The translations under genes and the position numbers were made by a program. Of a DNA stretch of 64,000 bases, positions 1 to 64,000 are shown in pieces (positions within the stretch are counted from its first letter, which is position 1; each line of letters starts with the position of its first letter). Source of the stretch: a virus (taxonomy: Duplodnaviria; Caudoviricetes). The notes below the pieces were generated by a model. It searched no databases, was not told where the DNA came from, and saw only the letters and a list, made by a program, of their open reading frames with translations. The stretch spans positions 102,547-166,546 of the IMG/VR virus record IMGVR_UViG_3300021399_000106; one strand, written 5' to 3'.

Positions 1-1
1 T

Positions 2-1843
2 TCTGTAGGAAACTATACCTTCCAAAGTTGTGGATCTCTAATTTCTATGAACTTACCTAGGGTTTCAAGTATTGGTATTAATGCGTTCTTCAATTGTATA
101 AATTTAAGTGAAATTAAGGCTACATATTTAAATTCATTAGGTCAATCGGCTTTAGCTGGATGTAGTAATCTGAAAAATATTGATGCTCTTACCATCGACA
201 ATATTGCTTATTTAGCTTTACTAAATTGCTCTAATTTAGAATCTATAAAAGCATGTTATATAGACCAATCAGCCATTTGGAATTGTACACATTTAAGTAA
301 TATTTATTTATTAACTGCTAGTAGTAATGCTATTAACATAGCAAATCAACTTAGTACTACACCAATAGGCAACTCAACCTATTTAGGATACTACGGAAGT
401 ATATATGTTCCAAGTTCAAGAGTATCAGTTTATCAAGCTAATTATGCATCTTACTCTGAGAGATTTACATCCTTACCATCAGAGATGGAAAATAACTACA
501 TACACGCATATCAATATGCCTTAAAAACTATATCTTTATCAGAAATTAAAACTGAAGCATCTTATATATTACGTTATGCATTTAATAATGCATCATTTGC
601 AGATTTTTCAGAATTAAATCTAAGTAACGTGAAATATATAGGTAGTTATGCATTCAGAAGTTGTTATAGTTTAACATCAATAAACTTACCAGAATGTGAA
701 CGTATAGAATATAGAGCATTTGAAAATTGTACCAATTTAGAGTATATATCATTACCAAAAGTTTACAGTATTGGTGATGCGGCATTCTACAATTGTAATA
801 AATTAAAAGTTTTATCATTACCTGAAATAACATATGGCGGCTCAATATTTACTAACTTATATTCATTAGAAGAACTATATGTAAGTAAGATAAGAGAGAT
901 ATCTGTTATTAATTTATCAAAATTAACTATTTTAGATGCTGCTGAAGCTTATTGGTGATGAGGACCTCAAAGTGCATCAATTAGATATTTAAATTTACCT
1001 AAACTATCTTATTTAAAAATAGGAAATTATAATCAAAGTAATGCTAATTTATGAGGAACTCAATTATCTACTACCATTGAATATTTAAATATTGGTGCCT
1101 CATATATAAGTCAACATTCATCAATTTTGGCAAGTAGAAGTTATGGATCAGTTATAATGTCAAATATATTAGATATTCCTTCGTATATGTTTAATAGTGC
1201 AACTATAAGTTATGCGGAATTTAATAAGGTTACTTCGTTAGGAGTAGCTGCATTTAGAGGTGCTTCAATAGGTCAACTTAGTTTACCTGAGTTACTTAAT
1301 GTTAGTGCTAATGGATTTGAGGGTGCTACCATTTTAGGTACATTAGATCTTCCTAAGGCTAGATATTTAGGAGCTTATGCATTATCTAATTTAAAATGTT
1401 CTGATATAAGTATGCCTCAGGTTTCAATGGTATCAAATTATGCATTATATAGAGTATCTGCATCTACATTAAAATTTAATGCCGTTATGTCTATGGGAAC
1501 ACATACTAATTATCAATTTGCAGGAGCATCAGTTAAATACTTTGTATTCAATAACAATATACAAACCTTCTATCAAGGTTATAATTTTGCAGATAATTCA
1601 GTTTTAGAAAAGGTTGTATTTAAAGGAAGTATATTAACTTGAGGAAATTGATATGGTTCAAATACAGTATTCCCTAATACACCAATAGCAAATTCAACTT
1701 ATCTAGGTTATTATGGAAGTGTATATGTTCCTCGTAGTTATTTAGATTCTTATAGAACAGGGGTTTTCAGTTATTATAGTAATCGTGTAACTGCAATTGA
1801 AGATCATGAAAGTGAGTTAAGAGAACTTGGATTAATTGATTAA
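2..1843 (+). CDS. BspA-like leucine-rich repeat protein (5' truncated by window; TGA=Trp)
   Basis: ORFs 47..958 and 1127..1642 are in one frame joined by TGA; xLPxxxxIGxxAFxxCxxL repeats; two 'TPIxNSTYLGYYGSxYVP' cap modules; ends TAA 1841-1843. Confidence 0.85.
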
Positions 1844-1850
1844 TAAAATA

Positions 1851-1860
1851 ATTGTATAAT
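1851..1860 (+). promoter_or_regulatory. ATTGTATAAT promoter-like motif upstream of GT2 gene
   Basis: Same motif that precedes the minus-strand transcription units; RBS GAAAGGA follows. Confidence 0.55.
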
Positions 1861-1887
1861 ATTAATATAAATTGAAAGGAAAATATT

Positions 1888-2886
1888 ATGAAATTACAAA
1901 TTTTAATACCACATTATAATGAACCATTTGAAATAATGAAACCAATGCTAGATAGCTTAGCAGTTCAACAGAATATTGATTTTGATGAATTAGGTGTAAT
2001 TATTACAAATGATGGTAATGAAAATGTTTTAGACGAAAAACTATTTGAGTCATATCCATTTAAAATTGAATATTATATAAATGAACATAAAGGTGTTTCA
2101 GCAACAAGAAATGCTTGTTTAGATAAAGCCAAAGCAGATTATGTAATGTTTGCTGACTGTGATGATATGTTCTATTCAGTTACTGGATTATGGACAATCT
2201 TTAATGAAATTGAAAATGGTGGATTTGAAACATTCATTTCAGTATTTGTTGAAGAAGGAAGACATCCTGACAGTGGAGAAGTATATTATCTATTTAGAGG
2301 AGATCCAAATAATGGTGGAATTGATTCCACATTTGTTCATGGAAAGGTTCATAATAGAAAATTCTTATTAAGAAATAAGATTAGATGGAATGATAGTTTA
2401 ACAATTCATGAAGATTCATTCTTTAATTGTTTATGTCAAAGATTAGCAGATCCAACAAAAGCTAAATTCTGTCCTATGCCATTCTATTTATGGAAATGGA
2501 ATGATAATAGTGTTTGTAGACATGATCCAAAATATATTTTAAAAACATATAATAATATGTTAGATAGTAATACAGCATTAGTATCAGAATTCCAAAAGCG
2601 TGGTAGATTACAAGATGCACAATTTTATTCAGTAAGTATGATATTTGATGCATACTATACAATGAATAAAGATGAATGGATTAACCAGGAAAATAAAGAA
2701 TATAGAGATAATACAGAAAAGAGATTTAAAAATTATTATTTACAATTTAAAGTATTATTTGATACCTGTCCTGAACAAACAAAGAATATGATAATTCAAG
2801 GAATTAGAACTAGAATGTTTGGAGAAGGTTTAGGATTAGAAAAGATTACCTTCGACCAATGGATTAAACATATCGAATCATTATAA
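1888..2886 (+). CDS. Glycosyltransferase family 2 (GT-A fold)
   Basis: ILIPHYNE, NDG, GVSATRNAC, FADCDD (DxD), HED motifs. Confidence 0.9.
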   Translation: MKLQILIPHYNEPFEIMKPMLDSLAVQQNIDFDELGVIITNDGNENVLDEKLFESYPFKIEYYINEHKGVSATRNACLDKAKADYVMFADCDDMFYSVTGLWTIFNEIENGGFETFISVFVEEGRHPDSGEVYYLFRGDPNNGGIDSTFVHGKVHNRKFLLRNKIRWNDSLTIHEDSFFNCLCQRLADPTKAKFCPMPFYLWKWNDNSVCRHDPKYILKTYNNMLDSNTALVSEFQKRGRLQDAQFYSVSMIFDAYYTMNKDEWINQENKEYRDNTEKRFKNYYLQFKVLFDTCPEQTKNMIIQGIRTRMFGEGLGLEKITFDQWIKHIESL

Positions 2887-2919
2887 AAAATAAAGCCTTA
2901 TAATAAGGCTTTTTATTTT
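2887..2919. terminator. Intrinsic terminator hairpin (probably bidirectional)
   Basis: AAAGCCTTA-TAA-TAAGGCTTT flanked by A and T tracts between convergent genes. Confidence 0.8.
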
Positions 2920-2984
2920 GTATTTCCTATCAAATTCCTTGTATTTTAAGGTTTTTATTAATTCATAATAAAAGTATAAACACA

Positions 2985-3016
2985 AAAATAAAAGAGGTTT
3001 AAAACCTCTTTTTTAT
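2985..3016. terminator. Intrinsic terminator hairpin after holA-like gene
   Basis: AAAAGAGGTTT-AAAACCTCTTTT inverted repeat with A/T tracts. Confidence 0.75.
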
Positions 3017-3895
3017 TTATATTAAATTACAAGTAATATATGATAATAAGTTATCTCTACTTAAATCTAAATTACCACTTTTAATTTTATAATCTATTCC
3101 TGTTAAAAATTCTATATTACTAATTAATTTATTTTCTGTAAACTTTGATGCTTGATTACTTCTTAAATACCAAACTTGTTTATCTGACATTTTTAATTCT
3201 TTAATATAACTTTGATTATTTGTTTTAACTGCTAATAATTGTTTAAATTTCTTTAATAATATTGTTACAACTGCTAATGGTTCAATATCAATTAATTCCA
3301 TTTCTTTCATCATACTAATAACTTTTTGCATATCATGTAATATTAAAGCATCGGTAAAATTAAATATATTTAAATCTGTTAAATCACAATATCCATTATC
3401 AGCATTTATTTGTCTAAATATTTCTTTTTGAGAACCTATTGGAAATGCCTCTATCTTTTTACATTCTTGATCTAATCTATAAATATCATAACCACATATT
3501 TGACATAACCATAATATTGTGTTATCATCTAATCCCTTTAATCTATATTTAACAAAGTCTTCAATTTGCCAATTTACAGGTTTAGCAACATCTATATAAT
3601 CAACCTCTAAATTATCAGGTAATTTTTTACACATAACAATTAGATTTTTAAATGATGAATCAGGATATTCTTTTAATTCATCAACATCAATAATATATAA
3701 ACTATCATCAACACCAAAAGCATCTTCTTCTGCCTCATATATTGAATTAATATATACTTTTTCTTTATTTCTAAGTTCTGCAATAGTATCTATATATTGT
3801 TTACATAAAAATTTATTATCAGCATATTTAAATATAATTAAATCATCATTTAAAGTTTTATCTTTTATTTTTTGTTTTAAAGCTTTTAATTCCAT
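3017..3895 (-). CDS. holA: DNA polymerase III delta subunit-like (clamp loader)
   Basis: Size; 'LDQECKKI', 'NIFNFTDAL', 'EPLAVVTIL', 'DYKIKSG' pattern; clustered with holB/dnaX-like genes. Confidence 0.7.
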   Translation of the reverse strand: MELKALKQKIKDKTLNDDLIIFKYADNKFLCKQYIDTIAELRNKEKVYINSIYEAEEDAFGVDDSLYIIDVDELKEYPDSSFKNLIVMCKKLPDNLEVDYIDVAKPVNWQIEDFVKYRLKGLDDNTILWLCQICGYDIYRLDQECKKIEAFPIGSQKEIFRQINADNGYCDLTDLNIFNFTDALILHDMQKVISMMKEMELIDIEPLAVVTILLKKFKQLLAVKTNNQSYIKELKMSDKQVWYLRSNQASKFTENKLISNIEFLTGIDYKIKSGNLDLSRDNLLSYITCNLI

Positions 3896-4689
3896 TATTT
3901 AGCCACCTTCCATAAATTAGATAAGAAGTTACTCATAAATAATTCTTTATTTAATCGCTTATCAACTAACTTTTTTCTAGATTCAATAGTATATAAATAA
4001 CATTTTAAACTTTTATTATTTTTATTACCTATAAAATCTGAATAATAACAATAAGTTAAACAATCAAAGAATAAATCTAAATCAAATTTATTATATTCAT
4101 CCTTATAATTAATTTTATCTGTAATAGTTAAAGTATTTAAATAACTAGCTTTATCTATTTTTGTAACAATAGTATTACATAAATTATACAAATCTTGAAC
4201 ATAACTATCTAAATTAGTTTCAATAATTTTTCCAGGACTTCTTACAATGTTTAATATTAAATCTTCATTATTACAATTCTTGGTAAATTCCTTTAATTCT
4301 TCTTTTGTATATTGTTCTAATTCAAATATAATACATCTATTTAAAATGGTGTTTAAAACGGTATTTTTATTGTCTACTAATAAAATTAAAAAAGAGGTAT
4401 TAATTGGTTCTTCAATTAATTTTAACATTGTATTGGATTCTTTTTCAGTGATTCCTGTGAAATCAATAACATATATTAAAGGATTAGGATTAAGATATAT
4501 TTGCTTAATAAAATCTGAATTTAAATCTTCAGTTATATCTACTACAGGTAAGTGTAATATATTATCTTTTATATAATTTACTAAGGTATGCTTTCCCATA
4601 CCTTTTTCCCCAATTAACATTGTAGATCTAGGAAAGTTATCAATAGTGTATTTATTAAGTTGTTGTAATAATTTTCTTTGACCTATCAT
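3895..4689 (-). CDS. holB: DNA polymerase III delta-prime subunit-like
   Basis: MIGQ start, GEKGMGKHT Walker A, NTMLKLIEEP, TILNRC. Confidence 0.8.
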   Translation of the reverse strand: MIGQRKLLQQLNKYTIDNFPRSTMLIGEKGMGKHTLVNYIKDNILHLPVVDITEDLNSDFIKQIYLNPNPLIYVIDFTGITEKESNTMLKLIEEPINTSFLILLVDNKNTVLNTILNRCIIFELEQYTKEELKEFTKNCNNEDLILNIVRSPGKIIETNLDSYVQDLYNLCNTIVTKIDKASYLNTLTITDKINYKDEYNKFDLDLFFDCLTYCYYSDFIGNKNNKSLKCYLYTIESRKKLVDKRLNKELFMSNFLSNLWKVAK

Positions 4690-4697
4690 TTAATCAC

Positions 4698-5390
4698 CTA
4701 CTTATTTCTTGGATCTGAGGCATATTGATTCCATTTTTTATCTTCTTCTAATTCCTTATAAAATTGCTCCTTGGCTTCCTTTATTATTTCAGCCTTAGTT
4801 TGACGCTTTTTTCTAGTTTTAGGTTTGGTATCATTATATACTTTTTCAATATCACTTGCAACAATCTTCAAATTCTCTAAAGACTCTAAATTATCATGAT
4901 TATTAAATGTTTTCATTGTTGCATTAGTTACTTCAGGATTAAAATTAACTTTATATTGTCCATTTTCACCTTCAATTAGTTCTATTTCATCATCAGTATC
5001 TACATCATCTGACTTCAATTCAGCCATTAAATCATTTAAATAACTTTTATTATATTCATCAACTTTCTTATACATTTCAGTTAATTCTTGTTTCTTTTCT
5101 TCTTCACTTTTTAAATATAACCAATTAAATTCAGTAATTAATCTTGGGTCTAAACATCCATTAACAATCGCTACTAATTGATCAATTGTAATATCGCCTG
5201 ACTTCAACATATAAACATTTTTACAAACGTTTAAAAACATTTCCTGTAAATTAGTTAATTTAAAATTTAAAGAATCAATAATTTTTTGCTTCTCTGCCTT
5301 AATTTCATTTACTTTACTTTGAGAATAATCATCAGCAGCCTTAATTAAATCACCATATTTTTCTTCATATAAATCGCCAACAATACTCAT
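4698..5390 (-). CDS. Hypothetical protein
   Basis: Open 230-aa ORF tightly packed in operon. Confidence 0.7.
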   Translation of the reverse strand: MSIVGDLYEEKYGDLIKAADDYSQSKVNEIKAEKQKIIDSLNFKLTNLQEMFLNVCKNVYMLKSGDITIDQLVAIVNGCLDPRLITEFNWLYLKSEEEKKQELTEMYKKVDEYNKSYLNDLMAELKSDDVDTDDEIELIEGENGQYKVNFNPEVTNATMKTFNNHDNLESLENLKIVASDIEKVYNDTKPKTRKKRQTKAEIIKEAKEQFYKELEEDKKWNQYASDPRNK

Positions 5391-5391
5391 A

Positions 5392-6411
5392 TTAGATACC
5401 CCTACTTATTGCTATAAACATAGCTTCAATTGTTGTTTTTGAGTTAACATCATATTTAATTGCATTTTTAATATCTAATACTTTACCAATTAATTTATTA
5501 GTCCAATCTAAAATATTTGGTATACTTGAATAACCTTTACATCTATTATCTAAATTTGCTGGAATTTTAACATAACTAATATCATTATATAAACAATACT
5601 TAGCTAAATCTAATGCAAAATCTAAATATTGGTCAACAAATAATTTTAAATCTCTTCCTTGATTGAAATAGCTATTAATTGTAGTTAAAACATTACCTTC
5701 ATCTTGGTTTAATAAATCACCTGTTAGATTGAAGAATGAATCATAACTGAAGTCACCTAATGCTTCTAATACATTATTGATGCTTAAATCTGTATTAAAT
5801 AGTGAAGCTTTCTCAAGTGCGACAATGCCATCACGCATTCCACCTTGACATAATTTAGAAATATAATCACAAGCATCGCTATAATTTGTAAATCCTTCTT
5901 TTTCACAAATATATTCTAATCTTTGTTTAATTAATTTTGAATCTATTTTAGACAGGTTGAATTTAATCACACGATTTACGATTGTTGCAGGCATTTTTTC
6001 AGGATTTGTAGTACAGAACATAAAAATACTATACTTAGGTGGTTCCTCAATTGTTTTTAAGAAGGCATTTCAACCTGCTGTTGTTATCATATGACATTCA
6101 TCTATAATAAATATCTTATATTCAGCGCCATCAATACATCTACTATTAGCTTCTTCAATAATATTTCTGATATTATCAACACCATTATTAGAAGCACCAT
6201 CAATCTCAATTATTTCGCCTCTACCTTCGTTAATTTCATTTCCAAATATTCTTGCAATAGTTGTTTTACCACAGCCAGAAGGTCCACAGAAAGCATAACA
6301 ATTAGTGTATTGTTTCTTTTGTAACTGTTGTTTTAGTATTGTAATAATTGATTGTTGGCTTACGCACTCCTCAAATGTTTTAGGTCTATATTTTACACTT
6401 AAAGATTCCAT
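5392..6411 (-). CDS. dnaX: DNA polymerase III gamma/tau-like clamp loader ATPase (TGA=Trp at 6070-6072)
   Basis: KYRPKTF, GPSGCGKTT, EIDGASNNGVDNIR, IIDECHMITTAG-W-NAFLKTIEEPP, GGMRD. Confidence 0.92.
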
Positions 6412-6442
6412 TTAATCAACTCCTTAATAATATAATTATACA

Positions 6443-6799
6443 TTATAATTTTTGTAATACTTGAATATCATCTAAAGATACTCAACCATTTCAAAAGTTA
6501 TATGTATCCTTTTTATTTAAAACATCGTATCCAATAGCTGTAACTTGAATCATCTTGGAAACAATATTATTTATTTCACATTTAAGATATCTATCTTTTG
6601 GCATAAATCCTTTATTTCAATTTTCTTTTAATGTGTTATTATAGAAAAATGAATCATTTAAATATATTAAATATGCCTTGTTAATTTCGATTTTAATGGT
6701 TTTTTTCTGAGGTATTATATAAGTGTTGGTTTTCGGATCAAAATTGCTTAAATCAGCAATTTCAACCTTTTCCAACTGTTTTTTAATTAAGTCATTCAC
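6443..6799 (-). CDS. Hypothetical protein (TGA=Trp)
   Basis: ORF 6617..6799 continues through TGA codons to TAA at 6443-6445. Confidence 0.65.
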
Positions 6800-7458
6800 T
6801 ATTTAACAATTCCTTCTTCTAAGTAAGTTGCAGCGAAATCTGCAAGGTGTAATAAAACTGCTAATGGATATTTATTACAGATTTGACTCTGGTCAATATT
6901 AGTATTTCCATTACCTGTATTCATGTGATGATTCATAATAGCAACTGTTTCATCATGATTTAAAGGAATGAATCTACTAAGTAATAGTACAGAATTTTCC
7001 TCATGAGTTCCAGCTAGGAATCTATCCTCAGGTTCTCTTACAGTCCAACCTTCAACTGAAACCCATTCATACTTACCTAAGTTATCATGTTTAGAACCTT
7101 GTTCATTATATATTTTCTTGTTCATTATTGTTTTTTCATAAAAATTAATCTTTGAAATATCATGAAATAATCCACAAACAAGTAAGCTATTTTCATCAAT
7201 AGGTCCTGTTATATGTTTATATTGTTCATATAAATTAACTAATGAATAATAAACATTTAAACTGTGTTGGCAAAGACCTCCATCATAATTTGAATGATAT
7301 TTAGTAGATGCAGGAGCAAAGAAGAAATCAGAATTTTGTAAATATCCAATTAATGCTTCCTTATCTACTCCTTCAATTGTTATCTTGTTAACTAAGTTTA
7401 TAAATGTAAGTCTATTTTCTTCAATTTCATTTGCAGTTAGTTTTTTTGCGTTTAACAT
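6799..7458 (-). CDS. HD-domain phosphohydrolase
   Basis: APASTKYH...GGLCQHSLNV...LFHDISK...HH...LHLAD motifs. Confidence 0.85.
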   Translation of the reverse strand: MLNAKKLTANEIEENRLTFINLVNKITIEGVDKEALIGYLQNSDFFFAPASTKYHSNYDGGLCQHSLNVYYSLVNLYEQYKHITGPIDENSLLVCGLFHDISKINFYEKTIMNKKIYNEQGSKHDNLGKYEWVSVEGWTVREPEDRFLAGTHEENSVLLLSRFIPLNHDETVAIMNHHMNTGNGNTNIDQSQICNKYPLAVLLHLADFAATYLEEGIVK

Positions 7459-7871
7459 TATTTAATCTCCTTTTTCATATTATCTTCTCAACTATATAAT
7501 CTAAGTATAGCATCATGAATAAATCCTTGTATCCATTTTTCGGATTCCGATCTATCTCCTCCACCTACAAGATAAATCAATAAAATTCTACCTTTATAGG
7601 TTAACTTGATATCCTCTCATCCTGCATTATCAAACCATCTTAATTCGGCACCATAGATGCCATCTTTTTTCAATTCAGGAAAGGTAGTTATAATATCTAA
7701 TTTTCTATCAATTATATATTTCATATCTTCTTTATAATTGGTGTTATAGGAACCAAAACTTATTTCTTCACCATCATAAACAGTATAAAATTGTTGACCA
7801 TAATCATCCATATAGAAATCAACATGTTTGCCTCTATAATCTAAGGTATCAACTATATCTTTATCTGGCAT
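7458..7871 (-). CDS. Hypothetical protein (TGA=Trp)
   Basis: ORF 7617..7871 extends through TGA to TAA overlapping next ATG (TAATG). Confidence 0.7.
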
Positions 7872-7872
7872 A

Positions 7873-8109
7873 TTATTTGTCCTTTCCCATTACTCTATGT
7901 TTACCTTCTAAAGCTGAACCTTTTTTACGACAAGATATTTGAATAACATTGTTATCAATACCTAACATACAATCATCTATTTCATATTCATTAAATCTAT
8001 CTGTAAAACATATTTCAACTTCTGGTAAAGCACTAGGATTTAATTTTTCAAATGGTTTACATAATTTATCAATAAATTTTTTCAATTGTAATAGTTTAGT
8101 TATTTCCAT
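7873..8109 (-). CDS. Hypothetical protein
   Basis: ORF packed in operon. Confidence 0.6.
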   Translation of the reverse strand: MEITKLLQLKKFIDKLCKPFEKLNPSALPEVEICFTDRFNEYEIDDCMLGIDNNVIQISCRKKGSALEGKHRVMGKDK

Positions 8110-8114
8110 TTTAA

Positions 8115-8588
8115 CTAATCCTCACTTTCTTGTAATTTTTCTTTTGGGTTTTCATATTTATCCCCAATAACAACTTCCTCTAAATAAATTCTATCTTCAA
8201 ACTTACCATTAGTGAAAGCCTTATAATTTCTTGCATTACCTAAAGTTGTTTCAGTTTCCCCATGAGTTTTAGCTAAGGCAAAAATAACTTCTAAAATATC
8301 AGCTAATTCTTTAACATCATCACTTTCAAGATATTCTAAAACTTCTTCACATAATTTATTTTTTAATGCATTTCTGTATTCTACATCATCTAATTTTCTG
8401 TATTTAATAGCAGTTCCTGATGGATTATTTTTTAAAATTATGTTAGGAATATTATCTCTAACTAATTTTGGATATTGACCAAAAGGATTTTTATTAGTTT
8501 TTAAATATTCCAATGCTTTATCGAGAGCCTTATCTAATTCAGGATCTATTTTTATATTTTTTAGAATTGGATTTTCAATATTACTCAT
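8115..8588 (-). CDS. MazG-like / PRA-PH-like nucleoside triphosphate pyrophosphohydrolase
   Basis: KLVRDNIP, KLCEEVLEY, ELADILEV, GKFEDRIYL motifs. Confidence 0.85.
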   Translation of the reverse strand: MSNIENPILKNIKIDPELDKALDKALEYLKTNKNPFGQYPKLVRDNIPNIILKNNPSGTAIKYRKLDDVEYRNALKNKLCEEVLEYLESDDVKELADILEVIFALAKTHGETETTLGNARNYKAFTNGKFEDRIYLEEVVIGDKYENPKEKLQESED

Positions 8589-8847
8589 TATTTTGTAAAC
8601 CTCCATACTTAGCAATTAATGTTTTAATGTAATCGGAGACTTCTTTTTTACCTATATAATCTGAATAATAACTATCAGGACATGTAGGATCACAATTTAA
8701 AGCTAACATTAAATCTAATTTTTGAAATTCTTCATTGGTTAATTTATCTTTAATCTGTTTTAAGGACCTTTGTGCCTTCCAGTAGGTTCTATGACACCAA
8801 GCGTCATTATTTATCTGATTTAAGGTAGTAATTAAATTTGATTTCAT
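8581..8847 (-). CDS. Hypothetical protein
   Basis: ORF with AGGAG RBS. Confidence 0.65.
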   Translation of the reverse strand: MKSNLITTLNQINNDAWCHRTYWKAQRSLKQIKDKLTNEEFQKLDLMLALNCDPTCPDSYYSDYIGKKEVSDYIKTLIAKYGGLQNNE

Positions 8848-8871
8848 AATTATATCTCCTTATTTTATTTA

Positions 8872-9048
8872 TTAATTATACAATATAAAATATTTATCAT
8901 AATCTAATTTACCATTCATAAATTTTTGAAATTCAATGCTATAGTCAAGTATTTCAGGAAAATAGAATATGAGAGGTAAGCTAAATCTTTCATATTTTTT
9001 ACTTTGATTTATTATACGTTTTATAATTCTTTCTTTTCTCTTTTCCAT
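8872..9048 (-). CDS. Small hypothetical protein (58 aa, MEKRKERIIKR...)
   Basis: ATG 2 nt after cca stop; open to TAA; below ORF-track cut-off. Confidence 0.4.
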   Translation of the reverse strand: MEKRKERIIKRIINQSKKYERFSLPLIFYFPEILDYSIEFQKFMNGKLDYDKYFILYN

Positions 9049-9050
9049 AA

Positions 9051-10367
9051 TTATACCTTATTAATTATTTCAGATTTAACTTTTTCAATAAGAATTTCCT
9101 TATTATTTTCTATCTTGCCTTCAATAATATCATTTAGATATCCTTCTAAAATATTTTTGATTATAGGTCCAGGTTCTAATCCTAATTCAATTAAATCATT
9201 ACCATTAATTGCTAATTGTTTTAATGAATAACAACCATTACGAACTATATCTTCTAAATCATTACGTAGTTTAGTAGCTTTATATTCACTGATATTACCA
9301 ATAACCCGAGACATTATTATAGAGGAAACCATAACATAATAACAATAATCTTTACTGTCATTATGTTTTAATTCATGTAATGCTTTTGTAATTATATATC
9401 TATCAACATCTTCATGGCTTAATTGTAAATATTGATATTTACCACCAATAATTTCACTATTTTCAGTAACTGTTCTACAAATATCATTTATATAATCTTT
9501 ATCTTCATTAGATAATATTAAATAGTTAAATAATAAATGTCTTGATTCAATTCTATTAAATAGTAAACAATATGATAATATATAATCTCTATTAAATAGA
9601 GGATCACTATTAAATATTCTGGATATTAAATTCATACTGTAAAGATGCGTATCATTTAAAGGTAATACTTGTTTAAGAATATTATAAGCTAATACATTAT
9701 TTAATATTCTAGCAAATCCTTTTCCACAAACTAATTTATTTAATTCTGTAGTTTTACGTTCCTTTGCAATGGTAAATAAATTATTTTTTAATTCCTCTGC
9801 GGCTAATAGAGTATTATTTTCAACTTCAAAATCTAATACTGAAGCAAATCTAAGCATTCTTAAAATTCTTAAAGCGTCTTCATCAAATCTATAATATGGA
9901 TTTCCAACAGTTTTAATAATTTTATTTTCTAAATCAGTTATACCGCCAAAATAATCTATAATATATTTACCATCATATACTAAGGCATTAATAGTAAAAT
10001 CTCTTCTAGATAAATCTTCTTGAAGATTAGTTGTAAATGTAACTTCATCTGGATGTCTATGGTCAGTATATTCTCCATCTAAACGATATGTTGTAATTTC
10101 ATAATTTTCCTTCTTATATCTAACAGTTACGGTTCCGTGCTTTTCACCATTATTATTAATTAATGTATAATCTTTATTTTTAAATACCTCTTTAATTTGT
10201 TCCGGAGTGGCATTTGTAGTAATGTCATAGTCCTTAGGAGTTTTATTTAATAATAAATCTCTTACACATCCACCTACAATATATGCTTCATATTTAGTAT
10301 GTAATTTGTTTAATAAGTTTTTAACTGCCTCTGGAATATTAAAATCATATTTATATTTTCCTACCAT
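9051..10367 (-). CDS. cca: CCA-adding tRNA nucleotidyltransferase (class II; poly(A) polymerase family)
   Basis: VGGCVRD, DYDITT, EITTYR, RRDFTINAL, EDALRILR, C-terminal LAINGNDL..LG..PGP. Confidence 0.9.
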   Translation of the reverse strand: MVGKYKYDFNIPEAVKNLLNKLHTKYEAYIVGGCVRDLLLNKTPKDYDITTNATPEQIKEVFKNKDYTLINNNGEKHGTVTVRYKKENYEITTYRLDGEYTDHRHPDEVTFTTNLQEDLSRRDFTINALVYDGKYIIDYFGGITDLENKIIKTVGNPYYRFDEDALRILRMLRFASVLDFEVENNTLLAAEELKNNLFTIAKERKTTELNKLVCGKGFARILNNVLAYNILKQVLPLNDTHLYSMNLISRIFNSDPLFNRDYILSYCLLFNRIESRHLLFNYLILSNEDKDYINDICRTVTENSEIIGGKYQYLQLSHEDVDRYIITKALHELKHNDSKDYCYYVMVSSIIMSRVIGNISEYKATKLRNDLEDIVRNGCYSLKQLAINGNDLIELGLEPGPIIKNILEGYLNDIIEGKIENNKEILIEKVKSEIINKV

Positions 10368-10387
10368 ATTATCACCTCATATATTAA

Positions 10388-10421
10388 TAATACAATAAAA
10401 AGCGCCTTTAACAAGCGCTTT
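10388..10421 (-). promoter_or_regulatory. Terminator hairpin fused to ATTGTATTA promoter motif upstream of cca
   Basis: Minus strand: AAAGCGC-loop-GCGCTTTTT then ATTGTATTATTAATAT and GAGGTG RBS. Confidence 0.65.
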
Positions 10422-10436
10422 CTACAAAATTATTTT

Positions 10437-10523
10437 TTATTTTATTAGCATAGCTGCAATTAAAAATGATAATGTAACTAATGTTAAACTATATAAAATT
10501 AGACTATTTATTAACTTAAACAT
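10437..10523 (-). CDS. Putative 28-aa single-TM peptide (MFKLINSLILYSLTLVTLSFLIAAMLIK)
   Basis: ATG overlaps end of upstream gene; entirely hydrophobic; fills gap before hairpin. Confidence 0.35.
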   Translation of the reverse strand: MFKLINSLILYSLTLVTLSFLIAAMLIK

Positions 10524-10719
10524 GTGTTTTATCCTCGATTTCTTCAGGTGCGAATTTGGAAACAAGTGCAATAGCAATAATAGTTATAAAATGAATTGAG
10601 TATAATATTAACCAATACCAACTATTAAGAACTAAACTTAAGATTACAGGTAATGCTACTAAGCTAATACTAATAAATATAATTAAAAACATACACAGTA
10701 TAGAAAGTAATTTTCTCAT
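10516..10719 (-). CDS. Small two-TM membrane protein
   Basis: Two hydrophobic stretches; TAATG coupling. Confidence 0.6.
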   Translation of the reverse strand: MRKLLSILCMFLIIFISISLVALPVILSLVLNSWYWLILYSIHFITIIAIALVSKFAPEEIEDKTHV

Positions 10720-10970
10720 TATTTTTCTCCGTTTATTATGTCTTTTACTTTAACAAAGGATTCGGCACAAACTGTTGATAGTCTCCTATATCTACAAATT
10801 ACCTCTTCAATAAGTTCTAAACAGTCAACCATTTCATCAGCGTCTTTACAGTCAATTTCGTTTTCACTATCAATTCCAAATTTCAAATTACCTTCATTTT
10901 GATTTAAACATAAGGTATGATTTATTTTTTCGTATGCATAATCAAGTATATCTATATAATCTTTTTTCAT
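10719..10970 (-). CDS. Hypothetical protein
   Basis: GGAGG RBS before ATG 10970; promoter motif at 10990-10998. Confidence 0.65.
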   Translation of the reverse strand: MKKDYIDILDYAYEKINHTLCLNQNEGNLKFGIDSENEIDCKDADEMVDCLELIEEVICRYRRLSTVCAESFVKVKDIINGEK

Positions 10971-11007
10971 ATTAACCTCCATTTATTAAATATACAATTT
11001 ATTCTTA

Positions 11008-11901
11008 TTAATTGCCATTTATTTTTCTAATATCATCAAACATAGGTTTAATATCATCTAATAATGGTTTTCTTTCTTCCTCAGGTGTTGTTGAAGATGT
11101 AGAATAAGTATTTTCTACTAAATCAATAAACATAGTCATCTGACCATCTTCACCTGCATAGTACATATTCCACTCCTCATCAGTTAATAATCTTTTAGGT
11201 TCTAATTGTTTTAAAGCTAGGTTATCAAAAGATACAACATCAAAATGATTTACTAATTCAGGTAATTCATTATATAATGCTTGTTTAGTTGTATCGACTA
11301 AGGTATTATGATAATTTTCACCACGTCTAAAATCCTTATAACCTAAAATTAATAATTTTAAATTATTATCATATAATTTCTTTAAGGTTTCCACTGAATG
11401 AACTCCATTAATAACGTGAATTACAGCTGTTGGAAATTGCTTTATTAGCTCAATAAAATGTTCTTGATCTGGATTTGTTAAGGAAACACCTAACCCATGA
11501 ATTAAATTATTTTCAATTAACTTAGCAAGTAAATCATAATTTTCCATAAAATGCTTTTGATTTACTGTCATATTACAAATTAAATTTAATCCTTTACACT
11601 TTTCTAAGAAAGGAATTAAATCAGGATGTTCTAATGGATTACCTCCACCAATAGCTAATTCTGTATAAGGTAATAGAGTTTCAATGAACTTAGCATTCAT
11701 TATATCCCCGTGTTTACCATCAGGTAATGAATTTTCATGGCAGTACTGGCACATCATATTACATTTATTTGTAATCTTAACATCCATAGAATCAGGATAT
11801 TCAGGTATTAATTTATCCTCTTTATTATATTTAATTAACGTACCATCTGAGCATAATATCTTAAAATAATTCCCATTCTTTACTTTTCCAATAAATTTCA
11901 T
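11008..11901 (-). CDS. Radical SAM enzyme
   Basis: CNMMCQYC (CxxxCxxC), AIGGGNP, MTVN; N-terminal NGNY...DGT extension; no SPASM cysteine cluster. Confidence 0.92.
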   Translation of the reverse strand: MKFIGKVKNGNYFKILCSDGTLIKYNKEDKLIPEYPDSMDVKITNKCNMMCQYCHENSLPDGKHGDIMNAKFIETLLPYTELAIGGGNPLEHPDLIPFLEKCKGLNLICNMTVNQKHFMENYDLLAKLIENNLIHGLGVSLTNPDQEHFIELIKQFPTAVIHVINGVHSVETLKKLYDNNLKLLILGYKDFRRGENYHNTLVDTTKQALYNELPELVNHFDVVSFDNLALKQLEPKRLLTDEEWNMYYAGEDGQMTMFIDLVENTYSTSSTTPEEERKPLLDDIKPMFDDIRKINGN

Positions 11902-11906
11902 TTTTT

Positions 11907-12299
11907 TTAATCCTCCTTAAATCTAATAACTTCATTATCAACTAGATATTTAATATAATCATCACATTTTCTAATTCCGTTTTGAATATAAGGTGTGCAA
12001 TCTTCAAATGCTTTTTCTCTTAAATAATATTCAACATAAGGAATAGCAGGCTGACAAAATGCATCATCTAAAATATTTGTTTCGAGTTTAGTAAATGTTT
12101 TACTATCAATTGATATATTAAGAGTTTCACTAAATCTTTCTCCACCTTGATAAGTAGCTTCACTTATGGTTCTACAAAAATACCATGTTTTTGGATTATA
12201 ATTTGTAAATCCTAATTCCTTTAATTTTTCTGCTGTTAATCCTTTACAAACTTCTACTTTATCATCATGAAAATCATATTTACTGTAGTGTTTTTCCAT
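11907..12299 (-). CDS. Hypothetical protein
   Basis: ORF packed in operon. Confidence 0.65.
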   Translation of the reverse strand: MEKHYSKYDFHDDKVEVCKGLTAEKLKELGFTNYNPKTWYFCRTISEATYQGGERFSETLNISIDSKTFTKLETNILDDAFCQPAIPYVEYYLREKAFEDCTPYIQNGIRKCDDYIKYLVDNEVIRFKED

Positions 12300-12300
12300 A

Positions 12301-12936
12301 TTATAGCATCTCCTTTAAAACTTTTTTCCTAACCTCTATTGTCTTTTCACCATTTAAGATTTTGCATAACCATTCAGGTCTAATTGAGATTAAGATATAT
12401 TTATTTAACTCATTATCATAAGCATACATCATATTTTGTGGTGCTTTGGTAATAGGTTTATATTTTTCTTTTTCTTCAAAAGCCCAACCAAACATATTAT
12501 CGTAGGACTTATCATAAGCCATATACTCACTTAATTCTCTTGGCTCATCAAATATATGTAAGTTCTTAATGTGGATTGCATAACCATTTTTACCTTTTAA
12601 GTAATCATATATTTCTTTATTGGTTAAACAACTTTTTCTTAATAATTCAATATTACTAATATTTAATCCCAAATAAAATGGCTCATATTCTTTTGAATTA
12701 TCATAAAATGCTTGTCCTGTTCCATCTATTGCATAAGATAAATTATAATCTATTTTCGAACACGCTATTTCCTCAACCTCATAATCACATTCAGCTACGA
12801 TTTTGCCATTTAACAAGTAATCTTGTTTTTCGTGAAACTTATGAGTAGAAGTTATATATTTACTTTCATAAAATTCATAGATATTTTGATTAAATAAATA
12901 AGGCTTTGATTTTGTACAATATAATAGTAATTTCAT
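12301..12936 (-). CDS. ASCH/PUA-like domain protein, apparently circularly permuted
   Basis: ASCH signature ISIRPEW..ILNGEKTIEVRK lies at the C-terminus; LYCTK, NGKIVAE, GYAIHI, EPRELSEY, APQN precede it. Confidence 0.75.
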   Translation of the reverse strand: MKLLLYCTKSKPYLFNQNIYEFYESKYITSTHKFHEKQDYLLNGKIVAECDYEVEEIACSKIDYNLSYAIDGTGQAFYDNSKEYEPFYLGLNISNIELLRKSCLTNKEIYDYLKGKNGYAIHIKNLHIFDEPRELSEYMAYDKSYDNMFGWAFEEKEKYKPITKAPQNMMYAYDNELNKYILISIRPEWLCKILNGEKTIEVRKKVLKEML

Positions 12937-13523
12937 TATTTTAATTCCTCCAAACTTTTATTAAAGTTTTTATTTAATTCACTAATATCCTCATTTAATT
13001 TGTCGTTATAATATTTTTTCTTGTCCTCTAATACCTTATCTTTTAATTTTTGCCAATAATCTAAAATAGTATTCTTAATAGCTGTAATATTTGAATTTAT
13101 ATCAAAGTAGAATAAATTTTTGTTTTCATTATTATAATCTGTATCAATTGTAGAATCCCAATGAAAAGGACCATAACCTCTATCTGATTCATGATTCTCC
13201 ATTAATAAATCATTTACATCGCCGTTAAAAGAATAACAATTTGTGTTAACACAGTAACAAACAACAAAATTATAAATATCTGTATTTATTAACCAACCTA
13301 AATAATTATGAGGTAATTCAATACCTTTTTGTGCCACTATAACTTTATCAATTTTAGTATCATCTACACTAACTCTTATTCTATAATATATTTTTCCTAC
13401 CTCTAAATCTTCAATTGAGATACTATTAGGAAAGTTTTTATTATTTAACTCCTTACTTTCTTCCTTTATTTCTGTTTCCTGTACAGTATTTTTCATTATT
13501 TCTTTTTTATGTTTTCTAAACAT
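12936..13523 (-). CDS. Hypothetical protein
   Basis: GAGGTG RBS before ATG 13523. Confidence 0.7.
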   Translation of the reverse strand: MFRKHKKEIMKNTVQETEIKEESKELNNKNFPNSISIEDLEVGKIYYRIRVSVDDTKIDKVIVAQKGIELPHNYLGWLINTDIYNFVVCYCVNTNCYSFNGDVNDLLMENHESDRGYGPFHWDSTIDTDYNNENKNLFYFDINSNITAIKNTILDYWQKLKDKVLEDKKKYYNDKLNEDISELNKNFNKSLEELK

Positions 13524-13544
13524 GGTGATCACCTCTTCAATATA

Positions 13545-13606
13545 AATATACAATAAAAAGAGGTTATATTAACCTCAATTTTAATCTTTTTTAATATTTT
13601 TTAATA
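13545..13606 (-). repeat. Terminator-hairpin plus promoter element, copy 1 (near-identical to 17286-17336)
   Basis: AATATACAATAAAAAGAGGTTA..AACCTC...TTTTAATATTTTTTAATA shared with the second copy. Confidence 0.75.
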
Positions 13607-13613
13607 AATTTTA

Positions 13614-13973
13614 TTAACCATCATATCCAAATCGACAAATAGTTTTAATTACTTCACCATTAGGAGTAGTAAATGTATTTTGATCTGTTTCTAGATCTTC
13701 GCAAAAACTCTCATAGGTACATAAGCCATAATCACCATATAGTTCCTCAGGATTGTCCGTATATTCAGGATTTTCCTCTACAATATATTTATTTACTTCA
13801 TCTAGGTTATAAAATTTACCTTCTTCAAACTTATTATTCTTCCAACTTCAACTATATTCACAATAAATGGTTTCTCCGTTTACTCATTTATCAAAATCAT
13901 CCTTCATTGCAATAACCATTGAGTGTGTTGAGCTTGAGTTAGTTTCAAATGTATTTTTTCTAATATTAATCAT
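13614..13973 (-). CDS. FETNSSS-motif protein, short type 1 (TGA=Trp; absent from ORF track)
   Basis: MINIRKNTFETNSSSTHSMV...DKWVNGE...TTPNGEVIKTICRFGYDG; two in-frame TGA. Confidence 0.85.
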
Positions 13974-13976
13974 TAT

Positions 13977-14246
13977 TTAAATTCCTTCCTTATCTTTTTC
14001 TAATTTATATAATTTTAAATCCACAATACTATTAGTATTTATAGGAATAATTATTACATTTTCTATACCTTTATCGCTTAACATATTTTTAAGAGCTGTG
14101 CAATCCTGACAAATCCTTTCCTTAGATGTATTCACAAATTCTACCTTAATTAAATATGTATTATTAGAATCTAATTCTGTAAAGCTAATATCTTTTGCAT
14201 ATTTAGCAGTAATTTCTTCTAATTCTTTTTCCGTATATGTAGCCAT
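13977..14246 (-). CDS. Hypothetical protein
   Basis: AGGAG RBS; packed in operon. Confidence 0.65.
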   Translation of the reverse strand: MATYTEKELEEITAKYAKDISFTELDSNNTYLIKVEFVNTSKERICQDCTALKNMLSDKGIENVIIIPINTNSIVDLKLYKLEKDKEGI

Positions 14247-14258
14247 AATAATATCTCC

Positions 14259-14633
14259 TTATCCAAAATAGTAATCTAACGATGCTTCTTTCTTTTCCGC
14301 ATTATATTCATAACTATCTAATTCATCTATTGAATAAAATGTAATTGGAAAGAAACCTAATCTATGATGTCTTGTAACTTCCTTATATCTTTTTAATTCT
14401 TCCTTACTCATTTCTTGCCAATTTTCAGGAAATTCAACATTATCAATTCTATTCTTAATATAATCTTTGATATCTAGCCAAGTACAAAATTCAGGATAGC
14501 CATTAGATTCATGCAATACATTATAAAATAATTTTCCATTTGCAAAATCTATCCAAGTTTTAGCATCGCAAACAACTAAAGAATGTGAACTTGAACTATT
14601 AGTTTCAAATGTTGATTTTCTAACTTTAATCAT
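14259..14633 (-). CDS. FETNSSS-motif protein, short type 2
   Basis: MIKVRKSTFETNSSSSHSLV...FANGKLFY...LDYYFG. Confidence 0.85.
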   Translation of the reverse strand: MIKVRKSTFETNSSSSHSLVVCDAKTWIDFANGKLFYNVLHESNGYPEFCTWLDIKDYIKNRIDNVEFPENWQEMSKEELKRYKEVTRHHRLGFFPITFYSIDELDSYEYNAEKKEASLDYYFG

Positions 14634-14979
14634 AAAATACTACTTCCTTATCTACATCAATTATTTTATATAAAGCTTTTAATTCAGGATTTATTTCATC
14701 ACATAATACATAATTAAAACGATTTCTTTCATCTTCACCTTTAAATTCAATAAGATACTTATTACTTTCAGTTGAAAAATCTGATAGCTTTGTTGTTTTA
14801 AATACTGAAGTTTTACAGATTAATGACTTACGTGAATCGCTATATAAAAATTGATATATAGCCTTTATATCATCAATATTAATGGATTCTATATGAAAGT
14901 TTAAACAAGGATTAGGTCCACCATAGTCATTAGTATATTTTAAAGCATTTATAAACACATTTTCATCATTCTTATTCAT
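14626..14979 (-). CDS. Hypothetical protein
   Basis: Translationally coupled on both sides. Confidence 0.65.
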   Translation of the reverse strand: MNKNDENVFINALKYTNDYGGPNPCLNFHIESINIDDIKAIYQFLYSDSRKSLICKTSVFKTTKLSDFSTESNKYLIEFKGEDERNRFNYVLCDEINPELKALYKIIDVDKEVVFYD

Positions 14980-15617
14980 TATTCCTCAAAATCCTTTTCT
15001 GTAATATTATATTTTGAACATGTACAAGTACTGTCAATATATTCTTTTACTCCAGTATTTAATCCTGGCTTTAAGGTTGGGTTAAATGCGTCATAATAAT
15101 TTGAATTGTCATTATCAATTACTATCATGCATCCTTTATTAAAAATTATATTAATTAAATCTTCATCATCTAATAAATCTTGACTTTGATGGTCAATACT
15201 TCCAAATGGGTCACCATATTCATCAATATTTAACTCAAACTTAACCTCTTTAACATCTGGACATTTTTCTTTGATTTTTTCCAATAAATCTTCTAACTCT
15301 TCATTTACAACACCATCAGCAATCATTTGTTCAGCTTCACTATGAGTGGTATCATTCTCTTCTCCTCAATTCAAATGAATACATAATCTAGTTGCAACAT
15401 AATCTAACTTATCATTAGATGAAATCAGTAGGTCATCAGTACCAAAACCAGTTAAAGATTCAGGACCTGACCAACCATAATCTCTAAAATGGATAGTTAA
15501 AACTCCATTATCGGTTGCTAGTTCATACTCAATTCTATTTGGATTTTTCTGTGAATAAACTAATGAGTGAGATGAACTAGAATTTGTTTCAAATACATTT
15601 TTTCTTATTTTTATCAT
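14979..15617 (-). CDS. FETNSSS-motif protein, long type 1 (TGA=Trp at 15366-15368)
   Basis: ORFs 15366..15617 and 14979..15326 in frame; FETNSSSSHSL, FRDYGW, DKLDY, GSIDHQS, IVIDNDN. Confidence 0.85.
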
Positions 15618-15626
15618 AAAATCTCC

Positions 15627-16412
15627 TTAATGGTTATCATTATCAATAATTAAAATTATGTTTCTATCAAATAAAAATCTTTCATAACCAATTTTTCTAA
15701 TTTTTGGCATTTGATCATTTTCCTCACCTTCAAATGATTCGTGATCTATATAACCAAATCCTTGAAATTTATCTTCACCGGCTTCTGTACTTACTTCGTT
15801 ACCGTGTCTACCTTTAAATGTTATAGACCAAGTATGCCAATATGGATGTGAAATATCTTCTAATAAATTAGTTTCAGGTTTTAATTCTTCAAAGCAACTT
15901 GTTTCTGAATCATTTTTTACATCACAATCGTCTAATTCAGACCACCACTTATATTTAAAACCTTTAAAGTTAGGATCATATTCTTTTAATATTGCCATAA
16001 CTTTCTTAACTTCTTCATATTCTTCTAATAATTTACAAGCTTTATTCCATCTCTCATTTGCTTTTTCATCATCATAATTATTAAATTTATAATATTTAGA
16101 CCAATCCTTATCCTCTTTAACTACCCATTCTTCATCAACTTTATCAGATAAATATTCATTTGCAAAGTAAGTCATTAAATAATTTAATTTTTCTTCAAAA
16201 CTTTTAATTACTTCTTTTCTTTGCCAACCATAACCTTCGAAATTAATAGTTAGATAACCTTTATTTTCATCATTCCAACCATACCAAAATTCTGATTCGC
16301 CTTTTTTATAATAACATTTATTTCGCCAATTTTTAGCGTTTGGATGTTTATATACTAAACTATGACTAGAACTTGAATTGGTTTCAAAAACATTATTCCT
16401 GATTTTTATCAT
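15627..16412 (-). CDS. FETNSSS-motif protein, long type 2
   Basis: MIKIRNNVFETNSSSSHSL, FEGYGW, EKLNY, GYIDHES, LIIDNDN; start at ATG 16412 by analogy with paralogues. Confidence 0.85.
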   Translation of the reverse strand: MIKIRNNVFETNSSSSHSLVYKHPNAKNWRNKCYYKKGESEFWYGWNDENKGYLTINFEGYGWQRKEVIKSFEEKLNYLMTYFANEYLSDKVDEEWVVKEDKDWSKYYKFNNYDDEKANERWNKACKLLEEYEEVKKVMAILKEYDPNFKGFKYKWWSELDDCDVKNDSETSCFEELKPETNLLEDISHPYWHTWSITFKGRHGNEVSTEAGEDKFQGFGYIDHESFEGEENDQMPKIRKIGYERFLFDRNIILIIDNDNH

Positions 16413-16629
16413 CTTTAATCTCCACTTTATCAAAATATTGCACTATCGCAGTAAAGTAAGTTCTAATATCATAAACATCATTATTACCACTACCTTCTGG
16501 TTTAGGTAGATAAACTATATTTTGAAGTTTTGGATATCTAGAATTTTCGCCTACATTTAAATTTAATAGGAATTCATTTAATTCCTTTTCTGATTCTATA
16601 TATCTAACTCTTAAAACAACTTTTTCCAT
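16393..16629 (-). CDS. Hypothetical protein
   Basis: AGGTG RBS; overlaps next gene. Confidence 0.6.
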   Translation of the reverse strand: MEKVVLRVRYIESEKELNEFLLNLNVGENSRYPKLQNIVYLPKPEGSGNNDVYDIRTYFTAIVQYFDKVEIKDDKNQE

Positions 16630-16637
16630 ATTATCAC

Positions 16638-17255
16638 CTATTTATTTAAATCATTATCTTGTAATTTAAATTTATCCTTAATCATAAAATCTTCTAATAC
16701 ATTTCTTAATTCAATTCTAGCTGCTTCATTATTTGCCTTATTAGTTGCTATTAATGATTTAATTGCTTCTCTTCTTGCTTTTAAAGATTTTACAGTATTT
16801 TCATATTCATTAATTTCCCTATCAATTTTACTTAATTCATCATTATATTTAATTTCCTCTTCTAATGCTGAATTAATAGATTGTTCATAAACTTCTTTTA
16901 AATTATTAATTTTAGCTAATGCCTTATCAACATATAATTGATTAACTTCATCACTATCAACCATTAAATCAACTTTATATAAAGTAATAATTGTTTTTCC
17001 TTCCCTATCAATAATAAAAGTCCAACCATTTTTATTACATCTAACTTGAACAACATTATTAGATTTTCCAATTACACCAGTATAATATAATTCAGAGGAT
17101 AAATATAATTTCTTAATTTCATTTTTTGCTTTATTTTCTGCCTCTAAACCAATAATAGGTCTATCCATAACTCTTTCAGCATATCTTTTTAAGCAATGGT
17201 CTGTAATTCTAATTTCCACCTTGTCTAAGTCATTAAATAATTCTGTATTTTCCAT
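16638..17255 (-). CDS. Hypothetical protein, N-terminal HxxxRxxER domain plus C-terminal coiled coil
   Basis: ITDHCLKRYAERV...IITLY; heptad-rich C-terminus. Confidence 0.65.
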   Translation of the reverse strand: MENTELFNDLDKVEIRITDHCLKRYAERVMDRPIIGLEAENKAKNEIKKLYLSSELYYTGVIGKSNNVVQVRCNKNGWTFIIDREGKTIITLYKVDLMVDSDEVNQLYVDKALAKINNLKEVYEQSINSALEEEIKYNDELSKIDREINEYENTVKSLKARREAIKSLIATNKANNEAARIELRNVLEDFMIKDKFKLQDNDLNK

Positions 17256-17285
17256 ATAATCACCTCATATAATATTTTATATAAT

Positions 17286-17336
17286 AATATACAATAAAAA
17301 AGAGGTTATTACAACCTCTTTTAATATTTTTTAATA
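17286..17336 (-). repeat. Terminator-hairpin plus promoter element, copy 2
   Basis: AATATACAATAAAAAAGAGGTTATTACAACCTCTTTTAATATTTTTTAATA. Confidence 0.75.
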
Positions 17337-18404
17337 TTATTTAAATAGAACTGATTTATAAATTGGTAATAAAATTTTATTATAAATTTCTTCTCTATTA
17401 CACTCTCTTGGTAGTGAAGTATTTTTAAATAAAAGTTCTGATTCTTTTTCTAGATTATGTAATAAAGTATAGAAATCTTCATTAAATGCACCTTTTTCAG
17501 TTCTATATTTACCATTTCTGATATCCATTAATAAATCATGTTCATCTTTACGGTAAGTATGTAAATCTTCATCCTCTAAAATTTCATTACACATAAAATA
17601 TAATCTAATTAAATGCATTGCGTGTTTATTTAAATGTAAGTCATCCTTCTTTTTATTTCTTTGACCTTCAGTGTTCTTATAATCAGCAACTACATTACTA
17701 GTTTCTGACATAATTACTCTAAAATATGCTAATGGGAAATGTTCTAAATTAATATCACAATATAAACCATAAGTTTCATTTCCTACTTCACTAATATTAG
17801 CATAAGGAGTATTTTCATCTACATAAATTTTAAATTGGTCTTCATTGAAATTTAACTTCTCAACACAATTTTGTAAACAGTTATTAACACTTCTATTAAT
17901 ATGTTCAGCCATTTCTTTTTCAGATAAAGCCTCGCCATCTCTACATAATGCATTCTCTAATCTATTTAATTGAGCATGAGCATAACCACCAAAAGTATAA
18001 TAAGCACGTTTAGATAAGAATAAATGTCTATTATCTAATAAAATTTTTCCTAGTGGACTTACATAAATATAATGTTCTGGTTTACAGAATAACATTTCAA
18101 TAATATTTGGATTACAACCTGTAACTAGGTTAATAAATTTATTTAAACTATAAATTACAGTATCAGTTGCTTTATCCTCTCTTTGCTCAAAATGTGTAAT
18201 ACCTAAAATATCTTTTTCTGTATTTAAGGCAACACCTCTAATATCAACATCGCTTGTTTCAATATTAGTTCCATATGAGTGTGAACCACCTAAAGTTAAG
18301 AATAAAATCTTATCTTTACCTAAATGTGGATCAGTCCATAAAAATTCATATTCTTTACTATTAAATACTTTATCTTTGATTTCTTCTAATGTCATATTAT
18401 TCAC
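17337..18404 (-). CDS. Pol-beta-fold nucleotidyltransferase (RlaP/Nuc-transf-like)
   Basis: GGSHSYGTNIETSDVDIRGV, NPNIIEML, FGGYA, KHAMHLIRL, LLMDIRNG. Confidence 0.85.
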   Translation of the reverse strand: MNNMTLEEIKDKVFNSKEYEFLWTDPHLGKDKILFLTLGGSHSYGTNIETSDVDIRGVALNTEKDILGITHFEQREDKATDTVIYSLNKFINLVTGCNPNIIEMLFCKPEHYIYVSPLGKILLDNRHLFLSKRAYYTFGGYAHAQLNRLENALCRDGEALSEKEMAEHINRSVNNCLQNCVEKLNFNEDQFKIYVDENTPYANISEVGNETYGLYCDINLEHFPLAYFRVIMSETSNVVADYKNTEGQRNKKKDDLHLNKHAMHLIRLYFMCNEILEDEDLHTYRKDEHDLLMDIRNGKYRTEKGAFNEDFYTLLHNLEKESELLFKNTSLPRECNREEIYNKILLPIYKSVLFK

Positions 18405-18486
18405 CTGATTTCTTTCTCCACCACCAAATTATAAGGTAATTTGGAACCCATCATAAATAATATACAGTTGAATTTAATATATTTAT

Positions 18487-18750
18487 CTATTTATCCCCAA
18501 AAATTTCTAAGAAAGGATATGCTTGTAAATCAATTCTTGAGGTAGTATATAACATTTCTGACTTAATTATACTAATTTCACCTTGATAAATTTCAGAAGG
18601 ATATAAATATTTAAATATTTGTTTATCCATATCAGAAATAACATCTGTATCTTCTGTCATAAAAACTATTATATGTTCTTCAATATCCTTAATAGCATCA
18701 AAATATGTAATTAAATAAACTATTACCTTTTCTAAATCATTATTTTGCAT
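18487..18750 (-). CDS. Hypothetical protein
   Basis: GGTG RBS; ORF. Confidence 0.55.
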   Translation of the reverse strand: MQNNDLEKVIVYLITYFDAIKDIEEHIIVFMTEDTDVISDMDKQIFKYLYPSEIYQGEISIIKSEMLYTTSRIDLQAYPFLEIFGDK

Positions 18751-18766
18751 ATTAATCACCATTATT

Positions 18767-19192
18767 TTAAAAAACTGTTAAATCTATTCGGTTAAAGGTA
18801 TAATTAGTTACCACAAGATTACCATTTTCATCAGCAACTAAATCTCCGTTACCTCTCAATACAGGACGAATTTTAACACCTTTATCTATAAGTGACTTAA
18901 CTACTAGTCCTTCACCAAAATCTAGAATATCTAGGTCTGCAATTAAATTGCAATTTTCAATATATAAATTAGTTATACAATGAGACACTTTAATAGGATT
19001 AACTAGGTCTTCATCATAGTTTGGCATAAACATACCAAACATTTGATGTGTGTCTAATTGTTCTTTAACCAATGGGTCATTTAAAATTTTATCTTTTACT
19101 AATTCTGTGGTATAAATTCTACCATTTTTATTTGGTTTATCCAATACCTCTACAATTTGTCATTTTAAAGTTGTTGCTATATGTTCAGGCAT
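18767..19192 (-). CDS. T4 gp21-like prohead protease homologue, catalytically degenerate (TGA=Trp)
   Basis: NKNGRIY, VSHCIT, DILD..EG, RG.G; ATG 19192 overlaps upstream TAA; GELxHP and SSRG motifs absent. Confidence 0.65.
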
Positions 19193-19581
19193 TATGAATT
19201 CACCTGTTCAGTGGGTTTTTCGTCTTTTGTTTCAACTTTATCATTTTCATCTTTTTGTTCTATATCTGTTTTATTTTTCTTAACTTTTAAAATCTCTTTA
19301 GCATTTTCATCTACATATTTTTTAAATTGAGTTTTAGAACCAAATAATTGATATGCTATTGCTAAAGCTGCACCAACATACTTATCAAATTCATCATCTT
19401 TAGAAGTTTTAGCCATTGTTACCGTTTTAAAGTCACCATGATGATGATATCCGGCGTTATTAGCAATTGCCGTAACAATTCCTTCTTCTTCATTAATAAC
19501 TAGTTGTTTAATTTCCTTTTTTACATCCTTCTTTACTACATCAGTATTTGTAGGATCTATTTTTTCTACTAAATATCTCAT
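19192..19581 (-). CDS. Hypothetical protein (frame stays open ~75 codons upstream of this ATG)
   Basis: ORF; DEFDKYVGAALA segment. Confidence 0.65.
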   Translation of the reverse strand: MRYLVEKIDPTNTDVVKKDVKKEIKQLVINEEEGIVTAIANNAGYHHHGDFKTVTMAKTSKDDEFDKYVGAALAIAYQLFGSKTQFKKYVDENAKEILKVKKNKTDIEQKDENDKVETKDEKPTEQVNS

Positions 19582-19836
19582 TTTTTCTTCATTCTCCTTT
19601 TCTTCTTCATTCTTATAATATTCACAATATATTTTTGCATCACTTGGTAAATAATAAGCATATAGTTCTTTCCTAGGTAATGGACCATAATCAATACCTT
19701 TAAATAATTCATCAATATCAATATCATTTAAACCATTATCTTTTAATTTTTGTTTTAAATAATATTCTTCTTCCGCTTTTTTAACTGCCTCAGTTGCTGT
19801 CGTAATAGAATCTTCCTTTCATTGTTTACATTTTAA

Positions 19837-20094
19837 TTATACATTGTTATTTTCTGTATTTTTAGTTTTTTTACAAGTCTTAATAAAATATATTATAGGA
19901 AATTGTAAGTTAACTAAAACCAAAATTAAATTAAGAAATGCAGTAGGATAAGTTCTAGTCATAAAACCATAAGTCATACAACATAAACTACCTAACAAAT
20001 TAACTAATCTTAGCCATCGTAATTTTTTAAATAAGAAGGATATAATAACTAATCCCATTCCTGCATATCCAATTAACTCTATTCATCAGGTCAT
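19837..20094 (-). CDS. Small 3-TM membrane protein, YgjV/PQ-loop-like (TGA=Trp)
   Basis: MTWWIELIGYAGMGLVIISF...LRLVNLLGS...YGF...LN; GAGGTG RBS. Confidence 0.7.
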
Positions 20095-20150
20095 ATAATC
20101 ACCTCTTATATGTTAATATATACATTATATAAATAAAAAAAATAAGGAAA

Positions 20151-20525
20151 TTAATCCTTATTTCTTAAATATTCTGTTAGTAAATTAAATAATTGTTCAT
20201 CAATTATATAATAATTTTCTTCATCAGGACCGAAATTAATTGCAACTGCACTATATTCTTTATTCATAAATATTGCTTCATCTCTGTTTTTTTCAATCCA
20301 TTCTTTATGAACTGTTATTGAATCACATGATTTTGTTTTTGTTTTACATTCTATTAAAAACAAATCATTCATAACGTCACCTTTTTGGAACATTGTTGCT
20401 CCGCTGTTAGCAGTTTGTTTTCCTGAAACAGCTTCTGCAACTGACTTTTCTTGTTTTGACGAATAATATCTTGTAGGCTTTGTAGTTTCTTTTCCTGTAA
20501 CGTATTTAGCGAATTTTCCTGCCAT
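20151..20525 (-). CDS. PD-(D/E)xK nuclease, Holliday junction resolvase-like
   Basis: QEKSVA, NSGA, KGDV, LIECKT; directly downstream of recA. Confidence 0.7.
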   Translation of the reverse strand: MAGKFAKYVTGKETTKPTRYYSSKQEKSVAEAVSGKQTANSGATMFQKGDVMNDLFLIECKTKTKSCDSITVHKEWIEKNRDEAIFMNKEYSAVAINFGPDEENYYIIDEQLFNLLTEYLRNKD

Positions 20526-21808
20526 TATTCTTCATCTTCTCTATCTGCTAGTTGAATTCTTTCTGCTTTATTAATTTCTTCAGCTTCCTTAAGAGTTAAG
20601 GTTACACCCTCATCTTCTTTCTGAATTGCAGCAGCTGTTTCTGCATCTAATAAGTTTCCTGAATATTGTCCTGAAGATGCAAGTTGAGCATTTAATTCTA
20701 ATGTATACTTCTCTGTAAATTCCTTATTAGCTTTAAAGTAAGCATATAAATCAGCTTTTTTACCTCTTAACTCTTTACCATCTGGAGTTTTTAGGATTTC
20801 CTTTGTTTTAGGATCTAATATTTCATATGTAATATTATTAAGTCTATTAATTATTCCAAACTTAGTAGCGATATTAAACATATCAGTAGTTACATCCATA
20901 TAAGCTTGTTTACCAGTTTCATCAAACATGTATGTTATAAATCCTCCACCTCTAGTAGTTGGAGCTGTTTTATTTTTTAAGAAACTAAATGAAATTCTAT
21001 AACCTGATGCTCCTTGACCTGTTGTAGCATTCTTTTCTTGACCAACTTTATTTGAATTTTCTAATTCTTTACCGTTTGCATCTAGGAATTTTCTTCTTCC
21101 AAATCTAATTCTTACACTTGCATAGAATTTAATTGCATCTCCACAAGGTTCATCTAAAATATCTGCACCTGTATAAGTTTGACCTTTTACTCTTGTTTGA
21201 TTAATAAATGCTAAATCAATATCATTAGCTTTAAGTGTAGGAATAATTTCACGCTGTCACTTATATAGGAATTTAGCAAGAGTTCCTCTCATACCGTTAT
21301 CCTTCTCAAATTCATTTTCATAATCAATAGATGGAACTAAAGCAGGAACGGAATCAATAATAATTAAAGATAAGTCGCTAATATTATTAGCCATATCAAG
21401 TAAAGTTCCTAAAATTAGTTCTCCTGATTCACCTACATCTGGATTGTAGATATATAATTTTTCAGGATCAAAACCATTAGCTTTAGATTGATATTCAACA
21501 TCATAAGTATTTTCTGCATCTACATATAAAACGGATTTATCTGGATAATTTCTTAAATAATCTGCAATAATTGCACTCATTCCAGATGTTTTACCACTTG
21601 AGTTTAAACCTGAAATTTCAATAATTCTACCTCCATGAGGCAATCCTCCTCATGTTGGATATGCAATACCAGGACATAAACTATTAACTCTAACATATTG
21701 TGGAATTAAGCTAGATTTTCTTAAAATATTATCATTTTTTCTTGTCTTTGCAAATGCTTTTGCATAATCTGCAAAGGTCATTTTTGTATTCTTTTCTTTT
21801 TCTGCCAT
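20525..21808 (-). CDS. recA: RecA/UvsX-like recombinase (two TGA=Trp)
   Basis: GGLPHGGRIIEISGLNSSGKTS, YVDAE, IIDSV, FINQTR, GDAIKFYASVRI, KNKTAP. Confidence 0.92.
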
Positions 21809-21820
21809 GATTATTCCTTT

Positions 21821-22363
21821 CTATTCTGTTATATCATTATTAGTTGATTCATAATCTGTATTATTACCACTATTTTCATAGTTATCTGTTAACTTTTTAT
21901 CACTTGCTCTTGAAATTAAAATACTTTTTAATGTATCAACAATTCTATGAGCTTCATCTAATTTTGTTTTAATTTGACTTGCAACTAATTTATATAACTT
22001 ACTTACAACTTTTTCTTTATTAACAGCTAATAAAGCTATATTTTTTCTTTGTTCATTATTTCCTTCAGCTGTATTCCAAGCATTAGCTTGTGCTTCATCT
22101 TGAACAATTTCTGCAATTTCAGCTGCAATGTTTGTTTTATCTTTTAATTCACCTAAATCATATGCTAATAATGATAATTTTAATTCAATTCTTCTAATAT
22201 CTTCATTAGTTAAATTATTAATATCATTTTTAACTTGTTTAACTAGTATATCAATAGATGATGTATACTCTTTAACTATATCTTTTGCTAATGAATTCAT
22301 ATCATCATATATATCATAAACTGTATTCATTGCTTCAATTATATGTTCTTTTAGAATAGCCAT
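21821..22363 (-). CDS. Hypothetical helical protein (possible recombination mediator)
   Basis: Coiled-coil ORF immediately upstream of recA; function is positional guess. Confidence 0.55.
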   Translation of the reverse strand: MAILKEHIIEAMNTVYDIYDDMNSLAKDIVKEYTSSIDILVKQVKNDINNLTNEDIRRIELKLSLLAYDLGELKDKTNIAAEIAEIVQDEAQANAWNTAEGNNEQRKNIALLAVNKEKVVSKLYKLVASQIKTKLDEAHRIVDTLKSILISRASDKKLTDNYENSGNNTDYESTNNDITE

Positions 22364-22411
22364 ATTTAATATCTCCTTACTTTAATATTTAACACTAAAT
22401 ATACAATTCTT

Positions 22412-22873
22412 TTAACTGAGAAAATATTCTCTAAAATCAGATTCCATATAAACTCTCTTTTTTACAGAAGGTACTTCAACTAAATCATATTTACCAATAT
22501 GTCTTAATCCAATAGATTTTTCACCATCATTATACATTTTCTCTGCAACTTTGATAGGAACTCAATAAATCTTATCTTTTTCATAGAATCATATAAGTAT
22601 TCCTGGATAAACATCCTTATCATCCTTATATTCCAACAATCTTTCATATTGTGGAATATCTGTAAAGCTTATTGAGGCTCCTGAATGAGATTTACATTCT
22701 ATCATAAATAACTTGTTATTCCCTGGAAATGCTAGGAAATCGCAAGGATTTTGGCTTGTTTCCTTAAAACCATTCATTTGATCTTTTAATCTGAATAATC
22801 AGGTTCCAGGAAAACATCTTTTTCAATTTTCTTTAAAATGGTCTTCAAAATTCTTTCCAAAATTACTAGCCAT
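22412..22873 (-). CDS. RecU-like Holliday junction resolvase (TGA=Trp)
   Basis: MASNFGKNFEDHF, NPCDF, IECKS, Q...L; ATG overlaps upstream TAA; ends TAA 22412-22414. Confidence 0.75.
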
Positions 22874-23355
22874 TATTGAACCATCTCTTCCTTATCATCT
22901 GAATTAGTTTCATCTTCCATATTTTCTTTTTCCATAGAGTTAAGGTATTTAACAATTTCCTCTGTCATTAAATCTTTCATATATTTTTTACTTTCAACAT
23001 ATGCATATTCTTCAGGTAATTCAAAGGAACATTGTAAAGGTTTACAGCCACAGAACATTCTTAATATAGCAGTTAATTCTGATTTAGTATACCACATAAC
23101 TTGAATTCAAAATGACTTCTTATCCTCTTCTTTTAAAACACTATTAAAATAAGTTACTCAATATTTTGAAAAATCTTCTTCCTTAATTCCTTTAAAGAAG
23201 CATCAACTTTCAAAATGTTGCTTATATTTAAAATATAATAGTTTATTTATATATTCTTGGGCTTCATTTGCAGTAGATGTTATACAAAGCATTATATCGG
23301 GATTAGCAGAACCTTTAACGCAAAAGAATTTAAATTTTTTCTTTCTTCCAAACAT
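22873..23355 (-). CDS. Hypothetical protein (TGA=Trp)
   Basis: ATG 23355 in frame with 22873..23097 through three TGA. Confidence 0.65.
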
Positions 23356-23582
23356 TATTTCTTACCTTGTTTATCATTTTCTTGTTGAATCAATGCTGCC
23401 AACATATTTCCATGATTAACTATCCTTTTATAAAAATCTCTTGTTACATTTAACTTTGCATCATAATAGCCAACTATTCTTTGATAAAAATCTCTACCTA
23501 TTTGATCTCCAGTTACTGTATCTGTATCCACTCACCCTATAATTCTTTGATAAAAATCCCTTACAGGTTTTCTTTCCATCAT
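23355..23582 (-). CDS. Small protein with three RDFYxRI repeats (TGA=Trp)
   Basis: RDFYQRII/RDFYQRIV/RDFYKRIV; GGAG RBS; TAATG coupling. Confidence 0.7.
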
Positions 23583-23584
23583 AG

Positions 23585-23959
23585 TTAGTATAACTCCTCT
23601 CCATAATCTTGTAAATAATCTCTAAGATTTACAAATTGATTTATTGCATCATCAATTGGAATTAGCTCAGCTCTTGTTATTTTCTTCTTAAAGTCATTTA
23701 AATATTGGCTAACGTCTTTTATTATCTTTATTTCGTTAAATGCCATTGTTTTTCTTTCTTGATTAAATGTTTTTGGTAACAATTCTACATCTGGAATTCT
23801 AGGACCAGAAGTTGCTATTGTAGTTGTTCCTAATAATGTTCTAGCAACATAATATCAAAACATGCCATCATCATTACTAGCTTCAATAGCAAATTCACCT
23901 ATATTATCCACATCTAGTTCTCCTAGAAAAGTAGCTTCTCCATTATAATTAATTATCAT
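23585..23959 (-). CDS. Hypothetical protein (TGA=Trp)
   Basis: ATG 23959 with AAGGA RBS, in frame with 23585..23782. Confidence 0.65.
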
Positions 23960-24659
23960 TTGATTTATCCTTAGGAATTATGCCTTTCTTTTCATCAAAT
24001 TCATATTCAACTACTTTTCCTTCACCGTCAACTGGCTTAATTGTTCCATTTAATAATCCAATATTGAAATCAATAGTATCATTAATTTGTTTTAAATCAG
24101 GATTTGCATTAATTTCTTCAAATAATTTTTCTTTTCTTGTTTTTAAAGAATCTAGATACATTTGTAATACTTGTGTTTTTTCTTCATCTGTAGCCTTATC
24201 GAATGCTGGTATAACTTCTAAACCATAATCATCTAGTTGAATACCATCAAGCATTTCAGTCATTTGTTGAATAACTTCTGCATAAGGTCCTTTATATGAT
24301 TCTGAATTAATATGTCCATCATATGTTTGATAAGCTAAATGAACCTCATTTGCTCTAGGAATAATATAATCCTTTTTACCAACACTTATATTTCTTTCTC
24401 TACTTAAATGTTGTTCTTTAGATTTACTAACAACCATTGGATTTAAAAATTCCTTGTAATTATTTGAATTTGTTTTAACTACAAATAATCTTAAATTTTT
24501 ACCAATTTGTGGAGCACATAAACAAACAACATCTTTTTGTTTTCTTAATTCGGTCTTTAATAAATTAATAGCTTCCTTAACATCTTTTAATGCAACTTTT
24601 CCAGTTATTTCATCTGTTCTTTCAAGTTTTAAATTTTCCTTAATTAAACTACCTTCCAT
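23949..24659 (-). CDS. Peptide deformylase homologue with degenerate metal-binding motifs
   Basis: LCAPQIG..LRLFVV, FLNP, PRA.EV..Y, A.VIQ..LDGI skeleton; EGCLS is ERNIS and HEXXH is QMTEM. Confidence 0.8.
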   Translation of the reverse strand: MEGSLIKENLKLERTDEITGKVALKDVKEAINLLKTELRKQKDVVCLCAPQIGKNLRLFVVKTNSNNYKEFLNPMVVSKSKEQHLSRERNISVGKKDYIIPRANEVHLAYQTYDGHINSESYKGPYAEVIQQMTEMLDGIQLDDYGLEVIPAFDKATDEEKTQVLQMYLDSLKTRKEKLFEEINANPDLKQINDTIDFNIGLLNGTIKPVDGEGKVVEYEFDEKKGIIPKDKSNDN

Positions 24660-24949
24660 TAATTCTTATCTCCTTCTAAATAATTATCAAATTCTTTTGG
24701 TATTTCAACCAATTCAGGTTCTTTTTTCTTTTTACTTCTAGAACTTGGTGCATTTAATTTATCCATAAATATTCTAGCTGTATCATAAACCAACTGAGCT
24801 CTTTCAAAATCTGCTAAAGCATTTTGTGCTTGTTCAGCGGTCATTTCACCTTTATTATAATATTCTGTAACATCTTCCAATATTTCTTTAATTTCAAAAT
24901 ATTGTGTTTCAATATCCTTAAAATAATGCTTAGCATCTACTTTTGACAT
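24659..24949 (-). CDS. Hypothetical protein
   Basis: GAAAGGA RBS before ATG 24949; promoter motif 24987-24995. Confidence 0.65.
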   Translation of the reverse strand: MSKVDAKHYFKDIETQYFEIKEILEDVTEYYNKGEMTAEQAQNALADFERAQLVYDTARIFMDKLNAPSSRSKKKKEPELVEIPKEFDNYLEGDKN

Positions 24950-25009
24950 ATTAATATTCCTTTCATAGTTATATTTATTATAATAAATATACAATTTTTT
25001 TATACAAAG

Positions 25010-25031
25010 AAAAGAGGATGTTTCCATCCTC
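25010..25031 (-). terminator. Intrinsic terminator
   Basis: GAGGATG-GAAA-CATCCTC followed by TTTT on minus strand. Confidence 0.75.
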
Positions 25032-25046
25032 ATAAATACCTATATA

Positions 25047-25493
25047 TTAATCCCAACTAATTATGATATTACAAGTACCTTCATCTACTTGTTTACATTC
25101 TACTTCATATCCTAATATAGTTAGTTCATGAAGTAATTCATTCTTAAAAGTTTCATTTAAATAATTACCAGTATATACTACTTTAGTTTCACCTTCTAAG
25201 GATGCCTCATTAATCCACTTATATAGACGTTTCTTTATTGCTATACCACTCTTGGATTGTAATGAAGCCTTTGATGCTAATACCACATAGGAGTTATTTT
25301 TTAATATCTTTTCCTTTTCAATATGGTCATCTAAAAATTTATCATATTCAGGTGATTTAAACCATTCATCCGCAGTGAATTCTTTTCCATTATGCTTGAT
25401 TTTATAAAGTCTTTTTCCTTGTTCTTCTAATTCTTTTTGTTTCTCTTCTACTTCTTTTTTTAACATTTCATACTTTTCATATTCTTTATCCAT
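25047..25493 (-). CDS. Hypothetical protein
   Basis: Monocistronic ORF between promoter motif and terminator. Confidence 0.65.
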   Translation of the reverse strand: MDKEYEKYEMLKKEVEEKQKELEEQGKRLYKIKHNGKEFTADEWFKSPEYDKFLDDHIEKEKILKNNSYVVLASKASLQSKSGIAIKKRLYKWINEASLEGETKVVYTGNYLNETFKNELLHELTILGYEVECKQVDEGTCNIIISWD

Positions 25494-25578
25494 ACTTATT
25501 CTTTCTGCTCTATAGGACTATGATGCTATGGTACAACACGCGAATCCTTATACTAATATATACAATTTTTTATAAAAT

Positions 25579-25602
25579 AAAAAACCTCTAATTAAAGAGG
25601 TT
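25579..25602 (-). terminator. Intrinsic terminator
   Basis: AACCTCT-loop-AGAGGTT plus T tract on minus strand. Confidence 0.7.
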
Positions 25603-25615
25603 GATTTAATGTATT

Positions 25616-26869
25616 TTAGTAAACATCTAAGTTTATGCTAATATTTAATTCATTTCCAAATTCATCAAATATTAATAATGTTTGTGATGGTTTGCTAAAT
25701 AATCTTTTACCTAATGCATATTGTTCTGTTCCTACAATTGAACCATTAACATATACTTTAGCTCCTTGGAAGGATTTAGCTTTTTCACAATGATAATGAC
25801 CCATTGCAATATAATCAATATATTGTCTAGTTCCACCAACTATATTTTGTCAACAAGAATTTAAGTTTTCTAAATGTCCGTGAGCAAATACAAACTTTTT
25901 ACCATTTAATAATTCAAACATTCCTAATGAATCATCTAAATTATCATTAACAAATTGAATTGAAGTTCCTTTTAATCGTTCTTGTAAATATCAATCAATT
26001 AATTTATAGAAATTTTCTTTTTCAATATGTTCATGTAAATTAGCAACTGCTCTGGAATGATTATCTGTAACACTTCTATAAATAATTTCACAATTTAATT
26101 CAGTTAATTTATTTAAGGCATTAGCTAATAATTCACTTGCTAACATAATTTGTTCTACTACATCATATTGTTGTTCTAATCTAGCACTAACATGAATTAA
26201 ACCGTGTATTAAGTCTCCAAGATTTAAAATATTTAATCTTTCAACTCCATTATTTCTACAATGTCTAATAACCATATCAGCTCAATGTTCTAATCTTGCT
26301 TTTGCAATATCTATATTATATTTATTATAAAAATTGTTACAATCTACACCAATATGTAAATCAGATAATAAAGCTACACCCTCAACCTTTGATAAAGGTC
26401 TATCAATTAAATTAAATTGTTCCATTTGAGGTAATTCATTTAGTTGATTAACTGTTTCTTTAATTGCATCTCTTAATACTTCAATTCTTGCCTCATCTCT
26501 GATTGTTTTACGATAAGCATTTAGAATATCTCTATTTTTAGTAAGTATCTTATAATCTTCTCTAAAAGATTCTTCGTCTGATTCCTCTGCGATATCTTCC
26601 TTTTGATTCTTAACAAATTTCATTGTTGCTTCTTCAGCAATAGATTCTCTTTCATTAATTAAATCTTCAACCATTGATTCATTTCTATAAACTCAGGTTC
26701 TAAAAGCATCAGGACTTTTCTTTAATCCTAAATAATTAACTAATTCTTTTCAATTTCTTTGTTTAACAGGTAATTCTCTAAATTTCTTTCCGATACTTAA
26801 TAATGCAACCTCATCATAATTTCCATTGAATGAGTCTACATATTGATAAAATTCTTCTTTATTTAACAT
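25616..26869 (-). CDS. Calcineurin-like metallophosphoesterase (TGA=Trp)
   Basis: Three ORF fragments in frame; LSDLHIG, LGDLIHG, DNHSR, AHGH, MGHYH. Confidence 0.85.
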
Positions 26870-26911
26870 AAATTCTCCTTAATTTTTAAAATATCAAATT
26901 AATTATACAAT

Positions 26912-27478
26912 TTAATCTTTATTAATAATTGAAACTTCTTCAACTGCTTGAATTGCATCGTCAGTATTTATGTAATCATCAGGAAGAACTACAGGATTTT
27001 GTAACAAACTTAAAATATCCTTAATTGCTCCAACTACGTTATCTTTAGAATCTTTACTTAATGTAGTTCCTAGATTAATATTAACTTCGTTAGTTGTTCC
27101 TCCAGAATTAGCTGCAACTTGTTGAATTAATTCTTTATTTTCTATTGAGTCAACTACTCTTTGTGATTTATCAATTTGTGCAGAAATAACAGTTAAATAA
27201 TCTAATAGTTCTTTATTAGACATTTGGTCAGGTCTTTTATCGAATCTATCTATCATCTGATTTTCTACTTTAGATTGTAATTGTTCCAATTTTGCTATTC
27301 TTAAAGCATTCTTTTTACTTTGATTAATATCAAATAATTCAATTTGTTTTTTTAACTCGTCTTTATTACCTGCTTCAATTAAAGCTTCTAGTATGTCTTT
27401 TTGAGTTTTATCCAATGCATCTGGCTTAGCAATTTCTGCTAACTCATTGGATATCTTTGCAATATCATATTCGGGCAT
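26912..27478 (-). CDS. Hypothetical helical protein (weak resemblance to small-terminase architecture)
   Basis: Coiled-coil core then TNEVNIN strand; not diagnostic. Confidence 0.5.
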   Translation of the reverse strand: MPEYDIAKISNELAEIAKPDALDKTQKDILEALIEAGNKDELKKQIELFDINQSKKNALRIAKLEQLQSKVENQMIDRFDKRPDQMSNKELLDYLTVISAQIDKSQRVVDSIENKELIQQVAANSGGTTNEVNINLGTTLSKDSKDNVVGAIKDILSLLQNPVVLPDDYINTDDAIQAVEEVSIINKD

Positions 27479-27489
27479 AAGTTCACCAC

Positions 27490-27822
27490 CTAACAAAGGT
27501 TTTTATAAACCTGTTCAAATTTTTGAGCTAATGTTTTATTTATTACATCCTCAAGTAAATTTAGTTTATTTTTTAATGTGTCTCTTACATTAGTTTCTAA
27601 ATTAGGATTAGGAACTACCTTATAACGTATTGAATCTAGATTATCATACTTTATATAAAGAGTAAATAAATCAAAAAAGTTAAATTCTGATACAGTTTTA
27701 TCTGCTAATATATCTTCCTCTAATGTTTCGCATATAGCGTATAAAACTTTTTCATTTAATTTATCCAGAGTCTTTTTAGGTATTGTTGTTAATGTAGAAA
27801 TATCTTCATTTATATTTGTCAT
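27490..27822 (-). CDS. Hypothetical protein
   Basis: ORF packed in operon. Confidence 0.65.
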   Translation of the reverse strand: MTNINEDISTLTTIPKKTLDKLNEKVLYAICETLEEDILADKTVSEFNFFDLFTLYIKYDNLDSIRYKVVPNPNLETNVRDTLKNKLNLLEDVINKTLAQKFEQVYKNLC

Positions 27823-27823
27823 A

Positions 27824-28093
27824 TTATTGTAATCCTTTCTTTAAATTATCGAAAGTTTCCTCTTTCATTTGTAATAAATTTTTTAGTTTTCATAAATCTG
27901 AATAAAATCTTTCATAAGCAGTTCCTCATTCAGCTGCTAAAAGATAATAATCTTCATTAGACAATCTTTTGAAATATTCAATTGCGTGAGTATTTAGCTT
28001 ATCGTTTATAACTAACGTAAAAAGCTCTTCACGGGAATAATTTTTATACTTGGCTAAATCTTTGGAAATATCTATAAGAGTTTCTATAAACAT
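27824..28093 (-). CDS. Hypothetical protein (TGA=Trp; absent from ORF track)
   Basis: ATG overlaps upstream TAA; fills gap exactly when two TGA are read through. Confidence 0.65.
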
Positions 28094-28494
28094 TATTCTT
28101 TAGAAGTCCTTTCAAATTCATAATTTTCAATAACTTCACTTACAGTTTTATAAACATCAATTAGCTCCTCTTTTTTAAATTCAGCTGTTGATAAGCTATT
28201 TAATGCTTCCTCAATAGATCCGTTGTCAATATTAACATAATAATATAAAATCATAGCCTGTATAAAAAGTCTAAATTCTCTTAATGTTGGAATTTTTATT
28301 GTCATTCCTCCAAAATATGTAAGTAACTTTACCATATTATCATTATCTAATAAATATGCAAGTTCACTTAAAACTGAATAATTTGGATTATCTTTTAATT
28401 TATATAAAGCAAACATAAGCATTGATGTTGTATCTTGCTTATTAAGTCTATTTAAAGATGCTTTAACTTCTTGTTTTCTTTTTTTAGTTATCAT
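28093..28494 (-). CDS. Hypothetical protein, Mor-like 'FGGxxIxIP' motif
   Basis: LLTYFGGMTIKIPT. Confidence 0.5.
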   Translation of the reverse strand: MITKKRKQEVKASLNRLNKQDTTSMLMFALYKLKDNPNYSVLSELAYLLDNDNMVKLLTYFGGMTIKIPTLREFRLFIQAMILYYYVNIDNGSIEEALNSLSTAEFKKEELIDVYKTVSEVIENYEFERTSKE

Positions 28495-29378
28495 TATAAT
28501 TCCCTCTGATCTTCATCGTATGTTGTAAATCCTGTTTTAATAATTCCATCAATGATTTCATCGCTTAAATCAGAATGTGTTCTTCCTGCTTTTAATTCAT
28601 TGCTCATAATTCTCTTTATTCTAAAAACTAAAAATCTTATATAATTTTCCATATGAGCAGGTAAATGTCATAAAATAACATCATGTGTATTTTTATCATA
28701 AGCTTGTAACAACTTATATATATCATTTTTTAAAGCTTTCTGATTTAATTTATCCTCTACTGCCTCTCTAAGAGTTACATTTTCAATAAGAGTTAAAACA
28801 CAAGATATATAGATTCGTTTCATCATTACAGGATCTCTCTGATAAGGACATATTCTTTGTAAAGACCTTTTGATTTTAAATGGCATCTGTGGAAGTAATT
28901 CATCTAATTCTTCTTTTAAATCTTTTATATACTGTTGTCTAACTTCTTCTCTTAAATTATCTGCAAGAGCATCAGAATTAGAAACCATATCAGGCATTAT
29001 TACACAGGAATACATATTTTGTTCATATTGAACTTTATAAGGATAAATAACGCTCTTTATAAAATTCAATATAGATTTTATAGGAACTATTTCTTTACCT
29101 CTGCTAATTTCGCCCTTATGTTCTCATTTTTTTCGCATAATACAGAAAATTTCTGCTGTTAAAAATAAAGAAAAATCGTCATAATATTTATATTCTGTGA
29201 AGAAATGTTGCTTCTTTGCTAATGAATCTATAATAAAATATATATATTTTACAATAGTATCTTCTAGCGCTTGATTATGAGTTTCCATTAAAACAGGAAA
29301 GTTCTTATCAACGAATATACACATATCAACGATTTTAACTTTTTTAGGTCTTTCAAATGTAGGAGTATTTCAACCCAT
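28494..29378 (-). CDS. Hypothetical protein, candidate gp55-like late sigma factor (TGA=Trp)
   Basis: Fragments in frame via TGA; adjacent to gp46/47-like genes; 'IIDSLAKKQHF..YKYYDD' weakly resembles gp55. Confidence 0.4.
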
Positions 29379-31445
29379 CTATATCACCCTGCTTATTCCA
29401 TCATGATTTTTTTCTATTATTAATTCACAATCATAACTTATTTCCAATTCATCGGCGTGATGGGAAATAATAAATAAGCTTTCAACATCATTTAATTTTT
29501 TAGATAATAGGTTAATTACACTATTGCATCCATTACTGTCAAGATTATCAAATATTTCGTCTAAAATTAAAATGTTAGAACTAAATTGTAAATATTCTGA
29601 CATCATATCTCTTATTGCAAATTGAATAATTAAATCTACTTTTTGTTTTTCTCCTCCTGATAAATTCTCAAATGCTTTATCAGAATAAGAAATATCAATA
29701 TTATTACCGTCAAGTACAAACTCAAGTTTATCTGAACCAAAAATAAATGAAGAATATTCTTTAGCTTTCTTATTTATGAAATTAATAATATTAGAAAGTA
29801 AGAAACCTCTAAAATCTCTCTTTATTAAAGTATCTATTTTCTTATCAATATTTAATCGGTCTTCTATTATTACTTTCTCATTATTATTATACAATATTTC
29901 TTCCTCTAATTTTTTTAGGTTATTATCTATAGATAATAAAGCATCATTTACCTCTTTTAGTTTAACTTGATGATTATCTCTTTCAAGTGTTAATTGAGAC
30001 AATTGTTTATTAAGTTCTAAAATCTTAGCTTCTTTTAATTGTTTATTTTGTGAGTATAGTTGAATTTTATCTTTTAAATTCTTATATTCAAAGTTTAAAG
30101 AAGACACATCTGTATTGTATTGATTAGTAATTTCTTGAATATTGTTATTATAGATGGTTTGTACACTATTAAGCTTTTTTGTTATATCTGCATTATCAGT
30201 ATCATATAGTACTTGAGCATTTTTTATTCCATTATTGTAAATATTTAGAGCTTCATTAAGAGACCTTGTTTTTAATTCAGTTATTTGACTTAAAGTATTT
30301 CTTAATGTTGCAAGTTCTTCTTTTTTAGCTGTAGTATCAGGTTTAGTTACTCCTATTAGCTTTTGTCCGCATGTAGGACAAATATCAGTTATGCTGTCTA
30401 ATTTTTTAATCTCAGCATCTAAGGCACTTATAGTTGCATTTAATTTAGATTCCTCTGCAATTGTCTTATTCAAAATGTCTGTTTTTGTGGTGTTATAATT
30501 ATTAGTTAAAGTATTTTTTGATGTATTAAAAGTATTGGTAATTTGATTAACTTTCTCAGTTAATTTACCTTTAGCTTCTTGAAGTTTATTATTTTCTAAT
30601 AATAAAGCATTGTTTTTATCTGTATTTAATTGATTTATCTTTGTTCCAACTTCTTCTAACTTAGAAGATGCTTCATTTAACGTTGAAATACTTGTTTTTA
30701 GAAGGTTTTCTTCGGCTGCTATATTATTTGTTATCTGACTAATTAACTCATTAAAATTAACCGGTTTATTTAATTCCTCTAGTTTTTGTAGATTAGTCTG
30801 TTTTTGTTGCAAATATATATTTTTCTCAGAGTTTTTAGTTAACAAAGTATCCTCAAATGTTCTTAATTGGTTATTATTTTCAGTTATAACAGTATTTAAT
30901 TTATTCTTTATATCTTGAATCATATAATCAGATTTAGATAATTTTTCTAAAACTTCTTTTCTTCCACTTGGACTATTTGCAGTGAATTTACCTGGTAATC
31001 CTTGACCTAAAATGATAACAGAAGATAATAGTTGACTTGTTAAATCAGGTAAATATTGATTTAAAATAACTTCAGAATCCCTAAATGTTTTTCCTGATTT
31101 ATCTACGCCATTAATAACTATTTTTAAATATGTTTTTGGCTCTTTATATCGTGTAACTTCAAAATTATCTCTATCTACAGAAAAATATAATGTTACATAA
31201 CATTCTTTTTCATCAATATATATGTTTTTTAATCCCGATCTTAACCCATTCACAGTTTCTCCAGTTAGACATCAGCAAATAGCAGATGACCAACTTGATT
31301 TTCCTGAACCGTTAGATAATGCATTATCAAGTGGGTTATTATTTATTCCTCTTACTAAACAGTAACTTTTGTTGCTTAAATCAATTTCTGCATGACCATA
31401 ACTTAAAAAGTTATGAATTATTACTTTCTTAAAATTTATATACAT
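29379..31445 (-). CDS. sbcC: SbcC/Rad50/T4 gp46-like SMC ATPase (TGA=Trp)
   Basis: HNFLSY, NGSGKSS, long coiled coil with CPTCGQ zinc hook, LSGGE, LILDE, ISH. Confidence 0.93.
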
Positions 31446-31447
31446 AA

Positions 31448-31630
31448 TTAATTCTCCAATTCTTGGTATCTTAGTATTGTAACTTTAATAGCATTTAATG
31501 CTTTTTTTAATTTTAATTCTACTCTACTCAAATTCTTAGGAGTTATTCTAAAGTTTAATTTAATTTGTGTTGAATTAACTCCACTAACCTCGGTTGAATT
31601 TACAAAGTAAACTAGATAGTATTTAATCAT
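31448..31630 (-). CDS. Small hypothetical protein
   Basis: GGAGG RBS; between sbcD and sbcC. Confidence 0.55.
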   Translation of the reverse strand: MIKYYLVYFVNSTEVSGVNSTQIKLNFRITPKNLSRVELKLKKALNAIKVTILRYQELEN

Positions 31631-31648
31631 ATATTATCTTATCCTCCT

Positions 31649-32695
31649 TTATGCCATAATTATTCTTTGAATTTCGTTTAAAACTGCTTCACTCTCTCCT
31701 AACTGAGCTATTGTAAATGTTTTAAATTGCTCTAAATAATCCATATCATTTAAAGTAACTAATAATTTATCTGATTCTACATCAGAAAGTTCAATTATTC
31801 TATTAAGTTTTGATTCAGTAATATTTTTGCTATTTACTATTAAAGCTTCTAATTCTGCTTTAATAGATGGTAAATATTTAATAGATACAATAGCATTATC
31901 TTTTAAATTCTTAAGTTGTTCTAAATCAGCTTTATCTTTTATTTCCAATTGATAAAAGTTAAATGCAAATGGATTCTCAATGAAATCTATTGTTATTTCA
32001 TTATTAGTGATATCTAAAATGATGATTTCATGCTTATATTTAAAACTGTTTTCTTCAAATGTTTTTCCAGTTAAATCCCCTAAATTAAAACCATTTTTAC
32101 AGAATTGAGAACCATTATGAATATGACCATTTAAAAATAAGGAACAATTGCCTTCAATATCTTCAAGTTCAATACCTTCTTTACTTAATACAGGTCCATA
32201 TTGAATTCCTTTTACATCATTATGACTTAAAACAATAACTTTTGCTGTTTCAGGAATTTCTAATTTCTCTCTATATTCCTTTATAGATAGTCTAATATCA
32301 TCTTGAATATAAGGAATAAAAAGTAGATAAGTATTAGTATCAACTTGAATTTTCTTTATAGTAGAAACTATTTGTCCTATATTGCGTAAAACATTTACAC
32401 TATTAAAAGATAAATCCTTATTAGATGCATCATGATTTCCAACTATAAATTCATGAGGCAACTTAGCCCATTTTATTTCATTTAATGCTGTTATCTGTTG
32501 GCTTGTTAGGTCAGGTTTATCAAAAAAATCACCTAAGCATATAATACCATCACAATTCTTTTCAACTGCTAAATTTTCTGCCCAATTTACACTATTAATA
32601 AGGTTTTCAAGTCTTACAGAATATTTTTCTCCTATACTTCTAATAATTGATGAAAATGTATTTCAATGAACATCCGTATATATTAAATATTTCAT
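31649..32695 (-). CDS. sbcD: SbcD/Mre11/T4 gp47-like nuclease (TGA=Trp)
   Basis: TDVH-W, LGDFFD, VGNHD, SHND, GHIH. Confidence 0.9.
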
Positions 32696-32753
32696 ATTTA
32701 ACCTCCTTTTATAAGATGCTAGTTCAATATATTTAAATATACAATTAAATCAT

Positions 32754-32779
32754 AAAAAAATAGGTCCTAAGACCTATTT
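32754..32779 (-). terminator. Intrinsic terminator followed by promoter motif (32737-32745)
   Basis: AAATAGGTC-TTAG-GACCTATTT plus T tract on minus strand. Confidence 0.75.
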
Positions 32780-32795
32780 CATAATAATTAATTAT

Positions 32796-33329
32796 TTATT
32801 TCTTTCTTGAGAATAATCCACAATAGCATCCTTCATATTCATAAGGGAAATCTTTGTTTTCTAATTTATTTATTATTTTTGTTCCTCAAGATGATGCAGT
32901 ATATTCAAATCAAGCCTTACAATCATACCAACTATCAGTAAGATGTATACCTTTCTTTTCAGCATAAATATTATACCAATATCTACAAACACTAGGGATT
33001 GCTACAATAAATAGGTAAAAAGGACCTAAAATAATATTTTGAATTGTATGTCCAAATTCATGTCTTCTAGTATGTTCAAACCATTTTATATCATAACAAG
33101 GACCATCTTTTTGTGCATAACTACCACAAAGAGCCATAGGACCCAATTCAAGTCCACCTCAATTACCACCAATTTCAATTATTCAACTAAATCCATTTTT
33201 ATGAAAATGTGCTTTTTTATTTAAAAATATTAGAATAAATAATGTTACCACTAATCCTATAAAGGTCATTAATGCTCCTCAAGTTAATTGAAGAAATCAA
33301 TAACCAATACCTAAAAGTATTTTTTTCAT
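32796..33329 (-). CDS. Membrane protein with HEXXH zinc-metalloprotease motif (TGA=Trp)
   Basis: N-terminal TM, GGLELG, RHEFGHTIQ, W-FE; six in-frame TGA. Confidence 0.75.
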
Positions 33330-33337
33330 ATAATTAT

Positions 33338-34363
33338 CTATCTCCTTATAATAAATCTTCTTGCAGAATCTACTATCTCGATTGTTGGTTTAAGCATTAC
33401 CTCTTTTGGTTTATAATCATTTACAAATGCTTCCATTATTTTTGCATGATTTTCAGGACCTAACCATTCATTCTCAACAGTGAAATCCTTATTTAATTTA
33501 GTTCAATGAGAATAATAAGGACATAATTTTTTAGCTTCTTGAGGTTGATTAGGAAAAGTTTCACTAAATATACATCAATGACATAATGGAGAAGGACTAG
33601 GTGTAAAATCTTCCGTTTTAATTTCATCTAATAATTTATTTAGTTTTTTAATTCCTCTTGCAATGAATCCTTTAGTTCCTGCTTCTTGCTTCTGGTCGCA
33701 AACAACTAATTCATATGCACAACTAATATCTTGTTCGCTAATATTATATAATTCTTGAGCAGCTAAATTATAAATAACAAATTGTAAAGGGGTAGCTAAT
33801 TCTTTACTATCTGCAGGTTGAGCCCAAGTTTTAATATCTTCAATAAAATAATGATTAGTTACTTTATTTCTTAAAACTCTATCTATAAATCCATGAAAAA
33901 TATAACCATTAAAATCTAGGTTAAATTCTTTTTCTGCATCAACTATTTCTAAATCAGGATTTTTCATTAAATAATCATATAATCTAAACATTCCATTATT
34001 GATATATTCATTAAGCTTATCTTCATATGTTCTGTTAGATTTATCTAATTCCATTCATTCTTTTGCATATTTAGTTTTTAGAATATTTACTCCATATACT
34101 TTTTCTTTTTCATCATTAATAGTATATAGCATATTCACTAATTCTTTGCTATCTAAATGTTCATTATTTTTAATCTTATTTGCAATAGTTTCCTCAATGA
34201 AGTGAATTAATGTTCCAAAATCTGTTGCAATACTGCTGGAATCAATAAAATGATTGTCTTTATATACTAGTTTATATTTATATTTACATTGCTCAAAAAC
34301 ACCTATCTTTGAATAGGAGAATTTTTCAACATGCTGTTTAACATTGCTCAAATTTTCACTCAT
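33338..34363 (-). CDS. PD-(D/E)xK (AddB/Cas4-like) exonuclease (TGA=Trp)
   Basis: FSYSKI..FEQC, GTLIH, GFIDRV, EDIKT, QFVIY, LCH-W-C, CPYY. Confidence 0.85.
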
Positions 34364-34387
34364 TCCTTTCTTTTTCGATTAATATTA

Positions 34388-34407
34388 TTATACAATTAAC
34401 TAAATTA
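34388..34407. promoter_or_regulatory. Back-to-back divergent promoter motifs at the strand switch
   Basis: ATTGTATAA on minus (34388-34396) and ACTAAATTA on plus (34399-34407). Confidence 0.65.
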
Positions 34408-34437
34408 AATATAAGTAAAATATAAGAAGGGATATCT

Positions 34438-34866
34438 ATGATAATAGCTAGAACAGATATGGCAAAAGAACTTCCTGAAAAAACTCAGGAATATTTTTTA
34501 CATAAATTTAAACAAAATAGCAAATACATATTTAAACTAAAAATAGCATCAAACGATTTAAAAATGCGAAATGAGAAGATTAGGTTAAAGTATTTAGAAA
34601 AATATATCACCGATACCTATAAAATCAATATTAATATATATAATATAATATATACGATTATTAATAATATTAAATACAGTTTAGATAAATGCTATCTGAT
34701 AATAGATGATTATGCTATCATAGAAAAAATTCCTCTTACCCTTTTAGCTAAAATTATACTTTATGGAAACCTTGAAGTTAAAGGTAGCCCTTTATTAAAA
34801 AATTCTTTAGTTGAAGGTTATAAATTATTGCAGGTGCAAAATATGTTAATTAGTTGAGGTATTTAG
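34438..34866 (+). CDS. Hypothetical protein (TGA=Trp near C-terminus)
   Basis: First gene of plus-strand block; ends TAG 34864-34866. Confidence 0.6.
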
Positions 34867-34867
34867 T

Positions 34868-35521
34868 ATGAGCGTAGCATTATATGATGAAGCATTATTA
34901 AGAAAATTCAAGAGTTGATTTCCTGACCAACAGGATATGCATATATTAAAACCTAATGAGTCAAAAAGATTATTTGAATTATTAGTGGATAAAGGAAAAG
35001 ATAAGCCTATTGTATTTCCTGTTATTGCAATATCAAGAGATCCTAGTATAGGTTTAGATATAACAGGAAGAAGAGCTTTAAGCTGTAGTGGTGTTGAATT
35101 AGATGGATCTGAAGATGTTACCTTAGTATTAAATGCAATTCCTATGAATATATCATATCAAATTGATATATATACAAAGAAATATGAAGATGGTGACACC
35201 TATATTAGACAACTACTATTTAACTTAGTAAATTATCCAAAAATGACTGTTTTAATTCCATACAATAATGTTAATGTAAAACATGTAGCAAATTTATGAG
35301 TGGAATCTGAGATAACAGATAATAGTGATATAGCAGAAAAAATGTTTGCCGACCAATTTACAAGATGAACAATAAGAGTAAGTGTTCATGATGCATTCTT
35401 CTTTAGTGTTCCTGTTCAACAAAATTATCATATTATTGGTGCAGAATTAGAAGTAAAAGATTATCCTCAAGGAGATGACACACTTGAGGTTGTATATGAT
35501 TGGTCTAAAGATAAAGATTAA
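34868..35521 (+). CDS. Tail completion / sheath stabiliser (T4 gp15-like) (TGA=Trp)
   Basis: FPVIAISRD and IPMNISYQIDIYT motifs; position upstream of sheath. Confidence 0.6.
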
Positions 35522-35543
35522 TTATTTTTTAGAATTATAAATT

Positions 35544-35552
35544 ACTAAATTA
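35544..35552 (+). promoter_or_regulatory. ACTAAATTA late-promoter-like motif
   Basis: Recurrent motif upstream of structural genes. Confidence 0.6.
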
Positions 35553-35632
35553 TTTGATATAATATGTAAGTGAGATCTGTGATATGCACTCTCACCGAAT
35601 TATTTATAAATATTTTGAAGAGGAGATATAAT

Positions 35633-37168
35633 ATGCCTAGTGTAAATATTAGAGAAATAGATAGAACTGGTAACGAAGCGATAACTTATATTGAAAATAT
35701 GGCTCTTATTTCAGGTGTTAAGATTGAAGTATATAATTCTGATAAAGAGTTAGTTTCACTAGATGGAGAATATCAATCATTAGCAAGTTTCAAATCTAGA
35801 GTTACTGAGATTTTTGATATTCTAGATTCAACAGTTTTTGAATCTGGTGAGGAAGAATATGAGGAAGTAAATAATAAATTAAGAAATATTATGTACTTAT
35901 TCATTAAAGATAAAGGATTTGCAATGGCTTACCTTACATTATCAAAAGGACTTCCTGTTCAATATTTTGGATTATATGATTTAAAATATGATACAGATTT
36001 AGATAGTGGTGATGAGTCTGATGTAGAACCAGATTTCACATTTGATATAAATCCTGCAGAACCAGGAGAGGAAAGTCCTTATGCAAATATGCTAAATGAT
36101 ATTACTAATAAATTTGAGGAATTCTCAGATAGAGGTAAATATGATTTTAAATTCATTAGTGCACCATATATAGATATAAATTCTAAACAAGGTCCTTATA
36201 TTAACGATGATGAGAAGCGCCCTGTAAGAGATTCTTTCGTTAATTCATTAAATAGAATTGTTACTAAAGTAGCAGGAGATAGAGGAGATGCAATAGCATT
36301 AGGTTATGCTCCTTCATATTTCAAAAAGTCTACTGAAATTGATTCTTGGATGAATACAGATAGCAATAAAAAATTCTATAGTGCTAATATAGAAAGACCT
36401 GCAGTTACTTGGTCAGCAACAGAATCATATGAACAATATGGTTCATATGGAGGAACAACAACTCCTAACTTCATAACATCATTTACAGTAGCTGTTAAGT
36501 TAATTGTTGATGGCAAGGTTAAGAATGTTTCTTATGACTTCGTTAGAGATGTATTCCCTGGATATTTAGATTATCTAGTTTGCTATGGTGAATTTGTTAA
36601 AGCAAATCCTTCATGGTTTGCTATAGCAGGATCAAATTCAGGAACAACAAGTTTATCACCATTTGTACCATTAAATAAATATGGTGATTCAGATGTTGCT
36701 ATTTTCCAACCTAGAGAAGCAGGTATTAATGACAAGAATGTAAATCATATTGCATTAAATACAATTACAAATATCAGACCATTTGGTTATATCTTATGGG
36801 GAAATAGAACAATGCACCCATTAAATAAACCTATTACAAATAATTCATTAGCTGTTCAATTAGTTGCATCAGATTTCTTAAATATTAGAAGTTTATGCTG
36901 TGACTTAAAGAAAACAATTTATAGAGCTGGTAGAAAATACTCATTCTCACCTAACACAGATACATTATGGTTTAATTTCAAATCTGAAATAACTCCATTA
37001 TTAGATAGAATGAAAACTAATCAAGGCATTAGAAGTTATCAAATTGTAAAAGTTAATACTCTTAAAAAGGCAGTTTTAGCAGCTAGAGTTATTATTAGTC
37101 CTATTGAAGCTGTTGAAGATTTCGACATTACAGTAGAATTAACAGATTCAGTTCAAATTAATGGTTAA
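35633..37168 (+). CDS. Tail sheath protein
   Basis: MPSVNIREID start with AGGAG RBS; PSWFAIAG, LWGNRTM, LNIR, F.PN...W..F, P.EAVE.F. Confidence 0.9.
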   Translation: MPSVNIREIDRTGNEAITYIENMALISGVKIEVYNSDKELVSLDGEYQSLASFKSRVTEIFDILDSTVFESGEEEYEEVNNKLRNIMYLFIKDKGFAMAYLTLSKGLPVQYFGLYDLKYDTDLDSGDESDVEPDFTFDINPAEPGEESPYANMLNDITNKFEEFSDRGKYDFKFISAPYIDINSKQGPYINDDEKRPVRDSFVNSLNRIVTKVAGDRGDAIALGYAPSYFKKSTEIDSWMNTDSNKKFYSANIERPAVTWSATESYEQYGSYGGTTTPNFITSFTVAVKLIVDGKVKNVSYDFVRDVFPGYLDYLVCYGEFVKANPSWFAIAGSNSGTTSLSPFVPLNKYGDSDVAIFQPREAGINDKNVNHIALNTITNIRPFGYILWGNRTMHPLNKPITNNSLAVQLVASDFLNIRSLCCDLKKTIYRAGRKYSFSPNTDTLWFNFKSEITPLLDRMKTNQGIRSYQIVKVNTLKKAVLAARVIISPIEAVEDFDITVELTDSVQING

Positions 37169-37189
37169 TTAGGAAGGAGATAATATAAG

Positions 37190-37918
37190 ATGGCAAACGA
37201 TAAATTCGCATTTGATTCTAATAGAGCAAATACAAGTACATTAGGAACTTATCACATTTCAACAGATTTACAAAATTATGAAACTGCAAGAAGCAATTTC
37301 TTCCAATTAATTGTTGAAGACTTAGACGAATTACTTTATCCTGAATTTAGCTATACTGACAATAATTTAAGCAATGAAAATTATGTTACAGGTAAAACTA
37401 AAGGAAAGAAGAGAATGGGACAAGATGTATTAAGATTATCTATTAATAAAGCATTTGTTCCACATTTCAGTATGTCACCAATTGAAGTAAGAAGAGGTAA
37501 CTCAGTTGTAAAATTTGCTGATACTCCAACTTGGGATGGTAATAAGACATTAGAATTCCAAGATTTCGTTGGATTAGAAACTAAAACAGTTTTAATGGCT
37601 TGGCAAGCATTAGCATACGATGTAATGACAGATACTCAAGGTAGAGCAGGACGTTATGAAATTGGTAAAGATGCTAATGGAAATGTTTTATATAGACAAG
37701 GTTATAAGAAAGATTGTACTTTAGTTGAGTATACACCTGATTTCCAACCAATCAGATATTGGAAGTTAATCGGTTGTTGGATTAGCGCAATTCAAGAATC
37801 AGATTTCGATGTAACAAATGGTGGTAATGGCGGAAGACAAATTACAGTTACATTTGAATACGATAGAGCAGAAATGCATATGAATGATGATTTCTTCGCT
37901 CAAGATCAAGGTGAATAA
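37190..37918 (+). CDS. Tail tube protein
   Basis: Follows sheath; RGNSVVKFA, MAWQ, YKKD, W.L.GCW, ITVTFEYD. Confidence 0.88.
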   Translation: MANDKFAFDSNRANTSTLGTYHISTDLQNYETARSNFFQLIVEDLDELLYPEFSYTDNNLSNENYVTGKTKGKKRMGQDVLRLSINKAFVPHFSMSPIEVRRGNSVVKFADTPTWDGNKTLEFQDFVGLETKTVLMAWQALAYDVMTDTQGRAGRYEIGKDANGNVLYRQGYKKDCTLVEYTPDFQPIRYWKLIGCWISAIQESDFDVTNGGNGGRQITVTFEYDRAEMHMNDDFFAQDQGE

Positions 37919-37934
37919 TCAATATAAAATTTAC

Positions 37935-37966
37935 AAAGAGGATATAAATAGTATCCTCTTTTTTTT
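37935..37966 (+). terminator. Intrinsic terminator after tail tube
   Basis: AAAGAGGATA-loop-TATCCTCTTT plus T tract. Confidence 0.8.
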
Positions 37967-37978
37967 GGAAAATTCTTA

Positions 37979-38021
37979 TTTAAAAATATTTAAAAAAATT
38001 AAATATTTTTAAACTAAATTA
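37979..38021 (+). promoter_or_regulatory. 15-bp perfect inverted repeat abutting ACTAAATTA motif
   Basis: TTTAAAAATATTTAA-N5-TTAAATATTTTTAAA then ACTAAATTA (38013-38021). Confidence 0.5.
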
Positions 38022-38043
38022 TATAGAAAGGAATTGTAAAGTT

Positions 38044-38235
38044 ATGAATATTAAGAAAGATAGTGTCTCAAAAAAGAAAACCATAGGATTACCTTTAAAT
38101 GAAGATATTTATAAGGCATTAGAACAGTTATCTGCTGATTATGGTGCAAGTATTGCAACCGTATGTAGAATGATTATTGTCGATTACTTAAAACGTTATA
38201 AGGGTAATTTATTAGAAAGAAAGGAAGATAAATAA
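38044..38235 (+). CDS. Ribbon-helix-helix (CopG-like) DNA-binding protein
   Basis: TIGLPLNEDIYKALEQLSADYGASIATVCRMII pattern. Confidence 0.65.
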   Translation: MNIKKDSVSKKKTIGLPLNEDIYKALEQLSADYGASIATVCRMIIVDYLKRYKGNLLERKEDK

Positions 38236-38236
38236 T

Positions 38237-38992
38237 ATGGCAGATTATACAATAGCAGAAGAATACACATTACCTTCACAAGGAAAGATTTATAATGTAC
38301 CTTTTGATCCTAAAGTTAGATTAAGAAGTATGACTATTCAAGAAATAATGAGAAGACAAAATAAAACAAAATCAAATAATGCTATACTTTGTGAAATTAT
38401 TGATGATTGTTTAGTTACAAAATTACCAATTTCATGTTATGATTTAGCTTATCCTGATTATGAATTTTTACTTCATAAATTAAGAATAGTAACTCACGGA
38501 AATGAGTATAAAATGGATGTAGGATGTCCTCATTGTGGATCTTATCAAAGAGTAACAACTAACTTAGATGATTTAAAATTTAAAGAAGTTGATATGGAAG
38601 AATTTACAAAACATATGATTTTTAAATTACCTTCATGCAAAAAAGAGATAAAGTTAAGAATTCCTACAGCTAGATTAGACGATTCTATTGAAAATAAAAT
38701 TGCAGAATTTGAAAAGATGGCTCCTGAGAATACTCTTGACATGAGTCCTGTATTTAAGCTAGAAACAATGATTGACACAGTTGATGGTGCTAAAATGTCA
38801 TATATTGAATTACAAGAACTAATTAAGCATTTATCATATGCTGATTATAACTACATTGACCAAAAAATTGATAAACTAAAAACTTGCTTTGGCTTAGATA
38901 GAAAGATTGATTTACAATGTAAGAAATGTGGAGGATCATTCAGCACATTTTTTCGTTTCACCTCAGAATTTCTTAGACCCCAAATTGACTAG
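38237..38992 (+). CDS. Tail assembly chaperone / T4 gp26-like baseplate hub assembly protein
   Basis: LPSQG..Y, LRSMT..E, D..FLL..LR, CPHCG, CKKCG; between tube and tape measure. Confidence 0.8.
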   Translation: MADYTIAEEYTLPSQGKIYNVPFDPKVRLRSMTIQEIMRRQNKTKSNNAILCEIIDDCLVTKLPISCYDLAYPDYEFLLHKLRIVTHGNEYKMDVGCPHCGSYQRVTTNLDDLKFKEVDMEEFTKHMIFKLPSCKKEIKLRIPTARLDDSIENKIAEFEKMAPENTLDMSPVFKLETMIDTVDGAKMSYIELQELIKHLSYADYNYIDQKIDKLKTCFGLDRKIDLQCKKCGGSFSTFFRFTSEFLRPQID

Positions 38993-39230
38993 TGATGGTA
39001 AACCTTACGGTCCGTATAAATATAAAGAACTTGTAAAAAGTTTATTTATCCTATCTAAAAATTTAAATACTTCATACATAGAGTTGAGAGATAAATTAAC
39101 TCCTACAGAAATGACATCATTATTGTTACTTCTTAAAGAGGAAGATGACAAGAATAAGGAGTATTTAGATAAGATTAAATCAGAAAGAGAAAAGAAAAAG
39201 AATTCACAACCACAAAGACATTCTTACTAA
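38952..39230 (+). CDS. Chaperone extension ORF, probably made by +1 frameshift
   Basis: Overlaps chaperone 3' end in +1 frame; no RBS/ATG of its own near the start; TTT TTT CGT at 38948-38956. Confidence 0.55.
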   Translation, partial: FVSPQNFLDPKLTSDGKPYGPYKYKELVKSLFILSKNLNTSYIELRDKLTPTEMTSLLLLLKEEDDKNKEYLDKIKSEREKKKNSQPQRHSY

Positions 39231-39271
39231 ATTATTATATAATAATTTAAAATTTTTAAGGAGGTTCCCTT

Positions 39272-41353
39272 ATGGCGTATAGTGATGATGTTATTAACCA
39301 AGCATCTCGTCAATCAGAAACTACAGGTGCACAAAAGCTAATAGTTGATGAAAAAGGTGTTTTAGGCACACTTCAAATGATTGAAGCTTATAAAGAACTT
39401 GCAGCAGAGTTATCAAAAACATTTAGTCTTGCAGATACTGTTTCAAAAAATGCCTTAAATACAGCACAAGAAATTGCTGAAACTGCTAATAAATATGAAA
39501 ATTTAGGTAAAACAGCAACTGCTAATCGAGTAGCTAGAAATACAAGTTATCAACAAGCTATAAAAGAGCAAAAAGATAAAGGTAATAATGTAGCAGCTTT
39601 AAGATTACAAAGAGATTTTGATCAGAAAAAACGTGAAGAAGATAGAAAATTCTATAACGAAATGATTGAACTCATGAAAGGTGCTTCAGATGAAGATAAG
39701 AAAAGTATAAGACAACAAATGACATCTTATTTCGGAAGCGAGGACGAGCTTAAGAAATTCGAAAAGCAAGAAAGTATAGGAAAAGCCTTAAAAATGGTTT
39801 CACAAAAATTAACTGCCTTTGCCAAAGAATTAGATGGAACAATTAAATCAGTTGCTAACTATAAAACGGCATGAGATACAAGATTATATGGTTCAGAAAA
39901 GAGCTTTCTTGGAATAGAAAATGTTATTAAATATGGAATTGGTGTTAGTCCATTTGTAAAACAATCTGCTGTTATGGATAAGTTAAACACTGCAATCAGC
40001 GAAGGTATTTCTTATAATATAGAGCAAAGAGCATTCCTAGATGTTTTAAAAGATGGTATAGCAACTACATTTGAGTCATTTGATACAACATTAAGAGACT
40101 TAGTCAGAGTTCAACAACAAGATTCTACAGCATATCGTTTAGGTATGGAAGCATCTTTAACAGAATACTTAAATAAAATGTTTGAAAATACAGAATATAT
40201 GAACAACTTAGCAAAAATAACATCTGCTAACTTATATGAAGCAACATCATTATTAGATTCAGCAGAATCTATTGGATATGAATATCAAATTCAAAAGTGA
40301 TTAGGTTCATTATACTCTGTAGGTATGTCAAGTGGTTCTGTTACAGCTATTTCAGATGCTTTAGGTAAACTATTATCAGGAGATATTTCAGGAACAGATA
40401 CTGGAGCAGGTAAATTATTAGTTATGGCTGCTGCTAACTCTGGAATTGATTATGCCAAACTATTAACTGATGGTATCAATGAATCTGACGTTAACTTATT
40501 ATTAGGTTCTATGGTTGGTTACTTACAACAAATAGCTAATGATAATAAAGTCGTTCAAAATCAGATGGCAGGAATTTTTGGTTTAAAAATATCTGATATT
40601 GAAGCTGCTCAAAACTTATCAGGATTTGTCAACAGTATCTTTGAACAAGATAAAAATTATAGTGCGAATACTGCTAATAATAAACTATTAAGTATGATGG
40701 GAACTTATATTACCCGTGCTAATGTTGGAAGTATGCTTGATACATTAATGGATAACTTTAAATATGTAACAGCTTCAAGTATTGCTGAAAACCCAGTATT
40801 ATATACTATTTATAGTATGGGTAATTTATTAGATGAAACTGTTAATGGTATTCCTATCCCATTCGTTGACACCTTCTTTGGAGGCGTTGACTTAGAGGCA
40901 ACTGTTGCCGACTTATTAAGGGTTGGTGCAATGAGTGGTACTATTCTGCAAGGAACTGCAGCTTTATTAACAGGATTAGCTGGAGGTATTTCTCCTTTAG
41001 CAACATATGGATTGTTATCAAGTAGCACAAGAGATTCTGTTCAAATTGGTAAAGGATTAGGATTAAAGGCTCAAGAAAATGATATTTCTAGTTTAGCATT
41101 AAATTATAAATCAAATTCTAATATGGACGATTTTACTTCAGCTAATAATGCTATGGCAGAAGAAAATAAAGAAGTGGCTAGAACGAATAGTACTCAAAAT
41201 GATGAAGATCAAACAGATTTAAACGATATAAATGATAATCAACTTCAAATAATAACATTGTTAAATGACCTTGTTGATGGAAGTAAAACAATTCATGTTG
41301 TTAATGATTACGTTATAGGTTCAAATCCTTGAACAGGAACTAAAATAGATTAA
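39272..41353 (+). CDS. Tape measure-like protein (three TGA=Trp)
   Basis: Three ORFs in one frame; helical Ala/Gly/Leu-rich; follows chaperone; GGAGG RBS. Confidence 0.75.
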
Positions 41354-41367
41354 TTAGGAGGTTTAAA

Positions 41368-42651
41368 ATGATTAAATTTGAAAGTGATAACATTGTAGTA
41401 GGTTATATAAAAAATTTATTAAATACATTTAACCTTCCTATACCAAAAATATACAACTATGAAGATAATAAATATGCTGTTGAAGGTCAAATCTATATTA
41501 AAGACGATTATATCTGTCAATATAGAAGAAAGAAAGCTTCAAGCGAATTAGAATTTAGACCTATTGTTAGATATGAGGAAGGACTTTATTATCCAAATTA
41601 TACCACAAATCTTAAATTTACAGGTATTACTTACGATTCAAATACTCATGAATATTTAGGAGAGTATTTAAGATTCATAAGAGATTATAAAGGTTTAGAT
41701 TTAATGTCATTATATAATTGTTATAGCAATAGATTTGCAAAGAATCTTGTATACCTAGAAAAAAATATAAACTCAGCTGATAAGAATTACAAGATTTTAA
41801 TGTTACCTGTTAAATTAAATAGAGAATACACTATAGCAATTGAATCTTCAGTTCCTTATGAAATATTCTGTAGCTGTTATGGTGTAACAAATTATAATTT
41901 AGATTTAATACAAGAAACATATACAGTGGAAGCAAGAAGTAACTTCTACGACCTTGTTTATTTCGATAAATTAAAAACTTTAATTGACAAGAATAAAGAT
42001 TTATATGATGATATTGCTAAATCAGAAAAAGATTTAAAGATGTTTATTAAAATACCTTCTTCAATAAAATCAAGTGTTGTTGTTTTAGAAGGTCATTACA
42101 CATCTAATATGTTTTCATTTAAAAAGTCAGTTAGCAATAGTGAATCTGTAGGTAAGCGTAGATATTATGACCCTTATCAACTTAACTATTGTAAAATGGT
42201 TTATAATTTTAATCCTGAAAAAGAAGCACTTGAAGATACTAATAATGAATATGATTATAAGACTTTAATAGCTAAGATGCCAACACGACATCAACTATTA
42301 CAATTAAATACAGGTACTAATTATCCATTTGCAGATAAGTTAATATCTTACTTATGTGACAATACAATATGTAAATTAGATACTATAAACGATAACATAA
42401 AAAGATTACAATGATATTTATATACACAATATACAGAAAATACGCATGATGGAAAGTGCGATATAAGTTATGGATTAAAAGATATTTCTTCAAATTATGG
42501 AATATGAGAGGATAAATATAATCTTGTAATTTATAACTTAGCAAAGGAAAAGAATTTAATTAACACAAAATTTGACATTCTTGGAAATGTAGATAGAGAT
42601 ATTGAAAAGTATGTTGATAAAGATTTTGATATATATTCTAAGGAGGATTAG
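41368..42651 (+). CDS. Putative virion/baseplate-associated protein (TGA=Trp)
   Basis: Extends to TAG 42649-42651; position in tail operon. Confidence 0.6.
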
Positions 42652-42654
42652 TTT

Positions 42655-43308
42655 ATGTCTGAATATGAACAATGAAATTTACCTAATAACTACATTTATA
42701 TATCACATTTAAAAGGTGAAATAAGTACTTGAAGAGATTCAAATGGCGACATACATAATGAAGTTATAGACGAGCCTTATTTTATAATCCCAACATATCC
42801 TGATTCAATAGCAGATAGCTTGGAATCAAGATTTGATCAATCTAATGCTTTATCTAGATCTGCTCCTGTTTATACATATTCATATTCAGGACCAAGACAA
42901 GTTCAATTTACATTTAAACTTCATAGAGATATGATGGAGCAATTTAATCAAGGTGTAAGTAACTATAAATTAGGCGAAGGCGAAGATTATGTTGATGGTT
43001 TAATAAGATGCTTACAATCAATAGCTGTTCCAAGATATAACTTATCAAATAAATTAGTAGAGCCACCATTAGTTGCTGTAAGAATTTCTAATGATATATT
43101 TATTAAAGGAATTGTTAATGGCGGTGTTACAGTTAACTATGAAAAACCTCTATTATATCCTGACGGAAGATATGCTGTAATGAGTGTTACATTTACAGTT
43201 TCAGAAGTAGATCCATATGATTCTACAACAGTATTTAAGAATGGTTCATTCAGAGGAATTACAGCTGCAATGAAACCAAATATGGGGTTTAAAACCGATA
43301 ACAACTAA
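42655..43308 (+). CDS. Tube-initiator-like baseplate protein (TGA=Trp)
   Basis: PTYPDSIADS, RSAPVYTYSYSGPRQV.FTF, PPLVAVRI, TFTVSE. Confidence 0.65.
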
Positions 43309-43326
43309 TAGGAGGTATACTTTATT

Positions 43327-43653
43327 ATGGATGTATTAAAAAATAAAAGCTTCGGTAAATTTGACTATATATGCAGGTTTGCAGGCGTACCATATTACTA
43401 TCATACTTTAGATGATAAGTATATTTATGGTTTAACTTCAAATTTAAAGAAGGATGTTCCTTATACTTTACACGAAGTAAAACCTACAGATACATTAGAT
43501 AAATTAGCTTTAGCTTACTATAATAATCCAACTTTATATTGAATTATAGCTCTTTTCAATGATATTCAAGATGCTTTCATTAATTTATCTGATTACTATA
43601 AAGTAATAAGAATACCTAATTACACTACTCTTGAATTTGGAGATGAGAGATAA
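43327..43653 (+). CDS. LysM-like baseplate wedge protein (T4 gp53/P2 gpX-like) (TGA=Trp)
   Basis: VKPTDTLDKLALAYYNNPTLY-W-IIALFND...IRIP. Confidence 0.8.
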
Positions 43654-44954
43654 TGGCATATTGGCATGATAAAAACTTAATATCTACCACTAACAGAGTA
43701 GAAATTCCATATATTAAAGTTACGATTGGAAGTTATACTTTTGGATGTGCTACAAAACAAACAGCATATGTAAAAACTGCTGATGGATGAGAACAAAAAG
43801 CAGGTATAAAATATCCAAATTTTATACAGAGTTTAAATATTACAAAAATTAATGGTCAAGTAAATGAATACTCCTTATCTATAGTATATCCAATTAGACC
43901 AGGAGATGACCCTAACTTTTTTGAAAAGGTATTTTCAAGTGTAAGTGACACAAGAAAAATAGTATTTACTTATGGAGATATGTCAGCACCTGAATATGTT
44001 TATAGAGATGAACAAGCATTAATAATTGATGTTGACGAAGATATAAGTGTAGAAACATCTAAAATTAGCTATACAGTTAAAGCAATTTCATCTTGTACAT
44101 TAGGTTATTCAGGTAATCATAGATTTCCTTACTATGCAAAAGCAAAGCCTAGCGATTTAATTAAGCAGTTACTTTCTGATCCAAAGTATGGTTTAAATAA
44201 GCTATTCTATGGAATGAATCCTTGAAAAAAGGTCGAGCAACTAGGTCTAATAGCATCAGATGACCAAGAGGTAGAAATTAGAGCTCAGAATAATATTAGT
44301 GCTATGGATTATTTAAATTTTTTAGTTGATTCTATGATTCCTATTGGAGTAGAAAATACAAAAACAAAATTACAATCCTTTTACGTAGTAACAATTCACG
44401 ATGAAGCTGAAAATGAAACAATTAACGGTGTTGCAATGAGAACTCTTGGCGGTCCTTATATTAAAGTTACAAAAGTAACTAAAAATGTAAATAGACCGGA
44501 TGCTTATAATCTTACTATTGGTTATCCAACAGCTAATATTATTATAGGTTTCAAGATACAGAATAATGAAGCATATTCTATTTATTTTAATTGACAAAGC
44601 GAATTAAGTACAACAGACCTAGTACAAAGAATAAACGATGATGGTGAAATAGAGGAGTTATATTCTCCTAGAATATCTTCAAAAAATAGTCAAAGTTATA
44701 CTAGAGCAGACGATAAAACATGGTGAAGTAAGGTTACACAATACCCTATTTCAGCAACATTAACAGTAAAAGGATTATTAAGACCTGCATTATTAATGCA
44801 ATATATTAGAATAGACACACTATTCCACGGAAAGAAACATAATAGTTCAGGATTATATATAATAACAAAACAACAAGATACCATCGGATTCAATGGTTAC
44901 AAAACAGTATTATCATTAACAAGAATAGATGGATCAGATATGGAGATTAGTTAG
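43653..44954 (+). CDS. Baseplate hub protein (gp27/gpD-like) (TGA=Trp)
   Basis: Fragments in frame; C-terminal ATLTVKG..., SGLYIIT, GYKTVLSL. Confidence 0.7.
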
Positions 44955-44955
44955 T

Positions 44956-45765
44956 ATGATTCAAAGAGGAATTGTTTGAGATTATGGAAAAACAGTAAAT
45001 AAATTGCTAGTAAGAATACCTTACTTTGAAAAAGCAGGAGATGATATGGCAATATTTGAATGCTTAATTGCTGTACCATCAGGAACAATTCCTGTTTATA
45101 AGAAGAAAGATATTGTTTATGTGGATTTTGAAAATAATGATTTAAATTTTCCTGTTGTGGTATCTAAACTTTTTACAAATAATTTTGATTATGAAGATAA
45201 TCTTAATTCTTTATATTCTGAATCTTTAAAAGTTAATGGTCCAGTATTATTAAGTGCAGATTTTAAAGTAGGAGATATAACATATTCCGACTTATACTAC
45301 TGTAAAAAGGCTATACAGGAATTAACTGGAAATGCAGAATTAGTTGATAGAATAGAGGTATGAAAAAATAATTCTACAACAGCACCTGAGCCTGAAACAA
45401 ATATTATTATACCTCAAACAAGTATTGATTTTAGATATTTAGTTATTGAATATAGAAATTTTATAGAAAGTGAATCTCAAAATTTCATAGCTAAAAAATT
45501 TATATTTAATGCATACAACTATGATACTTCTAAAAGATTTAATTTAACAGATTCTAATATGATAACATCTGACGAATCTAATTTAAAAGTAATGTTTTAT
45601 GAAAGACCTTTTGTAATAAGCACCTTTTTAGATTCTCAAGGAAATAAAAGAATAAAAATAAACTTTATGACTTGTACTTACGGAGAAATTGGAAGCGACG
45701 TATATGAGGATAGCGATAGAGAGTATTTAGTTCCAATGGCTATATACTTAACTAATAATATATAA
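44956..45765 (+). CDS. Baseplate spike/gpV-like protein with OB-fold N-terminus (TGA=Trp)
   Basis: GIV...VRIP...DIVYVDFENNDLNFPVV; between hub and gp25-like. Confidence 0.65.
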
Positions 45766-45807
45766 TAAATTAACTAAATTAAATGATATGTATAATTGGA
45801 GGTAAAT

Positions 45808-46182
45808 ATGAAAAGTATTGAATTTCCAAAAATGTTAAATAGTAATTCAACTAGAACAGTTACCGATTTAGAAGCAACTAAACAAAATAGTTTATTATTA
45901 CTTCAAGTTGAAGAAGGCGAAATGTTTGGAGATCCTTTTTTTGGAATCGCTCTTAAGAAATATTTATTTAATCAAAATAATGTAATATTAAAGGATATTC
46001 TAATAGATAATATATATACTAAATTAGCAATATTTATGCCACAATTTAAAGTTAATAGGTCAGATATTAAATTAATATTTGACAAAGGTAGATTATATTG
46101 TAGATTTAAAGCAGTTAATCAATCTAATATGAAACTTGATGAATATGCATTAGTTTTATATTATGACGAAAATAGTAAATAG
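45808..46182 (+). CDS. gp25/gpW-like baseplate wedge protein
   Basis: LLL..EGEMFGDPFFG..L..YLF; GGAGG RBS; ACTAAATTA at 45773-45781. Confidence 0.8.
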   Translation: MKSIEFPKMLNSNSTRTVTDLEATKQNSLLLLQVEEGEMFGDPFFGIALKKYLFNQNNVILKDILIDNIYTKLAIFMPQFKVNRSDIKLIFDKGRLYCRFKAVNQSNMKLDEYALVLYYDENSK

Positions 46183-46197
46183 AAAGGTTAGAGATTT

Positions 46198-49100
46198 ATG
46201 ATAACAACATCAGATTTAAATATTAATAACAAAAGTTATATTAAAAAGGATTTTTATCAGATATATCCTGAAATTGTTGATTTAGTAAAAGAATTAACTG
46301 AATATTGAGATCCAGAAAATACAAATGAATCAGATCCAGGTGTAGTTCTTTTAAAAATAGCAGCTTTCGTTGCAGATAAGTTAAACTATAACATTGATAA
46401 AAATATACTAGAAGCATTTATAACATCTGCGACACAAGAAGAAGCAGTTAGAAAAATTTGTGAATTAATGGGTTATAATATGAAATATTATAATTCTGCA
46501 ACAACAGAAGTTTCTTTCATGTGAACAGGAGAAGAACTTCCTGAAACATCAGAAGAAGCTGTTGAAAATGGAGATAGTATTACATTACCTTGATTCGATA
46601 CAAAGTTAACTAATGAAGCAGGAGACATTATTTACACACTAGTTAATACAGTTGTATTAAATAGAAGATATGTTGTTAATAATACTGCTAGAGCTATTCA
46701 AGGAGATGTTGTTGACCTTGAAATAAATGAAGATAATGTATTAACGGCTGATAATCTTGATAGTAGAAATAGATTCTATTTACCTGAATTAGCAATAGCT
46801 GAAAATGGTATTTGAATATTTAACAAAGAAGATATTTCTGAAGACGGAGTTTGAACAAGAATCGATAACTTAAATACAGAAATTTTAGGAAAAACAGTAT
46901 GGAAATTCGGATACGATTCTAAATTAAATAAACCTTATATTCAATTTCCAAGTGATATTGTTTCATTAATGAAGAATGGCTTAGTAATAAAATATGCTAG
47001 AACAGCTGGTAAAAATGGTAATATAAAAGCCAATACTTTAACAAAACTTCAAAATCAAACATTATATACAAAAAACAATCTTGATAATCCAATTCAAGAT
47101 GTAGAGGCAAAATTACTTGTAAAAAATTTAAGTGCCACAACTAATGGTACAGATATTGAAACAATTGATGAAGCATATGAAAATTACAAAAAAACAATAG
47201 GTATATTTGATACTCTAGTTACATGCAGAGATTATGCAGCAGCTATCTATAAGATGGTATTCGATGAAAAATTAAATAATAACCCAATTGTTTCTAATTG
47301 TCAAGTATCTGATATTAGAAGTGATATCAATTTTGCTAATAATGTTGTTAAATATGGCAATTTAGGAACATACTATGAAGATGTTGCTGAAACAGAGCAG
47401 AAAGAAATTACCGCAAAATTAAAAAGTTCAGGTGAAGAAACTCAAGTATATATTGAATCACCAAAAATTAGTGATTATGATTTGTTATTATATCCATTAA
47501 ATCCTATATATAATTCATATAATGAAAACACTTTTGTTAATTCTTTTACTCCGTTAGTAGATAATACAGATTCTGTAGCTACTATAAAAAGACAATTACT
47601 TCCTTACAAAACAATTTCTCATAAGATAAAGCAAGTTTCAGATATAGATAATTCAGGAAACAACATTTATCTATATAAGAATCTATATAAGTTAAATGCA
47701 AAAGTAATTACACAAAATAAAGTAAATACATTTGAACAAGAGGAAATAAGACAAAATATATTCAAGGCACTTTATGAGAATTTTAACCCAAGACATCTTG
47801 AGTATGGAGAAGAAATTCCTTATGATAGACTTTTATCTGTTATGGAAAAGGCTGATCCTAGAATTAAGTTAGTTAATTTAGATGAACCTGTTATTCAAAG
47901 TTACTATATGACAGATGATGGAGAAGATCATTTATTATATTCAAATACACAAGCAGCTTCTTCAGACGGATACTTGAAAATGGTAGCAAAGAATATTCTT
48001 GGCGCAAGAATTCCTTTATTTGATTATAATAAAGATATTACAGTGTCATTTGATTGCACAAATGTTGAAAATATGCCTATATATGATAGATCTTACGGAT
48101 CTAAGAATATATACTTTGATGGTAGCGCAGGACTTACTGTTGACAACTGTTCTATAACTCATGCAACTACACACATTGATTTATCAAATGTATTAGAGTC
48201 TAGTTACAAACTAGATGACAATGAGGTAGTACAATTAGTAACAGGAAGATTAGTTACAGATTATGCTTATCCTTTATATACTAATTACTTTATCAAGTTA
48301 AATTCAGAAAGTGAAGATTTATCAAACACTTATATTAAAGCAAATTTACCATATAAATTAAAACAAGGTGAAATTTTATATATAAATTATACTGATGGTG
48401 ATGATAATAAAGAATACTGAATTGAATACTCAAGTGACAATAAGAAAACAATTGTTAATGGTGTTGAAAAAAATGAAAAATTCTGTGGTATAATTCAAAC
48501 TAATTTTGATTTATATGATTCAAAATATAGTGCCGTAAATAAATGCAAGAAATATAGTAAGAAAAAAGAGTCAATATTACCTGAATGAGCTACTGTTGAA
48601 GGAATGTTCTCTTTACAAACTACGGAAGAGATTGATATTATGTCTTATGCATTTACTCAATTAGAAAGCGATACAGCATATTTATACTGAATAGCTAATA
48701 ATAACAATACATTAACTTTCCTTAAATATAAAGTAGAAACAAATTATGTAGTTTACAGTTATATACTAGATGATGGCGAATATATTTTCTATACAGACAG
48801 TTCAAAAACAAATTTAATTACTATAGGTTCAGGAAATAGAATTAATATAAGAAAAGCAATAACTTCTTCTAGTAATATTCTTGATAGTATTACTTGATAC
48901 TATAATACTTCTAGTGCTGTAATTTCTGCAGATTCTGTTATGGAAAAAGGTATAGGAGCATTCTCTGACATTGACTGAGTAGTAAAACATTTCTCTAAAG
49001 ATGAATGATTACAAGTTGATCAAATGGAGATTAGAACTATTTCAAGTGGAAGAACTATTAATGAATTAAAATTAATTTTCGATGATGGAGACGATGAATT

Positions 49101-50199
49101 TGAAAGCTCAAAATGAAGATTACTAGATAAAATTACATATGATGACGCTTATTCTATCGAGACAACTGATGCACAGAAATGATTTATTAGACCTATGTTA
49201 AACTTGAATATCGGACCTAATAAAATTCAAAAGATAAAATCAAATCATGCTATTTCATTTTATACAAGTTGATATTATTTAAAAGATGATGAAACCAAAA
49301 CTCCAATTCCAAATAACAAGATTTATGATTATTTAAAATATAATCCTAGTAAAATTGAGGAAAACATATATATACAAACACCTATAATACGTATTACAGA
49401 CTTAGGAGATTCTGGCGATGAAACATTTATGGCAATTAAATCTAACCTAAATGTTCAAAGAAGTGGTGGAACATTATTCTCATTACATACATCAGGAATA
49501 AATGCTTCAAAGTATGATAATCTATCAATATTTACTATTGACACACAATTGTCAGACATTATTGCAACACCACGAGAAAGTACAGAAAAAGTAGAACTTA
49601 ATTCCGCTGATATTAACTTTACTGAATATTCATCTGCAACTTTCCCTATATATGTTCCAAATAATAATTATAACATAATATCTATATACTACAGTGCTAA
49701 TAGCGATGTTGAAAAATTTGAAATTAAAGTTAATAATGGAAGATTTATTGAATATACACACTTATTCGACGACAATATTCAATATAATACTTCTAAGAAA
49801 TACACAAGAGGATTACATCATTTTGTAATATTTAGAGATTCCAATGAACACTGCACTATGGAATTATCATCAGCATATAAAGGAACAAAAGCTATTGTTG
49901 TTGCTAATAAGTTAGTTCAATACAAAAAAACAGAATATAAAGGTTTAAATTATAAGGCATTTAACTTAATATCTCCTAATGATTACAAAACTTTATTCAA
50001 TACATATATAAAGAATCAAGATAATTTCTACGCAACTGTTGATATTGAAAATAATATGCTATTAGATTTTGATAACTTAACAGATCCATATTGTTTATTT
50101 AATTATAATAATATTATTAATCATTTTGTATTATCTGAGCTTGATGTTGACTCGTTTGATAACATACAGATAGCTACCTCTTCAAAGGTGAATAGATAA
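46198..50199 (+). CDS. Large baseplate wedge protein (T4 gp6/gpJ-like N-terminus) (many TGA=Trp)
   Basis: KDFYQI...W...ESDPGVVLL..AAFVADKLNYNID, LMGY, GNI, NGTDIET, LVTCRDY; single frame of 1333 aa. Confidence 0.8.
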
Positions 50200-50212
50200 G
50201 GAGGTATTATAT

Positions 50213-51064
50213 ATGATAAAAAATCAAAACATGATACCTGAAGTTTACTATAAGAAATCTAGGGATTTTCAATTATTTGGTAGACTTTATGATGTTGTAT
50301 TTAATTATTTAAAAAATAACACATTAACAATTGATGATTTAAATACTAACACAAATCCTAATCAAAATGTACTAGAGTTATTATGTCAAACTTTAGGATT
50401 TAAGATAAAACATGATTATAATAATGATGAATTAAGTGCATTATGCTCAATATTCTTAACTTGTATGAAAAATAAAGGAAATCAAAAAGCTATATCCTTA
50501 CTTCTAAATATGATTTGTAACATTCAAGGATCTGAATCTGAGCCAAGTATTGAATATGATAAGGACGATGGAGAAGGAAATGTAATCGATATCGCCTTAT
50601 CAGTTCCTTCTAATATAACTGACTTTAGTTTAATTAGAGATGTTTTAGACTACATATTACCTAGTGGTTCAATTTATATTTTAACTCGACAAACTACATA
50701 TAAATATGATAATATTGAGGATGAATTTGGTACAACTGACGAATTAGAGTTAAACAAAGAAAGAATATTATTATGGAATCCTTCATCTTCAGGTATAATT
50801 AAGCTAAATAACGATGGCAAAGTTATTAGTAATAACATCCCACTTGATGATACTACAGGAGAGCAACAGCCTGCAGTGGATAGCTTAGATAAAGATAATG
50901 CAGATATTTCGTCTGTTTACTCGCAAATACTTACATTCAACTATGATGGCAACAGCGAAGACATAAAAGCTCAATCTGATAATATAAGTAAGAAATTAAA
51001 TGAAGCTAGAACTGAAATAACAACTAGTACTAATGAAAATAATGAGGAAGAAGGTAATCAATAA
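50213..51064 (+). CDS. Baseplate wedge protein (gpI/gp7-like)
   Basis: Follows gp6-like; PEVYY, LELL..TLGF, KGNQKAI, ILPSG. Confidence 0.65.
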   Translation: MIKNQNMIPEVYYKKSRDFQLFGRLYDVVFNYLKNNTLTIDDLNTNTNPNQNVLELLCQTLGFKIKHDYNNDELSALCSIFLTCMKNKGNQKAISLLLNMICNIQGSESEPSIEYDKDDGEGNVIDIALSVPSNITDFSLIRDVLDYILPSGSIYILTRQTTYKYDNIEDEFGTTDELELNKERILLWNPSSSGIIKLNNDGKVISNNIPLDDTTGEQQPAVDSLDKDNADISSVYSQILTFNYDGNSEDIKAQSDNISKKLNEARTEITTSTNENNEEEGNQ

Positions 51065-51714
51065 TGATTAATGAAGATTATATTAAATACTCAGGCGAAG
51101 TTACAGTTCGCATAATGAGACGAAGCGAAGTATTATATGAAAAGGTATTTCATAATAAAGGCAGAAAACCTTTATTCAGACACATTGCAAATTGTTTAGC
51201 AGGAAATTATATTTCAGCAGAGGAAGATAGACCTGTAGTTCTTAATATATTTTCTGTTCCTTATTCAGACACAGAATCAGGAAAGAATCCTGAATCAAAA
51301 GCATCATTTGATATAAAAAATTATGCGAAGGTAGATAACTTAGCGAATTCCGTAGTAGTTACATTTATTAAAAAACCAGAACTTCTTTACACTAAACTAT
51401 CTGATGTTAATTATGATAAAAAATCAGGTGTAAAATATTACTTTTCAGTTCCTTTTACATCGTTAACATCTTTCGATGGATCTAATAGAGGCTGAAGTGG
51501 CTATAAAATAGCTCCTTTAAACCTTGTTGCATTATATTCAAAAGGTAACGCAACTAATTACACAGATCCTTCAGCATATTTCTTTATAACAGATATATCA
51601 GATAACTTAACTAGTTTACTTCCAAAAGAAATTTCTTCATCCATAGGAGATTATAGTTTAACTATAGAGTGAAAATTAACAATTACAAATGCAAGTACAA
51701 CTGTTAATAACTAA
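51064..51714 (+). CDS. Baseplate/tail fibre attachment protein (TGA=Trp)
   Basis: G.V.V...HNKG N-terminus; ...TIE-W-KLTI C-terminus. Confidence 0.55.
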
Positions 51715-51755
51715 ATTAATTATAAGAGATAATCTTTTAAAAGGAGATTGAGATA

Positions 51756-53771
51756 ATGAGTTTTGTAAAAAGCAAGAATATAAAATTCTATCCTACGGGA
51801 TATAGAGGAAATATACATATTGGTGAAGAATATTATTCATTTGATCCTGAAAGTAAATTAAATACTGAAGATAACAGTAGAAGAGCTTTTAATACATTAA
51901 TTAACTATGAAGATAAGTCTGTTTATAAAAATAAAGGAGATTTAGTTATAACAGCCGATTATGATTGACAATCATGCTTACCAGATCAAGAACATCAATT
52001 AGATTATGCTTATAATAATTTTGAGTTTATTATTGATGGATATTATGTTAAAATAATAGATAGCTATGAAGCATTCAAGGATTTACTAACTTCATCTACA
52101 CAAGAAGTTTATGCTATATTAAGAGTTACTAACAAGGGTTTAAAAGAACCAGAATCAAAAAATCAATCATCAGAAGACATTGATGTTAATAATACAGGAA
52201 TCATTGGAAATGCAGCTGTTTCCTTATCATCAATGTCAACACAAAGTTATTCGCCTTCAGTTGTAGATGATGCACAATCAGGAAGAGAAATTTCAAATTT
52301 AGATATCAAGAATAACGAAGATGTTAGTGAATTTACAGCTATTGATTTTGTAACAACTCTTCCTACATCAACAACAAATTTACATATATTTAAAATATTA
52401 GAAAAAAACGGTAATACATGAGTAGTTCCTAATTCAGCCAAAATGTTAGTTGCATTAGACGATATTTATGGTGGAGATGCTTTAGATGCTGCCAGTAAGA
52501 CTATAAAAACTGATACTGTAAAATCTACTACCGTAAAAACCACAAATACCGTTACCGAATATATAACAAAAGATACAACAGTTGCCGAAGGTAATAAATC
52601 ATATATAAAATTAGCTGATGACTACATAAGAATAAACAGACAGAATGACGATTTAGCATTAAGTTCTAAAATTGATGTAAAAACAAATGAAATACAACTT
52701 GAACAGGGTACATCATATGGTAATTCTCATATTCGAATATCAAAAAATGGCGAGGATAACTCAATTATAGAACTCTCTGCTGATGGTTATGGTGATTTTG
52801 ACCCTTCTTGAATACAAATGAAAAAGGGACAAATACAATTAGCTCAAGGTCCTGGAGATAATGAAATTTTATTAACAGATACAACTGAAGGTAATAAAAT
52901 AGAAATTCATTCTAAAGATAATATAGATATCGGTATAAATGAATCTTCCTTAAATTATTTATATTTAACTAAAAATGATGGTAGTAATGCAAATTTCTAT
53001 AAAGCATATAGCATAGATAATACTAATTCAGAGGATACTGATTATGTAAAAAGTTCAATGAACGTAAGTCAACGTAATATGTACCTATCTAGTTCTCGAG
53101 AAGGTGAAAAAAACGGTAGTGCCTCTATTCAAATATATTCGCTTCAAAATGAAAATATCTGACCAATGATTCCAGGAATACTTTTGAAATCAACTTCTGA
53201 AGGTATCTTAAAATCCTCTGAAATAACATCAGAAAAGGTCGAAACTCCTTTAGTTTATTTAAAAGATGAAACACTTTATTTTGGAGCTGAAAATGACACA
53301 ACTCCTTATACAAATTTACCACGTATACGTTGAGTTGAGAGTAGTCCATATAGTTATTTCAAATTCGAGAATGTAGGTCAGGCAACTAATATTAGTGCAG
53401 CTAGAGTTGCAATAAATGATACTGTAAATGGTAACTATCGATTATCCGTTACAGGTGATGCTAAATTTGTTGGTCAAGTTCAAGCCAATTCATTCTATGC
53501 AACATCAGACAGAAGATTAAAGAAGAATATACAACCTTTTGAATATGATAAATCAATATTAGATTTACCTGTTTATACATATAATTATATAAATGATAAT
53601 AAGAAACAAATTGGATGTATGGCTCAGGATTTACAAGAATTATATCCTGAATTAGTTAATGAAAATGATAAAGGTTATTTAAGTGTAGATAATAGTAAAG
53701 TGGTATATTTATTATTAGAGGAAGTCAAACTACTAAAAAAGGAAATTGAAGATTTAAAAAAATCTAAATAG
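51756..53771 (+). CDS. Tail fibre/spike with C-terminal intramolecular chaperone (peptidase S74) (TGA=Trp)
   Basis: Four ORF fragments in frame; SDRRLKKNI, IGCMAQDLQELYPELV, coiled-coil end. Confidence 0.85.
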
Positions 53772-53868
53772 AAAAAATAAATATAAATATTTATACTAAA
53801 TTAAATGATATATAACTAAATATATTATTTTGATTTAGTATTTTTATTTTTGTGAAGGAGTAGAAGAG

Positions 53869-54342
53869 ATGGAATGATATAATTGATTTACTCTTTTTGG
53901 TGGAAGCGCTCTTTTAGGTGCTATTGCTGTTGATATCTATATGCGACTTAAAAGTGGTGGTAAAAAAGCAATAGATAAGCATAAAGATGAAAAGATTCAA
54001 GAAGAGAAAAAATTAATAGCCGATGTAGTACAAGAAGTTATGGCTCCTTCATGTGCTCACTTATCAGTAATTAAAAATGAGTTAGGCGAAATAAAAGAGG
54101 AATTAAAAACCAATAAAGCTGCTACAGTTACTGGTTTAAGAGCCGATTTAATGTTATTAAGGGATAGATTTAGAGATCAAGGATTTGCATCTACAAATGA
54201 TAAGGCAGCGTGAATGCAATTATATCATGATTATAGCGATTTAGGTGGTAATCATTTTAAGGAATATGTTGATCAATGAAAAGATGAAGTTACAAATCAA
54301 CCAATAACACCAGACCCTACAAAAGATAGAAGAAAACACTAA
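53869..54342 (+). CDS. Holin-associated membrane protein (N-terminal TM, 'Y..LGGN' family) (TGA=Trp)
   Basis: MEWYNWFTLFGG TM, coiled coil, LRADL, LYHDYSDLGGN. Confidence 0.6.
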
Positions 54343-54361
54343 TTAGTAAAGGAGAAATTTT

Positions 54362-54703
54362 ATGGATTGAATTACAAATGCACAAGCATTAATTGCATTA
54401 ATTATTGGCTTTTTTAGTTTATTATCAGGAGCTATTACAGCATTCCTTTCAATTAAGAAGGTTATTAAGGCTAATAAAGGAAAGTCATTAAAAGAAATAT
54501 GAGCTTTAGTTATGAAATTAGCCGATGCAGCAATGATTGAAGCTGAAAAAACTGCCTTAAATGGTGCAGCTAAAAAGGATAAAGTAATTGCAATGGTTAA
54601 TGCAGCCGCTAAAGAAGCCGGTATTGATATATCAGCATTTACAGAACAATTATCTGAATATATTGACCAAACAATTAATTTTGTAAATACAATGTCAAGA
54701 TAG
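54362..54703 (+). CDS. Holin, LL-H-like (TGA=Trp)
   Basis: N-terminal TM then AMIEAE...GAAKKDKV...IDQTI. Confidence 0.7.
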
Positions 54704-54715
54704 GAGGAAATATAA

Positions 54716-55312
54716 ATGAAATTAACCTTAATCAAATCCTCAGACAAAAAATTATCAGAAGCATTCACTGAAGATAAAAAATTAGCAGAAGCTGAAGAAA
54801 CTACTGATACTGAAGAGGTAGTAAATGATGAAGAAACTACTACCACTGATGACGATAGTTATTCAAATTTTATAGATGATGAAAAACCTGCTGAAGAAGA
54901 TACTAGTGACCCCAATGCTTTTTATAAGGTTCCAAGTGATAATGATACATTACCCGTTGAAAATTCAGAACCAGTAGAAAATAAGGATACTAATTTTGCA
55001 GATGATAGTAATGAAGTAGTTGTTAATAACTTTAATAATCTTGTTAGTCAATTATGAAATACAATAGATGTATTAAAGGGTAGTAAGGCATTTATTGAAA
55101 CAGAAACTTTTTTAGTTAATAATAAAGATTCAATAAATAATTTAATTGAAGATTTAATTGATGATTTAACAATTGACATTGGAGTTGTTTATAAACTAAT
55201 TGAATTAGCAAATCCAAAAGTATCGTTATTAATAAATAAAGGACAAAATAAAGCATCAGAAAAGATATTAGATACAACAACAGATGGTGTTGATAATTTA
55301 TCTAGTTTATAA
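54716..55312 (+). CDS. Acidic hypothetical protein (TGA=Trp)
   Basis: GGAGG RBS; D/E/T-rich N-terminal half. Confidence 0.6.
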
Positions 55313-55323
55313 TTTCAAATTTA

Positions 55324-55354
55324 GAGGTTAAGTAATACTTAACCTTTTTATTTT
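55324..55354 (+). terminator. Intrinsic terminator followed by ACTAAATTA (55355-55363)
   Basis: AGGTTAAGT-AAT-ACTTAACCT plus T tract. Confidence 0.75.
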
Positions 55355-55393
55355 ACTAAATTATATATAAGTATGTAGATAAGGAGATTGTGT

Positions 55394-55852
55394 ATGACTA
55401 ATCTTTTTGATAATTATGAAAAATACAATACACCTATTGCTGATAATAGATATAGGTTTTTACCAATAGTTCCTGAATATAAGGATGTAATTATAAGAGG
55501 TGCTGAAGTAGAACATTGTTTTAAAATACCTCATAAAATAGAAAATATTATAGGAGCTAGAGTTGTTTATTATCAAGGAATTGAAGAAAAAGTAATAATT
55601 CCTTTTAGTAGAATACAACTAAAAAATGAATATAATTCAGAAGATACAACAAATGATATTTCTAAAAATTATTGTTGAGCTTACTATACTCTTACCGAAG
55701 ATGAATCATTAAGATTTAATACCTACAATAAACAGGTTCAAGTTCAATTAGCTGTTGTGGTTTTAGAAAATGATGAACAAAAAGTAGAATATAGTAATAT
55801 ATATAAAATTAAAGTTTTACCTACACTATTTACTTTCGAGGATGGTGAGTAA
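55394..55852 (+). CDS. Putative virion adaptor protein (TGA=Trp)
   Basis: IIRG, YYQG, LTEDESLRF, VQL pattern; in frame through TGA. Confidence 0.55.
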
Positions 55853-55855
55853 TAT

Positions 55856-56233
55856 ATGGCAAGTATATCTAAAAATAATATTATAACAATGAATAGAGGG
55901 GATACTTTTAAATTTCCTTTTACCATAACAATTGGTGATTCAATTAATTATTTTGTTTATGATTTAGTACCTGGTGATAAAGTATATTTAGCAGTTTTAG
56001 AACCTAATCAAAAATGAGAAGATGCAATACTTAAAAAAGTATATGATGAGATTGATTATCTTTATGAAGATCATCAATTAATAATTAGATTTGAACCGGA
56101 AAATACCGAATATTTAAAACCTGGTACATATTATTATCAAATAAAACTATATAGACCATCTAACAACGTAGGTGATGGATTTGAGGCTATAGATACTTTA
56201 ATACCTCGAACAAAATTTATAATTCTAGAATAA
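55856..56233 (+). CDS. Putative virion adaptor protein, BppU-like beta-sandwich (TGA=Trp; absent from ORF track)
   Basis: MNRGDTF, F.PENTEYL.PGTYYYQIKL. Confidence 0.65.
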
Positions 56234-56247
56234 GGAGGTAACTAATA

Positions 56248-57093
56248 ATGGCAGTAAAAGGAAATATTTCAAACACTCCTAATGGGGTTATTGGACATAT
56301 AAAAGCAGATATAAATGTTTATCACGGAGTTGAAACAGATTCAGCAAAAGTAACTATTGATAATAAAACAAAGAAAATTAAAGTTGATGTTAAAGAAGAA
56401 TTTCTTGATAATAAACAAGACAAGTTAATTGCCGGTGAAAACATAACAATTGATGAAAATAATGTTATTAGTGCTACTGGTGGTGGTTCTGAGGTGATAC
56501 CTAATCCAGAAGTAGTAGGTGATGAACCTTTATTAAATAGTATTGAAATAGATGGCGATAAATTTAAAATTAATAATGAAGATAGTGTTTATCATGAAGG
56601 TGAAGGAATCCTAATTGATGAACAAAATAATATTTCAGTTGATAAAGAGGAAATACAAGAAAAATTAATTAGTGGTACAAATATTAAAACTATTAATGAT
56701 CAAACACTATTAGGTCATGGAAACATTGATATTCAAGGCTCTGAACCATTTATTTATAATGAAGTTAATGAAGGAGGCGATCAGGAAATATCTCTTCCTA
56801 AAAATACAATAACAATTTATAAGAATATTAATCTTACTAGTTTAACAATTAATTTTACTGAAACGTATTTGCAAAAAGCTGGATGAATTTCAGAAGTAAC
56901 CTTTAGAAATAATTATCAACCTACTTTAACCATAAATCCTTTAGAAGGGCAAACAATTAAATATATTCAATTTGGTGGAAATACTAATTTGGATTCAGTT
57001 AAAGAACATTTATCAGTAAATGCAGCAATAGATATGATATTCTATTATGATGGAATAAATACAATTTGTTATGTAAGTGAAGTCTTAGATTAA
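56248..57093 (+). CDS. Fibre-like virion protein (TGA=Trp)
   Basis: KQDKLIAGENITID, QEKLISGTNIKTIN..LLG.GNI modules. Confidence 0.65.
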
Positions 57094-57106
57094 GGTAGGT
57101 GATTAT

Positions 57107-57934
57107 ATGAACCTATTAGAATTTAAAAGATTTTGTTTAAAAAGACAAAATTATGATTATGTATTTGTAAAGATTGAATCAGATCATGATTTAAGTATAG
57201 GTCCAGCAGTTATAGAAAAACCTGAAGCAAAGTTAGTTACAGTAAAATATAATGATACATTTAATATTAGCCCTTATTTAAATGTAGTTGATTCATTAAG
57301 AATTGGAAATAAAATAGATCAAAGATTAAATCTTTCAAGTGGTATTAATGTTGTAGACTTTAAAAATACCAGTGTTAAGATGAATCAATTTGTAAATGTT
57401 AGTAAATTAGGTTTATATGTTGATAATTCTGTAAACGTTAGTTTAAGTAAAGATTTTATACAAATGAAAACTAGATTAAGTGCAAGCTCTAAAGATAGTG
57501 TAAAAGGAAGTTTAATAAATGATTTGTTATTGGAAAATAAGCTAAAAGCTGTAATAGCAGACGCTATTGATATAATAACACAACTTCCACAAAAGATTGA
57601 AATTAAAGCTGGAGCTAATATAGCAGAACCTTTAGAAATGAATGTTATTTCTAATAACCAAATAGATTTTATTACTAAAGTAAATACTGCCGAAAGTAAT
57701 AAAATTAATATTGGAAATTTAGATTCAACAAAATTTGAAAGTAACATTTTAAATACAGATGGTAATGAAGTAAATTCTACAACTAATCCTATAATGGGAA
57801 CTTATGGAGGATTCAATGTTGCTAGAAAAGCCTATTTATCAGATTATTCAAATGATACTTTAAAAGATATGGTAGATAAATATGTTGTTAAAGAAACAAC
57901 TTTATATCAACTAAATTATTATATAATTCAATAA
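57107..57934 (+). CDS. Hypothetical virion protein
   Basis: Beta-rich ORF in structural operon. Confidence 0.55.
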   Translation: MNLLEFKRFCLKRQNYDYVFVKIESDHDLSIGPAVIEKPEAKLVTVKYNDTFNISPYLNVVDSLRIGNKIDQRLNLSSGINVVDFKNTSVKMNQFVNVSKLGLYVDNSVNVSLSKDFIQMKTRLSASSKDSVKGSLINDLLLENKLKAVIADAIDIITQLPQKIEIKAGANIAEPLEMNVISNNQIDFITKVNTAESNKINIGNLDSTKFESNILNTDGNEVNSTTNPIMGTYGGFNVARKAYLSDYSNDTLKDMVDKYVVKETTLYQLNYYIIQ

Positions 57935-57950
57935 AAGGAGAAAAGTAAAA

Positions 57951-58730
57951 ATGATTAATTCAAGTATTAAAAATAATTTCTTAAATTTATTAGTAGGAAA
58001 TGCAAATTCAATGTCAGGAGTTGGTGGTACTGCTTACATTTGTTTAGGTTACGATGTTCGAGTTAGTATTGCGGGTAATATCGAACTATTTGAAGAACCT
58101 CAAAATGGTTATAAAAGATATTTATTAGGTAATTATAACCAAGACTTAACACAAAAAGTTACAGTGGTAAATGGTGTAGCATCTAATAAAGATACTTTAT
58201 ATTTTGATGAAGCAGAAGCTGATTGAACTACAGAAGATCATAAATTAAAATATTTTGGTATTGCTAATGATATAAATAGTAAACCATTTGCTTACGGTCA
58301 TATTGTTGATCCAAATTCAAAACAACCAATTGAATTAGATGTAAGAGCTGGTCAAGTTCCAATTATTAAAGTTGGTCAATTAACATTATCAATTAGCGAT
58401 AGTGAAAAATTACCTTTCGATAAATATTATATTCAAGTATTTACAGAAACAGCTGGAGCTTATAATCAAGTAGCTAAGATGGAAGTTATGACAACTGCTA
58501 AGTTCTTATATGATAAATATCAAGTAGCTGTAACAAGTGTTACTGATATAAATCCTTATACTACAACAATTGAAGTTGGCGACAACTATTTAATTGCTAA
58601 CCTACCACAAATGGTTGATTTAGAATTAGATCCAGAAAGTAAGGATCAATATATCACATTATACACAAACAATAATGTAGCAACTGATTATAAAGTATTA
58701 ATTTTCTCTGAAGATCCTGATAGAGAATAA
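57951..58730 (+). CDS. Putative virion protein (TGA=Trp)
   Basis: Two fragments in frame; YICL...E...GYKR...N...I.F.EA...W...YFGI pattern. Confidence 0.6.
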
Positions 58731-58762
58731 TTAAAAATTTAAAACTTTAAAGGAGTGAAAAG

Positions 58763-60412
58763 ATGGCAAAGTCAGTGAATTTAGAATTAAATTTAACTCC
58801 TGAAATTGAAATAGCTCAAACATTATTTGATGAATGAAGACAAAGTATAGATGGATTTCAAGGTGAAAATCCATCTAACTTTGAAATAATTGATACAGCT
58901 ATTGGAGAAATAAATGAAAAGTTAAATAATTTAACTATTTTAAAATTTGAACGTGTAGAGCAATTACCTCCTAAACAAGATGCTAAAACAGATATTATAT
59001 ATTTAGTTCCAGCTTCTGAAAGTGGTGAGTCTAATGTTTATGATGAATACATTTTCTTAGAAACTGAAAATAATTATGAATTAATTGGTTCAACACAAAT
59101 TATCTTTGATCAAACACCTACTGAAAATAGTCAAAATGCAGTTACTTCTGGTGGAGTTTATACAGCATTACAAGATAAAGTAGATAAAGAACAAGGTAAA
59201 GGTTTATCAAGTAATGATTATACAAATAATGAAAAGTCAAAATTAGAAGGTATTGAGACTGGTGCACAAGTAAATGTTCAAGCTGATTGAGAAGAGGAAA
59301 ATCCTAATAGCGATGCCTATATTGCTAATAAACCAACTGTTCCAGCAGCTCAAGTAAATGCAGACTGGGAAGCCGATTCTGGCGTAGCTGAGATTTTAAA
59401 TAAACCTGATTTATCAATTTATGCAGAGAGTAATGATTTAGCAGATGTTGCTTTCAGTGGATCATATAATGATTTATCAGATACACCTGATATTGAAGAT
59501 ATGATTGCTGAAGAACAATCTAGAGCAATAGCAGTTGAAACAGAGTTAGAAACTAAAATAGAGAAAAAACAAGATAAATTAACTGCTGGTGCTAATATAA
59601 CAATCGATTCTAATAATGTTATTAGCGCTACTGGTGGCGGAGGTGTATCATCTATTGAAGCCGGTAATGGTATTGAAATTACTGGTGATGATACTAAAAC
59701 AATTAGTATTGATAATAATGTAGTTGCTACTAAAGATGATATCCCTGCAAATTATGTAACTACTAATACAGTTCAAAATATTTCAGGTTTTAAGGTATTC
59801 ACTAATACTAATGGTATTCAAAGTAGATCATCTGCTACAAGTTCTAATAGAGTAATTATTGATGGTACAAGTGAATCATGACCTAGTATTGAAATACAAA
59901 AGGGTGGAGCCGATAATGATAACTTACATATTTATCCAGGTTCTTTAGAATACTTACCAGATAATGGATCTAGTAATACAGATTTTAAAATAATAACACA
60001 TTATCCAGATAGTAGTAGTAAAAAATTTACTTATACATTTAAAGCACCTTTATATACAGATACTGCAAAAACATTAACAGTAGCTACTACAGATGACATT
60101 ACTGCAATCTCAGGTACTAATGATGGCACTAATTGGACTTCATTAACAATTGGTGAAGATACATATGGTTTAGCCTCAGGTGGTGGATCTGGAATGGACA
60201 TCACAGCTCAAGAAATAGAAGATTATTTCAATGAATATTGTGATATTGAAGCCGAAGTTACAGAAGAAACTATTGAAGGTAAAAATGTTAATGTTTTAGA
60301 TCTAGATAACGTTGATATAGAAATAGATAAGGATTCTGAAGGAATCTATCAGGCCTTAAATTTAAACGCTGATAATGTTTCTGCTGCAAATAAAATTTTA
60401 GATATTGAATAA
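58763..60412 (+). CDS. Tail/head fibre-like protein (TGA=Trp)
   Basis: KVDKEQGKGLSSNDYT..EK.KL.GI..GAQVNVQADW, I.NKP, VAFSGSYNDL, KQDKLTAG modules. Confidence 0.75.
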
Positions 60413-60425
60413 GGAGATTTTAAAA

Positions 60426-61085
60426 ATGAGTGATACAACAAAAATTGATAAGGTAAGAGTAAATGGAGTGTTATATGATTTAGCAGATTCAGGATCAGGT
60501 GGTATTTCAGGAGCTTATTTAGCTCCAAAGACATTAGTTTCTCCAAACTATACTGGTTTTGAGCAAGCTGCTATAAATCCTATTGCTTTAGTTGAACAAT
60601 TAGAAAAAGCGGGTGTTTCTGTAGATGAGCCTGTCATGGATTCAGATGAAAATAACGAATATTTAGAAATTGGATATGTATCAACAAGTAATGGAAACGA
60701 GGACCCAATGATTGAAATAGACATATCTCGTGGTTCTTCTGGCGGTGGTGTTGCTCTTCTTGCTGCATCTGATACTAACGATGAGTCTGTTTTTACAGTA
60801 ACAGTTCGTGTAATGGGTGCTTTTACTGAGGGAGAGGTTTATGACAAGACAACATTACGTGAAATAATAAATTATGTTTTTACAGAAATGGCGCCAGATC
60901 TTAATTTCTATTTAGATAGCAACTCTGGATATTTAGAGAATTTTATAAATATATATTACGAAGCTGCACAAGAGACTTTACATTATTATATTTCTAATAT
61001 GACAAAGTTCTGTGAAGAAGTTATTGTAAAATACAATCCTGGTTCTAGTTCTGAACCTGAGCCACCTGTAAATGTTGCCAGGTAG
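60426..61085 (+). CDS. Hypothetical acidic virion-associated protein
   Basis: AAGGAG RBS; IDKVRVNGVLYDL N-terminus. Confidence 0.55.
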   Translation: MSDTTKIDKVRVNGVLYDLADSGSGGISGAYLAPKTLVSPNYTGFEQAAINPIALVEQLEKAGVSVDEPVMDSDENNEYLEIGYVSTSNGNEDPMIEIDISRGSSGGGVALLAASDTNDESVFTVTVRVMGAFTEGEVYDKTTLREIINYVFTEMAPDLNFYLDSNSGYLENFINIYYEAAQETLHYYISNMTKFCEEVIVKYNPGSSSEPEPPVNVAR

Positions 61086-61091
61086 GATATT

Positions 61092-61937
61092 ATGGTAGAT
61101 GTTGTAGTTCCATACGTTGATTTTCAAGATGAAAATTGAATAAGAACTGCAAACAAAAATGGAATTGATTATTCAGAAATAAATCGTTTTAGAGGACAAG
61201 GCGATTTTTTTAAATATTTCTTTAGAGGAATAGCTAAAAACTTGCCTTGAATAAATAATATATTTTTAATAGTTCAAAGTAAATCACAGATACCAAAATG
61301 ATTAGATATATCTAAAATAAAAGTAGTTTTACATGAGGATTTTATTCCTCATGACTTTCTACCTTTATATAATAGTTGCACTTTAGAAATGTTTTTAGGT
61401 AATATAAAAGAACTAGGTGAACAATTCTTATATTTTAATGACGATATCTATATTTTAAGAGAATTAAAAATTAGTGATTTTTTCGTAGAAAATAAAGTGC
61501 GTCAACATTTTTTGAAGTACTTTTCTTCAAGCGAGCCGTTTAAGTGGCATTGTATAAATGGGTATAATTTAATTTTTAATGACGAAGGTGCTATGACTCC
61601 AGAACATAGTGTTAAGCCTCTTTTAAAAAGTAAAGTTATTGAATGTTTTAATCTGTATAAACAGGAAATATATAATTCAATAAGTACTTTAAGAACCAAT
61701 AAGAATATGAATGTTTATCTATATACATATTATTTATTACAGCAAGACTTATGTGAAGACTCATCAGTTGTTTTTTCATACACCTGTGCTTATGATAACA
61801 GATTTATAAGAGGCATTCTATTGAGTGATATACTTTGTATCGGAGATGAAAAAAGTAACTTGAATGTTTATCGAGATGCTAGAATTAATAAATATTTTGC
61901 AAAAATTTTCCCTGAAAAAAGTAAATATGAATTATAA
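61092..61937 (+). CDS. Stealth-family sugar-1-phosphate transferase (TGA=Trp)
   Basis: CR1 DVVVPYVD..D..W; CR2 RFR, R.I.KNLP-W-I, PK-W-L, HEDFIP, YNS..LE, FLYFNDD. Confidence 0.9.
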
Positions 61938-61951
61938 GGAGGAGTTACCTT

Positions 61952-62587
61952 ATGAAGTATTATATAAGAACAACTCTTGAAAGAAAATTAGATGAAACCT
62001 ATTCTCAAATTGAATATGATTTATTAATAGATAAAGAGCACAAGCCTGTTGAAAGTTTTATAAAACAACTAGAGTTTATTTCAGAAGAAAATGCAGTTTT
62101 GCTGGAAGATGATTTGATTTTATGTAAAAATTTTAAACAGAAAATTGAAGAAATAATAAATCAATTTCCTGATAGAATTATTAATTTTTTTACTTTTCCT
62201 AAGATTTATTTTCAAACTCGAGAATCTAAAAAATTTCTTTGAAATCAATGTACGTATTATCCAAAAAATATAGGTAAACAAATAGCCTTGGTTATGAAAA
62301 AAATTAAAAAACAAAAAGATGAGATTGGAAAAAATTTGCAATATGATGTATTAGAAAGTTTAGCTCTTGAGGAGTTAGGAATGACACACATTCAATATAG
62401 ACCTTGTATAATTCAGCATTTGGACGGAAAAAGTTTAATAGGTAATAGTAACTCAGGAAGAATGACAGTTTATTTTATTGATTATCTAGATGAGTTAAAT
62501 ATTACCTATGAGGAAGCTCGAAAACAAGAAAATAGACTTAAATTAAAATATAAACTATTAAGGACAAAAAGAGAAAGGAAAATTTAG
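61952..62587 (+). CDS. Glycosyltransferase-like protein (GT-A, LEDD) (TGA=Trp)
   Basis: VLLEDDLIL, YD, P.IIQH, SLIG. Confidence 0.65.
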
Positions 62588-62651
62588 TTATTATGAAGTT
62601 TATCATATGTTAAAATATAAAACTAAATTTAGTGATAAGGAGTAATTTAAT

Positions 62652-64000
62652 ATGGATGATAAAAAATATACAGAGGAACTTATAAAGAATATAGGTAAAA
62701 AGTTAAGAGGAAAGCAAACTGCTTTAAAGTTTGATAATACTCCTACTAAAGGAAGTGTAAATCCAGTTACCAGTGAAGGTATTAAGGAATATGTGGATAA
62801 TCATGGTGGTGGCGGTGCTAACTATGAAGCTGGAGAAAATATTACAATAATTGATAATGTTATTAGTGCGAAAGATACTAAATATACCGCAGGAGATGGT
62901 ATTAATATTGATTCTAATAATAAAATAGGAATTGATAATACCGTAGCATTAAAGAGCGAATTATTCTCAGGAGATTATGACGATTTAACAAATAAACCTA
63001 CATTTGCTACAGTTGCCACTACAGGTAGTTATAGCGATTTAAATGATAAAATAATTATTAATCCTACTCTTGATGATAATGAGGAAAAATTGACTGGACT
63101 AGAAGTAGAAAATGTTAAGTATAAAATTCCAGAGTTAAAAATATTAACTAATTTTACTAATAAGTGAAAAGTTAAAAATTGAACAGGATTACAAACTCTT
63201 TATGGCAATAAGGTCTGGACTGACGGAGATAATATTTATTATTCATATAGTTCAGACCAGTACGTTTTAAACAAAACAACTTCAACATGAACACAAAAAA
63301 CATGGAATGGCTTGATAAATTTTAATGGTAATCACATATGAACTGACGGAGATAATATTTATTATTCATATAGTTCAAATCAATATGTATTAGATAAATC
63401 TACATCAGCATGGAGTGAAAAAACTTGAAATGAATTCAGTAATATTAATGGTCAAAATGTTTGAACAGATGGGGAGAATATTTATTATTCAAATGGAACT
63501 AATAATCAATATGTATTAGACAAAGAGACATCCACGTGAACACAAAAAACCTGAACAGGATTAACCAGTTTTAGTGGTGACCGTATTTGGACCGACGGCG
63601 AAAATATCTATTATTCATATGGCCCAAACCAATACATCTTAAATAGAGCAACATCAACATGGACAGAAAAAACATGAAATATAGGATTTAGTGGCGACTA
63701 TATTTGAACTGACAAGGAAAATATTTATTATTCAAATAGTTCACTCCAATATGTATTAGACAAATCAACTTCAACATGAGTTGCAAAGACATGAACTGGT
63801 TTAACCAGTTTTTATGGTAATGATATTTGGACTGATGGAACTAATATTTATTATTCAAACTCAACAAGTCAATATGAGTTAACTCCTAACTACTCTAATT
63901 CTAATATTTTAAAAAAGATTGCTGAAACTTCAGATTACAATGATTTAATAAATAAACCAATGATTGGTAAAGTTGTTGAAGGCGATAATGATGGAACCTA
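62652..64000 (+). CDS. Fibre-like protein with six Trp-rich ~41-aa repeats (3' truncated; TGA=Trp)
   Basis: Fibre modules then repeats W.G...G..[IV]WTDG.NIYYS...QY.L...STW..K; open to window end. Confidence 0.8.
63165..63885 (+). repeat. Six tandem ~123-bp coding repeats
   Basis: WTD codons start at 63216, 63339, 63462, 63588, 63705, 63828. Confidence 0.9.

Follow-up and report, generated by a model that had tools for sequence, protein, structure and literature searches.

A radical SAM enzyme and co-encoded N-terminally tagged proteins recur as a near-obligate pair in phages and may form a protein-maturation module

Introduction

Known radical SAM maturases serve short peptides (RiPPs) and a small number of enzyme cofactors. 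The SPASM/twitch maturases, among them SuiB, CteB, anSME and PqqE, possess a C-terminal domain with extra cysteines and one or two auxiliary Fe-S clusters, and in most oxidative peptide maturases the auxiliary cluster serves as an electron sink. PoyD-type epimerases, on the other hand, modify a co-encoded ribosomal product without a SPASM domain, and glycyl radical formation targets a glycine close to the C-terminal end of the partner protein, in an RVxG[FWY]-type loop.

Here we analyze a locus in a 64,000-nucleotide stretch of phage DNA (the window) in which a small radical SAM (rSAM) enzyme is encoded near four proteins that begin with the same tag. A first-pass annotation of the window had proposed that these genes constitute an undescribed system linking tagged proteins to the enzyme, and two-way co-occurrence across other genomes now supports that proposal. 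We found no description of the pair in the papers and family libraries searched.

Results

The genes of the locus and their reading

All four tagged open reading frames were found on the minus strand where the first-pass annotation had placed them (Table 1), and its description of a downstream rSAM gene on the same strand, with a CxxxCxxC motif and without a SPASM domain, proved accurate; the 1.7 kb it gave for the separation is 1,713 bp from the closest tagged gene, and cysteines for auxiliary clusters are absent. Three unrelated ORFs lie between the rSAM gene and the tagged genes in this window.

Three observations justify reading TGA as tryptophan. In-frame TGA codons number 113, against 82 TGG codons, in the 82 long ORFs of the window; the TGA at residue 30 of the 119-aa copy aligns with the conserved Trp of a class B motif, KW.NGE, and TGA also falls in an alignment column that has Trp in several relatives; and the phage genome encodes a tRNA with the anticodon UCA. 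The rSAM gene and the gene for the 261-aa tagged protein are free of TGA.

Table 1. Positions of the features in the window.
Feature	Position	Strand	Remarks
rSAM enzyme, 297 aa	11008..11901	-	orphan phage family; SPASM/twitch domain absent
rSAM N-terminal beta-hairpin region, residues 1-35	11797..11901	-	predicted docking site for the tag
rSAM CxxxCxxC cluster-binding motif, residues 47-54	11740..11763	-	read from the translation; invariant in the alignment
Tagged protein, short class B body, 119 aa	13614..13973	-	two in-frame TGA=Trp; C-terminus ..TTPNGEVIKTICRFGYDG
Tagged protein, divergent short body, 124 aa	14259..14633	-	weak class B match
Tagged protein, long class A body, 212 aa	14979..15617	-	one TGA=Trp; GYGW, IDHQS and IDNDNS motifs
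Tagged protein, long class A body with insertions, 261 aa	15627..16412	-	C-terminus IIDNDNH
N-terminal tag (residues 1-20) of the 261-aa copy	16353..16412	-	codon comparison and conservation statistics
Tag stretch of the 212-aa / 124-aa / 119-aa copies	15558-15617 / 14574-14633 / 13914-13973	-	

The radical SAM enzyme

The enzyme matches Pfam PF04055 at 35.4 bits, above the gathering cut-off of 29.5, and phrog_16999 ("Fe-S oxidoreductase") at E 4.5e-48; Pfam gave no match outside the rSAM core, and the match to NCBIfam NrdG2 is weak (E 2e-6, far under the family cut-off). Across 33 homologues (31-90% identity) C47, C51 and C54 are the only cysteines that are invariant or nearly so, with none conserved that could serve an auxiliary cluster, while N9, G10, G20 and T21 are invariant and N11 is nearly so. 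The enzyme also contains a conserved ELAIGGGNP stretch, corresponding to the glycine-rich SAM-binding strand of the superfamily.

An AF2 model of the enzyme (pLDDT 94) consists of alternating strands and helices, as in the partial beta/alpha barrel of the superfamily. The N-terminal 35 residues form three short strands (3-9, 12-17 and 22-25), a region that appears too short for a full RRE. A Foldseek search of the model against the PDB returned 94 matches at E ≤ 0.001, and the top ones listed are radical SAM enzymes: the closest is SuiB with SuiA (5v1t; E 5.6e-9, TM 0.61), followed by CteB, SkfB, PqqE, anSME and EpeE (entries include 5why, 6efn, 6c8v and 4k39). Judged by this model, the fold appears nearest to those of rSAM enzymes that modify peptides or proteins.

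Co-occurrence of enzyme and tag

The first-pass annotation had suggested examining co-occurrence and adjacency, and the pair was found together in both directions. When viral loci were seeded by the tag alone, 71 of 79 held an rSAM homologue (31-58% identity), usually next door and on the same strand; five of the loci with no rSAM gene within 10 kb were checked, and three hold one elsewhere on the contig while the other two are on contigs that are 8-15% complete. When loci were seeded by the enzyme alone, the tag was present in 78 of 79 viral loci and in 70 of 80 from genomes and MAGs. Each enzyme has one to six tagged genes, which lie beside it in most loci. Thus, the enzyme and the tagged proteins form a near-obligate pair that recurs in hundreds of phages.

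Over 238 loci representing 82 rSAM lineages the pair has no conserved third member: the next commonest neighbour occurs in at most 8 lineages, and no protease or transporter family is conserved with the pair across the 82. In one lineage (L045/L047) a single open frame of 453 aa holds both enzyme and tag, and as the tag is internal in the L045 fusion, a free N-terminus is not strictly needed. Among the carriers are Lak megaphages, phages and prophages of gut Firmicutes, and a cultured cyanophage; in the Microcystis phage Ma-LMM01, gp130 begins with the tag and gp128, one gene away, is a 41%-identical enzyme. At 50% identity the tagged family falls into about 4,200 clusters, and the relatives found for the enzyme number about 6,200.

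Conservation of the tag

The consensus common to the four gene starts spans 18 residues, M-x-x-[IV]-R-x-x-[VT]-F-E-T-N-S-S-S-x-H-S. With the Glu numbered as 0, R-5, F-1, T+1, N+2, S+3 and S+5 are 98-100% conserved across 340 non-redundant tails taken from other loci, a set in which the search pattern fixed E0, S+4 and H+7; in 314 of the 340, Met1 stands 9 or 10 residues ahead of the Glu. The sequence comparison thereby confirms that conservation of the tag is far beyond chance. Because the Ser codons of the tag switch between TCN and AGY among the copies in the window, the tag is evidently conserved as protein rather than copied recently as DNA, which bears out what the first-pass annotation had claimed from codon differences.

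Within the tag, every position of E-T-N-S-S-S-x-H is near-invariant. Most maturase substrates are less strict, and a peptide lending catalytic or ligand-binding residues to the enzyme would fit this pattern too. Although residues 1-11 are the most conserved, they are the sole long low-confidence stretch in the monomer model of the tagged protein, which fits a tail that folds only on its partner.

At their variable positions, the tails of paralogues from the same genome resemble each other more than they resemble those of other lineages, even when a short protein is compared with a long one and the two bodies show no homology (13 of 13 lineages, Wilcoxon p 0.00024).

Bodies of the tagged proteins

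The four tagged proteins of the window match a profile of their relatives with E values from 3.5e-54 to 1.7e-9. The 212-aa copy (E 3.5e-54) and the 261-aa copy (E 2.0e-49; 50 homologues) are homologous over their whole length, sharing GYGW, IDHxS and IDNDN motifs, while the match of the 124-aa copy to this profile is confined to the tag. The body of the 119-aa copy matches the class B profile at E 2.6e-19, although this profile of 73 sequences may include the 119-aa copy itself, and that of the 124-aa copy matches it weakly (E 0.0018). Between the short and long classes no homology was detectable (hhalign probability 0.5%). The earlier claim that the proteins diverge almost completely after the tag therefore stands between short and long classes but fails for the two long copies. 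The same division bears on one of the three roles first proposed for the motif, a catalytic strand of a shared fold, which is at best partly right: the long copies share a body, to which the short class shows no detectable homology. As far as sequence comparison can tell, the tag heads at least two body types that are unrelated by detectable homology.

Most tagged partners are 110-270 aa long, with some reaching about 450 aa. The long-class bodies hold invariant Asp, His and Ser residues, and short-class C-termini end in ..G[YF]xG[YF]D, an end that is outside the predicted interface with the enzyme (modelled with a long-class partner). The AF2 model of the 212-aa copy (pLDDT 77, pTM 0.78; residues 1-11 disordered) matched no solved fold, and the family has no Pfam or NCBIfam model. 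In PHROG, 37 of 46 members of the tagged family matched phrog_28997, whose function label is unknown (best E 6.9e-12), and the window's own four proteins matched no entry at E ≤ 0.01. One tagged body (P0129) is fused to a Tad2-like ligand-binding domain (PF11195, E 3.2e-6).

Predicted complex and covariation

A structure model of the enzyme with a tagged paralogue had also been suggested, and three runs with the 261-aa copy gave ipSAE scores of 0.76, 0.77 and 0.76, whereas the best of three control complexes scored 0.12. Of 80 solved complexes 58 reach the mark used for such scores, as do 2 of 110 mismatched pairs; these counts apply only roughly here because own alignments and riding ligands were used. 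The three runs share at least 50% of contacts, with partner pLDDT of at least 61.

The confident interface comprises tag residues 1-15 only, with no confident contacts to the body. In the model, residues 1-7 of the tag pair with the N-terminal hairpin of the enzyme, and residues up to 15 lie among residues of the barrel interior (81, 83-86, 110-112, 135-138, 160-162, 182-186, 221-226 and 270); the lowest expected error is predicted where hairpin residues 12 and 19-31 meet tag residues 1-9.

Covariation provides evidence that is independent of the structure predictor. Of all position pairs between hairpin and tail, residue 24 of the enzyme and residue 3 of the tag covary most strongly (z 18.8, from shuffles that ignore shared ancestry), and these two also make the lowest-error contact in the complex model. 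At these positions R24 occurs with Q3 in 28 lineages, K24 with V3 in 7, and I24 with L/I3 in 5; similarly, E25 goes with K/R at tag position 2, and K/Y25 with I/L.

Discussion

We propose that the pair is a two-component phage module in which the single-cluster rSAM enzyme is a dedicated maturase that modifies the co-encoded tagged proteins, a reading to which we assign a probability of roughly 0.6. Among the roles first suggested for the motif, that of a recognition tag or modified site is the one favoured by the complex model, the covariation, the genome-specific tails and the predicted peptide-maturase-like fold. In the proposed mechanism, the first seven residues of the tag (M-x-x-[IV]-R-x-x) would join the hairpin of the enzyme as an added beta-strand, and this strand addition would thread F-E-T-N-S-S-S into the barrel that holds SAM and the [4Fe-4S] cluster. 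The 5'-deoxyadenosyl radical would then take a hydrogen from one tag residue, most likely among Ser13-15, altering that residue to give perhaps a formylglycine-type aldehyde, a D-residue or a dehydro-residue, and the modified proteins, of at least two unrelated body types, would be the working effectors. From sequence and predicted structure we infer the chemical modification of the tag, the residue affected, the product and the effector role.

Several features count against a maturase: the motif is stricter than a maturase substrate usually is, the enzyme has no auxiliary cluster, the long-class bodies have invariant Asp, His and Ser residues, the tag is internal in the L045 fusion, and three ORFs intervene at this locus.

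It was not unreasonable to consider that the tagged proteins are interchangeable subunits or adaptors rather than substrates, the tag docking on the hairpin, plugging the barrel at its open side and lending Glu10, Ser13-15 and His17, and the bodies bringing the true substrates, which might be a small molecule, a nucleotide, a nucleic acid or a host protein. The binding model and the covariation fit this proposal equally well, and near-invariance at every motif position would sooner be expected of residues in catalysis or ligand binding than of a substrate; one enzyme serving one to six bodies of differing kinds per genome, the Tad2-like domain fused to P0129, and the lack of an auxiliary cluster also speak for it. 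However, the complex model is confident for tag residues 1-15 and not for the body, the nearest folds are those of enzymes that alter the bound peptide itself, and we know of no radical SAM enzyme whose active site takes residues from an exchangeable partner. We regard this alternative as unlikely, though it deserves to be taken seriously.

Several pyruvoyl enzymes cleave at Ser-Ser junctions, and given the fixed spacing of the tag from Met1 and the invariant His and Asp of the long class, which could make an active site, the Ser run might instead be a self-processing site at which an N-to-O acyl shift yields a pyruvoyl group or an N-terminal nucleophile, with the rSAM enzyme acting at another step of the pathway. 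Such processing would leave unexplained the covariation of leader positions 2 and 3 with the enzyme hairpin, the genome-specific tails on unrelated bodies and the near-obligate pairing with the enzyme; we consider it very improbable. The model of the tagged protein matched no solved fold of any kind, those of self-processing enzymes included, a result of little or no weight for this question. That the tag is a regulatory or inhibitory peptide capping the active site, or that the tagged proteins are assembly or stability partners, with no chemistry on the tag, is harder still to credit: a peptide predicted to fill the barrel would bar substrate and the same-orientation genes are co-transcribed, but there would be little reason for one genome to carry as many as six different inhibitors of one enzyme, and a strict E-T-N-S-S-S-x-H deep in the active site suggests chemistry or catalysis over simple capping.

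If the enzyme is a maturase of the tagged proteins, a single-cluster enzyme working on a motif rich in Thr, Asn and Ser could bring novel radical chemistry to light and furnish a portable tag-and-modify tool. Given that neither Pfam nor NCBIfam has a model for the tagged family, and that it shows no recognisable fold, a sizeable block of phage dark matter would also gain a handle. The fusion to a Tad2-like sponge domain and neighbouring RNA-repair genes weakly hint at a role in counter-defence or in RNA-repair-related host takeover. A bolder version, which we think improbable, is that the enzyme equips proteins of unseen fold with a protein-derived catalytic group of a new kind (an aldehyde, a dehydro-residue or a stable radical, carried by a serine of the tag), and that these proteins serve phages as modular counter-defence effectors, for example by capturing or destroying nucleotide immune signals.

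Comparison with known systems

The two families appear in existing resources as phrog_16999 and phrog_28997, bare annotations that carry neither a function nor a stated link between them. Among characterized pairs, the glycyl radical activases PflA/PflB and NrdG/NrdD likewise consist of a small single-cluster rSAM enzyme devoted to a partner, from a conserved loop of which hydrogen is taken. We rejected this assignment, as the element predicted to contact the enzyme here is N-terminal and glycine-free; activases of this type are absent among the structural matches listed for the enzyme.

The proteusin-type epimerases PoyD and OspD, and EpeE, are alike in acting on a co-encoded ribosomal product, and EpeE is a structural neighbour. 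They differ in that no family match was found here at the sequence level and in that the putative substrates are folded proteins; moreover, because only the CxxxCxxC cysteines are invariant, the enzyme has no obvious conserved cysteine that could act as hydrogen donor, in contrast to the epimerases.

Another structural neighbour, anSME (4k39), is an rSAM enzyme that makes a catalytic group out of a Ser lying close to the N-terminus of a full-size enzyme. Its auxiliary clusters have no counterpart here, the sulfatase motif (C/S)-x-P-x-R differs from E-T-N-S-S-S-x-H, and the tagged bodies show no sulfatase fold or sulfatase Pfam match; on motif and fold, an anSME-sulfatase pair was rejected.

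The best structural matches of the enzyme core are the streptide maturase SuiB (with SuiA) and the sactipeptide maturases CteB (with CteA) and SkfB, which bind their precursors by beta-strand addition, as is predicted here with the residues that follow placed in the barrel. As at this locus, the substrate genes of RiPP systems lie next to the enzyme gene, often in several copies, and combine a conserved N-terminal recognition part with a variable rest. In contrast to the SPASM/twitch maturases, the enzyme lacks both the SPASM/twitch domain and the auxiliary-cluster cysteines; a hairpin region of about 35 residues appears to stand in for the PqqD-like RRE of RiPP maturases, and the leader-removal protease or exporter of RiPP clusters has no conserved equivalent near the pair. 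Finally, where RiPP maturases act on short precursor peptides, the module described here is phage-borne, its partners are proteins of 110-450 aa, and their conserved part is predicted to sit in the active site as well. The same maturase logic seems to extend to whole proteins, in viruses.

Organization and genetic code of the module

The window is the terminal 64-kb portion of an IMG/VR phage record of 166.5 kb (CheckV completeness 93%); the G+C content of the window is ~26%. A first-pass annotation had described four ORFs with a common N-terminal motif and, downstream on the same strand, a radical SAM gene. Translated with table 4, all four ORFs were found on the minus strand, each beginning with the near-invariant motif M-x-x-[IV]-R-x-x-[VT]-F-E-T-N-S-S-S-x-H-S (the tag), and the radical SAM gene was located 1.7 kb away. 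We refer to the enzyme and its tagged proteins as the module.

Gene features in and around the module
Feature	Coordinates	Strand	Remarks
CCA-adding tRNA nucleotidyltransferase	9051-10367	-	PF01743, E 7e-44; flanks module
Radical SAM gene	11008-11901	-	297 aa; 1.7 kb downstream of tagged genes, same strand
ORFs between and around tagged genes	11907-13553, 13977-14246, 14626-14979, 16393-16629	-	singletons among 238 related loci
ORF	12301-12936		matches phrog_3136; weak ASCH-like C-terminus
Tagged ORF	13614-13973	-	119 aa, table 4; begins with tag
Tagged ORF	14259-14633	-	124 aa, table 4; begins with tag
Tagged ORF	14979-15617	-	212 aa, table 4; begins with tag
Tagged ORF	15627-16412	-	261 aa, table 4; begins with tag
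RlaP "RNA repair pathway" nucleotidyltransferase	17337-18404	-	E 2.9e-18; flanks module

That TGA encodes Trp, as the annotation had also held, was borne out: the 82 long ORFs of the window contain 113 in-frame TGA codons against 82 TGG, relatives show Trp at the TGA positions of the tagged genes, and one of the 32 tRNA genes of the phage genome has the anticodon UCA (G000:C1:38184-38259, outside the window and within the 32-tRNA array). TGA is a sense codon in this phage. Its use is uneven: few TGA codons occur in the minus-strand block at 9-19 kb and many in the plus-strand block past 34 kb, where a single ORF (46198-50199) has 14 in-frame TGA codons. Uneven use of this kind together with a phage-encoded UCA tRNA resembles the pattern described for stop-codon-recoded phages. 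Genes switch from the minus to the plus strand at ~34400, where the GC skew also flips sign, suggesting that two large gene blocks are transcribed divergently from this position.

A TTG seven codons 5' of the 261-aa ORF (16412-16433) is a possible longer start; the ATG at 16412 is the likely one, since only this codon gives the fixed distance of the family, with Met 9 residues before the Glu.

Conservation of the tag

In the four window copies the serines of the tag are encoded now by TCN, now by AGY codons, so the tag is maintained as protein, in agreement with the original proposal. Counting from the Glu (E0), R-5, F-1, T+1, N+2, S+3 and S+5 are 98-100% conserved in 340 non-redundant N-terminal tails; E0, S+4 and H+7 were set by the search pattern. 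The start Met lies 9 or 10 residues ahead of the Glu in 314 of these tails. One protein of 395 aa, P0112, contains a tandem pair of complete tagged domains, with the second tag (..RVNVFETNSSAVHS) internal; this could be a genuine duplication-fusion or a gene-calling error that joined two genes.

The tag and the radical SAM enzyme occur together

The co-occurrence and adjacency that had been put forward as a check held in searches from both directions. Among 79 viral loci fetched by the tag pattern alone, 71 have a homologue of the window enzyme (31-58% identity), almost always immediately next to the tagged gene and in the same orientation, whichever of the two comes first. Five tag-seeded loci with no enzyme gene inside 10 kb were examined further: three carry it at another place on the contig, and the other two are contigs only 8-15% complete. 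Conversely, loci fetched by the radical SAM pattern carry at least one tagged gene in 78 of 79 viral and 70 of 80 genome or MAG cases.

Clustering at 65% identity of every ORF in 238 loci, which represent 82 radical SAM lineages, showed only the tagged family and the enzyme family to be conserved together, with no third conserved partner gene among these lineages. The ORFs between and around the tagged genes of the window are outside the conserved module. The commonest other neighbours are RlaP nucleotidyltransferase, an AAA_33/KTI12-type kinase, RNA ligase and DNA methylases, none of them in more than 8 of the 82 lineages. In one lineage (loci L045/L047) the enzyme and a tagged protein share a single 453-aa frame; apparent fusions in L111, L117, L138 and L199 are artefacts in which a real TGA stop was read as Trp.

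Carriers with a name include the Lak megaphages of Prevotella and the group of Microcystis phage Ma-LMM01. In Ma-LMM01 itself the tag stands at the start of gp130, one gene away from the radical SAM protein gp128; the Ma-LMM01 transcriptome paper (PMC5780444) neither names gp128-gp130 nor includes them among its listed early genes (gp054-gp063), and a full-text literature search returned no description of a tag and radical SAM module. Matches in cellular genomes come mainly from MAG contigs of gut Clostridia, Bacilli and Bacteroidota, with a few isolates besides. Rhodothermus phage RM378 has a distant radical SAM protein, 27% identical to that of the window, and the tag is absent from the one adjacent upstream ORF translated; a poly(A)-polymerase-like gene lies near this enzyme.

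The tagged proteins

Starting from the 261-aa protein, 50 relatives were retrieved, none with a Pfam domain. Against 1.84 billion cluster representatives a profile gave 4,174 matches at E≤0.001, of which 1,648 reached E≤1e-10; their length is typically 160-185 aa. At least two classes of body follow the tag. The common long form continues with FGEFGWG, KLSYLxT and GYIDHQS and terminates in IIDNDNH, while the short class is acidic, of 108-147 aa, and terminates in ..TTxSGDxIVAFGYYGYD. The long bodies are related to one another, including the two long copies of the window; the 119-aa copy belongs with the short bodies, and the 124-aa copy is short too but divergent. Once the tag was removed, no relationship between short and long bodies was apparent in hhalign (probability 0.5%).

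The tagged proteins and 46 relatives had no meaningful match in Pfam, NCBIfam or PADLOC; phrog_28997, which has no assigned function, was matched by 37 of 46 family members. In the AlphaFold2 model of the 212-aa copy (pLDDT 77, pTM 0.78) residues 1-11 are disordered, yet they are the most conserved stretch. No PDB match to the body model was found by Foldseek at E≤0.001, the best Z of a VIA-align comparison with 48,161 chains was 2.5, and the lowest E that a profile reached against PDB sequences was 0.18; as the model is only moderate, the absence of a fold match does not prove a new fold. Look-alikes in the ESM Atlas were only viral hypothetical proteins and one cluster fused to a Tad2-like domain, a fusion confirmed on protein P0129 (PF11195, E 3.2e-6).

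Two further readings of the bodies were rejected. An ESM Atlas structural match (TM 0.55 to a phage radical SAM cluster) hinted that the tagged proteins are decayed radical SAM paralogues and the tag a degenerate cluster loop (xTNxCNxxCxYCH against ETNSSSxHS), for which the profile-profile probability was 0.2%. A likeness of the motifs to SGNH hydrolases was without support in the fold searches.

The radical SAM enzyme

The window enzyme exceeds the Pfam radical SAM threshold and matches phrog_16999, with only weak generic matches in NCBIfam; about 6,200 relatives were found. The CxxxCxxC triad provides the only invariant cysteines in 33 sequences of 31-90% identity, and the enzyme therefore lacks a SPASM or twitch domain, as had been noted at the outset with respect to SPASM. 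An N-terminal N-G-N...D-G-T hairpin preceding the cluster motif characterises the family. Some homologues (P0220, P0228) contain an intein (PF14890), and at locus L055 (9103-10017) an intein-like start runs directly into ..SNCHE, as if an intein lay inside the CxxxCxxC loop.

The nearest solved fold to the AF2 model (pLDDT 94) is SuiB bound to SuiA (E 5.6e-9, TM 0.61), followed by CteB, SkfB, BlsE, PqqE, DesII, anSME and EpeE; the predicted structure is thus closest to peptide- and protein-modifying radical SAM enzymes.

A predicted complex and covariation at its interface

The enzyme and the 261-aa tagged protein were modelled together in the presence of SAM and a [4Fe-4S] cluster, in three runs and alongside three controls. 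The ipSAE, which is the model's own confidence and not a measurement, was 0.76, 0.77 and 0.76, and the best of the three controls scored 0.12. In calibration, 58 of 80 solved complexes attained the mark of the module pair, as did 2 of 110 mismatched pairs, counts that are only rough here because our alignments and small molecules differ from those of the calibration. The runs share at least 50% of contacts, with a partner pLDDT of at least 61. The confident interface is confined to tag residues 1-15 (counted from Met1): residues 1-7 are predicted to pair with residues 19-31 of the hairpin region of the enzyme (residues 1-35), and the tag also contacts barrel-lining residues 81, 83-86 (in the glycine-rich strand), 110-112, 135-138, 160-162, 182-186, 221-226 and 270.

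Mutual information was computed for every hairpin position against every variable tail position in 135 distinct enzyme-tail pairs. The top pair was enzyme residue 24 and tag residue 3 (z 18.8 against shuffles; runner-up 12.4), which is also the lowest-error contact of the complex model. R24 occurs with Q3 (28 lineages), K24 with V3 (7) and I24 with L/I3 (5), and at the adjacent position E25 accompanies K/R at tag residue 2, while K/Y25 accompanies I/L. At variable positions, tails from the same genome resemble one another more closely than they resemble tails of other lineages, and this likeness extends to short/long pairs with unrelated bodies (13 of 13 lineages, Wilcoxon p 0.00024). Both signals are independent of the structure predictor; they are supportive and not conclusive, since the shuffles leave shared ancestry in.

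Proposed function

The module is most simply explained as a dedicated maturase with its tagged substrates. By strand addition, the leader of the tag would dock on the enzyme, and the E-T-N-S-S-S part would enter the active site and be modified there.

The main rival holds that the tag is a docking plug that supplies active-site residues, with the bodies serving as swappable substrate-binding subunits; an almost wholly invariant motif, the service of many bodies by one enzyme and the Tad2-like fusion are all in line with it. Less likely explanations are self-processing and pure regulation. As for the role of the module, the same Tad2-like fusion, together with recurrent neighbours from RNA repair (in the window, the CCA-adding enzyme and the RlaP gene), gives a hint of counter-defence or host takeover.

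For a maturase without an auxiliary cluster, the more plausible chemistry is hydrogen abstraction followed by epimerisation, by elimination, or by oxidation with return of the electron to the main cluster, the last as in DesII, where oxidation hands the electron back to the main cluster.
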